Shown here: one piece after another, positions 1-64,000 of the stretch
Layout: the number at the start of each line of letters is the position of its first letter
Position numbering within the stretch: position 1 is the first letter of the stretch
Virus record (IMG/VR): IMGVR_UViG_3300025314_000001
Location: 32,001 to 96,000 of that record
From: a virus
Length of the DNA: 64,000 nucleotides
Strand: one strand, 5' to 3'
Made by a program: the position numbers and the translations under genes
Notes under the pieces: generated by a model
Seen by the model: only the letters and a program-made list of their open reading frames with translations
What the model was told of the DNA's origin: nothing
Databases searched by the model: none

Positions 1-464
1 CCGCCCCAATCAGGGGCCCACGGCAGCCCTTCGCAGAGCATCCCACGTTGGAATGCCGCGCGACCGTTTGGCTCCCCCGCGAGCTCCGCGAGGTCCCCGT
101 CGATCTGCTCGACGAAGTCAGTGCCGTCGAAAAATAGGTCTACCTTGAAGAATTCCCGGTCGAACGAGTTACCGGTGAGCCCGGCTGCAATGGCCGGACG
201 CGGCTCGGGGGTCACGAATCTGGTCGTAGACACACCGTCGCTGAGCGAGTAGCTGGCTCCGCCCACGAGCTCCCAGCTCAGCACGAGCTCACGCTGGGTC
301 GAGTCTGCAGCCACCACCAGCACGGCCACCGCCGTCGGCGGCGCTCCGCGGCCATCCAGGGACAACAGGGTGTAGCTCCCCGGCGCCGAGGGGATTCCTG
401 TGGCGGAGCTCCAGAAGACCCGGATCCGCGTGGTGCTGCGGATTTCCAGCGTTTTGATCGGCAT
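1..464 (-). CDS. Baseplate wedge protein, gp25/gpW-like (runs off window edge)
   Basis: Hand-translated from ATG at 464 (MPIKTLEIRS...), open to the window edge. Contains DGDLAELAGEPNGRAAFQRGMLCEGLPWAPDWG, resembling the gp25-like GDL..G..N...PxYG pattern. Lies downstream of the spike gene. Confidence 0.6.
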   Translation of the reverse strand, partial: MPIKTLEIRSTTRIRVFWSSATGIPSAPGSYTLLSLDGRGAPPTAVAVLVVAADSTQRELVLSWELVGGASYSLSDGVSTTRFVTPEPRPAIAAGLTGNSFDREFFKVDLFFDGTDFVEQIDGDLAELAGEPNGRAAFQRGMLCEGLPWAPDWG

Positions 465-526
465 GTAGGACTAGGGGTCAGATGTTCAGTTTGCGGGCCG
501 GCCTTCGTCGGGTCACCTTGATCGAC

Positions 527-1111
527 ATGCGCGTTATTCTGGTGGCCGTACTGGTCTCGAGTTGCGGCAGTGAGTTCTCACAGAGTTCATCCATGAGTTC
601 TGGGGGCGTTACCGCCGAAATCCCACAATCCAACGGTGGAACCGAGGTAGTCGGTGTCTCTGCCCAGCGACAGATATCCGGTGGTAGCCAGGCACTTGAG
701 TCCATCGGCGGCCGCTATGACTCTGGTGGGGCCACGAGTTCTGGCGGTTCATCCTTTGGCGGTTTGCGTCCCATGCCGGTGGCCACCGGGGGTACCGGAG
801 GTTCCGTTACCGGGGGGGCCGCGTCCTATGGCGGATTCGGTGGCGGTTCTCTTCTACCCCGATGCGACTGCACCCTCCGGAATTGCTTGGCGCTCACCAG
901 CTGTGAGCTCGAATGCGCATTCGCACGGTGTGCGTGCGATCCGAACGTTCCGGACTGCCAAAAGGTCTTCGAATGCTACCTGGCCAATGCTTGCCGAGCT
1001 ACCGATCCGTGTGCCACGAATAGCGACGGCAAATGCGGGATGAATGTGCTCGCTGTCGGGACAGCTGCTGTGAAGTCCGCGGCTGCCGTTTACGCCTGTC
1101 ACTGCGGGTAG
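527..1111 (+). CDS. Cys-rich lipoprotein (moron, antisense to tail operon)
   Basis: MRVILVAVLVSSC lipobox, Gly/Ser linker, Cys-rich C-terminal domain. Confidence 0.65.
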   Translation: MRVILVAVLVSSCGSEFSQSSSMSSGGVTAEIPQSNGGTEVVGVSAQRQISGGSQALESIGGRYDSGGATSSGGSSFGGLRPMPVATGGTGGSVTGGAASYGGFGGGSLLPRCDCTLRNCLALTSCELECAFARCACDPNVPDCQKVFECYLANACRATDPCATNSDGKCGMNVLAVGTAAVKSAAAVYACHCG

Positions 1112-1120
1112 GAGCGAAGA

Positions 1121-1578
1121 ATGCGCGCTCTTCAGTTCCTGGTCGGAAGTCTCGTCGTTTACGGGGTCGTGGCGTCGTGCGGGAACCCCGCCTCCCCGGG
1201 CTCTCCCCGCTCGAGCTCGGTCACGCCCGGGGTCACTTCCCCGGTTCCCATGGCGTCCGCCCAGGAGAGCGGGGGGGCACCCGGCGCGGGGCCGGCGGCG
1301 CCGGCAGCGCCGGCTCAGCCCACGGTGATCTCCACGACCTGCGACAAGACGTTTCTGTCAGTCCCCGGAAACGTCACCAACTACTACGCCGAAGCAAGCT
1401 TTCCCGGAAGACGATGACGGACCTTGCTAGGGTAGTGGTGTTAGCTCGCCCGGTGGCGATCGCTGGGTACGAATGGGCCACCATGTCCTATTGGCATGTC
1501 CGTGACGGCTCGGTAGCGTATCATTGCGGAACTATTCCAGCGTCTTTGCCAACTGAAGTACGCTTCGTGCTGCCTTAG
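1121..1578 (+). pseudogene. Lipoprotein apparently split by a 1-nt frameshift near 1405
   Basis: MRALQFLVGSLVVYGVVASC lipobox. The ORF stops at 1417 after YYAEASFPG; the -1 frame continues KTMTDLARVVV...EVRFVLP to 1578. Confidence 0.5.
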
Positions 1579-1769
1579 TCGTTCAGTGGGCAGCTCAGAT
1601 CGATCGTAAATCCGAAATCCAAGTCTGGAATCGGAATCGGTGGCGGGAACGGGGGGATCCCAGGGATCGTGAACGGCAGAGGCGGGAGAGGGAACACGCA
1701 CAGTCCTACTGCCACTGAGCTCGGTGGTGCCGGTGGGCGCGGCGGCGGGGGCGGGAAGTTGTAGGCCAT
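1575..1769 (-). CDS. 64-aa proline-rich protein after the spike gene
   Basis: Start overlaps the spike stop codon (TGATG), implying translational coupling. Confidence 0.55.
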   Translation of the reverse strand: MAYNFPPPPPRPPAPPSSVAVGLCVFPLPPLPFTIPGIPPFPPPIPIPDLDFGFTIDLSCPLND

Positions 1770-2599
1770 CAGACAGCCATGATGGTTCGGGTGGACGGAA
1801 ACATCGTGGGTGGAGTTAGAGTTCCAGCAACCGGGATTGCGCCAATAACGTCACCAAGCACACCTACTTGGTAGAGATTGATCCACTGCAATGCCGTCAT
1901 AGACATCCATTGGCCGCTCTTCATTTTGAGCTTCACTTGGTCGCCGTTGCTGGCCACATTGAAGATCTGCGTCCCGTCGGGGCCTGATAGCTGAAGCCCT
2001 GCCACCGATTCACCGGCGGCGTTCGAGCAGTAGAACATCCATTTGCCGTCTTTGAGGATGCACCCCGAGAGGTCGCGTGCCGAGTTGTCGGTGATGCGCC
2101 CCGCGCCCATCTTGATCCCGTAGGTTGGACCCAGCGTAATGAAACGGTCCTGATAATCGCTGAGCGTGACCGACCTTGCCTTGATGACCAAGTCGACCTC
2201 GGGGCCGAAGTCCATCTTGGCCTTGGTGGCCGAGTGCTGGGTTGCTGGGGCGTTGCTCGCAACGGCGAGAATGAACCCAGCCCCCGGGGTCTCCTGAAAC
2301 CCGGCGGGGATGCCCACCAAGACCTCTTCCCCGTCTTCGGGGATGAAATTCAGGGGTCGGGTGATACGGCAGAGGATCTGCATTCCTCCGGCGCGCCCGT
2401 CGCGCGGCTTCTTGTCCTCCCCGGGGCGGTACCCGCGATAGAGCGTCACCTTGACCAGCGTGCGCTCGCCCCCATCGAGGTCGTAGTGTGGCTTCCCGTC
2501 GTCCCATCCGACGGTGCCGCTCTCGAGCCGTCCGCCATCTTCCTGGGCGGGGCCGTAGCACTCCATGGCCCGGCGGAAGCTATCGCCTTCACTGCTCAT
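1769..2599 (-). CDS. Baseplate spike / gpV-like protein
   Basis: Follows the hub gene; FIPEDGEEVLVGIPAG resembles the OB-fold P..G.EV.V motif; beta-rich C-terminus. Confidence 0.55.
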   Translation of the reverse strand: MSSEGDSFRRAMECYGPAQEDGGRLESGTVGWDDGKPHYDLDGGERTLVKVTLYRGYRPGEDKKPRDGRAGGMQILCRITRPLNFIPEDGEEVLVGIPAGFQETPGAGFILAVASNAPATQHSATKAKMDFGPEVDLVIKARSVTLSDYQDRFITLGPTYGIKMGAGRITDNSARDLSGCILKDGKWMFYCSNAAGESVAGLQLSGPDGTQIFNVASNGDQVKLKMKSGQWMSMTALQWINLYQVGVLGDVIGAIPVAGTLTPPTMFPSTRTIMAV

Positions 2600-3981
2600 G
2601 TCGTCGCCTCATACGCGCTTCCGTCTAGCTGGATGCGGTTGATGTACTCGATTGAAATCTCGAACGTTCCGTCGTCGCGGCTCACGTCAAACACGATCTG
2701 GCAGCTCTTGACCATGAAGACCGACGGTAGCCCGGCGATGATTTCGGCGTTCTTTGCGATGAGCTCCGCCGCGTCGCTCGAGTATCCGCGCCGGGTCAGG
2801 TAGTTGATGCGCTCTTGGGTGCTGCCGAGCTTCACCAGGCGGTTTCGGTCTGCCGGGTCAATCGAGACCTCGATCGAGTCGCCGGCCTTCAGGTTGAGTA
2901 GGTCAAACTCTCCGAGCTGCATCGTCGAGACCTTCATCTCGGCCGTGGTGCAGCGCCCGGTGAGTTCCTGCCGGCTCCGCTCTTCCCAGATCCGCTCGGC
3001 CATCGTATCGAGCCACGCCTGGTCGGAGATCCCTGGAACTTGGAGATACTCGCGGTCTTCGCCCTGCAGAGCCGCCGCCTCCGACTTGGCCTTCTTGGCT
3101 GCGATCCGCTTCTTCTTTGCCCTTGGGTCTCCGATGGGCGGGAAGAACGATTCAATCACCTGCGATGTTTCTGGGTTGAAGCTCGTGAGGGCAATCCCCT
3201 TGTGCGCCAGGTAGCCAGAGCGGGACTCTTCCCAGCTCTTGATGTTCCGACCCCACACGAGCTTCGGGGTCGTCGTCTGGCCCGTGTAGAGGTCGGTGGC
3301 GGTTGAGACGATGCAGGCGTCGAGGTCGATCCAGCTGACGAGCCCCAGCATCCCGACGCAGTGCTGCCACACCGACCACGCATCGGAGTCGGGCTTGGTG
3401 TGGACCTTGCCGGCTTTACGGAAGCGCTCGGGGACCGCCTTGCCGATTTGTGCGCTCTTGTCGACGTCCCCCAAGAACAGCAGCCGGTCCTTCAGAACCT
3501 CCGCCCCGGGGGTCTGAGAGACGACCCGGCGCCACGCATCCTCGAGGGTGTCGGAGTACAGGGGGGTGCCGCTCGACCCGAACGGCTTGGCCATGATAAA
3601 AAGGCTCGTGTAGTCGACGCACGTCATGTGCACGGCCGGCGGAGCACCTTCGGCCATCTCATTGCTGACGTTCCGGGCGTGACCGAGGAACCGAAGCTCG
3701 GTTTCTCCGGGTCCCCAGGACCCAAACTCGTCGGCGTTGGCCAAGTAGAACTCGACCTCCGTATCGTCCAAGAGCCGAGGGTCAATACCGCTCTCCATCC
3801 AGTCGATATCGAGCTCCAGCGTGTCCGCCTGATTGTGGTCCTGACGGTCGATGCGCGCCTGCCGGGGGCGCACTTCGAGCCGAACGACGTCGGTCGACTT
3901 GGCTTGGCGGATCCGTTGCTCACGAGTCCCGAGTACCGGGACCGTCAGCATCGCCAGCATCCGCGGGCGGTAGAGAGGCAT
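2596..3981 (-). CDS. Baseplate hub (gpD/gp44-like)
   Basis: ADTLELDID, MTCVDYTSLF and LKAGDSIEVSI motifs; size and position. Confidence 0.65.
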   Translation of the reverse strand: MPLYRPRMLAMLTVPVLGTREQRIRQAKSTDVVRLEVRPRQARIDRQDHNQADTLELDIDWMESGIDPRLLDDTEVEFYLANADEFGSWGPGETELRFLGHARNVSNEMAEGAPPAVHMTCVDYTSLFIMAKPFGSSGTPLYSDTLEDAWRRVVSQTPGAEVLKDRLLFLGDVDKSAQIGKAVPERFRKAGKVHTKPDSDAWSVWQHCVGMLGLVSWIDLDACIVSTATDLYTGQTTTPKLVWGRNIKSWEESRSGYLAHKGIALTSFNPETSQVIESFFPPIGDPRAKKKRIAAKKAKSEAAALQGEDREYLQVPGISDQAWLDTMAERIWEERSRQELTGRCTTAEMKVSTMQLGEFDLLNLKAGDSIEVSIDPADRNRLVKLGSTQERINYLTRRGYSSDAAELIAKNAEIIAGLPSVFMVKSCQIVFDVSRDDGTFEISIEYINRIQLDGSAYEATT

Positions 3982-3984
3982 GGG

Positions 3985-5043
3985 CTACTTGGGGATCCTG
4001 TACGTTGCCCCTTCGCGCGGGGGCTGCCCGGCATCGATGCCGTTGGCCTGCCGGACGGCGTCGGCCTTCTCGGCGGAGCCCGCTTTATTCCGTGCGATGC
4101 TCTCCCAGGTGTCTCCGCCGCGTGCCGTGTAGAGCGAGAGCGTCTGGCCGCGCTCGGCCAGCACCGTCTGCCGGTCGAGCTCCGCCGCCGTTCTGAGTGC
4201 CTGGTACTGGCCGTCGCTGAACTCCGCCCGGAGGCCCAGGAAGGTCTGAATGTCCTCGGCGCGCTCGGTCTCGAGGGCCGCGTTGGCCAGGAGGTCGTCG
4301 TAGGTCGTGTGAAGGCGCACCAGCACGGTCTGGAACTGCCGGTTGGTGGCCCTGAGGGACCGGAGGGCAGCGAAGGGGGCGTTGGCGAGCGAGTCGATCT
4401 GGCCGGCCACACTCAGGAGCGATGACGAGACGGAGTTCATGGAGGCCAGAAGTCCGTTCAGGAGGGCGAGTACCGATCCCTTGAGCCTCGGCTGCTTCGA
4501 AAAGTCGACATCGACGAGCCGAAGGGCAGCGATGATCTCGCCGATGTACTCCTTCGGGCGCTTCGAACTGATGAGCTCGGGGGTGACGAGCAGGAAGTTG
4601 TCGCGGTCGATCTGAATGTGCATCGACCAGACAACTTCTCCGCGGCCTTCGTGGGTCGAGTCGAACTGGTCGATGAAACCCCCAAGCGACAGGATGTTTC
4701 CCCAGGTGACCAAGACTTCCTGCCGGTCATCAACGAAGCTCCGCATTACCTCGTTCATCGCATCAGCAGCCTCGCTCCCGAGGTAGCGGTCCGACCAGCG
4801 GCCATTCAGGTCGATAGGCTCGAAGCGTCGCCCGAATTCGTGCCTCGTGGGCTCGGTGTCTCCGGAGTAGTAGACGGTCTCGTTGGCGATCTTCAGCGAG
4901 TTCTTGACGACCGTTCCGTGCCGGGGGCGCCCCAAGGGGGCGTACTTTCCGGGCAGAGAAATGCGCTTGCGCTTTGCCCCGAGCTGCTCGAACGACCAGA
5001 TGTCGTTGGCGCCCGCTACGGCGGCCGGCATGGACATCGTCAT
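3985..5043 (-). CDS. Tail tube initiator with C-terminal LysM-like domain
   Basis: Likely start ATG 5043 overlapping the tape measure stop; C-terminal YTARGGDTWESIAR...ANGI...YRIP. Confidence 0.65.
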   Translation of the reverse strand: MTMSMPAAVAGANDIWSFEQLGAKRKRISLPGKYAPLGRPRHGTVVKNSLKIANETVYYSGDTEPTRHEFGRRFEPIDLNGRWSDRYLGSEAADAMNEVMRSFVDDRQEVLVTWGNILSLGGFIDQFDSTHEGRGEVVWSMHIQIDRDNFLLVTPELISSKRPKEYIGEIIAALRLVDVDFSKQPRLKGSVLALLNGLLASMNSVSSSLLSVAGQIDSLANAPFAALRSLRATNRQFQTVLVRLHTTYDDLLANAALETERAEDIQTFLGLRAEFSDGQYQALRTAAELDRQTVLAERGQTLSLYTARGGDTWESIARNKAGSAEKADAVRQANGIDAGQPPREGATYRIPK

Positions 5044-6950
5044 GGCACGGCGTTCCTGGCGCTGAAGTTCGTGGCGTAGCCCGAGGTCCGCTTGACCTTC
5101 GCGAACTTGCCGAGCTCGTCCAGGACGCCGCGGGCGAAGCGGCTCGGGTTCTGGTTCGTCGTGACGACGATCTCGACCTTCTGGATTGATGTGCCGCCGC
5201 CTCCGCCGTGCTTCGGCGTTGACTTCTTCGGGTCCTGCTCTCCCTCGCGTGTGCCTGTTCCCTCCTTGGGGTCTGGAGGTCTCCACCCTCGCGGCATAAC
5301 TTTTCCGCCCCACGTGCCAAACATATTGTACTCTTGCATCGGCGAGATCTCGATGCTCGGCGGGCGGATCGAGGCTAAGTTACCGAGCTCCCTGGTGGCG
5401 CTCCTTAGCCCCACAACGAAGTCATCGATGGCCAGCGGAGCTCCCGTGCCGATGTTCGTGATCAGCTTCTGAGTGGCGTCGTCCTCCATCTTCTTGGTAG
5501 CGGCCATCTTCCGCTGTTCCTCGTCGGCTTTTACCGATGCATCCGCCAAACCGGCAATGACGCCGGCCAGGAGAACCATCGACATTCCCATCGCGGCCGT
5601 GCCCGCCATGCCTCCCGCGGCGAGCCCGCCAAGAGCCGTTCCGCCGGCGCCGGCGCCTGCTGCAGTTGCCGCGGCGGCCGCGCCCCCCGCGCCCACGGTG
5701 GTCAGCATCCCAGGGTTCAGCAACGACATCATCTGCATGGTTCCCGCGCCCATCTTGAGGAGGTCGCCGCCGATGCTGAGACCGCCCATGCCGACCTTCA
5801 GGGCCAGGTAGGCCTCTGCCAGGTGGATCAGCTTGTCGATGGTCCCGGGATCCTTCAGCGCCTCCTTCATGGTTTCGCCAAAGGACTTCACGGTCGGCGC
5901 AATGTCCTCCCAGATCGCGCTCAGGCGATAGTAGGCGTTGGTCGCGAATTCGCGGAGCGATGGCCACCATTCTTGAATGGTCCGTTTTCCCCACTCAAAC
6001 GCGGAGGACAACCGTTCTCCGATGCTTTCCGCCCAGTACTTGACCTGGTCCTGGTTCCGCGTGAACCAGTCGTTGAACCAGCTCAGGACCTCTTTCCCCT
6101 TCTCGAACATCGGGGCCGTAGCGAGCCGAAGGAAGGTCTTACCGTTGTCGATCGCCGTACTGAACATCGCATCGAAACTCTTCTCGTAGAGCCCGATGAC
6201 CGGCGCGTACTTGTCGAGCTCAGTGCGGAGCTTCTCCAGCCGCTTATCCGGCGCCATCTTGTTGAACTCTTCGGCTTTGGCCCCCGTGAGCCCCATGATG
6301 CGCGTGCCGAATACGTTGTGGGCTCCGGATCGCCCAGAGAGCAACTGCCCCATCTCGCGCGCCACCATGTCCATCGGTAGCTGAGACACGGCCCCCGCGG
6401 CCATGACGTTCGACGCCATCTTGCGCCACTCGGCGGGGTTCATCCCGGTTTGAAACGCCGGGATGGCGCCGGTCACGAAGATGTTCCGGAGGTCCTGGAA
6501 CTCGCCCGGTAGCGCCGCGGCTTCCTTGCGCATCTCGGCAACCTGCTCGGCCGCCATCTGCATACCGCTCTGGACGTTCTTGGTGATGCCCTGGGCGGCG
6601 AAGACCCCCGCCAAGGCGATCTGCGCGCCCTCCGCCTCCTTGTTGAGGCCCATGACACCGTAGGTGATGCCGGCGATACCGGCGGCCGCCGCGCCCCCGA
6701 TGGCCATCTTGGCCATGCTGGCCCCGATGCCGACGACTCTGTCGGCGACGCGCTCTAGCGAATGGATCATCCCACCGGCGCCCGCCACGAACTGATTGGC
6801 TCCCTCGCGCAGCGACGCGAATCGATTCTTGATCCCGCCGAGGTTCCGGTCGAGATGAACGGCCTTCTGCGAAGCCGTCGCCATCGCGACGGCACCGAAG
6901 TCCCCCGTCTTACTGAGGTTCAGCTCTACCGTGTACTTGGTGTCAGCCAT
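5040..6950 (-). CDS. Tape measure protein
   Basis: 636 aa, Ala/Gly-rich helical with hydrophobic segments, in the tail module. Confidence 0.85.
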   Translation of the reverse strand: MADTKYTVELNLSKTGDFGAVAMATASQKAVHLDRNLGGIKNRFASLREGANQFVAGAGGMIHSLERVADRVVGIGASMAKMAIGGAAAAGIAGITYGVMGLNKEAEGAQIALAGVFAAQGITKNVQSGMQMAAEQVAEMRKEAAALPGEFQDLRNIFVTGAIPAFQTGMNPAEWRKMASNVMAAGAVSQLPMDMVAREMGQLLSGRSGAHNVFGTRIMGLTGAKAEEFNKMAPDKRLEKLRTELDKYAPVIGLYEKSFDAMFSTAIDNGKTFLRLATAPMFEKGKEVLSWFNDWFTRNQDQVKYWAESIGERLSSAFEWGKRTIQEWWPSLREFATNAYYRLSAIWEDIAPTVKSFGETMKEALKDPGTIDKLIHLAEAYLALKVGMGGLSIGGDLLKMGAGTMQMMSLLNPGMLTTVGAGGAAAAATAAGAGAGGTALGGLAAGGMAGTAAMGMSMVLLAGVIAGLADASVKADEEQRKMAATKKMEDDATQKLITNIGTGAPLAIDDFVVGLRSATRELGNLASIRPPSIEISPMQEYNMFGTWGGKVMPRGWRPPDPKEGTGTREGEQDPKKSTPKHGGGGGTSIQKVEIVVTTNQNPSRFARGVLDELGKFAKVKRTSGYATNFSARNAVP

Positions 6951-8152
6951 CAGGAAACCGCCTGCACGGTGAGCCGCACGCCGTCCGAAGCTAGGTAATA
7001 GTGGGGTAGCAGAACGTCACCCGAAGGCACCCACCGCGCCGCCGTCTCTGTAACCGCTGTCCCATCAGGGTTGGTCAGTGACACACTCGGAACCCCCACG
7101 ATGCGCCGGTCTGCGTTGCAGATGGCGCCGGCTAAGGTCTTGTTCGTGTAGGTCCACCATCCCGGCCGCACGTCGAAATACCACTTGCAGGCCTTGATGA
7201 CGGCCGCCATGAGCTCGGTCGCATCCACGGTCTCCCGGGTCTGTACCGTGGCGTGAACTACGGTACGTATGCTTTGGATGCCCAGCACTTCCACGGATGC
7301 CCCGAACCCGAGCCAACTTCGCTGCCCGTCTCTTCCACGGAGGTCCTGGGCGAGCAGGCTCCGCAGCGCGTCTGACCAGGCCCAGGAAGCGTCGGCAACG
7401 TAGACCACGCCCCGGTGCCCATCTGGGTCGTGGAAGTACGCGGCGTGCCGAACCCCCCGGCCAGCGCTCAGCACTCCGGCCAGGACCGCAGAGTCGTTAG
7501 GTCCCTGCCGCCCGAGGTAGCAGTGACGGCCAATGTCTCGAATCACCGAATCATCGAGGCCTGTGCTGCCTCCACCCGCCACGATGTCGTAGACGGTGAA
7601 CGCGGGGTCGAACATCGGCTCACAGGTACCGACATTCAGGCCGTCCAGGTAGGGCGTGTTCCCGTGCTCACCGGTGGCCGAGCAGACGATGGAGAGTCCG
7701 ACTGCCGGAGAGTTTGGTGGCACTACGGCCGGCTGGGTGATGGTGTACTCGGCGCCCAAGATCGGTGGGTTCGCCTGGTCGTCGGCGGTCTTGAAGATCT
7801 TCTGCCCCACCCGAATGACTCCCCCCGGCATGTTTCCGGAGACGGGGCGCACCAACACAGCTTCGCCGATTGCCGCCGTTCCTGCGTCGGCTGACAGGAT
7901 CGCGAAGCACTCGGACAGGACGAGTTCTCGGAGTCCATCCCCGTCGGCCTTGGTCAGGCGCGCTTGGAAGAGCTCGTCCTTCAGCCTCGAACGACAAATG
8001 GCCGCCTGGGCAACCCATCCTTCGACGGCGTCACCGTAGCGGCCTGCGTAGAGGTGCGAATACGCCCTCCTTCGATTGTCGTAAAGGAATTGCGCTGCAG
8101 CACTCCGATAGTCCGCGAGTCGCGGAATCTGGTCAGTCCTCGGAATCGGCAT
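6950..8152 (-). CDS. Baseplate J-like protein
   Basis: IVCSATGEHGN, AGGGSTGLDDSVIR, GVRHA and VVYVADAS motifs typical of gpJ/gp47. Confidence 0.75.
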   Translation of the reverse strand: MPIPRTDQIPRLADYRSAAAQFLYDNRRRAYSHLYAGRYGDAVEGWVAQAAICRSRLKDELFQARLTKADGDGLRELVLSECFAILSADAGTAAIGEAVLVRPVSGNMPGGVIRVGQKIFKTADDQANPPILGAEYTITQPAVVPPNSPAVGLSIVCSATGEHGNTPYLDGLNVGTCEPMFDPAFTVYDIVAGGGSTGLDDSVIRDIGRHCYLGRQGPNDSAVLAGVLSAGRGVRHAAYFHDPDGHRGVVYVADASWAWSDALRSLLAQDLRGRDGQRSWLGFGASVEVLGIQSIRTVVHATVQTRETVDATELMAAVIKACKWYFDVRPGWWTYTNKTLAGAICNADRRIVGVPSVSLTNPDGTAVTETAARWVPSGDVLLPHYYLASDGVRLTVQAVS

Positions 8153-8399
8153 GGTCGTCGTCGGGCTGCAGCGTTACGGTCTTGTCGTCGTCGCGCGGCG
8201 AGTTTTCTTCGTTCACGATCTCAGCGAGGCTTGCGATGAACGCGGCTCGGTAGAACGGCCTCCACCCTCGACTTTCCGAGGGCGGGACGTTCCCGTACCG
8301 AGCGATATAGGCCTCATTTTTGACTTGAGCGAAGTAACGTCCCCAGTACTCTCCCGGTCGTCCACGGTACCACTTCAGACGACCTGAATCGCTTTTCCC
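8133..8399 (-). CDS. -1 frameshift extension of the tail assembly chaperone (GT-like)
   Basis: Slippery G GGA AAA at 8393-8399. The -1 frame is open to TGA at 8133-8135 and encodes AYIARYGNVPPSESRGWRPFYRAAFIASLAEIVNEEN. Confidence 0.75.
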   Translation of the reverse strand, partial: GKSDSGRLKWYRGRPGEYWGRYFAQVKNEAYIARYGNVPPSESRGWRPFYRAAFIASLAEIVNEENSPRDDDKTVTLQPDDDHADSED

Positions 8400-8830
8400 A
8401 TCAGCTCCTGGACCTCACCGTAAGTCACGTGGTGAAGTTTTGCGTAGAGCTGCTTCAGTGCCTCAAGGTCCTTGACCTTCAGGAGTCCGCCGCCGCCCGA
8501 TTGCATCAGCTGAGCGTTCATCCGCTTGAACTTGACCTCATTCAGCGCCGGGTAGTTCGCTGGGTCGACCGGATGCTCGGAGATCTCGACCGTGAATCGG
8601 TTGGCGCCGAGTCGCTGCATGGACTTCTGTAGCTTGTCCATCCATTCGCTTTCCCTGCCGACCGGGGGCGGACCCACCATGATGTTTGCGGTGCTTTCGA
8701 ATCCGGCGATCGTGTCTTCATCGAGTTCTCGGAAGCGCACTACGCGCCCCGAGAACCCGAATCCGAACAGAGGCACCTGGTAACATGTGCCACCGTCGGT
8801 GGCCGTAACTTCGCTGACTTCCGTCTTCAT
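8375..8830 (-). CDS. Tail assembly chaperone (G-like)
   Basis: Follows the tube gene; RBS before ATG 8830; ends MGKAIQVV with a slippery GGGAAAA. Confidence 0.75.
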   Translation of the reverse strand: MKTEVSEVTATDGGTCYQVPLFGFGFSGRVVRFRELDEDTIAGFESTANIMVGPPPVGRESEWMDKLQKSMQRLGANRFTVEISEHPVDPANYPALNEVKFKRMNAQLMQSGGGGLLKVKDLEALKQLYAKLHHVTYGEVQELMGKAIQVV

Positions 8831-8885
8831 GATGCACGACTCCCTTTGCTCCTGTTGACCCCCCACGGACCCGAGCGCTGTGGCC

Positions 8886-9329
8886 TTACAGCGTCAGACC
8901 CTTGATGTACTTGACCCGTACCTTGAGCGGCATTTCGTTACGCTGCCGCTGCCCGCCTACGCTCATCTTCCAGGGTAGGATGGTGAATCCCGCCATGGTG
9001 AGCGCCTTCTGTGTCCCGTCGTTGAACGTGACCTTCACGGCCACCCAGCCCTCTAACGGCTCGGTGTTCGAGTCGGTGTTGTCGGTGTCGACTAGAAGTC
9101 GCTCCAAGAGCTCGAACTTCGTCTGCTTCGTCTGGAGCTCGATCTCGTAGAACTTCGTCAGCTTCTGCGAATCCGTGCGGTCTTCACCGCAGAAGTCATC
9201 CTCGACCACGTCTGCGACCTCGTCGATCGTGAAGGACACGACGTCGATCGCTGTCTGCTGGTCGTCCAAGCTGAAGAGCCACTTGGCGTTTTTGCCCGCC
9301 CATTTCGGTGTGCGCGTACCACGTGCCAT
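8886..9329 (-). CDS. Tail tube protein
   Basis: 147 aa, beta-rich, directly after the sheath gene. Confidence 0.7.
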   Translation of the reverse strand: MARGTRTPKWAGKNAKWLFSLDDQQTAIDVVSFTIDEVADVVEDDFCGEDRTDSQKLTKFYEIELQTKQTKFELLERLLVDTDNTDSNTEPLEGWVAVKVTFNDGTQKALTMAGFTILPWKMSVGGQRQRNEMPLKVRVKYIKGLTL

Positions 9330-9373
9330 GTCTATTCTCCCAGTTACGGAAATAGTGCTGTGTAACGCGCCGG

Positions 9374-10885
9374 TTAGGACGCCGTGACCGTGACGGTTTC
9401 CCCGAACTTCATGCTGAGGAAGATCCGGTCCATCCCGCTCGAGGTCGTCACATCGAGCGGCACGATGAAGTTGCCCTCCGCAATGGATTGCGGGGAGTTT
9501 GCTGCTGCGCGGTCGCCGAAGCCGTAATCGACGACGTGCGGCATCTTCAGCGGGTCGAGCTTCACGTTCTTCTTTAGGTTCGACATGAAGCGGTCGATGG
9601 CGATAATGACGTCGTCTTGGATGACCTGAACGTTCGGCGCGCCGGCGAAGTCGCGCAGGCTGCTGACGACACTGGTCGCGATGTAGTGACCGATGCGGGT
9701 GCGGGTGATCCGCTTCTTGGCTGGCGTCGACGGCGCAATCGTCGTCACGCCACCCTCGAAGCTCCAGCCGCCGTTCGGCTCTTTGATGATGGTGTTGATC
9801 CCACGCAGGGTGTTCGATCCCGCGGCTTCGCCGCGCGACGTCTCGAGTGAGACGATGCCGTTCAGCATTTCTCGGATGAATCCCGCTTTGCAGGCCGGCG
9901 AAGTGGACGGCGAGATCTGCGTCATGACCGACGCCAAGAACGAATCCCCCGGCACGAGCCGAAGCGTTCCGTCAATGTCGTCGCGGATCCGTACCCAACC
10001 GTCGACGTAGGCTGCTTGCCAGGACGAGTAACCAGAGGTGGCGACGTCGGTCTGGGCTTGCGCCAGCGTGAGCCCAGAGTCCCCGTGGATCAGTGCCATC
10101 CGGTCGCCCATGAGGGTCGCGTGAGCCACGAGCCCCGCCATGACGCCGGCTCGGTCAACGTCTCCGGGGTCATCCGCAAAGACGACCCGCACGTCTCGGT
10201 CGGACTCGGCTAGCGCTAGACCGTAGTCTCCGGACCCAGCCGTACCGAGGTAACGCGCCGAGTTTACGGTGCCGTCGGAACCGGTGCTGAAGCTTCCGGT
10301 GCCGTCTGTCGGACGTCCCGTGTTCGAGCGCGTCATGGACCCGAGCAGGATGCATCCCGTTGTCGTCGGGTCCGTGTAGGACGACCCCGACGCATCGACG
10401 TTGCGCAGGATGTCTGAGCTGGTACCGCTCGCCCCGGTGATCGTGATCGTTAGGTCGAAGTGGTTGGCGTCTCCGTCGGATGCGGCGGCGATGGTCCACG
10501 TGACGGAGTTGCCGGCGGCCCCAACGTACTTCAGCGTGGCGACCAGGATGGTGGTTCCGCCATTCACTAGGTTCGCCGTCGCCTTCGCCGCTGCGCTCCC
10601 GACGGCGCGCACGATACGGAGGTCGTACCAGCCCTTTTTTAGCAGTGCGAGATACCCTGAACCGGTGCGGGTCATCCCGGGAGGCGCCATCGTCAACGCC
10701 AGGTCTCCGATGTTCGTCGGGTGAAAGGGCGTTGCCTGGTCGACATGGGTGGGACCCCACGGGAACTGTCCCAGTAGTAACGCGGTAGCGGTCCCGGCGG
10801 ACTGCACCAGCGCCGGGGGCTCGCGCTCGATCGCGTAGATCCCCATCAACGTTGGAGTCGTGATGGATTGGACGAATACAGGCAT
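9374..10885 (-). CDS. Contractile tail sheath protein
   Basis: GIYAIE, GQFPWGP, LKYVGAAGNSV, DRMALI, GINTI and RITRTR sheath motifs. Confidence 0.9.
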   Translation of the reverse strand: MPVFVQSITTPTLMGIYAIEREPPALVQSAGTATALLLGQFPWGPTHVDQATPFHPTNIGDLALTMAPPGMTRTGSGYLALLKKGWYDLRIVRAVGSAAAKATANLVNGGTTILVATLKYVGAAGNSVTWTIAAASDGDANHFDLTITITGASGTSSDILRNVDASGSSYTDPTTTGCILLGSMTRSNTGRPTDGTGSFSTGSDGTVNSARYLGTAGSGDYGLALAESDRDVRVVFADDPGDVDRAGVMAGLVAHATLMGDRMALIHGDSGLTLAQAQTDVATSGYSSWQAAYVDGWVRIRDDIDGTLRLVPGDSFLASVMTQISPSTSPACKAGFIREMLNGIVSLETSRGEAAGSNTLRGINTIIKEPNGGWSFEGGVTTIAPSTPAKKRITRTRIGHYIATSVVSSLRDFAGAPNVQVIQDDVIIAIDRFMSNLKKNVKLDPLKMPHVVDYGFGDRAAANSPQSIAEGNFIVPLDVTTSSGMDRIFLSMKFGETVTVTAS

Positions 10886-11021
10886 TGCGCCCTCGTTTTG
10901 GTTGTGACGAGGGCAGAGCTTGCCCTCGGGTTCCTACGTCAGCTGAGCTCGTGGCTCAGGCAACCCAGATCGCTTCACCGTCTACGGTGATGTTTGCTCC
11001 GCCCAGTGTCAGATGGTCGTG

Positions 11022-11645
11022 TTACGGAATGCGATTGTCGAACACGTCAATCTCTTCACGCGGTAAGGCGCTGTCGAGCAGAATACCCAGCGCAATCCGT
11101 AACAGCTGCGGGCTTTGCGCGGTCACCGTCGCCACCATGTGGGCCTCCCCATCGATAGTGGCGCGCCACTCATTGACCCGAACTGGGCTCGGAGAATCCG
11201 TGATGTCCGGGGGGTCGAAATCGAAGTCGACGTGCCCTTCGAACCCGTCGAGCTGAGCGTTGAACTCGAGCAGGATTCCGTCGCGTACCGGGTTGCCGGC
11301 GCCCAACGTGAAGAGCGGACCCTTGTGCAGTACGTCCTCCAGGTCCGCCAGCATCTGGTCTCGCTCGGCCTGGGACTGCGACCAGATGTCGATCTGGATG
11401 GGCTGATTCCGGTCTGCGAAACGCCACGTGTAGAGCCCCGTGGTCGCGTCCACCGGTACCATATCGACGTCGTCGATGTTAACCTGCTCGTCCTCGGCAG
11501 AGCCGGCGCACAGGATGGTCACGGCCCGCGGGGGAAGCGGTGCATCAGCCGCCGGCCACTCGTAGCTGATGACGGTGTCCGGCATCTGCCCAGCGATGAA
11601 CCGCCCAAGCGCCGCGCAGGCGGCTTTCTGGATGGGCTGGGTCAT
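11022..11645 (-). CDS. Tail terminator / completion protein
   Basis: IQIDIWSQSQAERDQ motif; sits before the sheath gene. Confidence 0.6.
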   Translation of the reverse strand: MTQPIQKAACAALGRFIAGQMPDTVISYEWPAADAPLPPRAVTILCAGSAEDEQVNIDDVDMVPVDATTGLYTWRFADRNQPIQIDIWSQSQAERDQMLADLEDVLHKGPLFTLGAGNPVRDGILLEFNAQLDGFEGHVDFDFDPPDITDSPSPVRVNEWRATIDGEAHMVATVTAQSPQLLRIALGILLDSALPREEIDVFDNRIP

Positions 11646-11648
11646 GGG

Positions 11649-11912
11649 TCAAGCTTCCGGGAAGTCCGAGGCGCCGCAGCACTCACAGAAGTTGAATTCC
11701 TGTCCCATCCATAGACGCAGTACCAATGGGCGAAGGTGGTAGACGACCTCCGTGTCCTCGTGCCTCGGAGCATCGCAGAGCCGGGCGCGGCCCATGCGCA
11801 AGAGTAGGTTATCATGCGCCCTGTCCCACACCTGTACGTCGCAACGTTCAGGATCTGATTCCGCCTCGCCTAGAGCCACGAGTGCCGCAGCGGTCTGCCT
11901 GTCGTAGATCAT
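11649..11912 (-). CDS. Hypothetical protein
   Basis: Coupled start/stop overlap; C-terminal Cys cluster. Confidence 0.4.
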   Translation of the reverse strand: MIYDRQTAAALVALGEAESDPERCDVQVWDRAHDNLLLRMGRARLCDAPRHEDTEVVYHLRPLVLRLWMGQEFNFCECCGASDFPEA

Positions 11913-12487
11913 CGGTTCCCGCCCCGGTCGGGCAATGCCCTGCGTACTTCCTCAGCAAGAATCTCGCGAACCCGGGGTATGGACGACCTCATGAACCAGT
12001 GAGGTCTGGTCCCGTGGGCCGCGATGGACCGCTGGATGCCGCGGGCGATGCGCGCAGCGTCTTCGACCTGCTGGCCTCCGGCCGCGGCGGCCATGGCGTG
12101 CAGCTCTCCAGCGATGCGTGCTGCATGATGCCGAGTCGTGCTTCCGGTAAGCCTACGGTGAGGGTTCACTCGCCCACGGGTGTCTATCCCCTGCATCCCT
12201 CGGAGATTCACCCAGTCGATAAGGGGAGCCAGTGGGGGCCAGTGGGGCCTAGACCCGCGCTCCACCGAAGCAGCATGGGGAGCGTCGGCGATGATGGTGT
12301 GGAAGGGGCCCGTGTGGACGGAGTCCCGGAGTTCCCCGAACGCCACCGGCATGTGCCGCCGGACGTACTGGGCTCCCCGATCGGCGGCCCGTCGCCTGGC
12401 GTCGTCAAGCCTGCGCTCACGCGACTCGTGGTCCCTTGAGATCTTCCTTAAGGCCGCCGCGAGCGACTTGAACTTGAACTCAGCCAC
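11909..12487 (-). CDS. Neck protein, HK97 gp10-like
   Basis: PVAFGELRDS, APHAASVERGSRPH, HGTRPHWFMR. Confidence 0.75.
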   Translation of the reverse strand: MAEFKFKSLAAALRKISRDHESRERRLDDARRRAADRGAQYVRRHMPVAFGELRDSVHTGPFHTIIADAPHAASVERGSRPHWPPLAPLIDWVNLRGMQGIDTRGRVNPHRRLTGSTTRHHAARIAGELHAMAAAAGGQQVEDAARIARGIQRSIAAHGTRPHWFMRSSIPRVREILAEEVRRALPDRGGNR

Positions 12488-12496
12488 GGGCGTGCC

Positions 12497-13588
12497 TCAG
12501 TGAAGCTTCTCCACCGCAAACCGCAGGTTCTGCTCAATGCGGGGCCGGTGCTCTACAGGGAGCAGACCCATGAGCAACCGCCGAGCTACCCTTGCGCTCT
12601 CTTCGTACTTGCCGACCCAGTAAGCCGCGATAGAGAGCTCATCGAGGCTCCGCCACCGGTAGACGCCTTCGTCCAGAAATAGCGTGTCGTCCGGCTTATC
12701 GATGCGCGTAGCGGCGGAGGCAAACAGGTAAGCGGGCCAGAGGGCTCCGGTTTCCCGGTGCATCCGTGCGAGCTCGCAGAGCGGCTCGGCGCGCGTCGGG
12801 CGGACCTGGTAGGCCCGGAGATAGGCCTCGATGGCCTCGGCTCTGCGCCCCAGGTGTTCGAGGTTCCGCGCTACCTGAAACTCAGAGTACCAGACCTCTT
12901 CATCCCAACCGCCCATTTGGGCTCGGCGCCGGTAGGCTTCTAGCGAATTCTCGTACTGCTTGGCGTCCCGCCAGCTCTGGCCGAGGTAGAAGACGTAACG
13001 CGAGTTGTTCGGTTCCTTCTCGAGCGCCTTGGTGATGCCCAGGGCGTGCCGCGTGTACTTCTCCTCCGGGCTCAGCTGGTTCTGCGCCGAGTCGAAGAGG
13101 CCGTGCACGAGTGGCCCCGGCAGACGAGATTCAGTGTGCGGGGCGTCGCAGTAAATGGCCTCGTGGTAGGCGCCACGGTACTCCCACGGGGTCGAGCTCC
13201 GGACCAGCTTCGTCAGCCAGAACCGTACTTCTGAAGCGCCAGACCGTAGCTGCAGCTGGTAGCCGTCGTGTTCGAGCTTTGGCCAGCTGAAGCGCTCTGG
13301 AGCGACAAAGACTTCGTCGGCGTCGAGCACCAGGATGTAGTCGGCTTTTCCGCGCGCCAGTTCCAGAGCCTCGGTTCGGTTGGTGCCGAAGTCCTGCCAG
13401 GGGCGCCGGTGGAGCTCTCCGGGCTTCTGGGCGCCGGCCATGAACTCGCGGATGACCGCGTCGGTTCCGTCCGTGGACTCCAGGTCGTCAACGATGACCC
13501 AGCTATCGATGAACGGCGCGACGGAGCCGAGGCAACGCCGGATGACGTGCGCCTCGTTCTTCACGATCATGTTGAGGCAGACGCTCAT
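12497..13588 (-). CDS. GT2 glycosyltransferase with TPR repeats
   Basis: VCLNMIVKNE, STDGT, WQDFGTNR, LDADE (DxD) and YHE motifs, followed by TPR-like repeats. Confidence 0.9.
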   Translation of the reverse strand: MSVCLNMIVKNEAHVIRRCLGSVAPFIDSWVIVDDLESTDGTDAVIREFMAGAQKPGELHRRPWQDFGTNRTEALELARGKADYILVLDADEVFVAPERFSWPKLEHDGYQLQLRSGASEVRFWLTKLVRSSTPWEYRGAYHEAIYCDAPHTESRLPGPLVHGLFDSAQNQLSPEEKYTRHALGITKALEKEPNNSRYVFYLGQSWRDAKQYENSLEAYRRRAQMGGWDEEVWYSEFQVARNLEHLGRRAEAIEAYLRAYQVRPTRAEPLCELARMHRETGALWPAYLFASAATRIDKPDDTLFLDEGVYRWRSLDELSIAAYWVGKYEESARVARRLLMGLLPVEHRPRIEQNLRFAVEKLH

Positions 13589-14106
13589 CCAAACGTTCCG
13601 TACCGACTCGGCTTGATGGCGTGCATCGAGAAGAATAGGTTTCCGCCCTGCCGCTGCGTCCACATCTTCCCGAAGTCGGCCTTGAAGAGCCACCGGTAGT
13701 CGGACATCCAGGTGTGGCCGACCTGAATCCAGTATTGCTCCTGATCGAGAAAGACCAGCGTCTGCTCGGTGAGCATCCGGCGGTGCCCAGGGTCGCCCCA
13801 GGCGTGCTCATGGCTCGCCAGCGGGACCGAGGCCGCAAACAGACCGCCCGGCTTCAGGATGCGCCAGAACTCCGTGAACTGCTCGAAGAAGAACCGGTAG
13901 TCCCCCTGCATACCCGTGTGCTCGAGCACTTCGTAGGCGTGAATCTCGTCGAAGGCGTCCGCCTCGAAAGGGAGGGGTAGGCGCTCGAGGTCATGCAAAA
14001 CGTCGGGCTTGTGGTCGGGGTTGATGTCGAGCGTGACCAGCTTCGTCCACGGCGTATTGCCGACGCGCTTTTCGTGCAGCGCGCCGCAGCCAAGGAGAAG
14101 TTCCAT
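13585..14106 (-). CDS. Class I SAM-dependent methyltransferase
   Basis: LLLGCG, HDLERLPLPF, EVLEH, RILKPGG, DPGH. Confidence 0.85.
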   Translation of the reverse strand: MELLLGCGALHEKRVGNTPWTKLVTLDINPDHKPDVLHDLERLPLPFEADAFDEIHAYEVLEHTGMQGDYRFFFEQFTEFWRILKPGGLFAASVPLASHEHAWGDPGHRRMLTEQTLVFLDQEQYWIQVGHTWMSDYRWLFKADFGKMWTQRQGGNLFFSMHAIKPSRYGTFG

Positions 14107-14108
14107 GA

Positions 14109-14219
14109 TTACTCCCCCCGCGAGGCGCATCGACGCGCTCGTCCGCGTTCAATTAGTGCGCGGTACTGCTTGCCTGTGAATCGTTGCAGATCATCGAATA
14201 CCAGGACGCTGATGGACAT
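14109..14219 (-). CDS. 36-aa mini-ORF resembling the TerL Walker-B segment
   Basis: MSISVLVFDDLQRFTGKQYRALIERGRARRCASRGE; ATG overlaps the bfr stop and the ORF fills the intergenic gap. Confidence 0.55.
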   Translation of the reverse strand: MSISVLVFDDLQRFTGKQYRALIERGRARRCASRGE

Positions 14220-14692
14220 CAGCCCCCCGCGACCTGATTCGCCAGGTAGTTGTCGATTCCGATCTGGGCAATCTGGTCAAGCTGCTGCTCGCTCCACAGA
14301 AGGTGGTCTTCTTCGGACTTCAGATGCTCCTCGAAGAGCGCCCGGCTGCCTTCGTCCTTGAGCTCCACGGCGAGCAACACGGACTCGTTGTACTTGGATA
14401 CGGCGTCGGCTTCCGCCGCCCGGTCGTTCTCGAGCATGGCCTTGGGTTCCGCACCGATCCGGATCTCGTTGAGCTTGCTCACGATGGGCTTTCCCTCGAG
14501 GAACAGGATCCGGTCGATGAGTTCATCGGCGTGCCCCATCTCGGAGCGAGCGAGCCCCATGACGTGTTTTGCCAACGCCGCGTATCCCCATCGGCCATAC
14601 ATGGCCGCGTGTACCACGTACTGGTTGATCGCCGTTAGCTCCTCGGAGAGACGCTCGTTCAGAGCTGCGATGATTCTTGGGTTGCCTTTCAT
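14219..14692 (-). CDS. bfr: Bacterioferritin
   Basis: MKG...ELTAINQY...RILFLEG; ferroxidase ligands E18, E51, H54, E94, E127, H130 and heme ligand M52 at canonical positions. Confidence 0.95.
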   Translation of the reverse strand: MKGNPRIIAALNERLSEELTAINQYVVHAAMYGRWGYAALAKHVMGLARSEMGHADELIDRILFLEGKPIVSKLNEIRIGAEPKAMLENDRAAEADAVSKYNESVLLAVELKDEGSRALFEEHLKSEEDHLLWSEQQLDQIAQIGIDNYLANQVAGG

Positions 14693-14695
14693 GAC

Positions 14696-15355
14696 TCACC
14701 ACTTGGGGTAAAAAACTGTGTTTCCGTCGGTGTGGCCCAGGACGACTCCGGGGTGCGCCCAAATCTGCGTGCCGATGTCGCGCACTCGGCAATGGAAGGC
14801 GGTGTCCTCACCTTGCAGGATCCCCTTGTGGAAGAACTGCATGTGCAGGGCCCTAGTCATTCCGGCCTTCTCGGAAGTCTTGTAGGCCAGTGAGCGATAC
14901 TCATCAAAGAGCCGCACCACCAACCCCCGCTTGACAACCTGGAACCCATACCCCGCACTCTCGAACGTCCAGGGTGCCGACGGTTTCGGCTTCGGACACG
15001 GCATGATTACCGGCTCTGCCGCCGCGTTCTTGTAGCAGTAGACGCCGATCGCCAGGTCGACGTTCATGTCGATCAGTGTCTCGGCTTGCTCTGGAGTCCA
15101 CCCGATGTCGGCGTCGACGCTCAGGAAGTGCGACAACCCAGAGTCGAGAAACCGAAGAATCATCTCGTCGCGTGAGTTGCAGATCCCCATTGCTTTGAGG
15201 CTATCCACGCGCACGCGCCCTTGCCAGCGCACCCTTGCTTCGAGCATTCCGGCAACGCAAACGTCGTGGATCTGCCCTTTCTCACTCTGCACGCCGACGA
15301 AGATACCCGCCGTCTCGCTCACACCCATACTCTGCTCCTGTTCTTCAGCCGACAC
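14696..15355 (-). CDS. GT-A fold glycosyltransferase-like protein
   Basis: HFLSVDADIGW (DxD), GYGFQVVKR, GEDTAFCxR-like segment, LGH. Confidence 0.75.
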   Translation of the reverse strand: MSAEEQEQSMGVSETAGIFVGVQSEKGQIHDVCVAGMLEARVRWQGRVRVDSLKAMGICNSRDEMILRFLDSGLSHFLSVDADIGWTPEQAETLIDMNVDLAIGVYCYKNAAAEPVIMPCPKPKPSAPWTFESAGYGFQVVKRGLVVRLFDEYRSLAYKTSEKAGMTRALHMQFFHKGILQGEDTAFHCRVRDIGTQIWAHPGVVLGHTDGNTVFYPKW

Positions 15356-15400
15356 CCCGGGCCAACGGGGAGAGGACTGGTTCCTTGCGCTACCCCGCGT

Positions 15401-15835
15401 CTACGGAGTGCGCCTTGATCGCGTCAGCACGACGAACCACGCCAACGGGTCGGTCGTGTCGAGATTCTGTACCTTGAATTCCCCCTCGTAGTCCCCGCTC
15501 AGCATGTACAGGATCTCGGTGTGCGTCGATCCTGTCGGCATCAGCTGAGCGCGCGAAAATCCTCCACCACTTCCTTGGGTAAAGGGTGGCGTGATGGGCC
15601 CGAGCTTTACGTCGCCCATCTCGTAGAGACCCCCGGAGCTGCTGACCTCACGCGCCGAGAGCTGGCGAACTGGGTATCGAATCGGGAGCACGGTATCGAC
15701 GTCCCGGGGCGTGGTATTGGGCTGTCCAATCTTGCTCGGCCAGGTTCGTTCGCGTACCGTGACGGTGATGGTACGGATCGGGGTGGCGACGTTCCGAATT
15801 CGGTCGGCCACGAATCGGAAGCGGTCGAGGTTCAT
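15401..15835 (-). CDS. Head closure / head-tail joining protein
   Basis: Size, position, SGGLYEMGDVKLGPITP. Confidence 0.55.
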   Translation of the reverse strand: MNLDRFRFVADRIRNVATPIRTITVTVRERTWPSKIGQPNTTPRDVDTVLPIRYPVRQLSAREVSSSGGLYEMGDVKLGPITPPFTQGSGGGFSRAQLMPTGSTHTEILYMLSGDYEGEFKVQNLDTTDPLAWFVVLTRSRRTP

Positions 15836-15838
15836 CCC

Positions 15839-16213
15839 TTACCGCTCCCTATAGAGCACCGGCGACCCAAAGACGTCACAGCGGGGTGAGTAGTTCATAG
15901 CGTTGAAGAGTCGCCCAATCAACTGCCTCCCCCGCTTGCACAGAATCGCTAACCCGCGCGCCGGATCTATCGTGAGCTCGTTGACCTTGAAGGCCTCGGG
16001 TGCTGTCAGGACCTCCTGAATCTGAAGGTCCAGCGCTGCCAGCTCTGTAAGGTACCCGATGATCAGCAGCTCGGCTGACGAGTCCGGGTTGATCCCACCG
16101 TCCGCAATCGACTGGCACGCCGTGATCTGGCGCTCCAGCTGGAGATCTCGATGAGCAGCCGCCCATCCTCCCCAGGCTCGGATTGCGGCGCGGTGGGACT
16201 CGGTAAAGGCCAT
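15839..16213 (-). CDS. Head-tail adaptor protein
   Basis: MAFTESHRAAIRAWGGW N-terminus; position after capsid genes. Confidence 0.55.
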   Translation of the reverse strand: MAFTESHRAAIRAWGGWAAAHRDLQLERQITACQSIADGGINPDSSAELLIIGYLTELAALDLQIQEVLTAPEAFKVNELTIDPARGLAILCKRGRQLIGRLFNAMNYSPRCDVFGSPVLYRER

Positions 16214-16217
16214 TGGT

Positions 16218-16721
16218 CTATCTGCCTTTGGGTCCCTTCGGGGCCTGGTCGATCTTGGCGATCTCCGCCTGAAGCTCGGCGAGCTCTTCGTCTTCGCCGA
16301 CCACGACCTGGGGCCGCTGTTGCATCATGTTTTGCACGATGGCCGCGGTCTCGGCGGCCGCCGTGACCTTTTCCTTGAGCTCACGCTTGCGTGCCGTAGC
16401 GGGGTCGAGCGCGGGGTGCATCGGCGCCGGCTCGCGGCCGCGCTTCTTGAGCTGCGGGGCGAGTCCAGACTGGATGACGCCGTTCTTGTCCGTGAACTGG
16501 ACCGCTTGGTCGTAGATCTTCTCCAAACGGATAGACCCACCTGGTGGTACCACGACATCCTTGTACTTACGGGGCCGTGTCCCTTCAGCCCACTGCTTTT
16601 GCGAAAACTTGTGACCCGCCGCGTCTATCCACAGTCGCAACGTCACGATCTGTTTGGTTGGATTTTCCCAGATGGTGTATTCGTCCTCATTGACGACTGT
16701 CGACATGGTTTCTTGTGGCAT
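16218..16721 (-). CDS. Hypothetical head-module protein
   Basis: Co-oriented with tight spacing. Confidence 0.5.
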   Translation of the reverse strand: MPQETMSTVVNEDEYTIWENPTKQIVTLRLWIDAAGHKFSQKQWAEGTRPRKYKDVVVPPGGSIRLEKIYDQAVQFTDKNGVIQSGLAPQLKKRGREPAPMHPALDPATARKRELKEKVTAAAETAAIVQNMMQQRPQVVVGEDEELAELQAEIAKIDQAPKGPKGR

Positions 16722-16779
16722 GAGACTCTTTGACTCCCTGTTCGTTGTGAAGGTGTACCCGAAGCGTTGTTTGCTTCGA

Positions 16780-17316
16780 CTACGGATCGATGGGCTCGAT
16801 ATGCGCTCCGGCTAACCCAGCCACCACGTGGGCGTTGAGCTGGACAGCTTCGTCGTTGACCAGCGTGATGAGTGTAGCCGTGTTGGTGCAGGTCGCTGCC
16901 GTGATGGCGTTGACGGTGTCGTTGGTCGCGTGGACTCCCGATGCCGTTCGGTGAGCCGTGTATCCGGTGAGGATCGCGTTGGCCAGCGTGATGCCGGTCG
17001 TGACGTCGGTCGCATCGGCTACTGTGATCGACGCCGAGGCGGTCGTTCCGTGGGGAACTCCGTCGGGTGCGTGCTGGTTGTAGATGCCCTTGACGTCGTT
17101 GACGAGCGTTACGGCTGTCGCCGCCGTTGTCGCCGCTACGGTGCTACATGCCAGCGCACCCGGCATGGTGGGCTCCATCGGGTCATCCACCGAAGCGCGC
17201 GAAATGTCGTAGTGGATGTTCGTCGAAACCACTGCTTCGCGCAGCGCATTGAATGCCAGCGCGATCGTCTTGAGCAGCGAGGCCGGCTCGATGCCTTTTC
17301 TGACTTTCAGACTCAT
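16780..17316 (-). CDS. Putative capsid decoration protein
   Basis: Ala/Thr-rich with three internal AT...LxN...(Y/L)xxH repeats; directly after the capsid gene; RBS. Confidence 0.5.
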   Translation of the reverse strand: MSLKVRKGIEPASLLKTIALAFNALREAVVSTNIHYDISRASVDDPMEPTMPGALACSTVAATTAATAVTLVNDVKGIYNQHAPDGVPHGTTASASITVADATDVTTGITLANAILTGYTAHRTASGVHATNDTVNAITAATCTNTATLITLVNDEAVQLNAHVVAGLAGAHIEPIDP

Positions 17317-17414
17317 GGTGTTGCTCCAGGTCCAGAGGAATGGAAAGGGGTTGGCCTGGACGGCGCCGCGCCGCAGGGAGTCACCCCAGCGCGGCGCCCT
17401 CCAGAGCGGCTTGG

Positions 17415-18455
17415 CTACTCGGCGATGTCCGCGATGTACCCGAAGGCACCACGGCGCTTCAGACAGAGCGCCACGGTCGCTTCCATGACGAACTGCACGT
17501 AGCTGCCCAGACGTCCCAGCGGGTAGATCCTGATCGGAATGCTCGACGCGTCGAACACGTTTCCGTCGGCGGTACCCCTAGCCTGGACGATCTGTTGCAT
17601 CGTCTGTTCCCCGAAGGGCGCCGGGGGCAGAAACTGCATCTCGCATTGGTCGGGGTTGAAGGCGACCATGTATCCCGCGCTGCAGTCGATGTCGTCGTCG
17701 ATTGGACGACCTCTCCAGAACAGGTCCTCGGCTCCGAGGTTCGCAGCTCCGCCCATGCCGGCAACGACGGTCTTCTGGTTGAAGAGCCCTTCGTACTTGG
17801 TCTTCACTCCGGGCGAGCAAAGGAAACGCTTCGGCGTGTTGGCCTGGCCGGCGTGCGTTCTGATTCCCTGGTTCAGCTGGGCGATGAGGTCCAGCGTCAG
17901 GGGGCGGTCCGTTCCGCCATTGGCCAACACGGTGCTGACCCAGTAGGTCGAATCGGTGATTGCCGCATAGGCGCCAGACGACGCAATGGCTCCGCCCAGG
18001 AGACCCACGCAGTTCGCGTTCCCTGATCCGTCGGTTCCATCGCCGGTCCACATGTCGGTATTGATGGCCCGAGCGATCGTGGCCGCACCTTCCATGATAC
18101 GGTTGGCGAGCTTGTTCCCGATGATCAGGGGGTTACGTTGCCCGGTCGACGCCAAGACATCGAGCTCGGTCGTCGTGAAACCGAAGGTGTGCCGATAGAT
18201 GCCCCAGCTCAGATAGGCGTTGTCTTCGACCATCTGCGTCGCGTCGCTGGCAGCCACGGTCGCGCCTTCGGCAACGGTTGCGGCGGTTGCACCACCGAGC
18301 TGGGCAGCCCACGCGGCTCGAGGACCACGGGGAACTCCGGTGGGGGCCGGCACCAACGACAGGAGTTTACACTCCTTGTTCCACGTGCGGGCGATATCGG
18401 GCCCGAACTGATCGACGAGAATTGCCGCAGCAACGGTCAGGGTTTCGACAGCCAT
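17415..18455 (-). CDS. Major capsid protein
   Basis: 346 aa after the scaffold gene; VAEGA, DMWTGDG, WRGRPIDDD; strong RBS. Confidence 0.85.
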   Translation of the reverse strand: MAVETLTVAAAILVDQFGPDIARTWNKECKLLSLVPAPTGVPRGPRAAWAAQLGGATAATVAEGATVAASDATQMVEDNAYLSWGIYRHTFGFTTTELDVLASTGQRNPLIIGNKLANRIMEGAATIARAINTDMWTGDGTDGSGNANCVGLLGGAIASSGAYAAITDSTYWVSTVLANGGTDRPLTLDLIAQLNQGIRTHAGQANTPKRFLCSPGVKTKYEGLFNQKTVVAGMGGAANLGAEDLFWRGRPIDDDIDCSAGYMVAFNPDQCEMQFLPPAPFGEQTMQQIVQARGTADGNVFDASSIPIRIYPLGRLGSYVQFVMEATVALCLKRRGAFGYIADIAE

Positions 18456-18496
18456 GATGACCTCTTCTGGGCGGATCCCCGCCCTCTTGGCTGGGC

Positions 18497-19288
18497 CTAC
18501 TGGCCCAGCAGATTCGCAAACGCGTTACCCACAACCTCTTGCGGGGTGCGCTTTTCACCTGCAGCTGGCGGGAGTCCAGCGCGTTGTCCCGGCTTCTCGC
18601 CGGATCCCGAAGCCCCGACAGGGGGCAGGTACAGTTTCGCCTCTGGCGTCTTGATCCAGGATGAGAGGCCCTGAGTTAACGGGAGTTCTCCCTTCTCGGG
18701 GTCCTTGTAAACGAGCGTTTCTCCGTCTTCGGAGTAACCGATGCGCTTCTTGCCGTCGTAGAGGAACAGCTCCGCCGCTTCGGCGGCCTCTTCCGCGGTG
18801 ATGCCGTTCTTGCCGAGTTCCTTGCGGAGGGCTTGCCGCAGGTTGAGCTCGGTCCGGGCTTTCTTCTCGGCGTCGCGCTGTTGCTCAGCCGACTTGAACT
18901 TCGTGTCGAGCTCGGTGCTATGCTTGGTCAGCAAAGCGATCTGCTTCTTGAGCTCGATGACTTGTGGATCGTCGGGCTTCTCGCCCTGCTTACCCTTGAG
19001 CTCCTTGCCCTTCGTTTCGTCCTCTTCGGCTCGCTGGGTCGGCTGAAGTTCGGACCTCAACTTCGCTTCGAACGCATCGAAGGTCGGCTTCAAGGACTCG
19101 CCCACGGCAGACCCAATTCCTGCAGTGAGCTCCTTCTTGAGCCGCGTACCGAGGCCCGTGATCATCTCGGTTTGCTGAACTTGGAATCCCTCGAATCGCT
19201 TCCCGATGTCGTCGTTCAGCGTCTTGAGGTCATCGGTTCCTAGAACTTCGTGCTCGTTTCCAAACGCATCCTTGATCTTGACGGTCAT
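18497..19288 (-). CDS. Capsid scaffolding protein
   Basis: Charged coiled coil with C-terminal YLPPVGASGSG. Confidence 0.75.
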   Translation of the reverse strand: MTVKIKDAFGNEHEVLGTDDLKTLNDDIGKRFEGFQVQQTEMITGLGTRLKKELTAGIGSAVGESLKPTFDAFEAKLRSELQPTQRAEEDETKGKELKGKQGEKPDDPQVIELKKQIALLTKHSTELDTKFKSAEQQRDAEKKARTELNLRQALRKELGKNGITAEEAAEAAELFLYDGKKRIGYSEDGETLVYKDPEKGELPLTQGLSSWIKTPEAKLYLPPVGASGSGEKPGQRAGLPPAAGEKRTPQEVVGNAFANLLGQ

Positions 19289-19425
19289 GTGCCATTCACC
19301 TTGTCGGTGCCCTGGGATGGAAAACGACGTCCCAGCCGCGTCGCTCGGCTGCTGTTAACCCGTGCTCACTCGTTGCCGCGAACGAGTGCGGGGGTGACTT
19401 TTTGTTGGCCGCCTTACGCCGGGGC

Positions 19426-20076
19426 CTAAACTGGGCGCTCTACGCCAAGGATCGGATTCAGGTACTCCGAGGCTCTGCGTTTCGGTCGCTCACTGACTAC
19501 TGAGGTCAGGTAAATCGAATTCGCGGGCTGTGCGAGCTCGTACTCGATCCAGTCCGGCAACGGCTCGAACAGGCGCTCCTTTTCCACGGAAGCGACAATG
19601 CGCGCTGGGGCCGTTGGAAGGTCACGTAAACGATCCACAATCTGCTTGTACTGTTCTCTCGTGAACCTGGTCAGATGATCGAATGCCACGATGTTGAGCT
19701 CGAGCCCGCAAAGCTCGTTTCCGGTTTCTACGACTTTGCCAATGAACGTGCCCCCATCGGGGAACACGAACATCGGGAAAGGATCACGTCGGAATGAGTA
19801 CTTCACCCACTCGAATGCTTCGGTCGCCTGCCCCACCAGGAACTGTAAGTGGTGCGGATTGGTTGACACGAGCGCCGCGCGGTAGCTGCTGCCGTATCCC
19901 CTTCGCAGCCTGCTCGCCATGACGGACAGAAGCCCCATCGTCTTTCCGGTGGCACGCGGACCGACAATGAAGCTCTGACGGGACTTACTCTCGATGAGCG
20001 CCTGCTGGTGAGGATATGGGTGGAAGTTGAACATGGTTCTTTTGTAGATCTGGCGGCTTGTGCTGACCGGGCTCAC
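19426..20076 (-). CDS. ATPase-domain-only terminase large subunit paralog
   Basis: PYPHQQ, Walker A GPRATGKT, FPDGG, Walker B IVAFDH; no nuclease domain. Confidence 0.7.
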   Translation of the reverse strand: MSPVSTSRQIYKRTMFNFHPYPHQQALIESKSRQSFIVGPRATGKTMGLLSVMASRLRRGYGSSYRAALVSTNPHHLQFLVGQATEAFEWVKYSFRRDPFPMFVFPDGGTFIGKVVETGNELCGLELNIVAFDHLTRFTREQYKQIVDRLRDLPTAPARIVASVEKERLFEPLPDWIEYELAQPANSIYLTSVVSERPKRRASEYLNPILGVERPV

Positions 20077-20103
20077 TCGCGGCCGCGGGCGAGTGGCGGG
20101 GAC

Positions 20104-20970
20104 CTAAGCGCTGAAGAGCGGTCCGCTGCTGGCGCTTCGTCGCCGGTGATACGTCTTGAACTCTGCCTGTCTCTCTTCGCGGAATACCGGAGACTTCAGA
20201 CGCTCATTGCATTCCGGGCAGACTGGCCACGTCGCGACCAGACTCGCATCAGAGACCTTGAAGTTGTGGTCGATGTGGCCAACGAATCGTCCCTCTGTGA
20301 ACAGGTCTACCCCTCCGCAGCAAGGGCATTTTCCGCCTGACGCATAGAGATAGTCCAAGTGCAGCTTCTGGGTCAGCTTGGAAGGGTTCTTACGCTTCGC
20401 GTCGAGGCACCGGAGATTGGACTCTTTGAGTCCGTCTACGTCGGTTCTCAGCCGCGCAAGTTCATGTCCCTGCCGATGTTGCTCGTCCTGAATGGTTGCC
20501 AGAACCGGACCGATCCTTCGCGCAGTAGCTTCCCCAATCATCTCGCATGACTCGGGGGCCAGCCGGACCATGGCCTCTGATGCCTCTTGCCCAAGCTTCC
20601 CCCGTCGCACAGCTTTGAGGGTTCTAGCGAACTCCTGCCGGAGAACCTTTGCCGTGTCCGATCGGACCCGCATAATGACTAGGTAGACTGCCTCTTCTGG
20701 CAGGTAGCATTCGTCGAAGTCGTAGATTCGCTGACCATCGCTTCCTGGATGGCCGGTTCTTTGGCGTCCGGATTCTGGACGCCAAAGAACCCCGCAAATT
20801 TCACTATCTGCCTCCAGTTCTCGGACCGCAGACCGGACCTTTCGTGGCTCTCTTCCGAGCTTCTCGGCTAAGGCCGTGCCAGAGACCCAGTACTCGACGT
20901 CTCCATCCAGTTCACGAGGCAGGAAGGCCCATCCATCACGCAGTACCAGTGCGGAGTTAGGTTCGTTCAT
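20104..20970 (-). CDS. Rha/antirepressor-like DNA-binding protein fused to an HNH-like domain
   Basis: VSGTALAEKLGREPRKV...CYLPEEAVYLVIMR at the N-terminus; CPCC...HIDH...CPECN at the C-terminus. Confidence 0.6.
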   Translation of the reverse strand: MNEPNSALVLRDGWAFLPRELDGDVEYWVSGTALAEKLGREPRKVRSAVRELEADSEICGVLWRPESGRQRTGHPGSDGQRIYDFDECYLPEEAVYLVIMRVRSDTAKVLRQEFARTLKAVRRGKLGQEASEAMVRLAPESCEMIGEATARRIGPVLATIQDEQHRQGHELARLRTDVDGLKESNLRCLDAKRKNPSKLTQKLHLDYLYASGGKCPCCGGVDLFTEGRFVGHIDHNFKVSDASLVATWPVCPECNERLKSPVFREERQAEFKTYHRRRSASSGPLFSA

Positions 20971-21146
20971 TACGCTTCCCAAAAAGCCGGGCGTCCGTCG
21001 CCCGGGGTAGAATCGCCGCTATTCACCGCGTCCGTTGGGGTTCGGGCTCGGCTAGGCCAGCGGCGTGGCCCGTAGTGTTAGCGTCCCAGCCCCTGAGAGA
21101 TCCTCGGCGCCAGAGTTCCTGCGCTTGAAGCGGGAACCGGCCGTGT

Positions 21147-21692
21147 CTACTCAGCAGCGTCGGCGAGCGGCTCCGGACTCGGTGCCCGGCATTCCGGTGA
21201 CAAACCAAACGTGTCGTCTATTTTCGACCCCAAAAACCCGACACGAATCAGCGCAGATTGCTGGTGCTTGGTCAGCTCTGTGAGCTCCACTTGGAGCTTC
21301 CCGACCTTGTCGTCCCACGATCGTTTCTGCGACATCTGGTCCTCTAGCAGGGCCCAGATTTCTGCTAGCTCAGAGAGCTTTTGCCCCCAAGAGTTACGAT
21401 GCTGCTCTAGTTTACCGATAACATCCCCAGCCCACTGGATTCCCGTCTCCAAAGACGTGCAATCTCTCTGTATCGTGTAAGTTCCCCCTGGACGTTGGTT
21501 CAACACCACAGCAACGGTTACTTTGCACTTGTTCGTGTGAATCGACATCATGCTTCGGATGTCGCCGGGGTCATATTTGTCGGAACTCCAGTTCCAATAA
21601 GCGCTTACACCACCGTGGTTCCACGTGCATACCCTCCAGGTTCTACCTTGGTGTGCTTGCTGTTCTTCGTGGATGATGCTGTTCTCGGACAT
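21147..21692 (-). CDS. Hypothetical protein (moron)
   Basis: RBS before ATG 21692; visibly less GC-rich than neighbours. Confidence 0.5.
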   Translation of the reverse strand: MSENSIIHEEQQAHQGRTWRVCTWNHGGVSAYWNWSSDKYDPGDIRSMMSIHTNKCKVTVAVVLNQRPGGTYTIQRDCTSLETGIQWAGDVIGKLEQHRNSWGQKLSELAEIWALLEDQMSQKRSWDDKVGKLQVELTELTKHQQSALIRVGFLGSKIDDTFGLSPECRAPSPEPLADAAE

Positions 21693-21730
21693 AGACTTCT
21701 CCTGTTTACCCGTCGCCAAACGGGCATGAA

Positions 21731-22972
21731 TCACTCTCGTTTTCCCCGCGGACCCGGAGGAGGGTAGAGCCTCGGGCGGGTCGCTCCCGCGCTCGACCGG
21801 AAACGGCTGCCCCTGCCGGCGGGCTTCTGCATGTCGTTCAGCCGCTTCAGAAGCGCTTCCGGGCTGCTCTGCCGCACGCCGGGGCGAATACCCTGTGGCC
21901 CTTGCGTAACGGCCCTGATGTAACGGAGGGCGCTTCGGTCCTGGATCTGGAAGACGTTGACAGGGTTGGTCGCCGCCAGCGCGTTGCGCGCTTCCGGTGT
22001 CATCCTTCCCCGTGGAGAGCGCGCCCCAATGAGTTCTCGGAGCTCAGCCTTGATCTCGCCGTAGTCGACCTGGAGCCCCGGGAGCCGGCGCCGCATCGCC
22101 TCGGGGATGACCATGCTCACGACGGCGCACCGGCAGCGGTTGTGCAGTGGTACTTGGGCGTCTTCGTCGAATGGCTTGTCAAACGGGACCATCTGGGCAT
22201 CGAGTCTCCAGCAGACCGCGCAGGTCCGACCGTCCAGGAACGCCGACCAGACCTTGAAGGTCATGGCGGTCCAGCCCCATGGGAGGCCGATGTCCGAGTC
22301 GGTGACCTCGTCGACCCGGGGTCGTGTTCGTCGGGCTGCCTCGTCCCGGAGCCGAGATATCTCGCCCCAGGCGCTTCGGTGCTCGTGGCCGTAGGCCTCG
22401 AAGGCCTGGTAGCTCGCGTGCCCCACGAGCTTGTCGGAGAGCGTTCCGCCGGCGCGCTTCAGCGCTTCCTCGAGTCGCCCCCCGTCGCGCCCCCAAAGCG
22501 AGGTCCCGAGCATCATTGCGCTCGCCCACTGCGACACCGCGGAGCCGGTGGCGATCGTTGCGGCGAGCTCGTCGACCTGTACCGCCTCCCAGACCTTGGG
22601 GGCCGCTGGGATCGTCCAGCCGAATCCCTTGGCCTTCCCGTAGGCCCCGACGATGGCCAGCTCGGACGCTACCTGACCCTGGGCGAGGTCGCGGGCCGCC
22701 ATCCGGCCCCGGGTCGTAGCCTCCCAGAACTGGTCTTCGAGCTGCCCGGTCTCCTGGTGGATGGCCTGGCGAAGGAACCGCTGGGACTCGTCGGCGTCTC
22801 GCGTCTTGGCCCGGCGCCGGTTCGCCTCGATGAGCCTCCCCGTCGCTGCCTGCGTCGCCTCGGTCATCATGCCGAGGCTGACCGCCTCAGCGGCGACGAC
22901 CCGTTGAATTGCGTCCCGGTGCTGAGCCAGCAGACGCTTTCGGGTTTCCTCGCTCAGTACCTTCGGCGGCAT
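21731..22972 (-). CDS. Head morphogenesis protein (SPP1 gp7 / Mu gpF-like)
   Basis: KVWSAFLDGRTCAVCWRLD...PLHNRCRC. Confidence 0.85.
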   Translation of the reverse strand: MPPKVLSEETRKRLLAQHRDAIQRVVAAEAVSLGMMTEATQAATGRLIEANRRRAKTRDADESQRFLRQAIHQETGQLEDQFWEATTRGRMAARDLAQGQVASELAIVGAYGKAKGFGWTIPAAPKVWEAVQVDELAATIATGSAVSQWASAMMLGTSLWGRDGGRLEEALKRAGGTLSDKLVGHASYQAFEAYGHEHRSAWGEISRLRDEAARRTRPRVDEVTDSDIGLPWGWTAMTFKVWSAFLDGRTCAVCWRLDAQMVPFDKPFDEDAQVPLHNRCRCAVVSMVIPEAMRRRLPGLQVDYGEIKAELRELIGARSPRGRMTPEARNALAATNPVNVFQIQDRSALRYIRAVTQGPQGIRPGVRQSSPEALLKRLNDMQKPAGRGSRFRSSAGATRPRLYPPPGPRGKRE

Positions 22973-24596
22973 TTCGCGGCTTTTCCTCTTCGAGCTCTTC
23001 GTTGCCCTCTTCCGTCCCCTCTTCTCCCGCTCGGAGCGCAGCCTCACGAAGCGCGTCGGTCATGGCCTGGTTCTCGTCGATCCCTTCGTCGATTTCCTTC
23101 TGAATCTGCACCCGCGTCTCGGGCGAGCAGTGCGGGACCAGGGACAGTGCCAGACTGGTCTTGTACTCTTTTTGGAATGTGCTCGACGGGATCGGAATCG
23201 TCTCCACCGTCAGTGCTTCATCGACCAATTCTCCGCGCTCGTTTAGCCGGAACTTCGAGCACCCGTACACGGCCCAGACGACTGCTTCTCTGCGCGCATC
23301 ACTGAGACAGCTGTAGACCTCTTTGGTGGCACGGCGAACGAACTTCCCGAGCGCACCCAAGACCTTCTCGGCTGACGACGAATCCTCTTTTTTGCTCTCC
23401 CCGGAGCGTCCGACCGTGGACGCCGTGTTGGGCAGCGATAGCGCCATCGCCGTTACGGTCAGGTAGATCTCTTCCTTGAGACTTTGGAGGCTCTTGTCGG
23501 CAATACTGAAGGCGTTCCCGCTCGGACTGGCATAGCCGATCTCATCCTTGTCCCCGATGGGTACGATGCCTTTCTCAAGTAAGGCCTGTAGGGTCTTTTC
23601 TCCGCGCTTCTCGTCCTCTCCGGTGGCACTCGGAAGTGCTTCTCCGACTCCTCGGACTTCCGAACCCTGTCGATACCACGGGATTTCGATCAGATTCCTG
23701 CCTATCGCACCGAAGAGATCGGAGCGCCGCTGGAAGTGCTCTTCGGCTAACGCTCCGATCTTATTGCCCGCCCAAAGCCCATCCGGTAGCTCAAGCACTA
23801 CGATCGGAATGCGATTAAACGAGGTCGTTCCCTCACCCACCTGGAACATGATCTCGTTGTCGCCGATGGGATCTCCGATCTTGTGGAGTTTTGACTCGAG
23901 CACCACGAACTTGGCAACCCCGCCCTCCATGTACCAGCACTTGAATCGGCACTTGTACTCGGTGCGCTCGTTCCAAGGGTCAAGGCGCTCGATGAGTTTG
24001 CGCATCGTGATGGCCCATAGCCACTTGCCATCATCTCCGATTCGCCAATCCAAGAGCTCTTGCTGGTCCAGTCCCTCGTCCCAGCAATACCCGCGCCCCG
24101 CCCCCGTCTTCTCTTCTTGGGCCCGGTTCGTGATCTCTGCGCCAACAGGGGGGAAGTCGAGATAGATGACGCCACGCTTGAAGAGCAGCGCCTGCGTCAC
24201 GATGCGGCGCATCACTTCTGCGAAAGGGCTTCCGGCTCGGTCCGCGTCGTTTGCGAAGTCTGGCCAGAATGCCTTGTCCGGTAGCTCCCCCGGAGTGTTC
24301 GGGTCTTTGGCGTCCCCCGCTGCGGTTACCGAAAGCTCTTCCTCGAAAAGCGCCGCGACCAAGTAGTCGACGACCTGGCCAAAGTAGTTGATGTACGAGA
24401 CGCGCTGAATCCGGTACTCGTAAGTCTGCTGCGTCTCGTTGATCGCTTTCTCGATGAATTTTCGCGCCTGCTCCTTGAGCTCATACCCGCCCTTGTAGAG
24501 CAAGCGGATGCGCTGCCAGATCTCCGGCTTGTTCTCCGGATTCTGCTGCGACAGCTTCTTGAAGCCGACGCTGGAAACAGACTCGGCGAAGGCCAT
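22887..24596 (-). CDS. Portal protein
   Basis: LLYKGG, YEYRIQRVSYINY, DADRAG, SGESKKED; position after TerL. Confidence 0.85.
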   Translation of the reverse strand: MAFAESVSSVGFKKLSQQNPENKPEIWQRIRLLYKGGYELKEQARKFIEKAINETQQTYEYRIQRVSYINYFGQVVDYLVAALFEEELSVTAAGDAKDPNTPGELPDKAFWPDFANDADRAGSPFAEVMRRIVTQALLFKRGVIYLDFPPVGAEITNRAQEEKTGAGRGYCWDEGLDQQELLDWRIGDDGKWLWAITMRKLIERLDPWNERTEYKCRFKCWYMEGGVAKFVVLESKLHKIGDPIGDNEIMFQVGEGTTSFNRIPIVVLELPDGLWAGNKIGALAEEHFQRRSDLFGAIGRNLIEIPWYRQGSEVRGVGEALPSATGEDEKRGEKTLQALLEKGIVPIGDKDEIGYASPSGNAFSIADKSLQSLKEEIYLTVTAMALSLPNTASTVGRSGESKKEDSSSAEKVLGALGKFVRRATKEVYSCLSDARREAVVWAVYGCSKFRLNERGELVDEALTVETIPIPSSTFQKEYKTSLALSLVPHCSPETRVQIQKEIDEGIDENQAMTDALREAALRAGEEGTEEGNEELEEEKPRNAAEGTERGNPKASAGSAPGRNSTGRRR

Positions 24597-24599
24597 CGA

Positions 24600-25232
24600 T
24601 TACCACTGCACGCCGAGGCCAGTCGGGGCTCCGGTGGCGGTTCCGTTCGTCACCCCCACCGAAAGGCCCAGGGTCGTCCCGACGCCCGCAGCGCTGAACG
24701 CAACGACCTCCACCGCTGCGGCCGTCCCGTGGGCGCGCCCGGTCAGAACGTACTCGTCGATCACCACGGCTACGAAGGCGTGGGTTGTGGCCTTGCCCTC
24801 TAGTACCAAGACAGCAGCCTGAACCGCCGCGTTGATCCGAGCGGCGACCAGCGCCTGCGTATCGTCCGTCGCTAAGAACGTGACCACAACGTCCCCGGTG
24901 TCGTAGATCGTTCCTTCGTCGAAACGAAGCGTGACCGTTTCGCCGCCGGCAAAGGTCGGCGTCGTGTCTGCGCTGCTACTCGTGACCGTGGCTGCCGTCC
25001 CGGTCCCAACGGTCTTCCACGGCCCCATGATTCCGTTGGTGTAGCCCGCTCCCAGCGGGATCGCCTTCGTACCCCGACTATCCGTCAGGTAGATCGTCGC
25101 CTCTGAGTTCGCCCATACCAACGCCGCCGGCTTGCCGCCTCCGCCCTCGGCGACCAAGTCGAGGTCGCTGGCAAGCGACGTGTAGTACTCGGTAACGATC
25201 GGCGAAAGGGCCGCCAGAAGCTTGTTGCTCAT
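24600..25232 (-). CDS. Putative virion structural protein
   Basis: Ala/Thr/Gly-rich beta protein between TerL and portal; VAARINAA motif. Confidence 0.5.
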   Translation of the reverse strand: MSNKLLAALSPIVTEYYTSLASDLDLVAEGGGGKPAALVWANSEATIYLTDSRGTKAIPLGAGYTNGIMGPWKTVGTGTAATVTSSSADTTPTFAGGETVTLRFDEGTIYDTGDVVVTFLATDDTQALVAARINAAVQAAVLVLEGKATTHAFVAVVIDEYVLTGRAHGTAAAVEVVAFSAAGVGTTLGLSVGVTNGTATGAPTGLGVQW

Positions 25233-25236
25233 CGGT

Positions 25237-26874
25237 TCAACTCATGGTCGGCAGAAACCTAGACCGCATCGCCCGGTCACGTTCCGCCTGTTGGGTGTTG
25301 CAGAGTTCGTCGTGCAGGGCCGCCAACGCATCCACGATATCGTCGTGGTCGTCTTTCTTGGGGTCCCCGGTGAACGACAGGACCTCGTTCAGGAAGACGT
25401 CGACCCATTCGCCGTAGAGCTCAGAGTCTTCTCCGGGCACGAATATGTGTCCCCGTTTCCCTTCGATGGGTTTTCCTTCGTCGTCGGTCGGAACGTTCCA
25501 AGTGGATGAGACCGGGGTTGCGCGGACAAGCTTGTCGGCCGTCGCGCGCAGGGCTCTCAGATAGGTTCGGTTGTTGGCGTCACAGAGGTGCTTTGCGATG
25601 AACTGCGCAGTGCCCTTCTCTCCTCCGCCACCGATGTACCATCGGATGATTCCCCGGCGTTCAGTCAGCTTCGCCTTCATCGTCAGGACGAACGACGTTG
25701 CCTCGACCTGCTTTCGCTCCATCCCGACAACGTAGATGTCACTTCCGAAGATGTAGCCGCGGAGCAGCACCGACCAGTCGGATTTGGTGCCCACCGTGTA
25801 GGCGAGGTCGGCGCCGTAGGCGATCGCGTACCCGCCTTCGCTCGGGAGCCTGGTGAAGCGCTGAACTCCATTAAAGAGCGCTCCCTCGACGGTCTTGACG
25901 AGCCAGTTACCGTCGCGGAGCTGAAGGCGCCTGACGCGGTCTGGAATCGACGCAACGCGCGCCCCGTACTTCGGGTCTGCCCTCGGGTTGTCCGCGAGCA
26001 TTGCCGGAATGAAGGTCCGCGAAAGTGACTTCGGTGTGCCGTCTGGGTTCAGGACCCGTTCTCGGCAGTAGACCTCGTTCCCTGCATCATCGAGGTAGAC
26101 GTGCCAGATTTCTCCGGGCTTGGCCGGAGGAAGCTGTCCAGCCTCGTCTTTGCGCTCTGTCAGTCCCTGCGCTTTGAAGTTCGGGTTGAGCCACGCCCCC
26201 CAGCGTCGGAAGACCCACTCGTGCCCGTTGCCGCCGGGGTTGGTGGTAGCCCGCACGTAGACCGGGAGTCCAGGACGACTTGATCGGTTTCGTCCAATGA
26301 GGAAGGTGTACTGCTGCTCGGTGAAGTGAGTGAGCTCATCGAAGATCAGAAGGTTGATTTCCCAACCGTCGTAGTTCTTCCAGTCGTCCTCGTTGTTGCA
26401 GTGGCTGAGACTGACCTCGGCACCGCTCGGAAACGTCCACCGATAGTGAGGGCTCTGGACCTTCGTCGCACCGGGGCACACCGCCGGGTATAAATCCCAG
26501 CTCTTGTGAATGAGGTCGTCGAGATCTTTGCTTTGGCGACGCAGGATGAGAGTCCGCATCCCCGGCAGGTGACCCCACTTGAGCGGGAACGCGACGGATG
26601 CGGCGGATTTGCCACCCCCAGCGGCCCCGCCATACAGTACCTCATCGCAATCGATGTCCCAGAAAAGCTCCTGAGGGCTTTTCCCGTTGTCGTAGGTGGG
26701 CCTGCCTTCGACGGGCGGATTCGGATTCCAGACTGCGGAGACGTCAAGCGGAACCGGGTCCGACTCTTCGTCCTCAACCGCCCGCAGTCTCGCCAGCCTC
26801 GCGCCGGCGATCGAGCTCCATGAGGTCTTCGAGGATCCCCTGGAGAATCTTTCTTGCAAGAACCCCTTTGACAT
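25237..26874 (-). CDS. terL: Terminase large subunit
   Basis: YGGAAGGGKS, LLIFDELTHF, ATTNPGGNGHEWV, GADLA, HDDIVDAL. Confidence 0.95.
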   Translation of the reverse strand: MSKGFLQERFSRGSSKTSWSSIAGARLARLRAVEDEESDPVPLDVSAVWNPNPPVEGRPTYDNGKSPQELFWDIDCDEVLYGGAAGGGKSAASVAFPLKWGHLPGMRTLILRRQSKDLDDLIHKSWDLYPAVCPGATKVQSPHYRWTFPSGAEVSLSHCNNEDDWKNYDGWEINLLIFDELTHFTEQQYTFLIGRNRSSRPGLPVYVRATTNPGGNGHEWVFRRWGAWLNPNFKAQGLTERKDEAGQLPPAKPGEIWHVYLDDAGNEVYCRERVLNPDGTPKSLSRTFIPAMLADNPRADPKYGARVASIPDRVRRLQLRDGNWLVKTVEGALFNGVQRFTRLPSEGGYAIAYGADLAYTVGTKSDWSVLLRGYIFGSDIYVVGMERKQVEATSFVLTMKAKLTERRGIIRWYIGGGGEKGTAQFIAKHLCDANNRTYLRALRATADKLVRATPVSSTWNVPTDDEGKPIEGKRGHIFVPGEDSELYGEWVDVFLNEVLSFTGDPKKDDHDDIVDALAALHDELCNTQQAERDRAMRSRFLPTMS

Positions 26875-27304
26875 GCTGGTTCAGGTGCTTTTCGACGATG
26901 TCGAGAAACTCCTCTTTCGCTTGCTTGACCTCGACATTGACCTTCTGCCCGTACTTGCCGGGCCTGGTCCGCTCAAGCAGGAAGGCCAGCGCCGTCCATT
27001 GCCCATTACGAATAAGATGTTCGTTGCCGTTGGCGTCGGTGGTGAATGCGTCTTGACCCGCTTTTTGGATGGCTTCGAGCGCCGTCTGCTCGAACATTGC
27101 CTGAGCCTGGTTGACCTTCGTGGCGAAGTCCGTGTAGGCGTTCGTTCTGCCTTCACTCAACGCCTTGTCTCCCCAGCGCTTCCACTCGTAGATAAGCTGG
27201 CGAGACAGCCCGCATCGCTCAGCTGCTGTGGATAGCGGCATCCCCTTGTTGGCGCAGACGCAAATCTTGTTCGTGGTCTCTGTGTCGGGTTTCTGTGCTG
27301 CCAT
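26774..27304 (-). CDS. terS: Terminase small subunit
   Basis: HTH (AAERCGLSRQLIYEW), WTALAFLLERTRPGKYG; directly upstream of TerL. Confidence 0.85.
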   Translation of the reverse strand: MAAQKPDTETTNKICVCANKGMPLSTAAERCGLSRQLIYEWKRWGDKALSEGRTNAYTDFATKVNQAQAMFEQTALEAIQKAGQDAFTTDANGNEHLIRNGQWTALAFLLERTRPGKYGQKVNVEVKQAKEEFLDIVEKHLNQHVKGVLARKILQGILEDLMELDRRREAGETAGG

Positions 27305-27307
27305 GGA

Positions 27308-28027
27308 CTATTCCGCGGCGGTCGACTCGGGCTCTCCGGCTTTGCGCATTCGGAAGATCTCACGGAGCTTGTCACCGGACTGGAAGCGGTTCGCCTCGAG
27401 TCCAAGCTCTTCCAGAAAGGCCGCCGCGTCTTCTGGCGACTTGAACACCGAGACGAAGTAGAAGTCCGTGGTGTTGTAACGAGCCCCAGCCTCGGCCGTC
27501 TTCGCAACAACCTCACGCGCTGCCCGTAGCCGGTCGGCCATTTCCTCAAGCTTTTGTGCCTCGGCGTTGTCGACCTGGTCTCCGAGCATCCGCATGACGT
27601 CGGCATCGTCGAATCCGGTAGCCTCCAGGTCGAGCCCCGGCAGCATCTCGTTGAGCTTCTCTGGATCCCAATCGCCCTGAGCGGACCAGTTGTTCAGGAG
27701 CAGGTTCGCTTCCTTCTCCTGCTTTTCGTCAAGGTCGACTACCGCAACAGTCAGCAGATAGTCTGGCTTCGTCTCCATCTGGTCTAGAATCGAGAGCCGC
27801 TGGTGCCCGCCAACGAGGTTCCCTGTGCGCTTGTTCCACTGCACGGGCCCCAATAGTTTCAGCTTCTTGATCCCGTTGCGAAGCTTCTTTCGTGCCGCAT
27901 CGCTGATGCGGCGCGGGTTGTAAGGCGCATTCTTGAGCTCACTCCGTCGCCTTACCTCACAGACGAATCCTTCGAATTGCGTCAGCGTGAGCTCTTCGAG
28001 TGAACTAGCCGAGTCCATAGAACTCAC
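27308..28027 (-). CDS. ParB/Srx N-terminal domain protein
   Basis: APYNPRRIS, WNKRTGNLVGGHQR, GDWD. Confidence 0.85.
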   Translation of the reverse strand: MSSMDSASSLEELTLTQFEGFVCEVRRRSELKNAPYNPRRISDAARKKLRNGIKKLKLLGPVQWNKRTGNLVGGHQRLSILDQMETKPDYLLTVAVVDLDEKQEKEANLLLNNWSAQGDWDPEKLNEMLPGLDLEATGFDDADVMRMLGDQVDNAEAQKLEEMADRLRAAREVVAKTAEAGARYNTTDFYFVSVFKSPEDAAAFLEELGLEANRFQSGDKLREIFRMRKAGEPESTAAE

Positions 28028-28676
28028 GTCGCGCCGGGACTACCCCGACGTAGGGAAAGACCTGGGCAATCCGATCGAAGTCATCAGGGTAGTTGTCAAA
28101 GAGCCACAGCAATCGAGGGATCGACAGATCAATCCCGGTCGTTTGGGTGCCCTTCTGAGCGTCTGGCAGCGGTATGTTCCGAGCCTTCAAGTACGCCAGC
28201 ACGTCGAACTTGTTCCACCCGACAATCGGGCAAATCGTCTTCGTTCTCTGCGCCTTCCGCGCGTTGGATGCGCGGAACATGTAGTCGGCTCGACGCTGCC
28301 CGTTGGCTATCAGCCGAATTCCCGTGTCTTGCGCAGCCACCTCGTAGATATCCTGAATGGAGAGCTTCTCGAGGTCGCTGTATTGGTCGCGCACAGGGCA
28401 GAAGATCTCGTTCTGTAGCGACACCAAGACTTGCGGGTGAATGTACTCCCGGACCGTTACCCCCCAGCGCTCCTTCGCGTAATCCATGAGCGGCTGACAG
28501 CACCGCAATCCAGGCAGGAACGACATGAAGAAAGCCTCCATCCGCTTGAAGGCTCTCGAACAGAGGTCGATGACAGCGAGACTGTCTTTTCCGCCTGAGT
28601 AGGCGACCAGAACAGCCTCGCTCTCATCCGCGGCTTCGCGCAGGATCCTTTCGGTCTCCTGCCATGGCCGCTCCAT
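28005..28676 (-). CDS. PAPS-reductase-like PP-loop ATPase
   Basis: VAYSGGKDS, GQRRADYMFR, PIVGWNKFDVLAY; lacks the C-terminal ECGxH motif. Confidence 0.85.
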   Translation of the reverse strand: MERPWQETERILREAADESEAVLVAYSGGKDSLAVIDLCSRAFKRMEAFFMSFLPGLRCCQPLMDYAKERWGVTVREYIHPQVLVSLQNEIFCPVRDQYSDLEKLSIQDIYEVAAQDTGIRLIANGQRRADYMFRASNARKAQRTKTICPIVGWNKFDVLAYLKARNIPLPDAQKGTQTTGIDLSIPRLLWLFDNYPDDFDRIAQVFPYVGVVPARREFYGLG

Positions 28677-28690
28677 CGCTTTCGGCAAGT

Positions 28691-28804
28691 TCAGCCTGCG
28701 GAACTGCCCACGCCGGGCGTAAAGCGGATCGCTCCGCCGCCAGATGCCTTACTGAACCTCACGGGCGCCTTTCGCACGGGAGCCTTCTTTTTTCGAGCTG
28801 CCAT
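28691..28804 (-). CDS. 37-aa basic peptide B ending GSSAG
   Basis: MAARKKKAPVRKAPVRFSKASGGGAIRFTPGVGSSAG; RBS GGAGG; paralog of peptide A. Confidence 0.85.
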   Translation of the reverse strand: MAARKKKAPVRKAPVRFSKASGGGAIRFTPGVGSSAG

Positions 28805-28863
28805 TGTTCAACCTCCGGAGGGTTGTTGTTGTCGAACGCCGGACGACCCGGCGAGTCGTCTGT

Positions 28864-29025
28864 TCACCCAGCAGAACTACCAGCGCCGGGCGTAAAGCGG
28901 ATCGCTCCGCCGCCGGCTGCTTTACTGAAACGCGCCGGGGACTTCCTACTCTCCCGACGCAATTTGGACTTCACGTCGTAGGGTCCACCCTTGCGGGTGT
29001 AGCTGGGTAGCTTTGCTGATGCCAT
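28864..29025 (-). CDS. 53-aa basic peptide A ending GSSAG
   Basis: MASAKLPSYTRKGGPYDVKSKLRRESRKSPARFSKAAGGGAIRFTPGAGSSAG; RBS GAGGT. Confidence 0.85.
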   Translation of the reverse strand: MASAKLPSYTRKGGPYDVKSKLRRESRKSPARFSKAAGGGAIRFTPGAGSSAG

Positions 29026-29110
29026 TTGTCACCTCTCAAAGTTCGGTGTTGACCTGGTGTCGTGATGTCCCCGCGCGCGCGTAGGCGTCGGTCGCTGATC
29101 GGGTGTAAGG

Positions 29111-29203
29111 CTACTTCCCCTTACCTTTTCCCTTGCCCTTGCCGCCCTTGGGCATCTTCGGACCGCCGTTTCCCTTACCTTTGCCTTTTCCGCCGCATCC
29201 CAT
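29111..29203 (-). CDS. 30-aa Gly/Lys-rich peptide
   Basis: MGCGGKGKGKGNGGPKMPKGGKGKGKGKGK; RBS AGGAG; varied Gly and Lys codons. Confidence 0.7.
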   Translation of the reverse strand: MGCGGKGKGKGNGGPKMPKGGKGKGKGKGK

Positions 29204-29256
29204 GATGGTTTTCTCCTGTTGCTGCCGCCGGACGGCGGCTTGAAGTCTTCGAATCT

Positions 29257-29332
29257 AGGCCCGGAGGCGGGAGTCGAACCGCGCTGCTTCCGGGGTATGA
29301 ACCTCAGTGCCCTTCCGTTGGGCCACTCCGCA
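29257..29332 (-). tRNA. Degenerate tRNA-Met(CAT)-like element
   Basis: Acceptor TGCGGAG/CTCCGGG, D stem GCCC/GGGC, loop TTCATAC, T loop TTCGACT; bulged anticodon and T stems; no CCA. Confidence 0.5.
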
Positions 29333-29438
29333 GTAGCCCCCTTGGTGCCGTTGCGACGGATCGCAGAAGCTCGGGGGCCTGTCGGTGCTCCCGGCGTCTC
29401 GAGCCCTCGAGTGGTGCCGACCCACTCCCCGGCGGGTA

Positions 29439-29516
29439 CAGGCCGCCGGGCATCGCCGGATGGCGAGGGCTTACGTTCTGACCAGAGGGTTCTCGGTTCC
29501 AAGCCGAGCGGCCCAC
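29439..29516 (+). tRNA. tRNA-like remnant
   Basis: T arm CTCGG-TTCCAAG-CCGAG followed by CGGCCCA, which pairs with upstream GGCCG; anticodon arm broken. Confidence 0.3.
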
Positions 29517-30131
29517 CCCGGGCCATGACGCTTGAATCGGTTGATGATTTGTGGCCCGTCCTTGCTGCTCCCGGAAGTGGCCCTAGCCAAACGGGTATGT
29601 CCCAGGATGAGCTCTGCGAGACGACCGAGGCGGACTTGGAGGCGGCCCTATCTGCGCCCGGGGTCCACATCTACACCTGCATGGTAGCGACGGGAGGGAC
29701 CCCCGAGCACATCCTCGCGATCCGTGGGCACAGCGGCCGATGCTTCGTCTCGACTGACGCTGTCCGGGGCGAACCGGAGGCCTCGTCTGAACCGCGCGGG
29801 ATCCTGACCTGACAGGTTGTTCCGCCTGGGTGCAGAGGGTCGCTCGCTTCGCTCGCTCCGGCTCCTCCCCCCAGTCTTCGGGCTCGCCCAGAGGCGATCC
29901 CTCAGACAGCCCCCAGGTTCGAAACTGCCACCCTCCTATCCATCTCGCTTTCGCGTGGTTCGTGCTGGTCAGTAATGGTCAGTCTAACACCGGCCAACCG
30001 AGCGTATTTCAGAGCCTGAATCGGCTGAAGTACGAATAAAATTCAGGAATTTTCAAAAAGGCTCCGGAACCCATGGGCCGGGCGTACATCTCCGGACATC
30101 GTGGCCCGTACTTTGCACTGCTGGGGCGGCT

Positions 30132-30578
30132 ATGCCCGACCCATGCTCCGTTGAACTCGGAAGACAAATCTACGAAGCCATTAGAGACCAAGCCTTTGGC
30201 TCTTTCGAGCGACGGCTAAGCAAGCGTGCAGGGGGCCGAGCTCCGGAGAAACCTGTTCTTGTCGAGCATTTCCTTCCCAAATTTCGCCAGGAAACTGGCC
30301 GGCGACAGCCCACGCAGGTCGTTTATTTCATCCAATCGAGCTCCGGGGCGATCAAAATTGGGACAAGCTTGTCGGTCCGGTTAGCCAAGAGGCTCACCGA
30401 GCTCCAGAGCGGTAACGATGGCGATTTGAGCGTGATTGCTACGCTTCCCGGTGGCCTCCCGCTCGAGCGCAGGCTTCACCGCAAGTTTCGGTTGGCTCGA
30501 ATTCGACACAACAACGAATGGTTTCGACCGGTTGAGCCGCTTCTGGCCTTCGTTCGAAGGGTCGCGCAAGCGCCATGA
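30132..30578 (+). CDS. T5orf172 / GIY-YIG-like protein
   Basis: VYFIQ...IKIG...RLTELQSGN...LERRLHRKF...EWF. Confidence 0.85.
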   Translation: MPDPCSVELGRQIYEAIRDQAFGSFERRLSKRAGGRAPEKPVLVEHFLPKFRQETGRRQPTQVVYFIQSSSGAIKIGTSLSVRLAKRLTELQSGNDGDLSVIATLPGGLPLERRLHRKFRLARIRHNNEWFRPVEPLLAFVRRVAQAP

Positions 30579-30913
30579 CCAACGACCCACGCACTTGGGC
30601 CTATGGCCACTTACTGAGAGAGCCGGGCGGCAAAACCCCGCCTCTAGTTCGCCAGTTGCGCCGGACGGCCATTGCTGGCATCAGGCGCGCCCTTAGGGAC
30701 GCCAATAGCGCCACTGCCGCGGCCAGGGCACTAGGACTGAGCTACCACGCTCTGATGCGTTTAGTGCGAGCCCATAGGAGCGAGCTCGGAGCAGCCTATG
30801 AGGCCTGCGCCAATACGGCCTGCCGACCCAAGACGGGGCCCACGCAACCATTGCATGGTGCCTATGACGTGGACGCCATACCGGTCGAGCGCGGGGACCA
30901 GGGCACCAAGTAG
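30575..30913 (+). CDS. Fis-type HTH protein
   Basis: IRRALRDANSATAAARALGLSYHAL. Confidence 0.6.
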   Translation: MTNDPRTWAYGHLLREPGGKTPPLVRQLRRTAIAGIRRALRDANSATAAARALGLSYHALMRLVRAHRSELGAAYEACANTACRPKTGPTQPLHGAYDVDAIPVERGDQGTK

Positions 30914-31038
30914 CCGTAACCACTAAGGTTTCTTGGCGCACCGGGCGTTCGACTGACTGTCGGCCAGTCGTTAGCTATGACATTAGCGCCATACCGGGCT
31001 AGTGGACCAGATCGGTACCCGGCCTGGTTTCGCGGACT

Positions 31039-31083
31039 TGGCCTACCCGTTGCGGCTATGGCGTGCATGGCATAGCTCATGCA
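31039..31083 (+). promoter_or_regulatory. Two tandem sigma54-like (-24/-12) motifs
   Basis: TGGCCTACCCGTTGCG (31039-31054) and TGGCATAGCTCATGCA (31068-31083), both GG-N10-GC. Confidence 0.45.
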
Positions 31084-31274
31084 TTAGCAGTGGGCATGAG
31101 CCGCAACGCAAGGCGGCCCAGGCCCGCACCCCGCAAGGGGCCGGGCCTTCGGGCGTTAGAGGGAGCCCCGCCGTAGGCGGCCGTCACCCCTCGCCCCATA
31201 TCGAAACGGGAGTCGGCTCGTGTCTAGCGAGCGCCACCCAACCCACCCAACCCACCCAACCCAAGGGACCAATC

Positions 31275-31586
31275 ATGAACACCGTCGCAACCGTCTCATG
31301 CACCTACGCGAAACTGCACAACGGCAGTTGGGGAATTCGTGCCAAGGGCATCGTAACGGCCGGCGAGACCGTTACGGTCACCAAACGGGACGGCACCACG
31401 AAAACCGAAACGGTTGGCCGGGTGCTGTCTTGCAAAGACGGCCTGAGCATTTGCGCCATCGAGCAGGCTACCTCAGGCAGCCGGGGCGGACGGCGAGGCA
31501 GCCGGAGCGCCCGCCGGGAATGCGACGAATGCGGGGAGTATGCCACCCCCGGCACGGTTTGCTGGGAGACCGGTTGCACACACTGA
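31275..31586 (+). CDS. Small hypothetical protein with C-terminal Cys/His cluster
   Basis: MNTVATV...CDECG...CWETGCTH; RBS AAGGGA. Confidence 0.7.
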   Translation: MNTVATVSCTYAKLHNGSWGIRAKGIVTAGETVTVTKRDGTTKTETVGRVLSCKDGLSICAIEQATSGSRGGRRGSRSARRECDECGEYATPGTVCWETGCTH

Positions 31587-31594
31587 TCTTTTGG

Positions 31595-31622
31595 TTGACA
31601 ATACCGTATCATGCGCTATTCT
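31595..31622 (+). promoter_or_regulatory. sigma70-like promoter
   Basis: TTGACA-N16-TATTCT, 9 nt before ATG 31632. Confidence 0.55.
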
Positions 31623-31631
31623 AGGATCAAC

Positions 31632-33566
31632 ATGAGCCGCACCGACCTTCTCACCGAACTGACCGGTATTCTCGCCGAGACGGCCGACCCTAGGTCGCGC
31701 AACGACCGCCACCTAGGGGAGGTCATCTGGCAGTTGGTCGACCGGCTGCGCTTTTGGGGCGCCGGTGTTTACGAGCCGCGCGGGCTCTCGGACGCCGGGC
31801 TCTCGGATGATGATCTGCACAAGGTCTCACTCTACCACCTACCCCCCTACGCCCAGGACGAACTGTTCGCCCGGTTCGACGCTCAAATCGCTGCAATGCT
31901 CGGGAGCGATGCCCAATGAACAAGCGCTCTAATCACCCTGCCTACGCCGCCATGCTGGCCGCCAGCAAAGCAACCGGCCTACCCCGATCTTTCGAGACCG
32001 ACCTCACCAAACACGACCGGGCGGCTCTCACGCATTGGCTGCCCACCGAACCGTTCGCCTGGGCCCTCTACGATGCCGGCACCCACCTAGTGTGGTCTCG
32101 CCAGCGACACCAGAGCAAGCTGACCTCAGCTGAACTCTGCCAGAGTGTTGACGAGATCTTCTCAGGCTGCCGCTGGTTTTGGTGGGATGGTCGGTCGCTA
32201 ACGGTCAGCTCGGCTGCCGAGGTCACCGAACGCATGAGTGAGATTGACGAGTCGTTGCGACAAGCGAGAGCCGAGTAACCATGACTGACTGGACCCGCAC
32301 CAAGCGCCACCTGCCCGCTAAGGGTCAACGCTCGACACCCCGGGGCCCCGATGCGGGCCCCGGAAGCCGACCGCTCACCCACCCACCGGAGGACTCACCC
32401 ATGGCACGGAAAGCTCAACTCGTCGTCTCAGCACCGACTCATCAGATCGTCTCACTCGAGCAGGCCAAGATCGTTCGACAGTACGCTCGGATCGCGGACC
32501 TAAAGCGTGAGCTCAAGGCCCTCGAAGGGGAGGCCCGCCCGGCGGCCCTCGCGCTGGCCGAACCGGGTGACCGAGATGATTGACGAGTCGGCAGAGAAAC
32601 GGGCTCGGACGCTCGCCAGCGATATGGCCGACGAACGCGTAAGGGAGCTCGAATCTCTCGAAGCGGCTCTTGATGCTGAGCGTGAGACTGCCGCCAGCAT
32701 GGCCGCAGAATTGCGAGAGCTCAAAGAGCATTTCGTCAGCCGTGCCAACGCTATGGCCGCGCAAATCATTGCCGAGAACGCGCCTGCCAAGCGCTCGCGT
32801 AAGCCTCGCTCGCGCAAGCCTACGCCGGCACCATTGCCCGATGCCTCGCCCGAGCCAGACCCGGGGCCCACCCCGGTAATCGACCTCACCCTGGTCGGCC
32901 GCTTGCGCAAAAAACTGCCCTTGGCCGATGCCATCGAACGCGCGACCATGGATGCAAAGTGACCCCTTTTGAGCAAAAACTGCTCGCTCGGCGCGCGCGC
33001 ATCGCTGGACAGCACGCCAATCGCAATGCCACCGAAGCCGCCGTTCGCGCCTACCCGGGACTCGACCTAGCACTGGCCGTCAGGCTGGTGCTTGACCAGG
33101 CCCGAACCCACTTTCAAGGGTGCGTCGCGGAGCGTACGCGCCGGGGTGCCCGGGTAGAGATCTGGGGCCAAAACGAGGCCCGCTTGGCACGATGGATGCT
33201 CAAGCACGCCGGCCTACAGACTACGGCCCGGCCCAAGCCGGGAGACGATTACATCACCATTTTGGAGATAACCTCATGATCAAACACCGAAAACCACGCA
33301 ACCGGACCGCGGCTATCGTGCGCTACGCGGCCACGCCGGCCATCGTCTCGGCCCATGCCCAGGATGGGCTCGTCGCGCTAGAGCAGGCCGAAACCGACCT
33401 GACCCTTTCGCTCGGAGCCGACCGCCGGCAAGAGGCCATTGCGTCGCTGGAAGACCGGGCCCGGTGCGAGCTCAGCATAGAGCACCGCGCAGCCGAACGC
33501 GCAACGGCGCGGGCAGCCCGCCTGGAAGCCTTTCTAGGACGGTTTGACGGGTCGGATGGACCATGA
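31632..33566 (+). other. Run of small hypothetical CDSs: 31632-31919, 31916-32278, 32401-32583, 32576-32962, 32959-33279, 33276-33566
   Basis: Co-oriented, mostly with start/stop overlaps. Confidence 0.6.
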
Positions 33567-33674
33567 GCCGCTACCCGTCGCACGCCCTCTGTAGCGAGCT
33601 AGCAGGGGCGGCCCCGGGCGGCTCGGTTGCCGACAAATTCTCGACAAGGTCGATCTTCGCCTGGAGGTACTCCA

Positions 33675-34055
33675 ATGAAAGCCCTTTCTGTGAAACAGCC
33701 ATGGGCCAGCCTGATTGCGGCTGGCGTCAAAACTCTAGAGGTTCGGTCACGCCGGACCCCCCATCGGGGGCCCCTGGTCATCTGTTCAAGTCGGGCGGAC
33801 GCTCACAGTGACGAGGCTCTGGCCGCGTCAAAAAGGCTACCCGGGAACCCTTACCCTAGCGGGGTGACGATCTGTCTGGTCGACCTAGTCGACTGTCGCG
33901 AGGGCAAGCGCACGGACCGCCGAGCGGCACTCTGCGACCCGACGGGGGATTTCGTTTGGGTACTGGCCAACCGGAGGCCGTGCCCGGCCGTTCCTGTCAG
34001 CGGCAAGCTTGGGGTTTTCGAGCTACCCGACGAAATTGCGCGCCGGCTGGCCTGA
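33675..34055 (+). CDS. ASCH domain protein
   Basis: MKALSVKQPWASLIAAGVKTLEVRS...RGPLVI...GKLGVF; RBS GGAGG. Confidence 0.9.
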   Translation: MKALSVKQPWASLIAAGVKTLEVRSRRTPHRGPLVICSSRADAHSDEALAASKRLPGNPYPSGVTICLVDLVDCREGKRTDRRAALCDPTGDFVWVLANRRPCPAVPVSGKLGVFELPDEIARRLA

Positions 34056-34082
34056 TCGTGTATCGTTTGGTATTCTACCGCC

Positions 34083-34370
34083 ATGATCTCCACAGTCTCA
34101 GGTGCCATTCTGTCTGCCCAACTACGTGACCCGCAGCTTAGGCCGACCGCGATCGCTAGGATCGTGTCGGCCGTGCGGGAGGCGGGCGGGAGCACCACGG
34201 AAGCCGCGCCGACCCTTGGCGTCTCGTACCAGACGCTAGGCAACTGGCGGTCCAAGTACCCGCAGCTCGAAACCAAAATTGCTTCCGCACAACGCGAGCT
34301 CGGGTGGACCCCACCGGGGGCCGCCCTAGGTTCTCGCCGTAAAAAGGCGGCACCCCGCAAACCCTCTTGA
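34083..34370 (+). CDS. Fis-type HTH protein, paralog of 30575-30913
   Basis: QLRPTAIARIVSAVREAGGSTTEAAPTLGVSYQTL. Confidence 0.65.
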   Translation: MISTVSGAILSAQLRDPQLRPTAIARIVSAVREAGGSTTEAAPTLGVSYQTLGNWRSKYPQLETKIASAQRELGWTPPGAALGSRRKKAAPRKPS

Positions 34371-34426
34371 CGATACCTAATCGTTTGCTGTTATAGATCT
34401 GTACACTCAGACCACCAAGGACGACC

Positions 34427-35461
34427 ATGATTATCAGCCGCAAATACGCTCTATTGCTCGCCCGCGCCGGACAAGCCACCATCGAGGAGTGCTCCACGAC
34501 GGACGACCGCGGTCGCCGGTGGGTCATCGTCACCCGGCACGACCTGCAGCGCGTGGATCATTTTCGCGCGTGACGCAGGGCGCAAGCTCTAGCCCCCGCG
34601 CCTCAGCAGCCACCCGGTTCGCGACCGGGGCGAGGGTCCGAGCCCACACGGCTCGCCGCACGCGCCTTCAGCGGGCGGTAAATAAAGACCGACAGGACAA
34701 GACCATCATGCACATCATCTTCAAAGTCGACCAGGCCGCCGCGCTCAAAGCCGGCGACGGCCACGACGCCACCCAGTACGGGGTGGATACCGACGGACAA
34801 AGATGTCGCTCGGAGGCTCCGCTCCTGCTCGAGCGTCCCGGGGCGTCGAGGAGACCAGCGAGTACAATGACCAAATACGACGTGACCGAGATGCCGACTG
34901 AGACTCTCTACGACAGTGACACCAACGACTCCGTGACAGCCGAGGACCTCGGCTGCTCCGATGATGAGTACGCGGCTGCGGTAGCAGAGTCGCTGGCTGC
35001 GTACGGAGAAGGCCACATCCGGGTCAATGGCCGCCGAGTGTACGCGAGCTAACCATGGGCTTCGACACCCTGCTACTACTGTTACGTGATACCTACCGCA
35101 CCGGATATCTGGCTGGCTGGTGCGACGGTACCGGAGGTAGGCTAGCCCATGTGGTCGGCCCAGAGGCAGAGCAGATGCTGGATGGCATCAGGATGGTACA
35201 ATGACCAAAACCAAAACCGCGACCACCGTAACCCTCCACGACTCCGATACCGAGCCGGTCACCTACCGAATCATTCTGAGCCCGCGATACGCGGGCGAAC
35301 AGTACCGAGTACTCGACGCTGTCGTCGGCCTCGAGGCCGCGTCGGAAGCGGTCGGTCGTCTCGACGCCTTTTATGGGTGGGGTAGAGTATTCTACCGATC
35401 GGCCGAGCAGGCAGTCCCCACACTGCCACCGGTGTCGTGGTGCGGCATGTGCCGGTGCTAG
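34427..35461 (+). other. Small hypothetical CDSs: 34427-34573, acidic 34867-35052, ~35055-35204, 35201-35461
   Basis: Hand-translated short ORFs with RBS or start/stop overlaps. Confidence 0.5.
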
Positions 35462-36370
35462 AGACGCCACCCCGAAGCGCCTTCCGGTTTCGAGACGGCG
35501 AATTGACGCTAGCGAAGACGACGGCGCCCCTGGACATCAGCTGGAGCCGGCCTCTCCCGAAGGGTGTCGAGCCGACCTCTGCAACGGTCAGCCTGGATGC
35601 GGCTGGACGCTGGCACGTGTCCCTGCTCTGCGAGGACAGAAGCATCAAGCCGCTGCCCAAGATCAAGACCGCGGTCGGCATCGACCTCGGCATCTCGGCT
35701 CTTGCCACACTCTCGACCGGGGAGAAGATTCACAACCCTCGCCACTCCGACTCCGAGCAAGCGCGCAAGCGACTGTTCGCCAAGGCTCTCTCGCGCAAGC
35801 AGAAAGGATCCAAGAACAGATTCAAGGCACGGATGAAGCTTGCCCGGATGCACGCTCGCATTGTCGACCGACGTCGCGATGCTCTTCAGAAACTCTCGAC
35901 CCGCCTGATTCGCGAAAACCAAGTGATCGTCGTCGAGAGCCTTAACGTCTCCGGGATGGTACGTAACCACTGCCTCGCACGGGTCATCAGCGACGCCTCG
36001 TGGAGTGCACTGCTGAACATGCTGGCCTACAAGGCTGCCTGGTACGGGCGTCGGCTTGTCCAGGTGGACCGGTTCTTCCCGAGCTCCAAGACGTGCCATT
36101 GCTGCGGCTTCGTGGTCGAAGCGCTCCCGCTCAGCATCCGCGAATGGGCCTGCCCAGTTTGCGGTGTTGTGCACGACCGAGACCACAACGCCGCACTGAA
36201 CCTTCTTGCCGCGGGACACGCGGTATCCCGAGAGGGCAAAGCCTGTGGACCTGGCGTCAGTCGTCGGATTCTCCGGAATCAGGTGCAGCTGGGGCTGAAG
36301 CAGGAACCCGGCGCATGAGCTCCGGGAATCCCCCTGCTCGCCTTCCGAGGCAGCTGGGGGAGGATGTCAA
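35437..36370 (+). mobile_element. tnpB: 5'-truncated IS200/IS605-family tnpB with right end
   Basis: GIDLG, VVESL, CHCC/CPVC, HDRDHNAALN; right-end hairpin region ending GGAGGATGTCAA at 36370; N-terminal region and tnpA absent. Confidence 0.9.
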
Positions 36371-36389
36371 AGTTTTGGGAATAACCACC

Positions 36390-36899
36390 ATGCGAACCCA
36401 CCGACTTTCTGCTCTCGTTCTGTCCGTGCTCGTTTCGGCGTGCGGAGGCCCTGCGGCGTCCCCTGCGCCGGAGACCGAAACGTTCGCCTCGCTCCCCGGG
36501 ATCCCCGTCGGGGGAAGCGGTGGGCTCGAGCCGCCGGACTCCACAGCGGACGACGCGGTAGGGGAGGGGAGTCCACCGGAGGCAGCCGGTGGGGCTCCGG
36601 CTCTGCTGGACGTTGTGAGCGCTGGAGGCGCTGGCGGTGCTCCCGCGGCCGCCGAGGCTGACCCGTGCTGGGACCGACCCGGGATCATGTGCCACTGCGG
36701 GCTTCCGAACGCGGCTCCCCCAGCCGGCTCTGCGTTCAGCATTGTCGACCGATGCCTGCCGCCCGCCACGCCTAGCCCAGGCCTCGAGTGGTGCTGCGAT
36801 ACGTGGGCCGGAATCTGCCGGTGCTACCAGCGTTCTCCCGGAGAATGCGCGTACTGGCGCGAAGAGGGGTCCTGGGTCGCAGGCTGCTCGGCGGTCTAG
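36390..36899 (+). CDS. Cys-rich lipoprotein
   Basis: MRTHRLSALVLSVLVSAC lipobox, low-complexity linker, Cys-rich C-terminus. Confidence 0.7.
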   Translation: MRTHRLSALVLSVLVSACGGPAASPAPETETFASLPGIPVGGSGGLEPPDSTADDAVGEGSPPEAAGGAPALLDVVSAGGAGGAPAAAEADPCWDRPGIMCHCGLPNAAPPAGSAFSIVDRCLPPATPSPGLEWCCDTWAGICRCYQRSPGECAYWREEGSWVAGCSAV

Positions 36900-37288
36900 C
36901 CATCTCGCGCTAGCTTCGCCATGGCGGACGCGAGCTTCCGCATCGCATCGGTCACCCTTGAGACTCTCTCGTCGGCCTCCGACTGCTGCTGCTCGAGCTT
37001 TGAGACCTTCTCGGCGAGTTCGGACGCATCCAGACGTAACCGTTCTACGATCTCGTCCCACTCCTCGGCGATCCGCTTGCGGCGCATCCAGTGCTGCTCG
37101 ACAAGGCCCCAATCGACCTCGGTGGGAATCGGGGGCTTGTTGTGCTTCAGGAGGGATTTGCCCGTTTCACGTTCTGCCCGGAGCAGGCGCCTTCGGAATC
37201 GGCGTACAGAGCTCACGGTTTCAGGTAAACCGCAGCGCTTCAAGGCTTCCTGTATCGGAATGAACCTGAGTTCCATGGTCGTGGTCAT
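36896..37288 (-). CDS. Hypothetical DNA-binding/coiled-coil protein
   Basis: Coupled to the upstream gene; C-terminal coiled coil. Confidence 0.5.
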   Translation of the reverse strand: MTTTMELRFIPIQEALKRCGLPETVSSVRRFRRRLLRAERETGKSLLKHNKPPIPTEVDWGLVEQHWMRRKRIAEEWDEIVERLRLDASELAEKVSKLEQQQSEADERVSRVTDAMRKLASAMAKLARDG

Positions 37289-38541
37289 GCCCGTGGCCTC
37301 CAGTTCGTAATCGTTTGCTGAATGACGTCTAAGGCTTCCGCCCAGAATTCATCCAGGTTTTCGGTGGGTATTGTCTCAATGCCCGCCTTGAACAGCCATG
37401 CCGCTTGGAGAGTCTTCCATGTGACTTGCCAGTATTCTGTTCTGTCTACGTCTGGCTCTGCCTTGGCGCTTTCTGTCTCGAGCCATCCTTGTTGCGCTCT
37501 CCTGAGTAACCGTTCGGCCTCTCGGTCCAGTTGGGCTACGATTGAAGGGCCGCCCTTTCTGGTACAGACGTGCTCACGCATTCCGGTTCCGTCGAACCCT
37601 CGTAGCTCACGCTTGCCAAGCTTGGTCGCTGGCCAGAGCGCTTCGAGACGCGCTAGCCTGCCCAGGTACTGGGCCCGGATTCGGCGTTGCGGTAAGAGGA
37701 GGTCCCCAACCTCGATGGAGTCAGCGCTGAGCGGCGGAATCCACTTGTTGGTGAGCTCGGGTTTTTTGCGTGACCCAAACTCGTCGTTGAAGAGCTTGAG
37801 TCGTTCCCACAGGAGCTCTTCGTTGTCGACGCCAGGGGCGGAGGGTAGCTCGAGATTTCCGTCTTCCACGGCCTGGCGGAGCGTACGAAGGGCATCGTCT
37901 GTGGTCAACGGTACCTCTTCTGCGGCGTAGTTTCGCCCTTCGGTGCCGTACCAGGCCTGCAGTACCGCCACCATCGTTGCACCGTGTGTACGCTCGACCT
38001 TGAGCAGCCGAGCCAGCTGTCTCCCTATCCACGCATACGCCGAGGGATCCGGTTCTCGGTACTCGGATTCATTGGCGTGGCACGCGCGGGGCCGCACCTC
38101 CTCGCTCCAGGCGTTCGCCCCGGAGCAGTTGTGGACCCCGTCCGGGCACCCTGGGGAGGGTTCGATGTACCACTCGGTGATGGGGTTGTGCATCCAAACG
38201 GAAACCACTCCGCTCCCGTCGCACCGCTCACACTGGCGGTCCCCCAGGGCCGCCTCAACCCCAGCCACCTCGGACTCCTCGCCTCCCAAGAGCCCGGTAC
38301 CGTGGCACCTGTCGCAGGTCCGGATGGGGCGCCCAAATAGGAAGGCTTCGTTCAGCTGGTGCCCAGTCCTACTCGAGCCGCACTTGGAGAGCCACGCGAA
38401 CACACCCTGCAGGCAGTTTTCCTCGCGTAGAGGGAACTCGGGTTGGACTTGGACGCTGCGTAGCCGCTTAGGCCTGGGCCGGCGCGGCTCGCTGAGGGAC
38501 TCCAGGACAGCCGTTGCGACGGATTGCGCTCGGTTGCCCAT
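37285..38541 (-). CDS. CxxCxGxG zinc-finger protein, possible late regulator
   Basis: CDRCHGTG and CERCDGSG; at the distal end of the early operon. Confidence 0.5.
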   Translation of the reverse strand: MGNRAQSVATAVLESLSEPRRPRPKRLRSVQVQPEFPLREENCLQGVFAWLSKCGSSRTGHQLNEAFLFGRPIRTCDRCHGTGLLGGEESEVAGVEAALGDRQCERCDGSGVVSVWMHNPITEWYIEPSPGCPDGVHNCSGANAWSEEVRPRACHANESEYREPDPSAYAWIGRQLARLLKVERTHGATMVAVLQAWYGTEGRNYAAEEVPLTTDDALRTLRQAVEDGNLELPSAPGVDNEELLWERLKLFNDEFGSRKKPELTNKWIPPLSADSIEVGDLLLPQRRIRAQYLGRLARLEALWPATKLGKRELRGFDGTGMREHVCTRKGGPSIVAQLDREAERLLRRAQQGWLETESAKAEPDVDRTEYWQVTWKTLQAAWLFKAGIETIPTENLDEFWAEALDVIQQTITNWRPRA

Positions 38542-38987
38542 TATGCGGCCCCCGGGCTCTGCGCCAGGATCGCGCGACTCGCGGTGTCTTCCTGCCGCCT
38601 CGCGGCTCTCTCCCGGAATGCATCGAGCTCGAGCTCGTTGATCGCGTCCCGGTAGGCCTCGTGCGCCCGGTCTAGCACCCGATCCGGGACCTTCAGGGGG
38701 ACTGATTTGCCGAGGATTTCGGCAACCAGGGTGCACCTGTGGTGCCTCGCCAGGCGGTTCCACGCCCGGGCCAGCACGTCGATCGACTCGTCGCTCCCAC
38801 CGTCTTCGGCTAGGAGCTCTCCGCCGTCGAAGAGACGTAGCAGGGTGTAGGTGCTTGATCCGTCCGCGCGCAGACGGGGCAGGAAACGATCGACGTGTGC
38901 GAGCAAGCACGTGCAAGCCGACGAATAAAACAGCCGGCGGAGCTTCACTCGGGTCTGAGAATTCCTTGACATAGACGGCTTTTCCAT
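38541..38987 (-). CDS. Hypothetical protein
   Basis: Coupled to the downstream gene. Confidence 0.45.
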   Translation of the reverse strand: MEKPSMSRNSQTRVKLRRLFYSSACTCLLAHVDRFLPRLRADGSSTYTLLRLFDGGELLAEDGGSDESIDVLARAWNRLARHHRCTLVAEILGKSVPLKVPDRVLDRAHEAYRDAINELELDAFRERAARRQEDTASRAILAQSPGAA

Positions 38988-39103
38988 TCCAAGCTTCTCC
39001 TTGGCGCCGTCTCTGATCTGGGCCCCTCGCCGTTCCCGCGGCGGGGGGTTCGCGTTTTGTGGGACTGGGCCTGCCTACCGGGAGTGCGGGACCAGTCTGG
39101 TTC

Positions 39104-39538
39104 TCACTCCTGCACGCGCTGGTACGTCGTGCCTTTTCCACCGCCTAGCTTCTGGATTTTGGCGTCGTCGCAGAGTGCTCGGAGCCCCTGGCGAACGTTG
39201 GGAGCTTCGAGGCCGAGCTTTTCGGCGAGCGATGCGGCGGTGATGGTCTGATCCGCCGGTGGAAACGCATTCAGGACCTTTAAGGCCACCACGTTCATCC
39301 CTTTGGACTCACCCGGGGACTTTCCCTTCTTGGGCTTAGGTTCCTTCGGTTCCTTGACTACGCGCGGCTTCGGAGCCTTTGGCTCGACTGCTCCGTTCGT
39401 TTTGCCGTTGGTTTGGGCAACCTTGCCCGGCATTGGGATGGGTGCCGGGCGCCTAAGCGCCTTTTCAATACAGGCCTCGACGACGAAGTCGGGCCCTTTA
39501 GCCTCAATGAACATCTGGATCTGCTTGTTCGCTTCCAT
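39104..39538 (-). CDS. Winged-helix DNA-binding protein with K/P-rich linker
   Basis: ITAASLAEKLG...IQKLGGGKGTTY. Confidence 0.65.
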   Translation of the reverse strand: MEANKQIQMFIEAKGPDFVVEACIEKALRRPAPIPMPGKVAQTNGKTNGAVEPKAPKPRVVKEPKEPKPKKGKSPGESKGMNVVALKVLNAFPPADQTITAASLAEKLGLEAPNVRQGLRALCDDAKIQKLGGGKGTTYQRVQE

Positions 39539-39835
39539 CTTGTATCGTCTCCTGTAAACCGGGCGTGGCCCGGGGTTGAGTCTTCTACGGCGCTATCGCC
39601 TTGATCTTCACTTCCCCGCCGCTGATCTCGGTCACCAGATGGACGGGTTGCCCGACGGCTAATTCGTGCAGCCACACTTGGTCCGGACGGTTCATCTCGC
39701 TCCGCATGACGCGGGGCATCTGGACGAGCACCGGGTAGCTGTCCGCGCCGCTCTGGTCTGCCTTGATGACCTCCACCCGCAGGTACACGACGTCGCCTAG
39801 GCGGAGCTTTGGGGCCGCCTGCTTCATGGTTTCGA

Positions 39836-40528
39836 TCATCGAAGAACTACCTCCTCCTCTTCCACGCGACGAACGGGTGTGCCGGTTAACGTGAACGTTC
39901 GGTGCACTTGGTGATCGTAGTCGCGACCCAATCGTCGCATCATCCTGTCAACCAGGGTCTCGAGCTCGGTAACCCCATGCTCTGGCCCGTTCACCACGAC
40001 ATCGAAATCCAAGTCTGGGATCTCGTTGAGCTCGTTCTCGCTCGGGTGCGTCGTCTTGACAAAAAGCTCCTTCACTGGGCGCTTCACCCTTACGGTGATG
40101 GCGCCGGCCGCCTTGAGCTGCTCGAGCTCGTTACGGAATCGCACATCGGACATCACCACCCGCTCGAGCTCCGTAGCCTTCCGGATGGCGTACTCGACCC
40201 AGATCGTTGGGTAGCAGTTCCTTCCCCATTCGGTGGCCAGCAAGATCATGGCTTCCCGAGGGCTCAGCAGGGTTCCGTCGGGCCGCGGGTAGCGTGGGTC
40301 GCCGACGTTCTTGCCAGCGGTCTCGCCGTTGAGCATCGATAGCGGCCAGTCGAAGAGGTCGGCGAGAAACCGCTTCATGGGTGCGGCTAGCGCCAGCTCG
40401 GTGAATCCGTGCTTCGCCACCAGGCGGTTGGCCACGGTGGACTTCCCGGCGCCAGCTGAGCCCATTCGAGGACTGAGCTGCCACCACTTTCGGCGAGCAA
40501 CACAGAGGCCGGTGATAGCGACGATCAT
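39836..40528 (-). CDS. Deoxynucleoside monophosphate kinase
   Basis: GSAGAGKST, PREAMILLATEWGR, SDVRFRNE, HPSE. Confidence 0.9.
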   Translation of the reverse strand: MIVAITGLCVARRKWWQLSPRMGSAGAGKSTVANRLVAKHGFTELALAAPMKRFLADLFDWPLSMLNGETAGKNVGDPRYPRPDGTLLSPREAMILLATEWGRNCYPTIWVEYAIRKATELERVVMSDVRFRNELEQLKAAGAITVRVKRPVKELFVKTTHPSENELNEIPDLDFDVVVNGPEHGVTELETLVDRMMRRLGRDYDHQVHRTFTLTGTPVRRVEEEEVVLR

Positions 40529-41151
40529 GGTGACGGCTCCGTGGATACCTTGATCAAGTTCTGCACCTTAACCAGTGTCGCCTCGGCAGAAACGGCGCGC
40601 ATGATAGCGATCGTTAGATCTTCCCCCCGGCGCACGTACCTTGCATAGAGACTCTTGACGTCGTCCAACGATGGAGACCATCGGACATCTCCCTGATTGC
40701 ATTCGTATTTGGGGCCACCGAGTGCGAATTCCCCACACACAGCAAGCTTTGTGCGCAGCTGCTTAACCGCATCTGTGGCTTCCTGAAGCTTTATTCGGAG
40801 CGCCTCGTATTCGCTTCGCAGTTGGTGAATCGGCGCGACATGTGCGTTTGCCGGAAGATACTCGGCGTCGTCGAAGGCGTTCTTGAACGCCGGTTGCGAC
40901 CTCCAGCGGTCTCGGTCTGCTTCAGCCTTCTCGGCGCGCGCTACTACCACTTGTGCCTCCGCCATCGTTGGGACGAAGAACAGTTCGTCTAGGATCCTGC
41001 GTTGATCCTCCTTCGACTGTGCTTTGAACCAGGAGGACACGTCTTCGACCGTCGCGTCGCGTTCTCGGTGCCCATGGGTGTTTCCGTTGCCGAATTCTAC
41101 GCGCAGCCGGTTGGTGTATTCGGTCTCAATCTTTGCTCGCCACTCATTCAT
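40525..41151 (-). CDS. Hypothetical coiled-coil protein
   Basis: ATGA overlaps at both ends. Confidence 0.5.
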   Translation of the reverse strand: MNEWRAKIETEYTNRLRVEFGNGNTHGHRERDATVEDVSSWFKAQSKEDQRRILDELFFVPTMAEAQVVVARAEKAEADRDRWRSQPAFKNAFDDAEYLPANAHVAPIHQLRSEYEALRIKLQEATDAVKQLRTKLAVCGEFALGGPKYECNQGDVRWSPSLDDVKSLYARYVRRGEDLTIAIMRAVSAEATLVKVQNLIKVSTEPSP

Positions 41152-41663
41152 TGCGCCAGCTCCTTGCGAATCTTCCCCAACACGTCTCCCATGAAGTCCT
41201 TCCGTTTCTCCGCCCACGGGTAGTCGCAGCGCAGGCCGGCGTAGCCGGAGAAGGCGCCCCACCAGCCCAGGTGGCACCGCCCGTAGGCGCCGACGAGTTG
41301 CCGGTGAGCGCACTTTGCGCCGGCCTCGAGCCATTCGTAGGACCCGGGGATCATCTCCCGCAGCATCGGGCACACCGGGTGGTGCAGCTGCCACGGCGTG
41401 GCGGCGAGCCCCCCGTCGCAGTCCGGGGCGCCCTTCGGGATGTCATCCTTTCGGCATCCGTCCTGCACGTAGGCGGCGCCGGAGGATTCCTTCCACCACA
41501 GGGTGACGAGGGCGGCCGTACGCGTCGGACTCCCGTTGGTTGCCGAGCAGATCGCCTCCGCGACGTCGGTCAACCGTGCCCGCCTAGACTCCGGGGCCTC
41601 GGTCTCGAGGGAGTAGGCCGGGAAGGCGAGCATGACGGAGAGGGTTGCGCTGAGGAGGTCCAT
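41148..41663 (-). CDS. Secreted lytic transglycosylase-like protein
   Basis: Hydrophobic N-terminus; LVTLWWKESS (ES motif) and DGGLAATPWQLH. Confidence 0.5.
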   Translation of the reverse strand: MDLLSATLSVMLAFPAYSLETEAPESRRARLTDVAEAICSATNGSPTRTAALVTLWWKESSGAAYVQDGCRKDDIPKGAPDCDGGLAATPWQLHHPVCPMLREMIPGSYEWLEAGAKCAHRQLVGAYGRCHLGWWGAFSGYAGLRCDYPWAEKRKDFMGDVLGKIRKELAQ

Positions 41664-42364
41664 GTTAATTCTGTCCTTTCGGGGGTGCTTCACCGAGATG
41701 ACCTCGGCGGAACGGGCGCCCACGAGGCGCCAGGCTTGGGCACCAAGACCCAAACAAGTCCGTTGCGTTGCATGATTTCGCGTTCTGACTTCTCTCTCTC
41801 GGTTTCGTAGCGGTACTCGATCTGGCAGAGCTTATCTGGGCAGTTCGTGCAGGGGTCGCACTTCGGGAGCTTCACAAGTGTCGGCCTCGTTCGATCGCTC
41901 TCTCTACCGCTGTTCGCACTGCTTCTTCTGCTGTCCCAGCGTCCTCGCTGGCTGCCCAATAACAGCCACTCAGGTATACACACGCTTCAAACGGCAGGTG
42001 TTTCTTGTAGGTCTTGTACAGGATCCTTACTTCAGCCCCGTTGCTACTCAAAGCTCCCACTGCCAGAAGTAATTCATCGATGTTGCTCATGGTTTACGCG
42101 CCTTTCAAACGTGTTCCTCTTTGTCATGCGCGCCCGTCAGGTTCTTGAGATCCGTCCAGTCTCGTAGCATCCGACGGAGAACCCAGAGGGGTAACCGCCG
42201 GCTCGGGTGATATCGCCCGTCGTTCCCGTTCAAACCGTATTCACTGATCTCGTACTCGTCAGTATCCCTTTTTGCCTCAACCACCGGTCCGCGTGGTGAG
42301 CCCCCCCAGCCGATTGCCTCCGACTCGACCGTGATGTGCCACCCCTTGAAGTCGTACTCGCGTG

Positions 42365-42820
42365 TCATAGCGCCACCTGCCGGTAGGTGCACCCGGCCTC
42401 CATGATCATGGATGCCGCTGTTTCTAGATTCTTCTCCCACCGATCGATCATCTCACCCGTGACCCGTCGAACCACCACGGACGTGATTCCCGCTTGGATG
42501 ATGGCTCGTCCACAGTCAGTGCACGGTGGGTGAGTGCAGTAGAGCGTGCAGCCTTTGAGGGACGCCCCGAACCTGCTCGCGTTGTAGACGGAATTTCTTT
42601 CCGCGTGTTCTACCCAGTTGTACTTTTCTGGACGCTCGTGCCGTTCTTCGATGTCGTCGCTTACTCCGCGGGGGAAGCCGTTGTAGCCAAGCGACCGAAC
42701 CTCTCGGTCCGGTCCCACCACGACGGCACCCACCTTGGTACTTCGGTCCTTCGACCACGTTGCCACCAAGGTGGCTAGCTCCAAGAACCTCCTATCCCAC
42801 TTGCTGGTTGACGTTTCCAT
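42365..42820 (-). CDS. dCMP deaminase
   Basis: SKDRSTKVGA, GYNGFPRG, HAERN, PCTDC. Confidence 0.95.
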   Translation of the reverse strand: METSTSKWDRRFLELATLVATWSKDRSTKVGAVVVGPDREVRSLGYNGFPRGVSDDIEERHERPEKYNWVEHAERNSVYNASRFGASLKGCTLYCTHPPCTDCGRAIIQAGITSVVVRRVTGEMIDRWEKNLETAASMIMEAGCTYRQVAL

Positions 42821-43592
42821 GCGCCAATCTCTCCTGGGTTACCCGAATCGCATCTGGGCTTTGGTCGATGCCGATGGCGTGGCGCCCGATGCGATTGGCC
42901 ACGACGACGCCGGTTCCCGACCCGCACATTGCATCGACGAACACATCCCCCTTGTTGCTGGTGCAGCGGATGACCCGCTCGAGCAGAGCCTCGGGCTTCT
43001 GGGTTGGGTACCCCGTGCGCTCTTTGCTGCTCGGGGCCACGCAAGGGATGGTCCACACGTCGCACAGGGCCACGCCCGGGGACTCTTCCGCTGCGACCCC
43101 GGGCTTGCGGTGGCCCGACGAGAAGTCCGCGTGCTGCTTCCTGGTCCCGAAGGCCTTCAGGGTCGACGCAGCTTGGGGCTCGAAGAGCTGGCGGAACGTG
43201 TAGCCGCTGGGCTCTCGGGAGTACCAGAGCAGGACGTCGTGCATCTTCTGCAGCTGGTATGCCTTCGTGGTCCACCGACGGTATCGCCAGATGACCTCGT
43301 TCCGGAAGCGCTCGAGACCGAACATGCCGTCCATCGCGACCTTCAGGTAATGGCTCGTCCGGTTGTCGCAATGCACCCAGATCGACCCCGTCGGCTTGAG
43401 TAGCTCGAAGAGCGCCTTGATCCTGATCGTCATGTAGTCGAGGTACTCCTTGGACTTTGGTCCCCACCGGTCATCAAACGCGCCAAAGTCGCGCTGCGTC
43501 ATGAAGGGCGGATCCAGGTAGATCAGGTCCACCTTGTCCACGCTGGTCTCTGCCCAGTCGAGGCAGTCGCAGTGGTAAATCTCCACGGTCAA
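42792..43592 (-). CDS. N6-adenine/N4-cytosine DNA methyltransferase (beta class)
   Basis: DLIYLDPPF, YPTQKPEALL, DAMCGSGT. Confidence 0.92.
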   Translation of the reverse strand: MTVEIYHCDCLDWAETSVDKVDLIYLDPPFMTQRDFGAFDDRWGPKSKEYLDYMTIRIKALFELLKPTGSIWVHCDNRTSHYLKVAMDGMFGLERFRNEVIWRYRRWTTKAYQLQKMHDVLLWYSREPSGYTFRQLFEPQAASTLKAFGTRKQHADFSSGHRKPGVAAEESPGVALCDVWTIPCVAPSSKERTGYPTQKPEALLERVIRCTSNKGDVFVDAMCGSGTGVVVANRIGRHAIGIDQSPDAIRVTQERLAHGNVNQQVG

Positions 43593-44227
43593 GGCACCGC
43601 CACCCTGTCGAAGCTCCGCTCTTGAAGCGGTGGGAGCGCCTCTTCGTACCGCGGTCTCCCGCACTTGCAAAGCCCGGTTTTGGGTCTCGCGTGTGGGAGG
43701 TCGTAGCACACCTTGCAGATCGGAACCCGGCGCCGGGGTGACTGGTAGTCGACGGAATTCCGAGCATCCTCACCCGTGGCGATGCGGTGTGTTTGGTGCC
43801 ACTTCCGCACCCGTTCCTCTCTCGATATCCGGCGCTCTTCGGGGTTCAAGGTGTCGGTGCACGCATTGCAGATCTTGAGCAGCTCTGAGCACCCGCGGTT
43901 GACGCACCCAAATTCGAGACGAGGTTTCTGCTCACGGCATCGGGTGCACTCAATCCTGTGGGCGTCCACCGCTTCAGCACGCTCGGCTAGGTGATACACG
44001 TGGTTTCCCTGTGGGTGGTCCGAGCGATGCTTCCGGCACGCCATGCCGTAGGCCACGATGCCGCCGTGTGCGGTCGCCCCGCAAATGGTGGCCCGCACCT
44101 TCTCGGCGCCGTCACCCGCGATCGAGTAGGCGATCTCGGTCGACGTTGCCCCGTCGAGTCCGCGAGTGGCGAGGTACTCTCGAGCTTTAATGTAGACGTT
44201 GTCTCGCCAGGATTGGTCAATTGGCAT
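43589..44227 (-). CDS. HTH-like plus zinc-ribbon protein
   Basis: CTRC/CNAC; C-terminal RRRVPICKVCYDLPHARP shared with 56240-56767. Confidence 0.65.
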   Translation of the reverse strand: MPIDQSWRDNVYIKAREYLATRGLDGATSTEIAYSIAGDGAEKVRATICGATAHGGIVAYGMACRKHRSDHPQGNHVYHLAERAEAVDAHRIECTRCREQKPRLEFGCVNRGCSELLKICNACTDTLNPEERRISREERVRKWHQTHRIATGEDARNSVDYQSPRRRVPICKVCYDLPHARPKTGLCKCGRPRYEEALPPLQERSFDRVAVP

Positions 44228-44465
44228 GGTAGCTACTCCTGGTTCCCCTCAGCCATGATGATCTCGGATGGACCCTCGTCCCAGAGGGGTACGCAGGTCG
44301 AAGTCTTCGTGTTGATCCAGCACTCCGGTTTTTCGCTTGACGCTTCCTGCGCAGCCAACTGCCTAGCTTCGACCGCGGAGTTAGCTCGCACCACGAACCC
44401 GGTATACGACCCGTACTGTGCACGTTGTTGGTCTCGTTGTCGCAGGATCCATAAATGGTCAGCCA

Positions 44466-45572
44466 TCAGTAGCCTCCTCGCGGGCGCTCATCTGGAATGG
44501 GTACTTCGAAGTCAGCGTCGGTCATGGCTGCGTCGTCAATGGTTGGGGCACCATCAGGGTCGCGGTATTGGTCCAGGTAGTCGTATGACCCGTCGCGCCG
44601 ATACTCAGCATCGAAGCTAGCAGTGATCTGGTTCCAATTCAGCGCCACAACGCCCCTCGTCCCGACCTTGGCCTTGTCGATGTTGATGCACTTGGTTCCA
44701 GCAGCAATCTTTCGCCTCTCGTGCTCTGGTAGATGCTGGTCCTTTGGGTCCGTCCACTCGCTCTGGAGCTCGAAGCCAATGAGCACCGCCTCGGCCGCGT
44801 GCACAACGTCTTTGCTCTCTCGTACACGGTATTTTCCGGGCATCTTCCCGGACTCATCTGGCGTGATCTGCGAGCAGATGATCAGGGGCGTCTTCAGTGC
44901 CTTACAGGTGTGGGTCAAGCGCTGAGCGGTCTCCCGGAATCGGACTCGCTCGTCTTGATAGCGGTGGGACGCTGGTATTGTTTGGAGGTAGTCGACGATG
45001 ACTAGCGCGACTCCGTACTCCTTGACGATGGCACCAATCTGTTTACACAACTGGTCCTCTGGAACATCCCGGCCATCCAAATAGATCGGTGTTAGTTCGG
45101 CTTTTTGGATGACGGTGTTGATCTTGGCCAGGTCTACATTATCGAGCGCGTGGTCTCGGATCTTCGTTGCATCCACGCCTGAACGGCGGGCTAGTAATCG
45201 ATCGCCATAAATCGACTCGTCGTCTTCCGTTGCGACCACCAACACGACCTTGCCGAGTTTCAGGTTCTCGTCGGCAACCGATAGCGAAAACGCACTTTTC
45301 CCCCAAGATGTTTCGGCCGCCAGAATCCAAGCGTGTCCCGGCTGAATGCCGCCGGTATGGCGGTCGATTCTCCAGTTGCCGGTGGTGATGACCCCTACCT
45401 TTCGTTTCGACGTGGCCCGCCTCTGGGATCCAACGAGCAGCCGTTTGACGGTCAGGAGACGCGGGCCTTTGGCGACCTCGATCGTACTCTCGGTTGGATC
45501 GTCAGGGAGCGTCCCAGACTTCAGACGGTCGTTCTCGTCGGGTGCTTTGGTGGGCAGCGGTTGCGCGTTCAT
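44466..45572 (-). CDS. DnaB-like replicative helicase (C-terminal domain)
   Basis: ITTG...IDRHTGG, AAETSWGKS, VIVDYLQ, CSQI, RESKDVVHAAE. Confidence 0.88.
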   Translation of the reverse strand: MNAQPLPTKAPDENDRLKSGTLPDDPTESTIEVAKGPRLLTVKRLLVGSQRRATSKRKVGVITTGNWRIDRHTGGIQPGHAWILAAETSWGKSAFSLSVADENLKLGKVVLVVATEDDESIYGDRLLARRSGVDATKIRDHALDNVDLAKINTVIQKAELTPIYLDGRDVPEDQLCKQIGAIVKEYGVALVIVDYLQTIPASHRYQDERVRFRETAQRLTHTCKALKTPLIICSQITPDESGKMPGKYRVRESKDVVHAAEAVLIGFELQSEWTDPKDQHLPEHERRKIAAGTKCINIDKAKVGTRGVVALNWNQITASFDAEYRRDGSYDYLDQYRDPDGAPTIDDAAMTDADFEVPIPDERPRGGY

Positions 45573-46596
45573 GCGGCGAGCCTCCGCAGTGAGCACCGAC
45601 CCTTCAGGGAGTCGAGTATCTGCTTCGCATACTTTTCCCCGGCGGTGTCCAAGTCGGTTCTGACGATGACCTCTGAACCGAGCGGAACCCGTGCGGCGAA
45701 TTCTGGGGACCACGACCCCGAGAACACACCGAGCACCGCGTCTCCCGTAAACTGCACCGCATCCGTCAGGTAGTCGGGTTCTCCCTCAGCGACGACCAAC
45801 CGTACTGGTGAGCGTTCGCCCTGGAGCATCCGTAACGCGCATTCGTTCGCTACCACCAACCCGGTCCCCTTGTGCCCTGACGGAGGCAATCGCTTTGGCG
45901 TATCGCCGCCACGGACCCGCCACGCCCGAACGCTCCGGAGCTCCCCCGACGCGTCGTAGGCGGGCAGAATCAACCGGTGCCCGGTTTCGATCCATGACCT
46001 TGGCTCTTCAGCGTCCCCTCGATACCGAGCCCACCTGGGCAGAATCTGGTCCGCTCGAATGACTCGAGCCAAGTCCTTGGCGGCAACGGAATCCGGGTCG
46101 AGCATCCGTTCCACCAGGCACCTGCTTGCCTCCGGGTCCTCGTTCACGAATCCGGCATCCCGCCACAAGACCAGAACCTCAATCTCGGACGGGTAGACCT
46201 TCTCGGGCGCCGGCTCGGGCGCAGGAGGCGCCTTGCGTGGTTCACGTGAAGCTTCGCGCCCCGCCCGGACCTCCAAGGCAATCTCGTGTAGGCCTAACAG
46301 CTCAGCAGTCTGGGCCATGACCTCTGGCCAGTCCGTCCGGCAGTCCAACCCACGAGCTGCTGCGACCAGATGGAACCCGTCCCCCGATAGGTCACACCCG
46401 AAGCACTTTACCCGGACCGTGCCGTCCGGGCCCCTGGTGACCGAGCAGGAGGGGGTCTTGTCTGGATGGGCTGGGCATAGCACGAGCCAGCCATCCGCGT
46501 TCTGGCGGGCATCCTGACTCAAGCTGAGACCCTTGCAGAGCCGGACCGGGTCCGTGAGGTACCGACGAATCTCGTCCGCGTGGTCGGGGCGCTCGT

Positions 46597-46600
<4 letters not shown>
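45569..46600 (-). CDS. DNA primase-like protein (Zn finger + Toprim)
   Basis: CPAHPDKTPS...CFGC; VAEGEPD; TDLDTAG. Confidence 0.8.
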
Positions 46601-47595
<995 letters not shown>

Positions 47596-47719
47596 CTCGG
47601 TCTCCACTGCACTCGGTTAGTTGCCTTCCCCCACAGCTCCAGAACCCCCTCTGGTTGGCCCACGTGTCCGTCTCGCACGCCGCAGACCCGGCAGTGCCAA
47701 CTACCGTCCTCGGAGAGCG

Positions 47720-48322
47720 TCACCATGTTGCACCTCGCACGATCAGGCTCACGTTCGTCTGGTGTGTTCCAAACCTTACAGCCAGCTGTTTCTGCGTAGT
47801 GCCCACCGCGTACTCTCTCCGAATCTCGGCTACTTGGTCATCGGTAAGCTTCGATGACCCGTTTCTGCTGCCTCGAAACTGCTCGCCTTTGCCGGTCCAA
47901 TGGTGGTTTGCTCCTCGTCGCACGCTCTCTGGATGCGCGCGCGAATAATGGCTGTCACCGCGCTGGATGTGTAGCGCACCAGGTTTTGATGGAGCCCGGC
48001 CTTTGGCGGCCATGTCAGCCATGTTTTCTGCCTGGGTTCCAAGGAACAGATGCTCAGGCCGGATACACGGCTTATGGTCGCATTTGTGCAGCACCTCGAT
48101 ACCGTCCGGGATGGGTCCATTGTGCAACTTCCACGACAAGCGGTGAGCTCCGACTGGAACACCATCGACGTTCAGTTGGCCATAACCCGATTTTGCGCAG
48201 CTGGCCGTCCAGACCCAGCACGGTCCCACTTCCGGACAGTGCGGTTGGATCGGACCGTTCTTGTTAACCTTGGACCAGAATCGCCGCTCGAGAGAGCGTT
48301 GGTCTTTGGGTACACCTGACAT
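47720..48322 (-). CDS. HNH endonuclease
   Basis: RFWSKV, CWVW, GYG, AHR, LHKCD...C..PEHLFLGT..N. Confidence 0.92.
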   Translation of the reverse strand: MSGVPKDQRSLERRFWSKVNKNGPIQPHCPEVGPCWVWTASCAKSGYGQLNVDGVPVGAHRLSWKLHNGPIPDGIEVLHKCDHKPCIRPEHLFLGTQAENMADMAAKGRAPSKPGALHIQRGDSHYSRAHPESVRRGANHHWTGKGEQFRGSRNGSSKLTDDQVAEIRREYAVGTTQKQLAVRFGTHQTNVSLIVRGATW

Positions 48323-49314
48323 CAACCCACCTCCTTTTGCTCTAACGAACCCAGCTTATAGGGCCGCACCATGATCGGAGCGTCTTCTGGACCGCGCCAA
48401 TACGGCTCGACCCAGATTACCTTGCGTCCAATCCTACCAACCCCGACCACTTGCCGCTTATAGTGTCCGCGCACAAGATGCTGAACGGTTGGAGCAGCAC
48501 CCTTGCGAGTTCCTTCGATCCACTGCCGTACCTTTGGTCGGCAGTCGACTTTGATCGCATAACCGCATACGAACACGCGGTGTTGCGGTGGGCCCTCTCG
48601 GCCGTCTCTCCCGGTCTTACAGTTCCCACTGCGCTCTTGAAAGTTATTGGTATTACAAATCGTGTGGATCAGCCCTATAAACAGACGCTTCGCAAGCATC
48701 ATAGCTCGCTCTTTGTCGGCCTTAGCGCTAACTGGATTGTTGTCGTCTTCGTATAGGTCGACTGATTCTCTCAATAACGTCACCGCGTCGGCAAACATGA
48801 TCGTGTGAGCGCATGGCTCTTTTCGCTGTGGTGCCAACCATCCGCTCTCCGACATGACGAATATGACACGATTCTCGTTTCCTAAATCTCTCGCGAAATA
48901 CAAACGCGAGTAGCGTCGATCGCCGACGTCTAGTAATCCATTGGGGACTAGGACACGAACCCCCGACCAAGGGATAACGATGTCTGCATCGGTTGAATCC
49001 GTGCACATGAGCGCGGCCGCGTACTTATGGCCGCACACAAGGTCGACAAATGCCGATTCAGCCCATCTCCACCCGATCGTAACCATTGCGCGAAAGTCCT
49101 CGATACTCTTTCCGGTTTCCCCTTTCCTCTCCATATCTTCGAAGTGGCTCCAACCTTCATGCATTACGGACTCCTGTGACCCGCCGTGCCGCGTCCAGAG
49201 ACGGAATGCTCCTAGGATGTCCTGATCTACGACCACGACAGCCTCCGTTCGCTGACTAAGTCGTGTGGCTCGTACTCCCAAGGCCATCCAAGCTCGTCGA
49301 AGAAAGCAGCCCAT
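48322..49314 (-). CDS. Hypothetical phage protein
   Basis: C-terminal HLVRGHYKRQ...WVEPYWRG motif. Confidence 0.6.
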   Translation of the reverse strand: MGCFLRRAWMALGVRATRLSQRTEAVVVVDQDILGAFRLWTRHGGSQESVMHEGWSHFEDMERKGETGKSIEDFRAMVTIGWRWAESAFVDLVCGHKYAAALMCTDSTDADIVIPWSGVRVLVPNGLLDVGDRRYSRLYFARDLGNENRVIFVMSESGWLAPQRKEPCAHTIMFADAVTLLRESVDLYEDDNNPVSAKADKERAMMLAKRLFIGLIHTICNTNNFQERSGNCKTGRDGREGPPQHRVFVCGYAIKVDCRPKVRQWIEGTRKGAAPTVQHLVRGHYKRQVVGVGRIGRKVIWVEPYWRGPEDAPIMVRPYKLGSLEQKEVG

Positions 49315-49402
49315 CTGGCTTCCGTGCGGCTACGGAAGCGGATCCCGCGGTACGTGGTCTGAATTGCCGTAACGTGACGACTCAGTGGGTACACAGCCGT
49401 AC

Positions 49403-50080
49403 TCATCGGAGTCCCCTACGAAGAATTGAAAGGTTTGCTGTTCGGTGTACTGCTCGCAGAACTGCTTTCTCTGTATGAAACAGTTTCCAGTCGTCGCGCA
49501 GTTGCGCATCCATGATTACGGTACGAGTGGACCCGTCGTGCGTGTCTGACACCAACACATCGTCTAGTCCAATCTCTTGCGCGATCAGGAATGCTGTAAT
49601 CAGATCCATAAATGGAACCGCGTGATCAATGTGCGCCTCGACTGATCGGATCTCGATACCCGTAATCGGGCACTGCACTGGTCCGTTGGCAAATACTACC
49701 GACCTAAAGGCGGTAACTTGCGCTTGGATAGCCTCCCGAAACGCCGCTAACGCATCATCATGATGCGTTCTTGGACGCAGACACGACAGGTAGGAGAAGT
49801 CGGTCCTCGACCCGTCTACTCGTGTGACCCAAAAACCAACGGTGCCATGTTGGTTGTTCTCGATCTGGACGGAATCTACCCCGCACCCGATCTTCTGTTC
49901 TGCCTGTGGATGCAGCTGCAGAAGCTCTACGATGATATTTTGGTCATCGGCCCCCAATGACTCCGTGGGCCGGTACGCATAGAGAATTCTACGGATGAAC
50001 TCGCGCGCTTGCGATTTGGTTCCAAAGACATAGGTGCCGAGTTTGATCCCGCGTAGTGTGCTTCTTTTTGAATTTTTCAC
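49403..50080 (-). CDS. DUF3223 (DCL-like) protein
   Basis: LLQLHPQAEQKIGCGV...FWVTRVDGSRTDFSYLSCL. Confidence 0.8.
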   Translation of the reverse strand: MKNSKRSTLRGIKLGTYVFGTKSQAREFIRRILYAYRPTESLGADDQNIIVELLQLHPQAEQKIGCGVDSVQIENNQHGTVGFWVTRVDGSRTDFSYLSCLRPRTHHDDALAAFREAIQAQVTAFRSVVFANGPVQCPITGIEIRSVEAHIDHAVPFMDLITAFLIAQEIGLDDVLVSDTHDGSTRTVIMDAQLRDDWKLFHTEKAVLRAVHRTANLSILRRGLR

Positions 50081-50848
50081 GCCGCCTTCTCCGACCCTGG
50101 AAGAACCGTTGCTAGCTGGTCCCGAAGCCACCGGAGGAACTGAGCTGGGGTGTCCGCGTTCTTCCACGCCCGGTCGACCTCGAGCAGTACGGAGGCGCGC
50201 TCGGCGACCAGGATCTTGTGCCTGGCGTCAAGCTGCTGGGGGCCCTTGGGAGCGCTGGGGTTCCCGCCTTTCTGGCGAATGCGCTCCTTGACCACGCAGA
50301 GCTCGCACTTGGCCATGCCGGGCATCAGGGTCCGACCGTCGTAGGGACAGAGGCCTTGGCGTCTGTACTGGGCTCGGCGCTCACGCTGCCTGGACCTCTG
50401 CCGGAGCCTCTCGGCTTTGGCGACGGCTGCCGCGGCGTGGTCGGCGCGAACGTAGAAGACCAGGACGCCGTCGGGCAGTGCCCGGTCAAGCTCCAGGCAC
50501 GAATCAAGCGTGCCGTCTGGTTTGAATTCGACGCGGAAGGTCTTCATGGTGCGTCCCTTTTCGGTTCTCGGGACCAATCATCGAAGTTCCGCTCGCATTC
50601 TTCACGTTCCAAAACCACGTCAGCTAGTTCCTTCGTTAATTCATCCACCCGAGCTCGCGCTGAGCGTAAGCTACCAGCTGCCATCCTGAGCGTCGCTTCA
50701 TGCTCGGTGCGCAGCTTCTCCCATGCTTCACCCTCAAGGGCAAAGTGGGTGTTGTTGAAAATCGTTACCCCATCGGCATCCTTGTTTGGCCAGGATGGCT
50801 CTGGACATTCGACTGCAACAGGTTTGGTGCCTTCAACGCGGAACATGA

Positions 50849-51520
50849 TCATGGTTCGGTGTCTCCGGTCCAAATCTCAAGCAGCACCCCGCCGGCCACT
50901 TCCTTCGGGGCCGGCTCCCACCAGGTGGCCCGGTTGAGGAGGGTGCCCTTGTCCTCTTTGATGAGGCCGATCCCCGAGATGTGAGTGATCTTGCCTGTTT
51001 TGCGGTTGCGCCGCTCCCGAGAAGGCTGGCAGATATCGAGCGCCTGCTTCTCGAAGCCGCAGTTCGGGTCACGCTCGCGTTGGCTGAAGCAGACGCAGCG
51101 GGCCGCCGGGAACCCGGGGAGTGTCTCGTAGGGGCGCACGTCCTGGTGGGACATCTGCGTCCACATCATGGAAAACAGCTGCTCCTTGATTTGCCCGTAA
51201 CGCCACGGAGGCATCCTCCGGACCATGTTGACCGTCGGGCAGAGCTCGAGCGGGAGCGCAAAGCGCACGACTATCCTGCCCGGCATACGGTCGCGGGCCG
51301 GCTGGTAGAGGCGCGCGTAGATACCGACCAGCGGATGCCAGAGCTGCTTATCCATCCATGCCAGTGTGTCGAGCCAGGCTCGCGATTCGGCGCGAGGATC
51401 GAATGGTGGTGGCCTCTTGCGCTTCGAGGCTGGGGTCCCGTCGGATGCGAAGAGCTCACGCTGCGGCGCTCCCGAACGCGCAAGATAGTCCTCTCGGCTG
51501 ATGCTGTTGGCGGGCTTCAT
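50849..51520 (-). CDS. RusA-like Holliday junction resolvase
   Basis: PTVN, RDPN...KQALD, GLIKED. Confidence 0.5.
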   Translation of the reverse strand: MKPANSISREDYLARSGAPQRELFASDGTPASKRKRPPPFDPRAESRAWLDTLAWMDKQLWHPLVGIYARLYQPARDRMPGRIVVRFALPLELCPTVNMVRRMPPWRYGQIKEQLFSMMWTQMSHQDVRPYETLPGFPAARCVCFSQRERDPNCGFEKQALDICQPSRERRNRKTGKITHISGIGLIKEDKGTLLNRATWWEPAPKEVAGGVLLEIWTGDTEP

Positions 51521-53265
51521 GCTGCCTCCCGTTTTGCAAGGTACGCCGCGGCCAGGCGCTTGATATGGTCTCCGGACACGTCGAGCTTTTCGACGAGGCC
51601 ACCGTTCGGGTCGCGTACCCCTTCGATCTGGCCGCGTTTCACTCCCAGAACGTCGGCTACGATGGGGTCGCTACCGCTTTCGGTCAGCAGGTAGTAGGCC
51701 AGCACCGGGTCTTTCTGTCCATCTCGCCACCTACGCGCCGTGCACTGCTCATGCACGCCGTAGCTCCAGTCGAGCTCGCCGAAGACGACGACCCGGCCGT
51801 TGTCCTGGAGACCGTCTATTCCAGCACCGGAGCGCAGGCTCATGATGAGCACCTTGGTCTCCCCGGACAGAAACCGGCGCTTTGACTCTTCCTTCTGCGT
51901 CTCGCTTTCGCTTCCGGTGTACATGGCCGGATTCAGGTCTGCGAGTCGCTCGCGAACGATCGCGTAAAACTCACGGTGCCACCCGAAGAGCACAACGTTT
52001 TCGCCGGTTTCCACGATCATCTGGACGAAGTCCGCGACGTAGGGAGCTTTGGCTACCCCGGTCGCTTGCCTGACCAGGTTGCTGAGCTCTTCCGAAGCCT
52101 TCCATTTGTCCCCACGCACCTCTTCGTTGTGGGCAAGAATAACGCGCGCCAGGGACATCGCGGATGATTCCACGCGGCTGATGGCGCCTTCGTCGCAGTC
52201 GATGGTGTGCGGGATCTTCACTAGATCTGGAAGCTCGCGCCCAACGTCGGCCTTCGTCCTGCGAATCATCAGGCAGCAGTCGCGGATGTACGAACCGAAT
52301 GCCTTTGGGTCCTTGATCTTCGCCTTGTCGCCATCCCATCCCGAGCACCACTCGGTCATGAATTCGCTTTTCGACCCCAGTGCCCCCGGGCGGATAACCT
52401 CGAGCACAGGATGGAATTCCGACCCGTAGTTGTAAATGGGTGTGCCGGTGATGCCGACGCGAAAATCCACCGCTCGGGCGAGCTGTGTGGCCGCGACGCC
52501 TTTTTTGGACTTCTCGCCGCGCCGGACCTCCTGTGCCTCGTCCCACACAACGGCTTTGGTGAACTTGCACAGGGTGTCGGCCCACCCGGCGAGCTTGTGG
52601 TAGGTCATGATCAGAACGTTGGGGGTCGTCATTGAGGCATCGTCCAGCAATGCAATCTGCCCGGCCCGGGCACGCCGGGAACCCAATCGCACATCGTAAG
52701 GCTCCGACTTCTGGACGATGTGCGTGGTGATGTGGGGAGCAAATTTCTTGAACTCGTCTCTCCACTGCCGCTGAAGGTGAGGGAGCGTCACCACCACAGC
52801 AGGCCGCGTCCGTGCGTCTGAGAGCACACAAATCGCCTCGCAAGTCTTCCCGAGGCCCATATCATCCGCGATCAGCAGGCCGCGAGTAGCCAGCGCGAGT
52901 TCGGCGGCGACCCGCTGATATTCGCGAGCCGGAAGCGCCAGTTCGAAGTCTCTGGGTTCCCGTTGCCCAGCCATCAATTGGGAAACCAGAGTCTCGGTTT
53001 CCTTATGCTCGTGGGCCCGTCCGCAAAGCCGCTCTCGGTCTTCGTCCCTGACGAACGACAGCGGGTAACGCTCCATGAACCACTCGAGCTCACGGCAGAG
53101 CTCAACCGTGTCGGTCAGTCTTACCGTGCCCTTGTTGGATTTCGCGATCCTAGGGAAGAGTCGCTTGAGCCGAACTACAACATGCGGCTCGACGTCTAGC
53201 GCCCACTTCCCACGGTCATGCTTGATGGTTCCGAACGTCTTCACAATAGGCTCCCCAAGAGGCAA
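51517..53265 (-). CDS. SNF2-family helicase
   Basis: LIADDMGLGKT, WDEAQ, TGTPIYN, MIRRTK, GIDGLQ. Confidence 0.92.
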   Translation of the reverse strand: MPLGEPIVKTFGTIKHDRGKWALDVEPHVVVRLKRLFPRIAKSNKGTVRLTDTVELCRELEWFMERYPLSFVRDEDRERLCGRAHEHKETETLVSQLMAGQREPRDFELALPAREYQRVAAELALATRGLLIADDMGLGKTCEAICVLSDARTRPAVVVTLPHLQRQWRDEFKKFAPHITTHIVQKSEPYDVRLGSRRARAGQIALLDDASMTTPNVLIMTYHKLAGWADTLCKFTKAVVWDEAQEVRRGEKSKKGVAATQLARAVDFRVGITGTPIYNYGSEFHPVLEVIRPGALGSKSEFMTEWCSGWDGDKAKIKDPKAFGSYIRDCCLMIRRTKADVGRELPDLVKIPHTIDCDEGAISRVESSAMSLARVILAHNEEVRGDKWKASEELSNLVRQATGVAKAPYVADFVQMIVETGENVVLFGWHREFYAIVRERLADLNPAMYTGSESETQKEESKRRFLSGETKVLIMSLRSGAGIDGLQDNGRVVVFGELDWSYGVHEQCTARRWRDGQKDPVLAYYLLTESGSDPIVADVLGVKRGQIEGVRDPNGGLVEKLDVSGDHIKRLAAAYLAKREAA

Positions 53266-53594
53266 CAGGTCACAACAGACTTACCGAGAATCATCTCAGG
53301 TAGATGCCCAAGACGGACCCGTGAGGAAACGAGCACCAGTGCATCCAGCTTTGCCGATTCAGCGTAGCGGTACAACTGGCGGGCTAGGGCCGAGAATGAA
53401 CCACCGATCTTCACCTCGACCCCGATACGGCCAACCATGAAATCGATCCGATCGCGCTGAGACAGCCGTACCTCGCGCACGAATGGGACGCCCGAGTTAT
53501 GTAACGCTTGAGCGATCCCATCCTGCAGAACGCGCTCGGTGCTAGTATCAAAACGATACGAACCGAGCAGAAGCACGAGGTCGGCTGGTGACAT
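53241..53594 (-). CDS. PD-(D/E)XK nuclease-like protein
   Basis: REVRL...RIDF...GVEVK...QLYRY. Confidence 0.7.
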   Translation of the reverse strand: MSPADLVLLLGSYRFDTSTERVLQDGIAQALHNSGVPFVREVRLSQRDRIDFMVGRIGVEVKIGGSFSALARQLYRYAESAKLDALVLVSSRVRLGHLPEMILGKSVVTCCLLGSLL

Positions 53595-54490
53595 CAGCTC
53601 TCCGGTGATCCCCGGTACAGCGGAAGCCCAGTGGTTCCTGCCGCGAGTGAGCAAACCTTGTCGAAGGCTTCTTTGAGGGCCAGGTCTGGCCGGTAGAGCT
53701 CGACCTTCCAGGTGATCGTCCCGTTCTTGACCTGGTAGCGGAGCCGCGCCGGAATGTGGTGCACCGCGCCGTCCCGGAAGACCTCGATCGAAAGCAGGAA
53801 GAGACCGGGTACCTTGAGCTTTTCGCCGGTGGCCGCGTCCTTGTGCTCTTCGGAGTAGGACAGCACCGCTTCACCGGAAGACCGGTTGACTTCGCGCCCT
53901 ACCTTCATCTCGACGGTCAGCGCCATCTTGGCGCTCAACTCGAGCAGCTTGTTCGGGAGTGCATACTCCTTGTGGAGTTTGATCCCGATCTCGACGGCTT
54001 CCGCGTACTCTGGATTGCCTGTGTCGACTACCCCGATGTCCATGATCCGGTCTTCGAGAAACTCGGCCATCTCCTCCTGAGTGTGAACCTCGCACGCAAA
54101 GGCGTTCCATCCTTCCCAGGATTCGGACTTCGGGCATTCGTAATTCGCCCGGTGTTTTCCGAAGGCCGGCGTCGACTGATTGGAGTGGTAATCGAAGACG
54201 GTGGTGAGTGTGCAGTTAGCGTCGTTGGCGAATATAGATGACTCCTCAATCTTGAACCGATTCGTATGCGCGATAAACGACTCGAGGTCGGTCAGTACCG
54301 CGATGCCCACGATACGCTCCGGCCGGTCCAGATACTCGTCGAGAAACGGTTTGATTGACCGGATCTCTTTTCCCTTCGGCAAGAGCATCACGGTAGCTTT
54401 TCTTCCGTCGCGCTCGACGTATAGCGTCTCGCTAGTCGACAAGCTTTGGGTAAGCTCAGCAACACTCTGAGCAACGTTCTCTTTCGTCAC
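53594..54490 (-). CDS. DUF2303 (YfdQ-like) protein
   Basis: PERIVG...SFIAH, VFDYH, HRA, QEEMAEFLED, ARLRY. Confidence 0.85.
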   Translation of the reverse strand: MTKENVAQSVAELTQSLSTSETLYVERDGRKATVMLLPKGKEIRSIKPFLDEYLDRPERIVGIAVLTDLESFIAHTNRFKIEESSIFANDANCTLTTVFDYHSNQSTPAFGKHRANYECPKSESWEGWNAFACEVHTQEEMAEFLEDRIMDIGVVDTGNPEYAEAVEIGIKLHKEYALPNKLLELSAKMALTVEMKVGREVNRSSGEAVLSYSEEHKDAATGEKLKVPGLFLLSIEVFRDGAVHHIPARLRYQVKNGTITWKVELYRPDLALKEAFDKVCSLAAGTTGLPLYRGSPES

Positions 54491-54855
54491 GATGGCATCC
54501 TCTTTCCTTTGCCGAAGGCCTCGGCATCATCCTGTTCGAATTGCAGTTTGGTTTGCGTGAAGGGAGACTTAGCTAGCTCTCCCTTCTTGTTGACGAAAAA
54601 GGCCGATGTGTCGCGTTCTGGTTGCGGAGCCTTCGTGTCCACCTTCCCGAGGCCGACGTAGCACTTGCCGCTGTTGATGACCTCGAAGTTGAGGGCGACG
54701 GTGATGGTACCCTTGGCTTTCGCAGAGGCTTGGGCCTCGTTCCAAAGCTTCTGGAGTAGCTCAGATACGCGCTCGGTGAGCTCGTCGTCTGCGGCGCCAT
54801 CCTGGAGCTCGCTGATGAATTGGGAGAAGCTGGGTATTGTGGTCTGGTCAGCCAT
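54487..54855 (-). CDS. DUF2303 partner protein
   Basis: KGTITVAL, FFVNKKGEL..PFTQ; directly upstream of DUF2303. Confidence 0.65.
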   Translation of the reverse strand: MADQTTIPSFSQFISELQDGAADDELTERVSELLQKLWNEAQASAKAKGTITVALNFEVINSGKCYVGLGKVDTKAPQPERDTSAFFVNKKGELAKSPFTQTKLQFEQDDAEAFGKGKRMPS

Positions 54856-55106
54856 ACTGGTCCTTCTGCGCCCCGGCGGCGCGCTCTGTGAATCGTTTCG
54901 CTTCCTGCATCGCCTCGTGCATCGTCCTGCATGAGGCGAAGAACGTGAGCCCGTTGTTCTGGTTCGCTACTACGCGCGGTAGGAGCTTCGGGTGAGACTC
55001 AGCGGTCCAGAACCCAGCTGCCTCCTCTACAACGCCATACTCCGGATGGACGTAGTGACTCGGCCCGGTGCTGACCCAGCCTACCTTCGACCAAAGAGGG
55101 GCACGG

Positions 55107-55490
55107 TTAGGCATTGGCTAACCTCAAAAGGATTGCAGCGTGGCACAGATCAGGCTGTCCCTGCTCGGGCAGCGCGCACCAGCAAGCCAGGTTGAAGCCT
55201 TTGAGCTCACGGTAGATGTCTTCTGTGGTGAACCGAAGCATCCTTCCGTTTAGAAGGTCTTCTGTGAAGATTTCAATTGCGCGTTGTGTAGCTAGTTGGC
55301 GCATTGGGTAAGTAGCAAGCACCATGCACGCTACGGAATCGAGCACGTGCCATGTGCCTTTTGCACCCATCACCTTGTATGGGTTTCCCCACTTGGTGGT
55401 TCGGTCAACGCAACGAATTGGAAGACCGTTGGGGCTGACGAGTCGCGTCCCTTTCGCCCGGGAGCGCTGCAGGCGGACTAGGCTAGCCAT
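55107..55490 (-). CDS. DUF4326 protein
   Basis: VDRTTKWGNPY, ELKGFNLACWC, CHAAILL. Confidence 0.88.
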   Translation of the reverse strand: MASLVRLQRSRAKGTRLVSPNGLPIRCVDRTTKWGNPYKVMGAKGTWHVLDSVACMVLATYPMRQLATQRAIEIFTEDLLNGRMLRFTTEDIYRELKGFNLACWCALPEQGQPDLCHAAILLRLANA

Positions 55491-55667
55491 TTACCGACAG
55501 GTCCATAAGCTTCAACATGTGGCGGACGTCACACTCGATGAGCTTCAGGATCGAGTGCACAATCTTCAGCAACTCGATGTCCTGGGTGTCCTTGGATTTC
55601 TCAAGGAGAGTAGCCGCTACTCTGAGTTGTGCGGGTGGCGACAACCCGTCTATTTGTGATGCAATTT

Positions 55668-56243
55668 TCAGCGCTTCGCGTCGGTCAACCATTTGACACC
55701 TTTCTTACCGAGCTCGTCCCCAAACTGCGTCCAACCTTCCCTTTGGGTCCGTGCGTATAGCTCAAGCCTCGGCCCCGGGCAGAGCCGCTCGACCTTCTCC
55801 ATGAACTCTTCGGGCTTCTCGGAGTGCCCGATGCGCGGAGCAAACACCACGCTGTCTTCGCTCGCGGACAACCGGAGCGACGCCGCCCCCTTCCCGCGCA
55901 CGCACACTAGGCACGTTTCGTGGGCGTTGCGGCAGTAGTGGCCCATGCCGATCTGGATCCGTTGCCGTTTGGGGTCTTTGGTCTTGATCCAAACGACGTC
56001 GGCTTTGACGATGAACCCGAGCGCCTTCACGAGCTCAAAGGCCTCTTCCTGCATCGCCGCCACGCGCCAAAGGAATAGCCAAGCGGTGGGAGCCACGAGC
56101 TCAGCAAAAACCTTCTGGTGGTAGTCGATGATCTTCTGGATGGGGCTGACCCTGTAGTGCTTTTTTGCCCCCCTGCCGCCTCCAGGGAGCTTGTCCCGGA
56201 ACTGCCATCCCGGGTCACTCACGACGCACCGGTGAAGATTCAT
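55668..56243 (-). CDS. MT-A70 family adenine methyltransferase
   Basis: SDPGW, LFLW, GMGHYCRNAHE, HSEKP, LELYAR..REGW. Confidence 0.9.
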   Translation of the reverse strand: MNLHRCVVSDPGWQFRDKLPGGGRGAKKHYRVSPIQKIIDYHQKVFAELVAPTAWLFLWRVAAMQEEAFELVKALGFIVKADVVWIKTKDPKRQRIQIGMGHYCRNAHETCLVCVRGKGAASLRLSASEDSVVFAPRIGHSEKPEEFMEKVERLCPGPRLELYARTQREGWTQFGDELGKKGVKWLTDAKR

Positions 56244-56767
56244 GGCACAACCACCCGGTCAAAACATCGCTCGGGCGCCACTGGCTTCGGCTCGGGTATC
56301 CGAGGCCGGCCGCACATCGGGCATCCCGGTTGAGGGCGCGCGTGCGGCAGGTTGCAGCAGAGCTTGCAAACCGGGACGCGACGACGCGGAGGCTCGTAAG
56401 AGGCGCGGGATACCGGAACCCTCGATAGGCCACCCGTTGCTCCCTTCATCTCCACTCGTCTATCGACCTGGAGATTTCGAACCCGCTCCCGCTGGTGCTC
56501 TGCTGAGGTCGGAGGCACGAAGGGCTCGTCGGGCGAGAAGATCCGGTAGGATGACTTGGGGACACGGTAGAACCCAAGTCCCTTGAAGAGCGCTGGACGG
56601 CCGGTTTTTGCCGCGCTGCTCCGCGCTCGTGAGTTGAGTCGCGCGTAGACGCTTTCGCGGGTGTCCTCGGCGGACTCGAGCTTCACCGATAGCTCGGAGA
56701 TCATCACGCCGTGCGGGTGCCCCTTGAGCTCGGCTCGGACCCTGTCCCAAAAGTCTTCGTAGTTCAT
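56240..56767 (-). CDS. wHTH-like plus zinc-ribbon protein
   Basis: Likely start ATG 56767; C-terminal RRRVPVCKLCCNLPHARP. Confidence 0.65.
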   Translation of the reverse strand: MNYEDFWDRVRAELKGHPHGVMISELSVKLESAEDTRESVYARLNSRARSSAAKTGRPALFKGLGFYRVPKSSYRIFSPDEPFVPPTSAEHQRERVRNLQVDRRVEMKGATGGLSRVPVSRASYEPPRRRVPVCKLCCNLPHARPQPGCPMCGRPRIPEPKPVAPERCFDRVVVP

Positions 56768-57066
56768 GCGCGACGCTTCCTCTTCTCGCGCCGCGACACC
56801 GGCGGCTCTGGTGGTGGTGGGTGAAACGGATCGGCTAGTAGGTAGACGAAGATCGGAGCTCGAAACCGTGCCTGGTAGAACCCCAGGCCGTGGGTGTCTC
56901 GGCAGTCCGCTCGCGACCACATGTGGAGGCGGGACTGAATTGCATCAGCCGGTTCACGCTCGGTTGCAAGACGACACATCAGCTCGCTGAGCTGCATCCC
57001 TTGGCGCTGGCCCGACAGAATCGATTGGACGCGGTCGACGAACACCGACAGAGCTTCTGGCGTCAC
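56764..57066 (-). CDS. wHTH-like paralog of the N-terminus of 56240-56767
   Basis: FVDRV...G...SEL...RL...GLGFY shared; GTG start overlapping the upstream stop. Confidence 0.6.
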   Translation of the reverse strand: MTPEALSVFVDRVQSILSGQRQGMQLSELMCRLATEREPADAIQSRLHMWSRADCRDTHGLGFYQARFRAPIFVYLLADPFHPPPPEPPVSRREKRKRRA

Positions 57067-58125
57067 CCCCCACCCTTCCTTTCCGCATCTTCGGAGCAGC
57101 TCACGAGCCCGAGCCCGATGCTCTTCGCCTGGTCGGGAGTGAGCCAGAACTCGGATTCCTCGACCACTAGGTGACCGTCCCGCATGTTCTGCGACGAGAT
57201 GATGAACAGCACGGCGCCGGGTGATGACTGGATGACGATCCCGGTACCCGGAAAGTCTAGAATGCCATCTTCGGAGGCACGGGTCGCACGCCGAGCAGAA
57301 AGGTCGATCACGGGCATGATAGGGATTCCTCAACGCTCATGTTTCGTGGTGTAACTACTCCGACGTGTGCCGCTGGGACATACGCGATAGAACGCGCGCC
57401 TATCTTGCGTCCGCTGTAGGCTTCATACGCTTCATCCAGCACCACGAGTTGAACTCCAAAGTACGAACCAAAATCTCGGGCCGGAGCTAGCGCGACCGCT
57501 CGGAACCTGTAGCCCGGGCTCGGCTCGTACCAGACGAGCGAGCCTTCATGGATCCATGAGTAGTCGGCCATCACTTTGCCCCTTGACGTTGGGCTGTCGC
57601 TCTAGTCATAGCGCGGCGTTTAGCGCGCTCGGCGAAGGTTTTTGCGCGATCCAAAATGTCCTGCGCCAGCTCTGGGTATTCTGCCTGGCAGGCCTCGGCG
57701 TAAGCTCGCATGGCCGGGATCGCGAACGGGTCGTGGTTCCAGTCGAGCACGAAGTATTCGCAGTCTGCGTGCTTCCCTCCCGGTCGGCTGCTGCCGTCGG
57801 TTCGACGCACCCAAAACTTATGATAGATCCCGACGTGTTCCTCCTCGGGATTACCGAGGAGCGGATCATGAATCGCTCCGCGGCACCCGCAGCACACACG
57901 CCTGAACCCGTCACCTCCGCAGGCTTTGCATTCCCTCAGCATGGTTTCCGTCCTCTCGTAATTCTGCTCCTGACCCATCGCCATGCCGTTGGGATCCACG
58001 GCAGAGACAGCAACGCCCACATCGGAAGATCGTGCCAGAAAGAGCCGCAGGCGTGCATCACGGCGTGCACCTCGCGGTGACTGGTAGAACGGCGCGGTAC
58101 CTCGGCACCAGGACACGATCGACCA

Positions 58126-58650
58126 TCATGGGCTATGATCCTTGCGGTCCCTGACTCGTCGCCAATCGCACGTCGGGCAATCCTCCTTCAGACAGGGAGG
58201 ATTCGGACAAGACACTGGAACCAGGCGCATGGTTCCCGGTGGCCACTCACCTCGACGGAATGACCTCGATTCCCATTCGTTCAAACAACGAATCTCCCAA
58301 CGGTCTTCGACCGTTCTGTTCTCCACCGACTCCAGCATCCCGGCCGTCCAGGACAGGTCGACGTAATACGCGGCCAGCTTGGCCAGCTTCAGCATCCCGG
58401 CCGTCCAGGACAGGTCGACGTAATACGCGGTCAGCTTGGCCAGCTTGCGAACCTCTGCCACCGCCGCTATCCCGCGGGCTCGGTGCAACTCGTCTTCCGG
58501 GTATGCGGTCGTGTAGAGACCGTGCGAAGCGAACGGGGACTCTCCGCGGTCTAGGCTGTCTTTGATGCACCACGCGAGATAGCGCGCGTTCCGCGCACGC
58601 TCTTCTGGCGTTCCGTTGAACGGGGACTCGATGACGACCAAATCGGTCAC
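58126..58650 (-). CDS. Conserved phage protein, nucleoside deoxyribosyltransferase-like fold
   Basis: LVVIESPF.G, DSLDRGESPFASHGLYT. Confidence 0.65.
   Translation of the reverse strand: MTDLVVIESPFNGTPEERARNARYLAWCIKDSLDRGESPFASHGLYTTAYPEDELHRARGIAAVAEVRKLAKLTAYYVDLSWTAGMLKLAKLAAYYVDLSWTAGMLESVENRTVEDRWEIRCLNEWESRSFRRGEWPPGTMRLVPVSCPNPPCLKEDCPTCDWRRVRDRKDHSP
58333..58446. repeat. 57-bp in-frame tandem duplication
   Basis: 58333-58389 and 58390-58446, one mismatch. Confidence 0.9.
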
Positions 58651-59033
58651 GTCGCCCTCCACAGGAATATGCAGTCCACGACCTCAACCAGACCGCTCCG
58701 CTCCGGGTTCGGGTCGTGCCAGAGCTTGTCGTATTGGTAGACGCAGCAGTGAAGCGCCTGCTCCCCGTTCTTCCGCGGCGGGCAGAGTCCACTAGCGATC
58801 CAGAACACGTCTTGTCGTAGGTGCAGCCTGGCCCAATCGATACCGACGAGTAGGTAGGCAGAGCGCCACCCGCGATTCCCGCACCACTCGACGAACCTCT
58901 CAAACCAGGGCTCCCCGTAGATGACGCAGAAGTTCGGAATCTCCGAAACCGGTATCTCCAAGAAGCAAGCCACGCACGCGGCGAAGCAGTTGCCCTGACC
59001 CACGCCGAACAAGGTTTGGTCGACCCGGATCAT
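58647..59033 (-). CDS. Papain-like (Q...C...H...D) phage protein
   Basis: DQT...GNCFAACVA...HCCV...HDP. Confidence 0.55.
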   Translation of the reverse strand: MIRVDQTLFGVGQGNCFAACVACFLEIPVSEIPNFCVIYGEPWFERFVEWCGNRGWRSAYLLVGIDWARLHLRQDVFWIASGLCPPRKNGEQALHCCVYQYDKLWHDPNPERSGLVEVVDCIFLWRAT

Positions 59034-59197
59034 GCGACGGCCCTCCTCTCGCTGGAGGAGGAACGCAGGTTCCATCGCTCTACTGGTAGTGGGTCGGATT
59101 CTGGGTCGCCCGACCCACTATCGCGAGATCCGGTGCCCTGGAGTGCCCTCCTGTGCCTCTTGCGCCTGCGGTTTTTGTGCTGTCTAGCTGCTCGCTC

Positions 59198-59224
59198 CGA
59201 GGTTCGAGTCCTCGCGCTGGAGCC
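59198..59224 (+). other. attP core candidate matching a tRNA-Asn-like 3' end
   Basis: CGAGG-TTCGAGT-CCTCG-CGCTGGA-G-CC, 5 nt from the integrase stop. Confidence 0.7.
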
Positions 59225-59229
59225 CTCAA

Positions 59230-60339
59230 TCAGGCACTTTTCTTCGAGTTTTTGGACCGACCCGTTTTCTCCGACCCAGAATGCGACCCAATAACCGCCA
59301 GAGCCGCGTTGAAAGACGGGCGGAAATACTTCGAGGTAGTGTGCGGGTCCCGATGCCCGGCCATGTACTGGATCCCCGCCAGCGACGCTTGTGGCCGCTC
59401 CCCCATGTGTGTCAGAGCCGCGCTCCGAAAGTGCTGGCAGCACAGGCGTCGTTTCATCGGCGGCAGTTCCGCCGCTATGGCGGCCTGACGGACGTAGGGG
59501 TCGAGTCGGTGCGCTCCGAAGATCGGTCCCTGTTTGGGACACACCGAATCGAGTGCCTTGCGGGCGGTATCGCTCAGTGGAATGTCCCGAGCGAATCCCT
59601 CCTTGTCGATCTCCAGTGTGATCCTCAGGACGCTCTGTCCCTTGGAGTAGTGCTCGGGCACGGACAGTTGCTTGATCGTCGCAGGCCTGAGGGACGTCTC
59701 GTGCGCCACGATGGCCCACGATCGAATGGGCCACCCGTCTCGGGTTGAGCGCTCCGGCAGCCTGGCGATCACACGATCCACTTCGTCCCGTGACAGCTCT
59801 GGAGCTCGGACGCGGCGTGGCAACTTGGATTTGTTCCCAAGTAGACTTGACGGTAGCTCGGGGACCTCCGGCATTTCCGGAAGCTCTCCCTCGGCCACGA
59901 GCCAGCGCAGGAACTTGCGTAGCGCCGACCCTTCGTTTCGAACCGCCTTCCCGGTCACCACCTGCAGACGTTCCGTGAGGAGATACTTCGCGATCGATGC
60001 GTCTGTCAGCTCGGAAACGCGAGCCCATCGTCGGCACCAGCCGAGACCATAGTCCTCGTATCGAACACGAGTAACCTCGCGCCCCGCGAGCGAACGCACC
60101 CATGAGGCTACGCACCCGAGCACCTCCGACTGGGAAACGGCACGACGTTGTTTGCCGTCGGCGCCTTTGCGGACGTGGAGCGCGTAGATCTCTCGAGCCC
60201 TAGTCTCAGCCGCTGCTCTATCTCTGCGGTCTCGGCATCCGGTGGACTCTTGCGTGCGGTGCCCTTCCGTGGTCCACCGGACCTCCCAGTATCCTTCTTT
60301 GCGCCACCTAAGCCGCCAACCCTGTGCTCGTCTACCCAT
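59230..60339 (-). CDS. int: Tyrosine integrase
   Basis: TSLRP, DK, HFRS, AGH, TTSKY catalytic motifs. Confidence 0.9.
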   Translation of the reverse strand: MGRRAQGWRLRWRKEGYWEVRWTTEGHRTQESTGCRDRRDRAAAETRAREIYALHVRKGADGKQRRAVSQSEVLGCVASWVRSLAGREVTRVRYEDYGLGWCRRWARVSELTDASIAKYLLTERLQVVTGKAVRNEGSALRKFLRWLVAEGELPEMPEVPELPSSLLGNKSKLPRRVRAPELSRDEVDRVIARLPERSTRDGWPIRSWAIVAHETSLRPATIKQLSVPEHYSKGQSVLRITLEIDKEGFARDIPLSDTARKALDSVCPKQGPIFGAHRLDPYVRQAAIAAELPPMKRRLCCQHFRSAALTHMGERPQASLAGIQYMAGHRDPHTTSKYFRPSFNAALAVIGSHSGSEKTGRSKNSKKSA

Positions 60340-60479
60340 CTGTCCAGTACCTCGCGCTCGTACCGGACAATGCCCTCGGCCTCGACCCTAGCCAATACTG
60401 GACGGATGTTCGCCTGAAAGAACCGAAGGGAAACGTGTAGATATGCCGAAGCCTCTTGCCTGGTGAACAGCTCAGCCAT
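60108..60479 (-). CDS. Excisionase-like HTH protein
   Basis: LFTRQEASAYLHVS...VRYEREVLDRWV; overlaps the integrase start. Confidence 0.75.
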   Translation of the reverse strand: MAELFTRQEASAYLHVSLRFFQANIRPVLARVEAEGIVRYEREVLDRWVDEHRVGGLGGAKKDTGRSGGPRKGTARKSPPDAETAEIEQRLRLGLERSTRSTSAKAPTANNVVPFPSRRCSGA

Positions 60480-60539
60480 GTCCAAGCCTCCGGTATTCAG
60501 TTACGCGAGCTGTGCAGGTGAGTACCAACCGCGCTTCAG

Positions 60540-63128
60540 TCATGGCCCGCGATCCGTCAGGTTATCTCGGTGGCACCATCCGCATCGATCGGTCTGTCGC
60601 GCGTCGACCAGACCACGAATAACGACGCGCGCAGCTGCGGCGTTGCAGCGTAGGTCACCGTCATGCGCGTCAAGCCAGTCTTCCCCGAGTTTTACCGCTT
60701 GCTGCACCTCTAGGTCTGGGGTGAGCACACTCATCGGTGCTAGCTCCGCCAGAGCTGCCTTCAGCTCGGTCTTTGCATCATCGACTCGCTTCTGCGCCAT
60801 CGGTAGACGAAAATCGAAGCAGGACTGGCAGTAGCCGGCGCGCACGGTGGCGCAGCCACAATCCTCGTAGTCGTTGCCGTCCATGACTCGACCTTTGCAG
60901 CGGTCAGACATCTCAACCATCTCGCACCACCCTGTACGCGACGACGCGGCTGCGTTGTCCTGCGCGATCGACGAGACCTGCCCACCGGCGTAGCTTCGTT
61001 CCCTCTACCAGCAGGGGGCGCTCCGACTCCGCGAAGTCGTCGTCGCACAATCCCTCCCAGGACCTAGTAGTGATCCACCAGACGGTGTGCCCGCTGCCGC
61101 GGGCAATCTCAATGACACCGTCGCGTACCTCTGGCGGATTGACCCAGTTCGCGTCTGGTAGTCCGAGAATGTCGGCGGCTGATTCGTTCAAGAGATCAGC
61201 CACGCACCACCCCTTCCTCCGGCCTGCACTGGACCGACGCCGGGAGCGTCCAGCATTGGTTGGTCAGCGGTTCGAACGCCACGAACACCAACTGCGCCAC
61301 GAATTCTTCGAGCCAGTTCACGGGGTCAACCCCAGTCGCTTGCTCGCCCATCCCAATGCCTCGGGCTCTGAATCGAATCCACGCGACTCGGAGTACATGG
61401 CGTCTGGCCTGTAGATATCGACGAACCATGCTTCGATGTGCCAATACACCTTGGCGCACCAACGCTCTTGGTTGATGACCTGCCACGAAGTAACCGTCTT
61501 CTCGGTCCAGCCGAGCTTCTGTGCCTCTTCACGGGTCACTTGGCGACCTCTGGATTCTGGATCTTGGCGCACCGAATCGGTGGCCTCGTTCGCCTAGCGT
61601 CTACCCACTTTCCTCCCAGCCAGGTGTCGGTGAGCATCCGACCGTCGACTAGTTCGGTCAGATACTCACCGTCTCCTTCCGGTGCATCCCGCCACGGACC
61701 CGCCGCCGCGCAAGTCGCGAGGTCTCGCTTGGCCTGGTCGCGTTCCGCCCAAGCCTTCCGGAGCGACGCTTGCAAGTGGAACAGCTCTTTGCGGTAGCTC
61801 TGCCCGATGTCCGAGATGACCTCGCGAGCGTGCTCAAGATCACGTCGAAGCCTATCCTTCTCGTCGCAGAGCTCCTTATTCACGGCTGTCACCGATTCAT
61901 CCTTGGGCACCCCGGCATGTGCCACGTTTTCTACCGGGCCAAGGCCGAGCAACAACCAGTCGATCTCTGGCGCCTGGTTGTTCCTGCGCAGTTGTTGGAG
62001 TTCTCTGTTTTGCGCGGTCAACCGTTGAATCTCGGCTCGCTGGGTCTGCAGTTTTCGACTGGCCTGGTCAATATCACCCTGCGCCTGCGCGAGATCTATG
62101 CGGAGATGGTCGCGTTCGGATGTGAGGACCGAGAACGTTGTTCTAATCTCCTCGAGCCGAGCTTGGATCGCTTTGCGTTCATCCCGCAGGCGCATCATCT
62201 CGGATGTGATGTCCCGCAATACCCTTCCCAGATTTTCGGCGAACACCTCCTCCTTCTGAGCTGCGTTCACGGCCTGTGCTCCCCCCCGCAGTGCGGGCAA
62301 TTGGACACGTCTGACTCGGGTTCGTTGGGACAGTAGAACGGAGCACGTAGGGCGCGGACCGTGTCCGGAGCCGGCGTGAAGCTCCTGTCCGGAGGGGGCG
62401 CAGGAATCGTGTCTGCCGTCTCACGCGGCGGGGGAGGGTAGGAGTGTCCAGCGTTGGGACCCGGCATGGCTTACCCCGCCCTCCTCGCCCGCCTCTCGCG
62501 CTTCGCGGCGTTCTTCTCGGCCTTGGGTAGGCCGGCGGCAGGGTGATGCGGGAAGAGTTTTTGGGTAGCGGTGATGGGCTTCTCCTCTCGGCCATGACCG
62601 GGGCGCGCTCGGCTCTTACGCGGCGGGTAGTAACGGTGCCCATCCTCGTCCGAGCCGCGAGGCCTCGCGGGCTCTGGCCCCTCCTCGGCGTTCTGGCCAG
62701 GCCCAACCATTCCGCACAACAACAACGCTGGAAGCAACTTCAGAATATTCACGCCTTCCTGCCTTTCCCGTTCCCGTTCGCTAGAACTGCTTCGACCGCC
62801 CCGCGGGGCAGGCCGAGAATCCGTTCCCCCTTCTCGCGCGCGTCAAACCACAAGCGCGCCTCGACCTCGCAGGCACTGTTCGCGTTCATGCGCCCGTCGG
62901 GCGTCAACACGATGCCCGTGCATCGCCACTTGACCGGGCTATGAGGCGGAGGTGTCAAGTTGCTCACGGAGCTACTAGTCACTTCCTACTTCCGATTCGA
63001 TCGATCAGCTTTTCGCCCAAAGCGATGAACAGGACCGGCAGGGCAAATGCTAAACCGAGGCACACCACGAAACCTAACGCAATGCAAACTTCAGCCACTT
63101 CGTTATCTTTCTTGAGCTGGCTACTCAT
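60540..63128 (-). other. Run of small early hypothetical CDSs, including a coiled-coil protein at 61536-62270
   Basis: Co-oriented, overlapping starts and stops. Confidence 0.5.
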
Positions 63129-63157
63129 GGATGGGTGAAGTGATGTTCATGGTCCGT

Positions 63158-63427
63158 TTAGTCTTCGACTTTCGTCCACCCATCTGGGGTGTACTGTCTC
63201 TTGTGCGACACGATGGGTTCTCCGATTGGTAGCTTGATGTCCCTGTGCTCCGCCGGAACGTCGTTTCGCTCGTGACGCAGCACCGATGATCGCGGTAGCT
63301 TAAGAAGCATCAGCTCTCTCTCGAGCTGATACATGGACGCTTGTCGATCTCGTACCGTGTGCTGGTGGCCCGTTACTTCTCCATCACCCAGTACAAGTTT
63401 CCCGTTTTGTCGCTTGATCTTGTCCAC
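63158..63427 (-). CDS. Conserved GEVTGHxH protein (DUF6745 partner)
   Basis: LVLGDGEVTGHQH...LRH...EH..IKLP.G...RQY. Confidence 0.75.
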   Translation of the reverse strand: MDKIKRQNGKLVLGDGEVTGHQHTVRDRQASMYQLERELMLLKLPRSSVLRHERNDVPAEHRDIKLPIGEPIVSHKRQYTPDGWTKVED

Positions 63428-63428
63428 T

Positions 63429-64000
63429 CTATGCCTCCTGAACGAATTCCAGTTGTGGGTTTGTGTTGCACTCGTCGACCGACGGCCAATACAGAGACTC
63501 TCTCGGGGCGTAAACCACCACGACGTCACCATGCCGGTAGTACCGAGCCCCAGGATCCCGACTAATCCGGATCTGCCATTTGCGTGCTGCTTGGGCGCTA
63601 TTCAGTCCAGGGTCTACTGGTTCGATGAAATCTGGCTGTGATCCGTCGTGAAGTGGAGGACTCTGCATCTTCAAGTATCGCGGTTCCAATTCTCCACTTC
63701 TATGGACCGATTCTAGCAGTTGGTATTGCAGGCCTGTGCTCGGGCAGGTCCAGGCGTCAATCTTCGTGACACCACGAAGGTATAGGTAGCGTTCCCATCC
63801 GAGCCGCTCAGCGATACATCGGTGAATCTCTGAATTGCGCTCTTCCGCAAGCTCTTCGTGGGTAAACGACTCTGGAGAGTTGATCGCTCGCTCCGGAACA
63901 AGGACTCCGTGCCAACAATAGACCTCGTACCCGTCGCGGTAGCGTAATGCTGGACCTTTATCATTGTGGAGCCGCGGAGGCTCGCGGTTGGTTTCCCAGG
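63429..64000 (-). CDS. DUF6745-like protein (5' end outside window)
   Basis: Hand-translated RLHNDKGPALRYRDGYEVYCWHGVLVP...ERNSEIHRCIAERLGWERY. Confidence 0.75.
   Translation of the reverse strand, partial: WETNREPPRLHNDKGPALRYRDGYEVYCWHGVLVPERAINSPESFTHEELAEERNSEIHRCIAERLGWERYLYLRGVTKIDAWTCPSTGLQYQLLESVHRSGELEPRYLKMQSPPLHDGSQPDFIEPVDPGLNSAQAARKWQIRISRDPGARYYRHGDVVVVYAPRESLYWPSVDECNTNPQLEFVQEA

Follow-up and report, generated by a model that had tools for sequence, protein, structure and literature searches.

A selectively maintained, nuclease-less terminase ATPase domain with a Walker-B histidine in the head module of an uncultured soil phage

Short, split and mutant large terminases

No protein of tailed phages is more conserved than the large terminase (TerL), which is also a major target of pattern-recognition immunity in bacteria, being sensed by Avs/STAND defences. 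The glutamate of its Walker-B motif is needed for ATP hydrolysis. In jumbo and T4-like phages split terminases are known, in which the ATPase and nuclease halves are separated by introns, inteins or homing endonucleases. Genes for a "truncated large terminase" were noted in the Rak2-like jumbo phages (CBB_274) and also in phiM12 and phiN3, their function being left unexplained (PMC5259590). In phage lambda, 11 substitutions of the catalytic E179 of TerL, Asp and Gln included, were all lethal, and the E179A and E179Q variants folded, assembled and bound ATP tightly, with an ATPase activity of at most 3% and no DNA translocation (PMC6379665). The only published small TerL-ATPase-like phage protein linked to Avs is Ksap2 (Bas60_220), which activates the KpAvs2 sensor and does not block it (PMC11564622). 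A literature search for a published TerL decoy found none.

The gene described here, referred to as mini-TerL, encodes a protein with the same fold as the canonical TerL ATPase domains (Sf6 gp2, the T4 gp17 N-domain, P74-26 TerL; PHROG 979, psiM2/Felix O1-type). The canonical motif order (Q motif, Walker A, Walker-B Asp, C-motif strand) is kept, and the length corresponds to the whole ATPase domain of Sf6 gp2. Mini-TerL differs from canonical TerLs in having His in place of the catalytic Glu, in lacking the RNase H-like nuclease and in standing beside a complete TerL. In comparison with its own TerL type, the stretch from the W..LDP helix to the last strand is shorter by about 45 residues.

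Like mini-TerL, CBB_274 is a short, nuclease-less TerL-N paralogue located beside a full TerL, and its catalytic Glu is lost, the sequence being YDS (Glu->Ser) as compared with LDE in CBB_275. However, CBB_274 belongs to the T4 gp17 type, its gene immediately precedes terL, and the Walker A Lys is missing as well (RGAGLST vs RQMGKTT), whereas mini-TerL is of the PHROG 979/psiM2 type, is separated from terL by 5.2 kb and retains the whole P-loop. The similarity between the two proteins is limited to a 29-aa HSP (E 0.002), and they do not form a common sequence family. The lambda E179A/Q proteins resemble mini-TerL in the loss of the catalytic carboxylate with Walker A and the Walker-B Asp intact (PMC6379665), but they are laboratory mutants of the full-length enzyme and include no His, while the change in mini-TerL is natural, conserved and accompanied by the loss of the nuclease half. 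The likeness of Ksap2 to TerL is weak and only structural, whereas the homology of mini-TerL to TerL is evident from the sequence and extends to the nucleotide-binding motifs. Split terminases share with mini-TerL a short ORF with the TerL N-terminal sequence only and an adjacent gene of the homing-endonuclease type. In contrast to them, a complete, motif-intact TerL is encoded elsewhere in this phage, there is no matching nuclease half and the catalytic residue is missing. The idea that mini-TerL is one half of a working split TerL was rejected, as a full TerL with FDE and a nuclease is present and the mini copy is without the Glu.

A second, unrelated family of short nuclease-less TerL-N proteins was found in an exhaustive protein search (described below). 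Its members, P0009 (228 aa) and P0019 (283 aa), are 45% identical to the canonical TerL P0011, have FDN in place of FDE in Walker B (Glu->Asn) and both end with FAKA. Judged from their motifs, short nuclease-less and presumably dead TerL copies recur, with His in mini-TerL, Asn in P0009/P0019 and Ser in CBB_274. The phenomenon of truncated TerL is therefore not new, and mini-TerL is an independent variant of it, derived from another TerL type, located away from terL and having an intact P-loop and a conserved His.

The mini-TerL gene and its product

The analysed window of 64,000 nt comprises bases 32001-96000 of a 106,685-bp IMG/VR virus record representing an uncultured soil phage of ~107 kb. 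The record carries direct terminal repeats and was judged complete. The GC content of the window is ~62%. The phage record is held by soil metagenome runs, and more distant relatives were found in sediment and wetland runs. The genes of the head module are located on the minus strand (Table 1). The module is flanked at 12497-14692 (minus strand) by auxiliary genes encoding a ferritin-like protein (Pfam Ferritin, E 5e-29), a small methyltransferase and a GT2 glycosyltransferase with TPR repeats.

Table 1. Features of the head module and of the mini-TerL locus (positions in the window)
Feature	Coordinates	Strand	Basis and remarks
ParB-like and PAPS-reductase-like genes, adjoining	27308-28688	-	Upstream of TerS; ParB-like protein PHROG 9353/620
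TerS	26774-27304	-	
Resident full-length TerL (P0002, 545 aa)	25237-26874	-	Walker B LLIFDE and nuclease domain; PHROG 979, E 9e-57; Pfam Terminase_6N, Terminase_3, Terminase_6C
210-aa ORF		-	Between TerL and portal
Portal	22887-24596	-	
MuF-like head-morphogenesis protein	21731-23047	-	
195-aa ORF	21147-21734	-	No family match; GC3 0.63, atypically low
Terminator-like GC hairpin with T-run	20977..21005	-	Related contig joins at its end (20987); HNH insertion just after the hairpin
Bro-N + HNH/Endo VII-like gene (P0004)	20104-20982	-	Pfam Bro-N, E 0.006; PHROG 1035 endonuclease VII, E 1.4e-4
35-nt hairpin, second copy	20067..20101	-	80% identical to first copy; immediately follows the HNH stop and precedes the mini-TerL ATG by 33 nt; within the 952 nt that the relative lacks
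Mini-TerL ORF	19426-20076	-	Between the MuF side and scaffold/MCP
Mini-TerL coding sequence (P0006, 202 aa), stand-alone TerL ATPase domain	19426..20034, stop included	-	ORF translation, homologue starts, PHROG 979, hhalign, fold matches
Walker A/P-loop GPRATGKT, residues 25-32	19939..19962	-	
Walker B strand IVAFDH, residues 115-120	19675..19692	-	Asp kept; His at the catalytic Glu position
Most conserved block ARIVASVEK..LFEPLPDWIE, residues 144-164	19543..19605	-	C-motif strand and next helix
35-nt hairpin, first copy of direct repeat (family D4)	19360..19394	-	Just downstream of the mini-TerL stop; inside the stretch colinear with the related contig
Scaffold-like protein	18497-19288	-	
Major capsid protein (MCP)	17415-18455	-	

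Only two TerL-like ORFs, the resident TerL and mini-TerL, are present in the whole genome besides one short fragment. The latter is a 36-codon ORF at 14109-14219 (minus strand), starting with MSISVLVFDDLQRFTGKQYRALIERGR..., which represents a third copy of the TerL Walker-B strand and helix with a Glu->Asp change. In BLASTP it matched the resident TerL with E 7e-8 (50% over 28 aa) and mini-TerL with E 5e-7. Its ATG overlaps the stop codon of the ferritin-like gene (TGATG) and its end overlaps the methyltransferase gene.

A sequence-only reading of the window had described a second TerL encoded by an intact ORF of ~200 aa, with a Q motif, the GPRATGKT Walker A and the segment IVAFDHLTRFTREQY aligned with LLIFDELTHFTEQQY of the full TerL, with the Walker-B Glu replaced by His and with no nuclease domain. 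All these features were present and one correction, concerning the start codon, was made. The ORF is open for 216 codons from a GTG, but the start shared by the family is an ATG at 20034, from which a protein of 202 aa is made. The ATG was chosen because all homologues begin with MFNFH and the similarity to the related contig described below stops exactly at 20034. This Met is also the first residue of the homologues P0007 and P0008.

The Q motif (HQQ) is located upstream of Walker A, with Q10 invariant. In the P-loop G25, P26, T29, G30, K31 and T32 are invariant in the three homologues, and the P-loop Arg is missing in P0008 (GPTDTGKT). The segment IVAFDHLTRFTREQY was aligned with LLIFDELTHFTEQQY of the resident TerL by BLASTP with E 6e-6. 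Both D119 and H120 are invariant in 3/3 full-length homologues and are aligned with the FDE of the canonical TerLs P0002 and P0011. A seven-sequence alignment with canonical TerLs revealed as invariant the adenine-binding Gln, the Gly-Lys of the P-loop, the Walker-B Asp, the LT.FT..QY helix, R137 and the C-motif strand.

The assignment to TerL was confirmed at the level of families, profiles and folds. PHROG 979 (terminase large subunit), the family of the resident TerL, was matched by mini-TerL (P0001) with E 2e-6, by P0007 with E 1.6e-6 and by P0008 with E 3.9e-10. A profile-profile comparison (hhalign) with the alignment of the resident TerL and its relatives gave 97.6% probability and E 3e-12 for residues 21-164 against 78-229. 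The match to TerL is thus far beyond chance. The best Foldseek matches of the mini-TerL model were the TerL ATPase domains of P74-26, Sf6, D6E and T4, and the ESM Atlas search gave a TM of 0.78 to TerL-N clusters; short TerL pieces of jumbo phages were among the structural neighbours. The protein has the ASCE P-loop ATPase fold of the TerL N-domain, and no indication of a non-terminase fold was seen. Searches of Pfam (terminase models included), NCBIfam and PADLOC returned nothing meaningful for mini-TerL, and a PDB sequence search returned P-loop noise only.

Residues 6-199 of the model align with residues 4-195 of Sf6 gp2, which places the end of the protein near the end of the gp2 ATPase domain. 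No nuclease domain was found after mini-TerL: there was no Terminase_6C match, and the in-frame downstream sequence reaches a second stop after four codons. Mini-TerL is a complete minimal ATPase domain, not an arbitrary fragment.

The mini-TerL family is small. It comprises three full-length members of 195-205 aa with 65-67% identity and no disruptions, and one partial allele (run X7), all from soil, sediment or wetland metagenomes. When 1.84 billion representatives were searched exhaustively with phmmer, no more than 4 matches were obtained, one of which was a spurious repeat protein, and no match was found by tblastn in 50,697 deposited phage genomes. Pattern and protein scans of viral, genome and metagenome contig sets revealed no relatives of mini-TerL; a single genome-contig match was rejected as a chance match inside an unrelated 552-aa ORF. 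No close relatives were found in contig scans with MCP, portal and a scaffold homologue, and the contig scan with TerL returned short contigs only, none of which reached the mini-TerL locus.

With respect to its origin, mini-TerL aligns with P0011, a canonical TerL of 465 aa of the psiM2/Felix O1 type, over 161 aa with 28% identity (E 1e-10), and the two proteins have the RGYG..YRA motif in common. By contrast, BLASTP of mini-TerL against the resident TerL gave a single 28-aa HSP limited to the Walker-B segment. The DNA similarity of the Walker-B segments of mini-TerL and the resident terL is low to modest. A recent duplication of terL within the genome was rejected on account of this low DNA similarity and the closer relationship to the foreign TerL P0011. 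Because of the 161-residue alignment and the motif shared with P0011, as opposed to the 28-residue match to the resident TerL, mini-TerL seems to descend from a foreign TerL, similar in broad type, whose ATPase domain would have been captured and then remodelled.

Divergence and selection at the locus

Logan contigs were compared over the region 17400-23000 of the window, which gave a 20,960-nt contig (run X5) encoding P0007. The contig was colinear with the window and mini-TerL occupied the same place, between MuF and scaffold/MCP. The head genes were similar, with 93% nucleotide identity for MCP and scaffold (148 differences in 2,028) and 88% for MuF. The similarity within mini-TerL was uneven. 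The N-terminal 137 nt were 93% identical, the part encoding residues 47-143 was of the same length and diverged below the 80% threshold, and the part encoding residues 144-193 was 85% identical, although in residues 165-180 as many as 18 of 47 bases differed (pS 0.52, pN 0.29). The whole proteins were 67% identical. In this comparison mini-TerL diverges several-fold faster than its flanks.

The neighbourhood of the gene also varied. The region of the 195-aa ORF (21075-21827) was replaced in the relative by 659 unrelated or diverged bases, and the 27 bases after the mini-TerL stop by 196 bases. The 952 bases with the Bro-N/HNH gene were missing and 33 bases were found instead, with the joint at 20034->20987. 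Because the 195-aa ORF region is replaced in the relative, everything between MuF and scaffold can be regarded as an accessory island of variable content within the head module. Since its neighbours are swapped (195-aa ORF) or absent (HNH) and the gene itself is syntenic, mini-TerL is retained in a plastic slot.

The Bro-N/HNH gene behaves as a freestanding, mobile homing-type endonuclease gene inserted directly upstream of mini-TerL, as indicated by its absence from the relative. A 64%-identical HNH homologue, P0013, was found on a different contig from the mini-TerL homologues. The HNH gene and mini-TerL were also considered as a fixed two-gene unit, which was rejected because the former is absent from the P0007 contig and P0013 lies on another contig.

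A 35-nt GC-rich hairpin is present in exactly two copies in the 106,685-bp genome, one on each side of mini-TerL (Table 1), against 0.06 expected by chance in the window. The hairpins fold no better than shuffled controls (z -0.5 and -1.0) and have no T-runs; they may represent RNA 3' ends, recombination sites or scars of homing. The pair was considered as the borders of a mobile cassette around mini-TerL and rejected, as the upstream copy belongs to the HNH insertion, the gene is syntenic without this insertion, the folding is poor and T-runs are missing.

The partial allele from run X7 shares the X5 version of residues 165-180 and is nearer to the window in residues 113-143. This patchwork of X7, X5 and window sequences indicates that alleles are being shuffled, and the pS of 0.52 in residues 165-180 points to such shuffling and not to positive selection. 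A 101-nt contig of depth 2.7 from run X7 joins position 19733 (the base after codon 100) to 20987. If this joint is real, it may hint at a lineage without codons 1-100, Walker A included, and without the HNH gene.

To evaluate selection, substitution-only neutral simulations were started from the sequence of the window. With indels not counted, no more than 3.6% of the runs (per pair) had reached 67% identity with the frame still free of stops. For codons 144-193 the P0007 allele was rebuilt from the listed contig differences and three single-base changes implied by P0007; the rebuilt allele reproduced the P0007 protein and the reported 22 differences exactly. The Nei-Gojobori dN/dS for these codons was 0.43. 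The most conserved block, residues 144-164, differed from the related allele by only 4 nt, 2 of them synonymous (dN/dS 0.27). In codons 1-45, 4 replacement and 5 silent changes were found (dN/dS ~0.24). The pooled partial dN/dS was ~0.38 and the excess of silent changes was significant against neutrality (p = 0.008). These values cover 95 of the 202 codons, the better-conserved ones; the middle third (residues 47-143, ~55% identity) may be under much weaker constraint.

The base composition of mini-TerL at the three codon positions (GC1/2/3 = 0.59/0.42/0.71) is like that of TerS and portal, which are core genes of the phage, whereas the GC3 of the HNH gene (0.62) is, like that of the 195-aa ORF, atypically low for the phage. 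Based on the intact ORFs in three lineages, the simulations, the dN/dS values and the GC content by codon position, mini-TerL is kept by purifying selection and is not decaying. The neutral decay that would have undermined the sequence-only reading was not seen among the homologues, in which the motif islands are also conserved.

Possible roles of mini-TerL

Mini-TerL retains the residues for nucleotide binding, namely the Q motif, the Walker A Lys and Thr and the Walker-B Asp. Due to the lack of the catalytic Glu and of the nuclease domain, it is predicted to bind ATP without powering or cutting DNA. By analogy with the lambda E179 variants, it very probably binds ATP and is essentially non-hydrolysing. 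The description of mini-TerL as "hydrolysis-dead" in the sequence-only reading is therefore a sound deduction from the lambda data, although His was not among the 11 lambda substitutions and residual or altered catalysis with His may occur.

A protein that neither hydrolyses ATP nor cuts DNA would most likely work by binding. Mini-TerL may thus be a TerL look-alike, occupying something that normally recognises authentic TerL. In a setting of conflict it could block or soak up a host TerL sensor, or the packaging parts of a rival phage or satellite. Such a setting is considered the likeliest because of the plastic accessory slot, the several-fold faster divergence of the gene than of its flanks and the closer similarity to a foreign TerL type. 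The leading, still tentative explanation is that mini-TerL is a selectively maintained, ATP-binding, non-hydrolysing TerL mimic, which would act by binding to a putative partner, most likely in conflict. The fast mosaic evolution in an accessory slot fits a role in conflict in general and does not single out Avs, against which the sequence-only reading had suggested a decoy.

In a more specific version of the mimic explanation, mini-TerL would be produced in excess, as part of the scaffold/MCP transcription unit, and would serve as a natural decoy or sponge. The protein would fill the TerL-binding pocket of a host STAND (Avs1-3-like) receptor, or the TerL partners of a rival element, without triggering or completing them, and the dead truncated terminases of unrelated phages would form one convergent class of counter-defence or interference proteins. 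This version is quite unlikely to hold.

A rival explanation, which the sequence-only reading had raised as a dominant-negative regulator, is that mini-TerL controls the packaging motor of the phage itself. The dead ATPase domain would dock on the portal or join the TerL ring and serve as a brake, a placeholder or an assembly factor in the timing of packaging. TerL forms its ring through the ATPase domain, and the location of mini-TerL is consistent with such a role: the gene belongs to the late head operon, with portal/MuF on one side and scaffold/MCP on the other, all on one strand, and its position is the same in the relative. It is also consistent with this role that the lambda Glu mutants still assemble (PMC6379665). 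However, mini-TerL evolves much faster than the flanking head genes, the other occupants of its slot are swapped or absent, and its sequence is nearer to a foreign TerL than to that of the phage itself. Moreover, a subunit poisoning the motor would be costly when co-expressed with the capsid genes, and the absence of the family from the 50,697 deposited phage genomes argues against a general requirement for it. Regulation of the phage's own motor seems less likely than a role in conflict and, taken by itself, is unlikely.

Alternatively, mini-TerL could be a non-functional relic, i.e., the 5' part of a terL, foreign or formerly resident, that recombination or homing-endonuclease traffic left behind and that is open by chance or for translational coupling only. 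The mobile HNH gene directly upstream, the high divergence relative to the flanks and the possible 5'-deleted allele in run X7, a weak observation, would be in line with such an origin, and the third Walker-B fragment at 14109-14219 indicates that pieces of terL are scattered in the genome. Against this stand the intact frames of equal length in three lineages at 65-67% identity, for which the neutral stop-free chance is 3.6% per pair before indels are considered, and the pooled dN/dS of 0.38 (p = 0.008). The nucleotide-binding residues are invariant, likewise the 21-residue block, which carries synonymous changes, and the protein ends cleanly at a domain boundary. A relic is quite unlikely on these grounds.

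The least probable explanation is that mini-TerL is still an enzyme, a P-loop NTPase or kinase with His120 or another residue in catalysis, which could serve as a slow switch driven by ATP or as an auxiliary subunit of a motor. A Walker-B Glu is dispensable in many P-loop kinases and GTPases. The strict conservation of Walker A, the Walker-B Asp and the Q motif would be expected of a protein for which nucleotide chemistry is important, and the His is conserved, not variable, unlike the Asn in P0009 or the Ser in CBB_274. However, the ASCE fold of TerL depends on a carboxylate (all 11 lambda substitutions being lethal and the Ala and Gln variants retaining at most 3% ATPase) and the P-loop Arg, the partner of the catalytic Glu, is lost in P0008.

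The comparison of the psiM2/Felix O1-type protein described here with P0009/P0019 and with the proteins of the Rak2-like jumbo phages suggests that presumably non-hydrolysing short TerL copies arose independently. With its intact ATP-binding site, mini-TerL is a clean counterpart, found in nature, of the Walker-B trap mutants with which the biophysics of motors is studied. If it is true that such proteins block TerL sensors or the motors of competitors, they would constitute a new class of phage counter-defence or interference proteins. If they tune the phage's own motor instead, they would provide the first example of a terminase ring with a natural heteromeric element.

Follow-up and report, generated by a model that had tools for sequence, protein, structure and literature searches.

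An operon of small basic ORFs ahead of the terminase genes

The window analyzed here is a 64,000-nucleotide stretch of a complete 107-kb soil phage genome (positions 32,001 to 96,000 of IMG/VR record IMGVR_UViG_3300025314_000001), and its minus strand carries an operon that runs into the terminase genes. At the head of this operon lies a 30-aa Gly-Lys ORF (29111..29203), which ends in K, not G, and which differs from its counterpart in the closest relative, L001, by 6 synonymous and 0 non-synonymous changes plus a 2-codon indel. Two small basic ORFs follow on the same strand, peptide B (28864..29025, 53 aa) and its paralogue peptide A (28691..28804, 37 aa), exactly where a preliminary description had placed them and each preceded by a Shine-Dalgarno-like site (GAGAGGTG and GGAGG, respectively). 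The peptide A stop codon sits 2 nt ahead of the start of a gene for a PP-loop ATP pyrophosphatase of the PAPS_reduct family (28005..28688, minus strand; YSGGKDS; Pfam PF01507 at 1.4e-11), which overlaps by 23 nt with the gene for a ParB-like protein bearing invariant NPR and GHQR motifs (27308..28027, minus strand; PHROG 9353/620). The genes for the small terminase subunit (TerS; 26774..27304, minus strand; PHROG 4102 at 2.7e-15, with a weak Sf6_terminase/HTH Pfam match) and the large terminase subunit (TerL; 25237..26874, minus strand; PHROG 979 at 9.4e-57, Pfam Terminase_6N/3) come next, and together these Pfam and PHROG matches bear out the order of peptides, PP-loop enzyme, ParB-like protein, TerS and TerL proposed earlier.

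Peptides A and B share a C-terminal block of 22 residues that ends in GSSAG-stop and is identical at 20/22 positions, a figure that we reproduced; in peptide A it combines the motif RFSKASGGG with the tail GVGSSAG-stop. When the degenerate back-translation of the core block was searched against the window, the only matches were the two ORFs, with 0 expected from 100 shuffles, and the whole 107-kb genome contains just these two GSSAG tails. Peptide B is a lineage-specific extra copy, missing both from the 92%-identical relative L001, in which the peptide A orthologue occupies 3472-3585, and from a minor variant recovered from the same soil runs. Extra peptide copies are also found elsewhere (L007, L062, L078, L010 and L012).

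Both peptides are under purifying selection

Between A and B, 6 codons of the 22-residue block differ synonymously and 2 non-synonymously (A/S and A/V), a pattern from which the preliminary description had argued for selection on the peptide. Nei-Gojobori counting agrees with that argument, yielding 8.0 synonymous and 3.0 non-synonymous steps (dN 0.065, dS 0.66), and of the other five reading frames of the block, four show the opposite pattern and one, an antisense frame, also has more synonymous than non-synonymous change. Comparison of peptide A with its L001 orthologue gives a dN of 0.085 and a dS of about 1.9, and dN/dS of the peptides in this phage lineage is about 0.04-0.1. Purifying selection on the peptides is likewise seen in the independent lineage pair L011/L013 (0.26/0.76), and another independent pair, L064/L065, has 0 non-synonymous and 9 synonymous changes. 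Taken together, these comparisons show A and B to be genuine genes on which purifying selection acts.

The two copies agree in every base of a 30-nt core but not in the flanking codons, which might suggest a noncoding signal in DNA or RNA, such as a pac site, a ParB-binding site or a regulatory repeat. We find this scarcely credible: the differences fall at third codon positions in this frame, the L001 orthologue alters the 30-nt core at synonymous sites, distant loci retain the protein tail without DNA similarity, and the core contains no palindrome. A signal is refuted as the sole explanation, and the identity of the core can be attributed to gene conversion between the paralogues.

A peptide family anchored at its C-terminal glycines

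To place the peptides in a wider context we compared 42 non-redundant loci that carry a homologue of the PP-loop gene with a control set of 39 loci that carry other PAPS-reductase-like genes. Homologues do have such peptides beside them, a point on which the preliminary description had made its proposal depend: a small basic Gly-tailed ORF lies directly upstream of the PP-loop gene in 25-33 of the 42 family loci, depending on tail strictness, and under the looser tail rule in 25/42 versus 0/39 control loci (p = 5e-10). A strict rule, requiring a basic ORF directly upstream of the PP-loop gene with a terminal G and three or more G among its final 6 residues, selected 26/46 family loci and 11/3133 other ORFs of the same loci, about 5 of these 11 being extra copies inside the module. 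The PP-loop homologues beside Gly-tailed ORFs include distant ones (26-46% identity), and the peptide stops -22 to +75 nt from the PP-loop start in most loci. Beside the remoter cultured-phage homologues of Lactobacillus LR1 and Bifidobacterium BigBern1 we found no such peptide.

Aligning 38 peptides in register with the stop codon revealed G at -1 in 33, at -2 in 30, at -4 in 27 and at -5 in 29, with -3 variable, S or T at -7 in 19, and R or K from -8 to -10. GGxGG-stop is present in 18 peptides, and all three stop codons are in use. The family tail consensus is RRxSxGGxGG-COOH (G[AV]GSSAG-COOH in this phage), and a second common motif, [RK][IVF]xxx[ST]G, corresponds to RFSKASGGG here. The conserved feature is anchored to the stop codon, in keeping with the emphasis that had been put on the extreme C-terminus. 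In 9-17 of the 42 family loci, depending on the rule, the basic ORF upstream lacks a terminal Gly; some of these ORFs end in GA, GQ, GR or GS and others are without a Gly tail altogether, so that the tail is common in the family without being universal. These small, disordered and strongly basic phage proteins make up a widespread family that as yet lacks a name, and our literature search found no paper describing the peptide/PP-loop/ParB-like module.

Both peptides of this phage are strongly basic and predicted to be disordered, and across the family a basic upstream ORF is commoner than a Gly tail, with a net charge of at least +10 at 33/42 loci, several of them tail-less. These properties, together with the presence in the operon of the K-ending Gly-Lys ORF, would suit non-covalent partners, whether DNA-binding cofactors (protamine-like, or associated with ParB or TerS) or enzyme regulators, in which case the Gly tail would merely be a flexible, low-complexity end and the PP-loop enzyme alone would act on DNA or a nucleotide. 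We consider this somewhat unlikely, since a basic ORF by itself is often present by chance (9/39 control loci) whereas the Gly tail is found only beside this PP-loop family, and since the tail is position-specific and stop-locked, with its variable -3 position, which is not what composition bias would produce.

The peptides might instead be precursors of a diffusible product for host takeover or competition, such as a microcin C-type peptidyl-nucleotide or another RiPP, given that a small peptide adjoins an adenylating enzyme and that RiPP clusters typically carry the precursor in several copies. Across the loci, however, we found no recurrent gene for an exporter, a protease or immunity, a ParB-like DNA protein is the constant partner, and the peptides, besides being long and highly basic, vary everywhere but in the tail, all of which make this reading highly improbable.

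The PP-loop enzyme and its ParB-like partner

The PP-loop family keeps SGGKDS, D135, R139 and W158, and the ECGLH motif is absent from the enzyme, confirming what had been noted of its SGGKDS and missing ECGxH. The "PAPS reductase" label is a mislabel for a plain PP-loop ATP pyrophosphatase. PF01507 members adenylate sulfate or FMN, or bind PAPS; to our knowledge, none acts on a peptide. An AF2 model of the enzyme (pLDDT 88.8) was assigned by Foldseek to a generic PP-loop fold (TtuA, LarE, TilS, APS reductase and CysD), the best match being TtuA complexed with its GG-tailed carrier TtuB, with LarE, TilS and APS reductase nearly tied. A PADLOC match to BrxP (4e-9) covers the PP-loop region only, and the profile match to Cap9 is marginal (E 0.002). 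Conservation of an intact ATP-pyrophosphatase site across the family implies catalysis.

The TtuA match, and the inclusion of the PP-loop enzymes DndC, SspD and BrxP in the same broad family, would be consistent with a TtuB-like sulfur carrier whose Gly thiocarboxylate supplies a thio-base or phosphorothioate DNA via the PP-loop enzyme. TtuA-TtuB and Ncs6-Urm1, which act in tRNA 2-thiolation, also pair a PP-loop enzyme with a small Gly-Gly partner whose tail enters the active site; however, three Cys residues of TtuA hold a [4Fe-4S] cluster, and TtuB, a beta-grasp protein, undergoes E1-like activation, all absent here. The sulfur-donor option, raised in the preliminary description, is weakened and appears very unlikely, because the PP-loop family has no conserved Fe-S cysteines, either as a triad or a dyad (only C43 is common, with C63 and C97 missing in the Clostridia-type group), because the complete phage genome lacks a cysteine desulfurase or ThiF/E1-like gene, and because the peptides are too short and too disordered for a beta-grasp fold.

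A ParB-like gene follows the PP-loop gene in every family locus long enough to show one, and the peptides, PP-loop enzyme and ParB-like protein almost certainly work together. The ParB-like protein resembles the N-terminal domain of phage methyltransferases, and its nearest solved structures are the N-domains of CTP-binding ParB, Noc and KorB. ParB-fused phage DNA methyltransferases have the same kind of ParB N-domain (PHROG 498 at 1.3e-25; PADLOC MTase_II at 1.3e-16) and, like the module here, combine it with a modifying enzyme near packaging genes, although their partner is a fused SAM methyltransferase and ours a separate PP-loop enzyme. The fusion of this domain type to phage DNA methyltransferases points to DNA as the target, and gene order hints at a possible coupling to packaging.

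The same two families occur in the same order in IbrA/IbrB and YbdN/YbdM of E. coli, gp54/gp55 of BS-TP2 and gp33/gp32 of RAP44, and those phage and prophage pairs lie directly upstream of terS and terL as here, a likeness at the family level. IbrA/IbrB (PAPS-reductase-like plus ParB-like) were reportedly found by Sandt et al. in 2002 to switch on prophage eib genes in E. coli. A comparable late-gene activator, with the peptides as accessories and the pre-terS position serving late-operon control instead of DNA chemistry, would fit with the module opening the late/packaging operon here, in Bacteroides phage BS-TP2 and in Riemerella phage RAP44, and with the resemblance of the ParB-like protein to DNA clamps of the CTP-switch type, among them the regulator KorB. 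It is nonetheless an unlikely account, as the ATP-pyrophosphatase site is kept intact family-wide, none of the module's parts yielded an HTH or sigma-like domain, and many Clostridia-type modules do not precede a terminase gene. The known PAPS reductase/ParB-like pairs are annotated by name only, with the small Gly-tailed ORF unannotated or "hypothetical"; gp53 of BS-TP2 is a 53-aa basic ORF ending in GANGSNG, like the peptides here. Phage pairs of this kind are generally interpreted as auxiliary genes of sulfur metabolism (PMC12323421).

Peptide ligation as a candidate activity

We tentatively favor, at a little under an even chance, a mechanism that we infer to involve adenylation of the terminal Gly by the PP-loop enzyme and ligation of the peptide to an amine, with the ParB-like partner targeting phage DNA. 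The peptides would be made in translational coupling with the PP-loop enzyme and the ParB-like protein, a presumptive NTP-binding DNA protein. The flexible Gly tail, comparable to ubiquitin-like tails, would allow the carboxylate to reach the nucleotide site for ATP-driven adenylation, after which the same enzyme would transfer the peptide to an amine, with the ParB-like partner directing this reaction to phage DNA as late expression or packaging begins. The favored acceptor would be an exocyclic base amine, giving an N-acyl base that could be read or removed by a co-travelling ASCH amidohydrolase; a DNA-bound protein would be the alternative acceptor.

There is precedent for PP-loop enzymes of the QueC family, Cap9 and QatC, acting on the disordered Gly-terminated tail of a partner, whose terminal Gly is indispensable (bioRxiv 10.1101/2025.04.06.647259; PMC13279940). 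Cap9-CdnD (type IV CBASS deazaguanylation) and QatC-QatB (QatABCD) resemble the present module in that the Gly-tailed partner is encoded adjacently, but Cap9 and QatC are QueC-family proteins (PF06508) whereas the enzyme here is PAPS_reduct (PF01507), and theirs are host defence systems whereas this module belongs to phages. Their partner tail is also N-terminal and gives the amine, the adenylated carboxylate coming from deazaguanine; with a C-terminal tail, the peptide here would give the carboxylate. Ubiquitin (LRLRGG), ThiS, MoaD, Bil/Bub and Cap2-cGAS share the basic-then-GG end and offer an analogy in which an acyl-adenylate would precede amine or sulfur transfer. Those ubiquitin-like systems use a ThiF/E1 Rossmann activator, in contrast to the PP-loop enzyme and fold-less modifier here, where E2, E3 and protease genes are absent.

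A possible accessory to the module is an ASCH-domain protein of the GxKxxExR type (33627..34055, plus strand; Pfam PF04266 at 6.9e-7), encoded in this window 4.4 kb from the module on the other strand. ASCH enzymes hydrolyze N4-acylcytosines (PMC6972931; bioRxiv 10.64898/2026.02.27.708502). The link to the module is statistical: ASCH relatives fall inside the 3-kb flanks of 17/42 family loci versus 1/39 control loci (p = 2.7e-5), and the gene after the module in many Clostridia-type loci is a convergent ASCH gene, not terminase.

Small Gly-tailed ORFs precede a PP-loop/ParB-like gene pair at the terminase genes

The IMG/VR record is 106,685 bp long, carries direct terminal repeats and is judged complete, and the window covers bases 32001-96000 of it. 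Reading along the minus strand, we find three small ORFs, each preceded by a Shine-Dalgarno-like site: a 30-aa Gly-Lys ORF that ends in Lys (29111-29203), a 53-aa peptide ORF (28864-29025) and a 37-aa peptide ORF (28691-28804), the last two both ending in GSSAG-stop. They are followed by a 227-aa PP-loop gene of the PAPS_reduct family (28005-28688, minus strand) that has a YSGGKDS motif and no ECGxH, by a ParB-like gene (27308-28027, minus strand) that overlaps it by 23 nt, and then by TerS and TerL. The preliminary description had proposed a packaging-coupled peptide-conjugation system here, and all of its coordinates and sequences proved correct on re-checking. Downstream of TerL lie a 569-aa ORF (22887-24596) without a Pfam match and a MuF-like gene; an ASCH gene is found on the plus strand at 33627-34055 (PF04266, 6.9e-7). 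The public runs that hold the window stretch are soil metagenomes, all five being DNA runs and none RNA. Directly upstream of the Gly-Lys ORF, an RF00005 tRNA-like match on the minus strand (29262-29330) scores 28.6 bits, just below the 29-bit gathering score; ARAGORN finds no tRNA there, and we did not accept this Rfam-only match as one.

Peptide genes recur next to PP-loop enzyme homologues

Loci with homologues of the PP-loop enzyme were drawn from viral, genomic and metagenomic collections, a clear homologue being defined by a tblastn E below 1e-20 (26-92% identity). A ParB-like homologue lies just downstream in every clear-homologue locus with sufficient contig, and PAPS-reductase-like loci of more distant kinship have none. 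In most loci, the slot immediately preceding the enzyme gene is filled by a small, strongly basic ORF with a Gly-rich end, such as GGTGG, GGSGG, GGMGG, GGKGG, GGGGGGG, GGGGGAG or the GSSAG of the window. Under a strict tail rule (net charge of at least +4, Gly as the last residue and at least three Gly in the last six), 27 of the 109 slot ORFs qualify, spread over 26 of the 46 loci, as against 11 of 3133 ORFs outside the slot in the same loci, about five of which are extra module copies placed between the enzyme gene and the ParB gene or immediately behind the latter. With a looser rule, such an ORF is present in 25/42 non-redundant family loci and in 0/39 control loci, which carry other PAPS-reductase-like genes (p = 5e-10), bearing out the earlier expectation that Gly-tailed basic ORFs would recur upstream of PP-loop/ParB homologues. 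Peptide and enzyme are encoded together, and their genes are tightly coupled.

The end is Gly-Gly in 21 loci, and several loci carry two or three peptide copies, as the window does. Four more loci have a similar ORF in which a single further residue follows the Gly run (GGGGA, TGAGQ, GAGSGR, NANAGS), and the remainder either carry a basic ORF that lacks the Gly tail or offer no clear candidate. A reciprocal search from a closer peptide set was weak, returning one true new locus, L093, with PP-loop and ParB genes downstream, along with one spurious locus. A scan for seven Gly codons followed by a stop retrieved mostly Gly-rich structural proteins that continue with Trp, its sole small, strongly basic match being the already known L004 contig. 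The peptide is absent beside the remote cultured homologues Lactobacillus LR1 and Bifidobacterium BigBern1.

The closest relative, L001, has an extra 458-aa ORF between its ParB-like gene and terS (L001:5096-6472), and one or two extra genes separate the PP-loop and ParB-like genes in some relatives (L005:3563-4219 and L015:3596-4605); in loci of the latter kind the peptide remains with the PP-loop gene, and the Cys/His-rich extra genes look like HNH-type proteins. Overall, the module of peptide, enzyme and ParB-like genes spans soil phages to phages of gut Clostridia, Eggerthellaceae and Bacteroides. Since it is conserved and heads the packaging genes, it likely matters for phage fitness.

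The glycine tail is locked to the free C-terminus

We counted a positional profile from the stop codon across 38 peptides. Glycine occupies position -1 in 33 of them, position -2 in 30, position -4 in 27 and position -5 in 29, with position -3 variable; S or T stands at position -7 in 19, and R or K predominates from -8 to -10. The peptide genes make use of each of the three stop codons. The register of the tail is thus locked to the free C-terminus and does not reflect a bias in composition, demonstrating that the free glycine end is a constrained feature of the peptides. A second motif, [RK][IVF]xxx[ST]G, is visible in the alignment closer to the N-terminus; it reads RFSKASGGG in the window and elsewhere RINATTGV, RFRPTAGGG or VIARxTGAG. 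RFSKA[SA]GGG and G[AV]GSSAG-stop are found in both peptides of the window, whose GSSAG tail has fewer glycines than the GGxGG consensus. From the tail register and this second motif, the 22-residue block that had been singled out as shared by the two window ORFs emerges as the core of the peptide family.

The peptides are 20-120 aa long, basic and of low complexity. None matches a family in Pfam, PHROG, NCBIfam or PADLOC. When 5.8 billion proteins were searched with a profile, 18 relatives turned up, none of them named, and the ESM Atlas offered no usable look-alike of the 53-aa peptide. In the literature we found neither the peptide nor any connection between it and phage PAPS-reductase/ParB pairs described.

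The window peptides are genes under purifying selection

The 53-aa and 37-aa peptides share 20/22 C-terminal residues, and this block has accumulated 8.0 synonymous and 3.0 non-synonymous steps between the paralogues (dN 0.065, dS 0.66). Of the block's other five frames, four show the reverse pattern and one, antisense, likewise has more synonymous than non-synonymous change. The back-translated core has no further match in the window, where zero is expected by chance, and across the whole genome the peptide tail is confined to these two places. In L001, an IMG/VR contig whose enzyme is 92% identical to that of the window, the Gly-Lys ORF differs by 6 synonymous and 0 non-synonymous changes, and the 37-aa peptide gives a dN of 0.085 with dS saturated; dN falls below dS for peptides in independent lineages too. 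The peptides are real, conserved genes, and the alternative that the duplicated block is a non-coding repeat is essentially excluded.

The 53-aa gene has a narrower distribution. In contigs from the soil runs, a minor variant (depth ~8 vs ~150) replaces 292 bases at 28827-29120 with 203 other bases, as in L001, and lacks this gene. Its absence from both L001 and the minor soil variant marks the 53-aa gene as a lineage-specific extra copy. A 30-nt core on the minus strand (28713-28741 and 28886-28914) is identical in both peptide genes, with many synonymous differences in the flanking codons, and the L001 orthologue has synonymous-site differences inside that core. Being identical within the window and different in L001, the core looks, from these comparisons, like the product of recent gene conversion between the paralogues rather than a DNA signal. 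The Gly-Lys ORF at 29111-29203 may belong to the family as a divergent member, or may serve as a Lys-rich acceptor; the Gly-tailed peptide is itself Gly-Lys rich in three loci (L064, L065 and L069). We discarded a read-through fusion of peptide and enzyme, for which the frames agree in L001 but not in the window.

The enzyme retains an adenylating site and lacks sulfur or redox features

PF01507 (PAPS_reduct) is the only Pfam match of the enzyme (1.4e-11, 45 bits vs a 22.5-bit cut-off), and Foldseek places APS reductase (4bwv/2goy) at a TM of 0.56-0.57. The AF2 model is confident (pLDDT 88.8) and resembles PP-loop ATP pyrophosphatases generally, all at TM ~0.5, including TtuA with TtuB, LarE, TilS, APS reductase, CysD and GMP synthetase. 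The SGGxDS motif lies at the end of strand 1, where S31, G33, K34, D35 and S36 are invariant or nearly so in alignments of 41 and 42 sequences; outside the PP-loop, D41, G130, D135, R139, P154, W158 and D203 are invariant. The enzyme shares the PF01507 fold with the PAPS/APS reductase CysH, whereas the catalytic cysteine of ECGLH belongs to CysH only: the 227-aa protein lacks ECG altogether, no conserved C-terminal Cys is seen among 41 homologues, and a family-specific helical region forms the C-terminal third in place of the reductase ECGLH segment.

The enzyme–ParB pair before the terminase is a familiar, unexplained annotation that has been treated as a sulfur auxiliary gene (PMC12323421), and phage "PAPS reductase" genes are routinely tallied in this way. 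As the family lacks the reductase catalytic motif and is tied to a ParB-like protein and an unannotated peptide, the sulfur-metabolism label is probably wrong for it in many viromes.

A second sulfur-based reading, also raised in the preliminary description, makes the peptide a sulfur carrier or donor. TtuA/TtuB lends it a likeness in the Gly-Gly end; however, the Fe-S cysteines, beta-grasp GG carrier and E1-like activator of that system have no counterpart in the phage module. An Fe-S cluster is unlikely, as C43 is the sole common cysteine and C63 and C97 are missing from the Clostridia-type group, which has the clearest GGxGG peptides. Two residues of the pocket vary among the homologues, position 185 being G or F and position 97 C or R. 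DndC, SspD and BrxP differ in the same respect, with a three-Cys [4Fe-4S] site, a Cys dyad and DndA/DndD/DndE-type partners; the PADLOC matches to these proteins span the PP-loop only (BrxP at residues 18-47, DndC with E ~0.007). Neither a cysteine desulfurase nor a ThiF-type enzyme was found in the phage genome, which further weakens the sulfur-carrier idea. The adenylating site of the enzyme is intact, and features of sulfur or redox chemistry are absent.

A DNA-type ParB domain and an ASCH protein accompany the enzyme

The ParB-like protein has invariant N37-P38-R39 and G74-H75-Q76-R77 (boxes I NPR and II GxxR), and its closest structures are ParB-CDP (6sdk), ParB-CTPgS (7bnr) and the N-domains of Noc and KorB, placing it nearer to CTP-bound ParB N-domains than to sulfiredoxin or serine kinases. 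These matches cover the N-domain; the C-terminal 90 residues match nothing and are poorly modelled (pLDDT <50 at 150-188). The partner of the enzyme is a DNA-type ParB domain. Phage DNA methyltransferases carry a fused ParB domain of the same type, which by analogy suggests that the ParB-like protein brings a modifying enzyme to DNA. Rival readings are that the module is an IbrAB-like late-gene activator, or that the peptide is a non-covalent DNA-binding cofactor.

The window ASCH protein, assigned to this fold by PF04266 and with a predicted activity, contains the octapeptide GVKTLEVR, of the GxKxx[TE]xR type. ASCH relatives occur in the 3-kb flanks of 17/42 family loci vs 1/39 control loci (p = 2.7e-5), nine of them within 100 nt of the end of the ParB gene. 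In Clostridia-type loci (L010-L018, L040-L042 and L086), the ASCH gene follows the ParB-like gene by ~60-400 nt on the opposite strand, convergent with the module and not in an operon with it. E. coli YqfB, an ASCH protein, hydrolyses N4-acylcytosines (PMC6972931), ASCH proteins of both octapeptide types remove ac4C from tRNA (bioRxiv 10.64898/2026.02.27.708502), and ASCH is counted among PUA-like readers of modified bases (PMC12707154).

A proposed route from glycine tail to amide

We propose that the PP-loop enzyme would adenylate the terminal carboxylate of the peptide, which would then be passed to an amine, with DNA as the likely target, and that the resulting amide may be removed or read by the ASCH protein. 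The nearest worked-out precedent is Cap9 and QatC of the QueC family, which target a neighbouring protein at its disordered, glycine-terminated N-terminal tail (bioRxiv 10.1101/2025.04.06.647259; PMC13279940). The QueC family has PF06508 and a partner whose tail, MG(G/T)S, is N-terminal, whereas the phage enzyme has PF01507 and a C-terminal tail, so that polarity is reversed and the enzyme family different; a PADLOC QueC match (1.3e-4) covers residues 22-57 only. Co-folding of the enzyme with the 37-aa peptide and ATP, run without controls, scored 0.00 and speaks neither for nor against binding, and a search for fused forms turned up no homologue longer than the enzyme, which is weak evidence.

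That the enzyme engages the peptide directly, as substrate or partner, we consider probable. The narrower claim, C-terminal activation, we advance tentatively, as a prospect somewhat short of even; an alternative fate for the peptide would be conversion into a diffusible peptide product. If the Gly tail is the substrate, a PP-loop enzyme would be performing a ubiquitin-like C-terminal activation on a peptide that has no fold. Such a reaction would mirror those of Cap9/QatC, recently found in host defence, and the resulting modification of DNA or protein might form a new class. The fullest version, in our judgement a long shot, is that phages write ribosomal basic peptides onto their own DNA, with Gly adenylation, an amide to an exocyclic base amine (e.g. 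cytosine N4), a ParB-like clamp guiding the reaction at packaging and ASCH as eraser or reader. Were it true, such peptide-DNA hypermodification would neutralise charge and block restriction, and would have no described precedent among DNA modifications. A cultured system with the module exists in Bacteroides phage BS-TP2 (gp52-gp55), where the gene directly upstream of the peptide gene encodes an ASCH protein.
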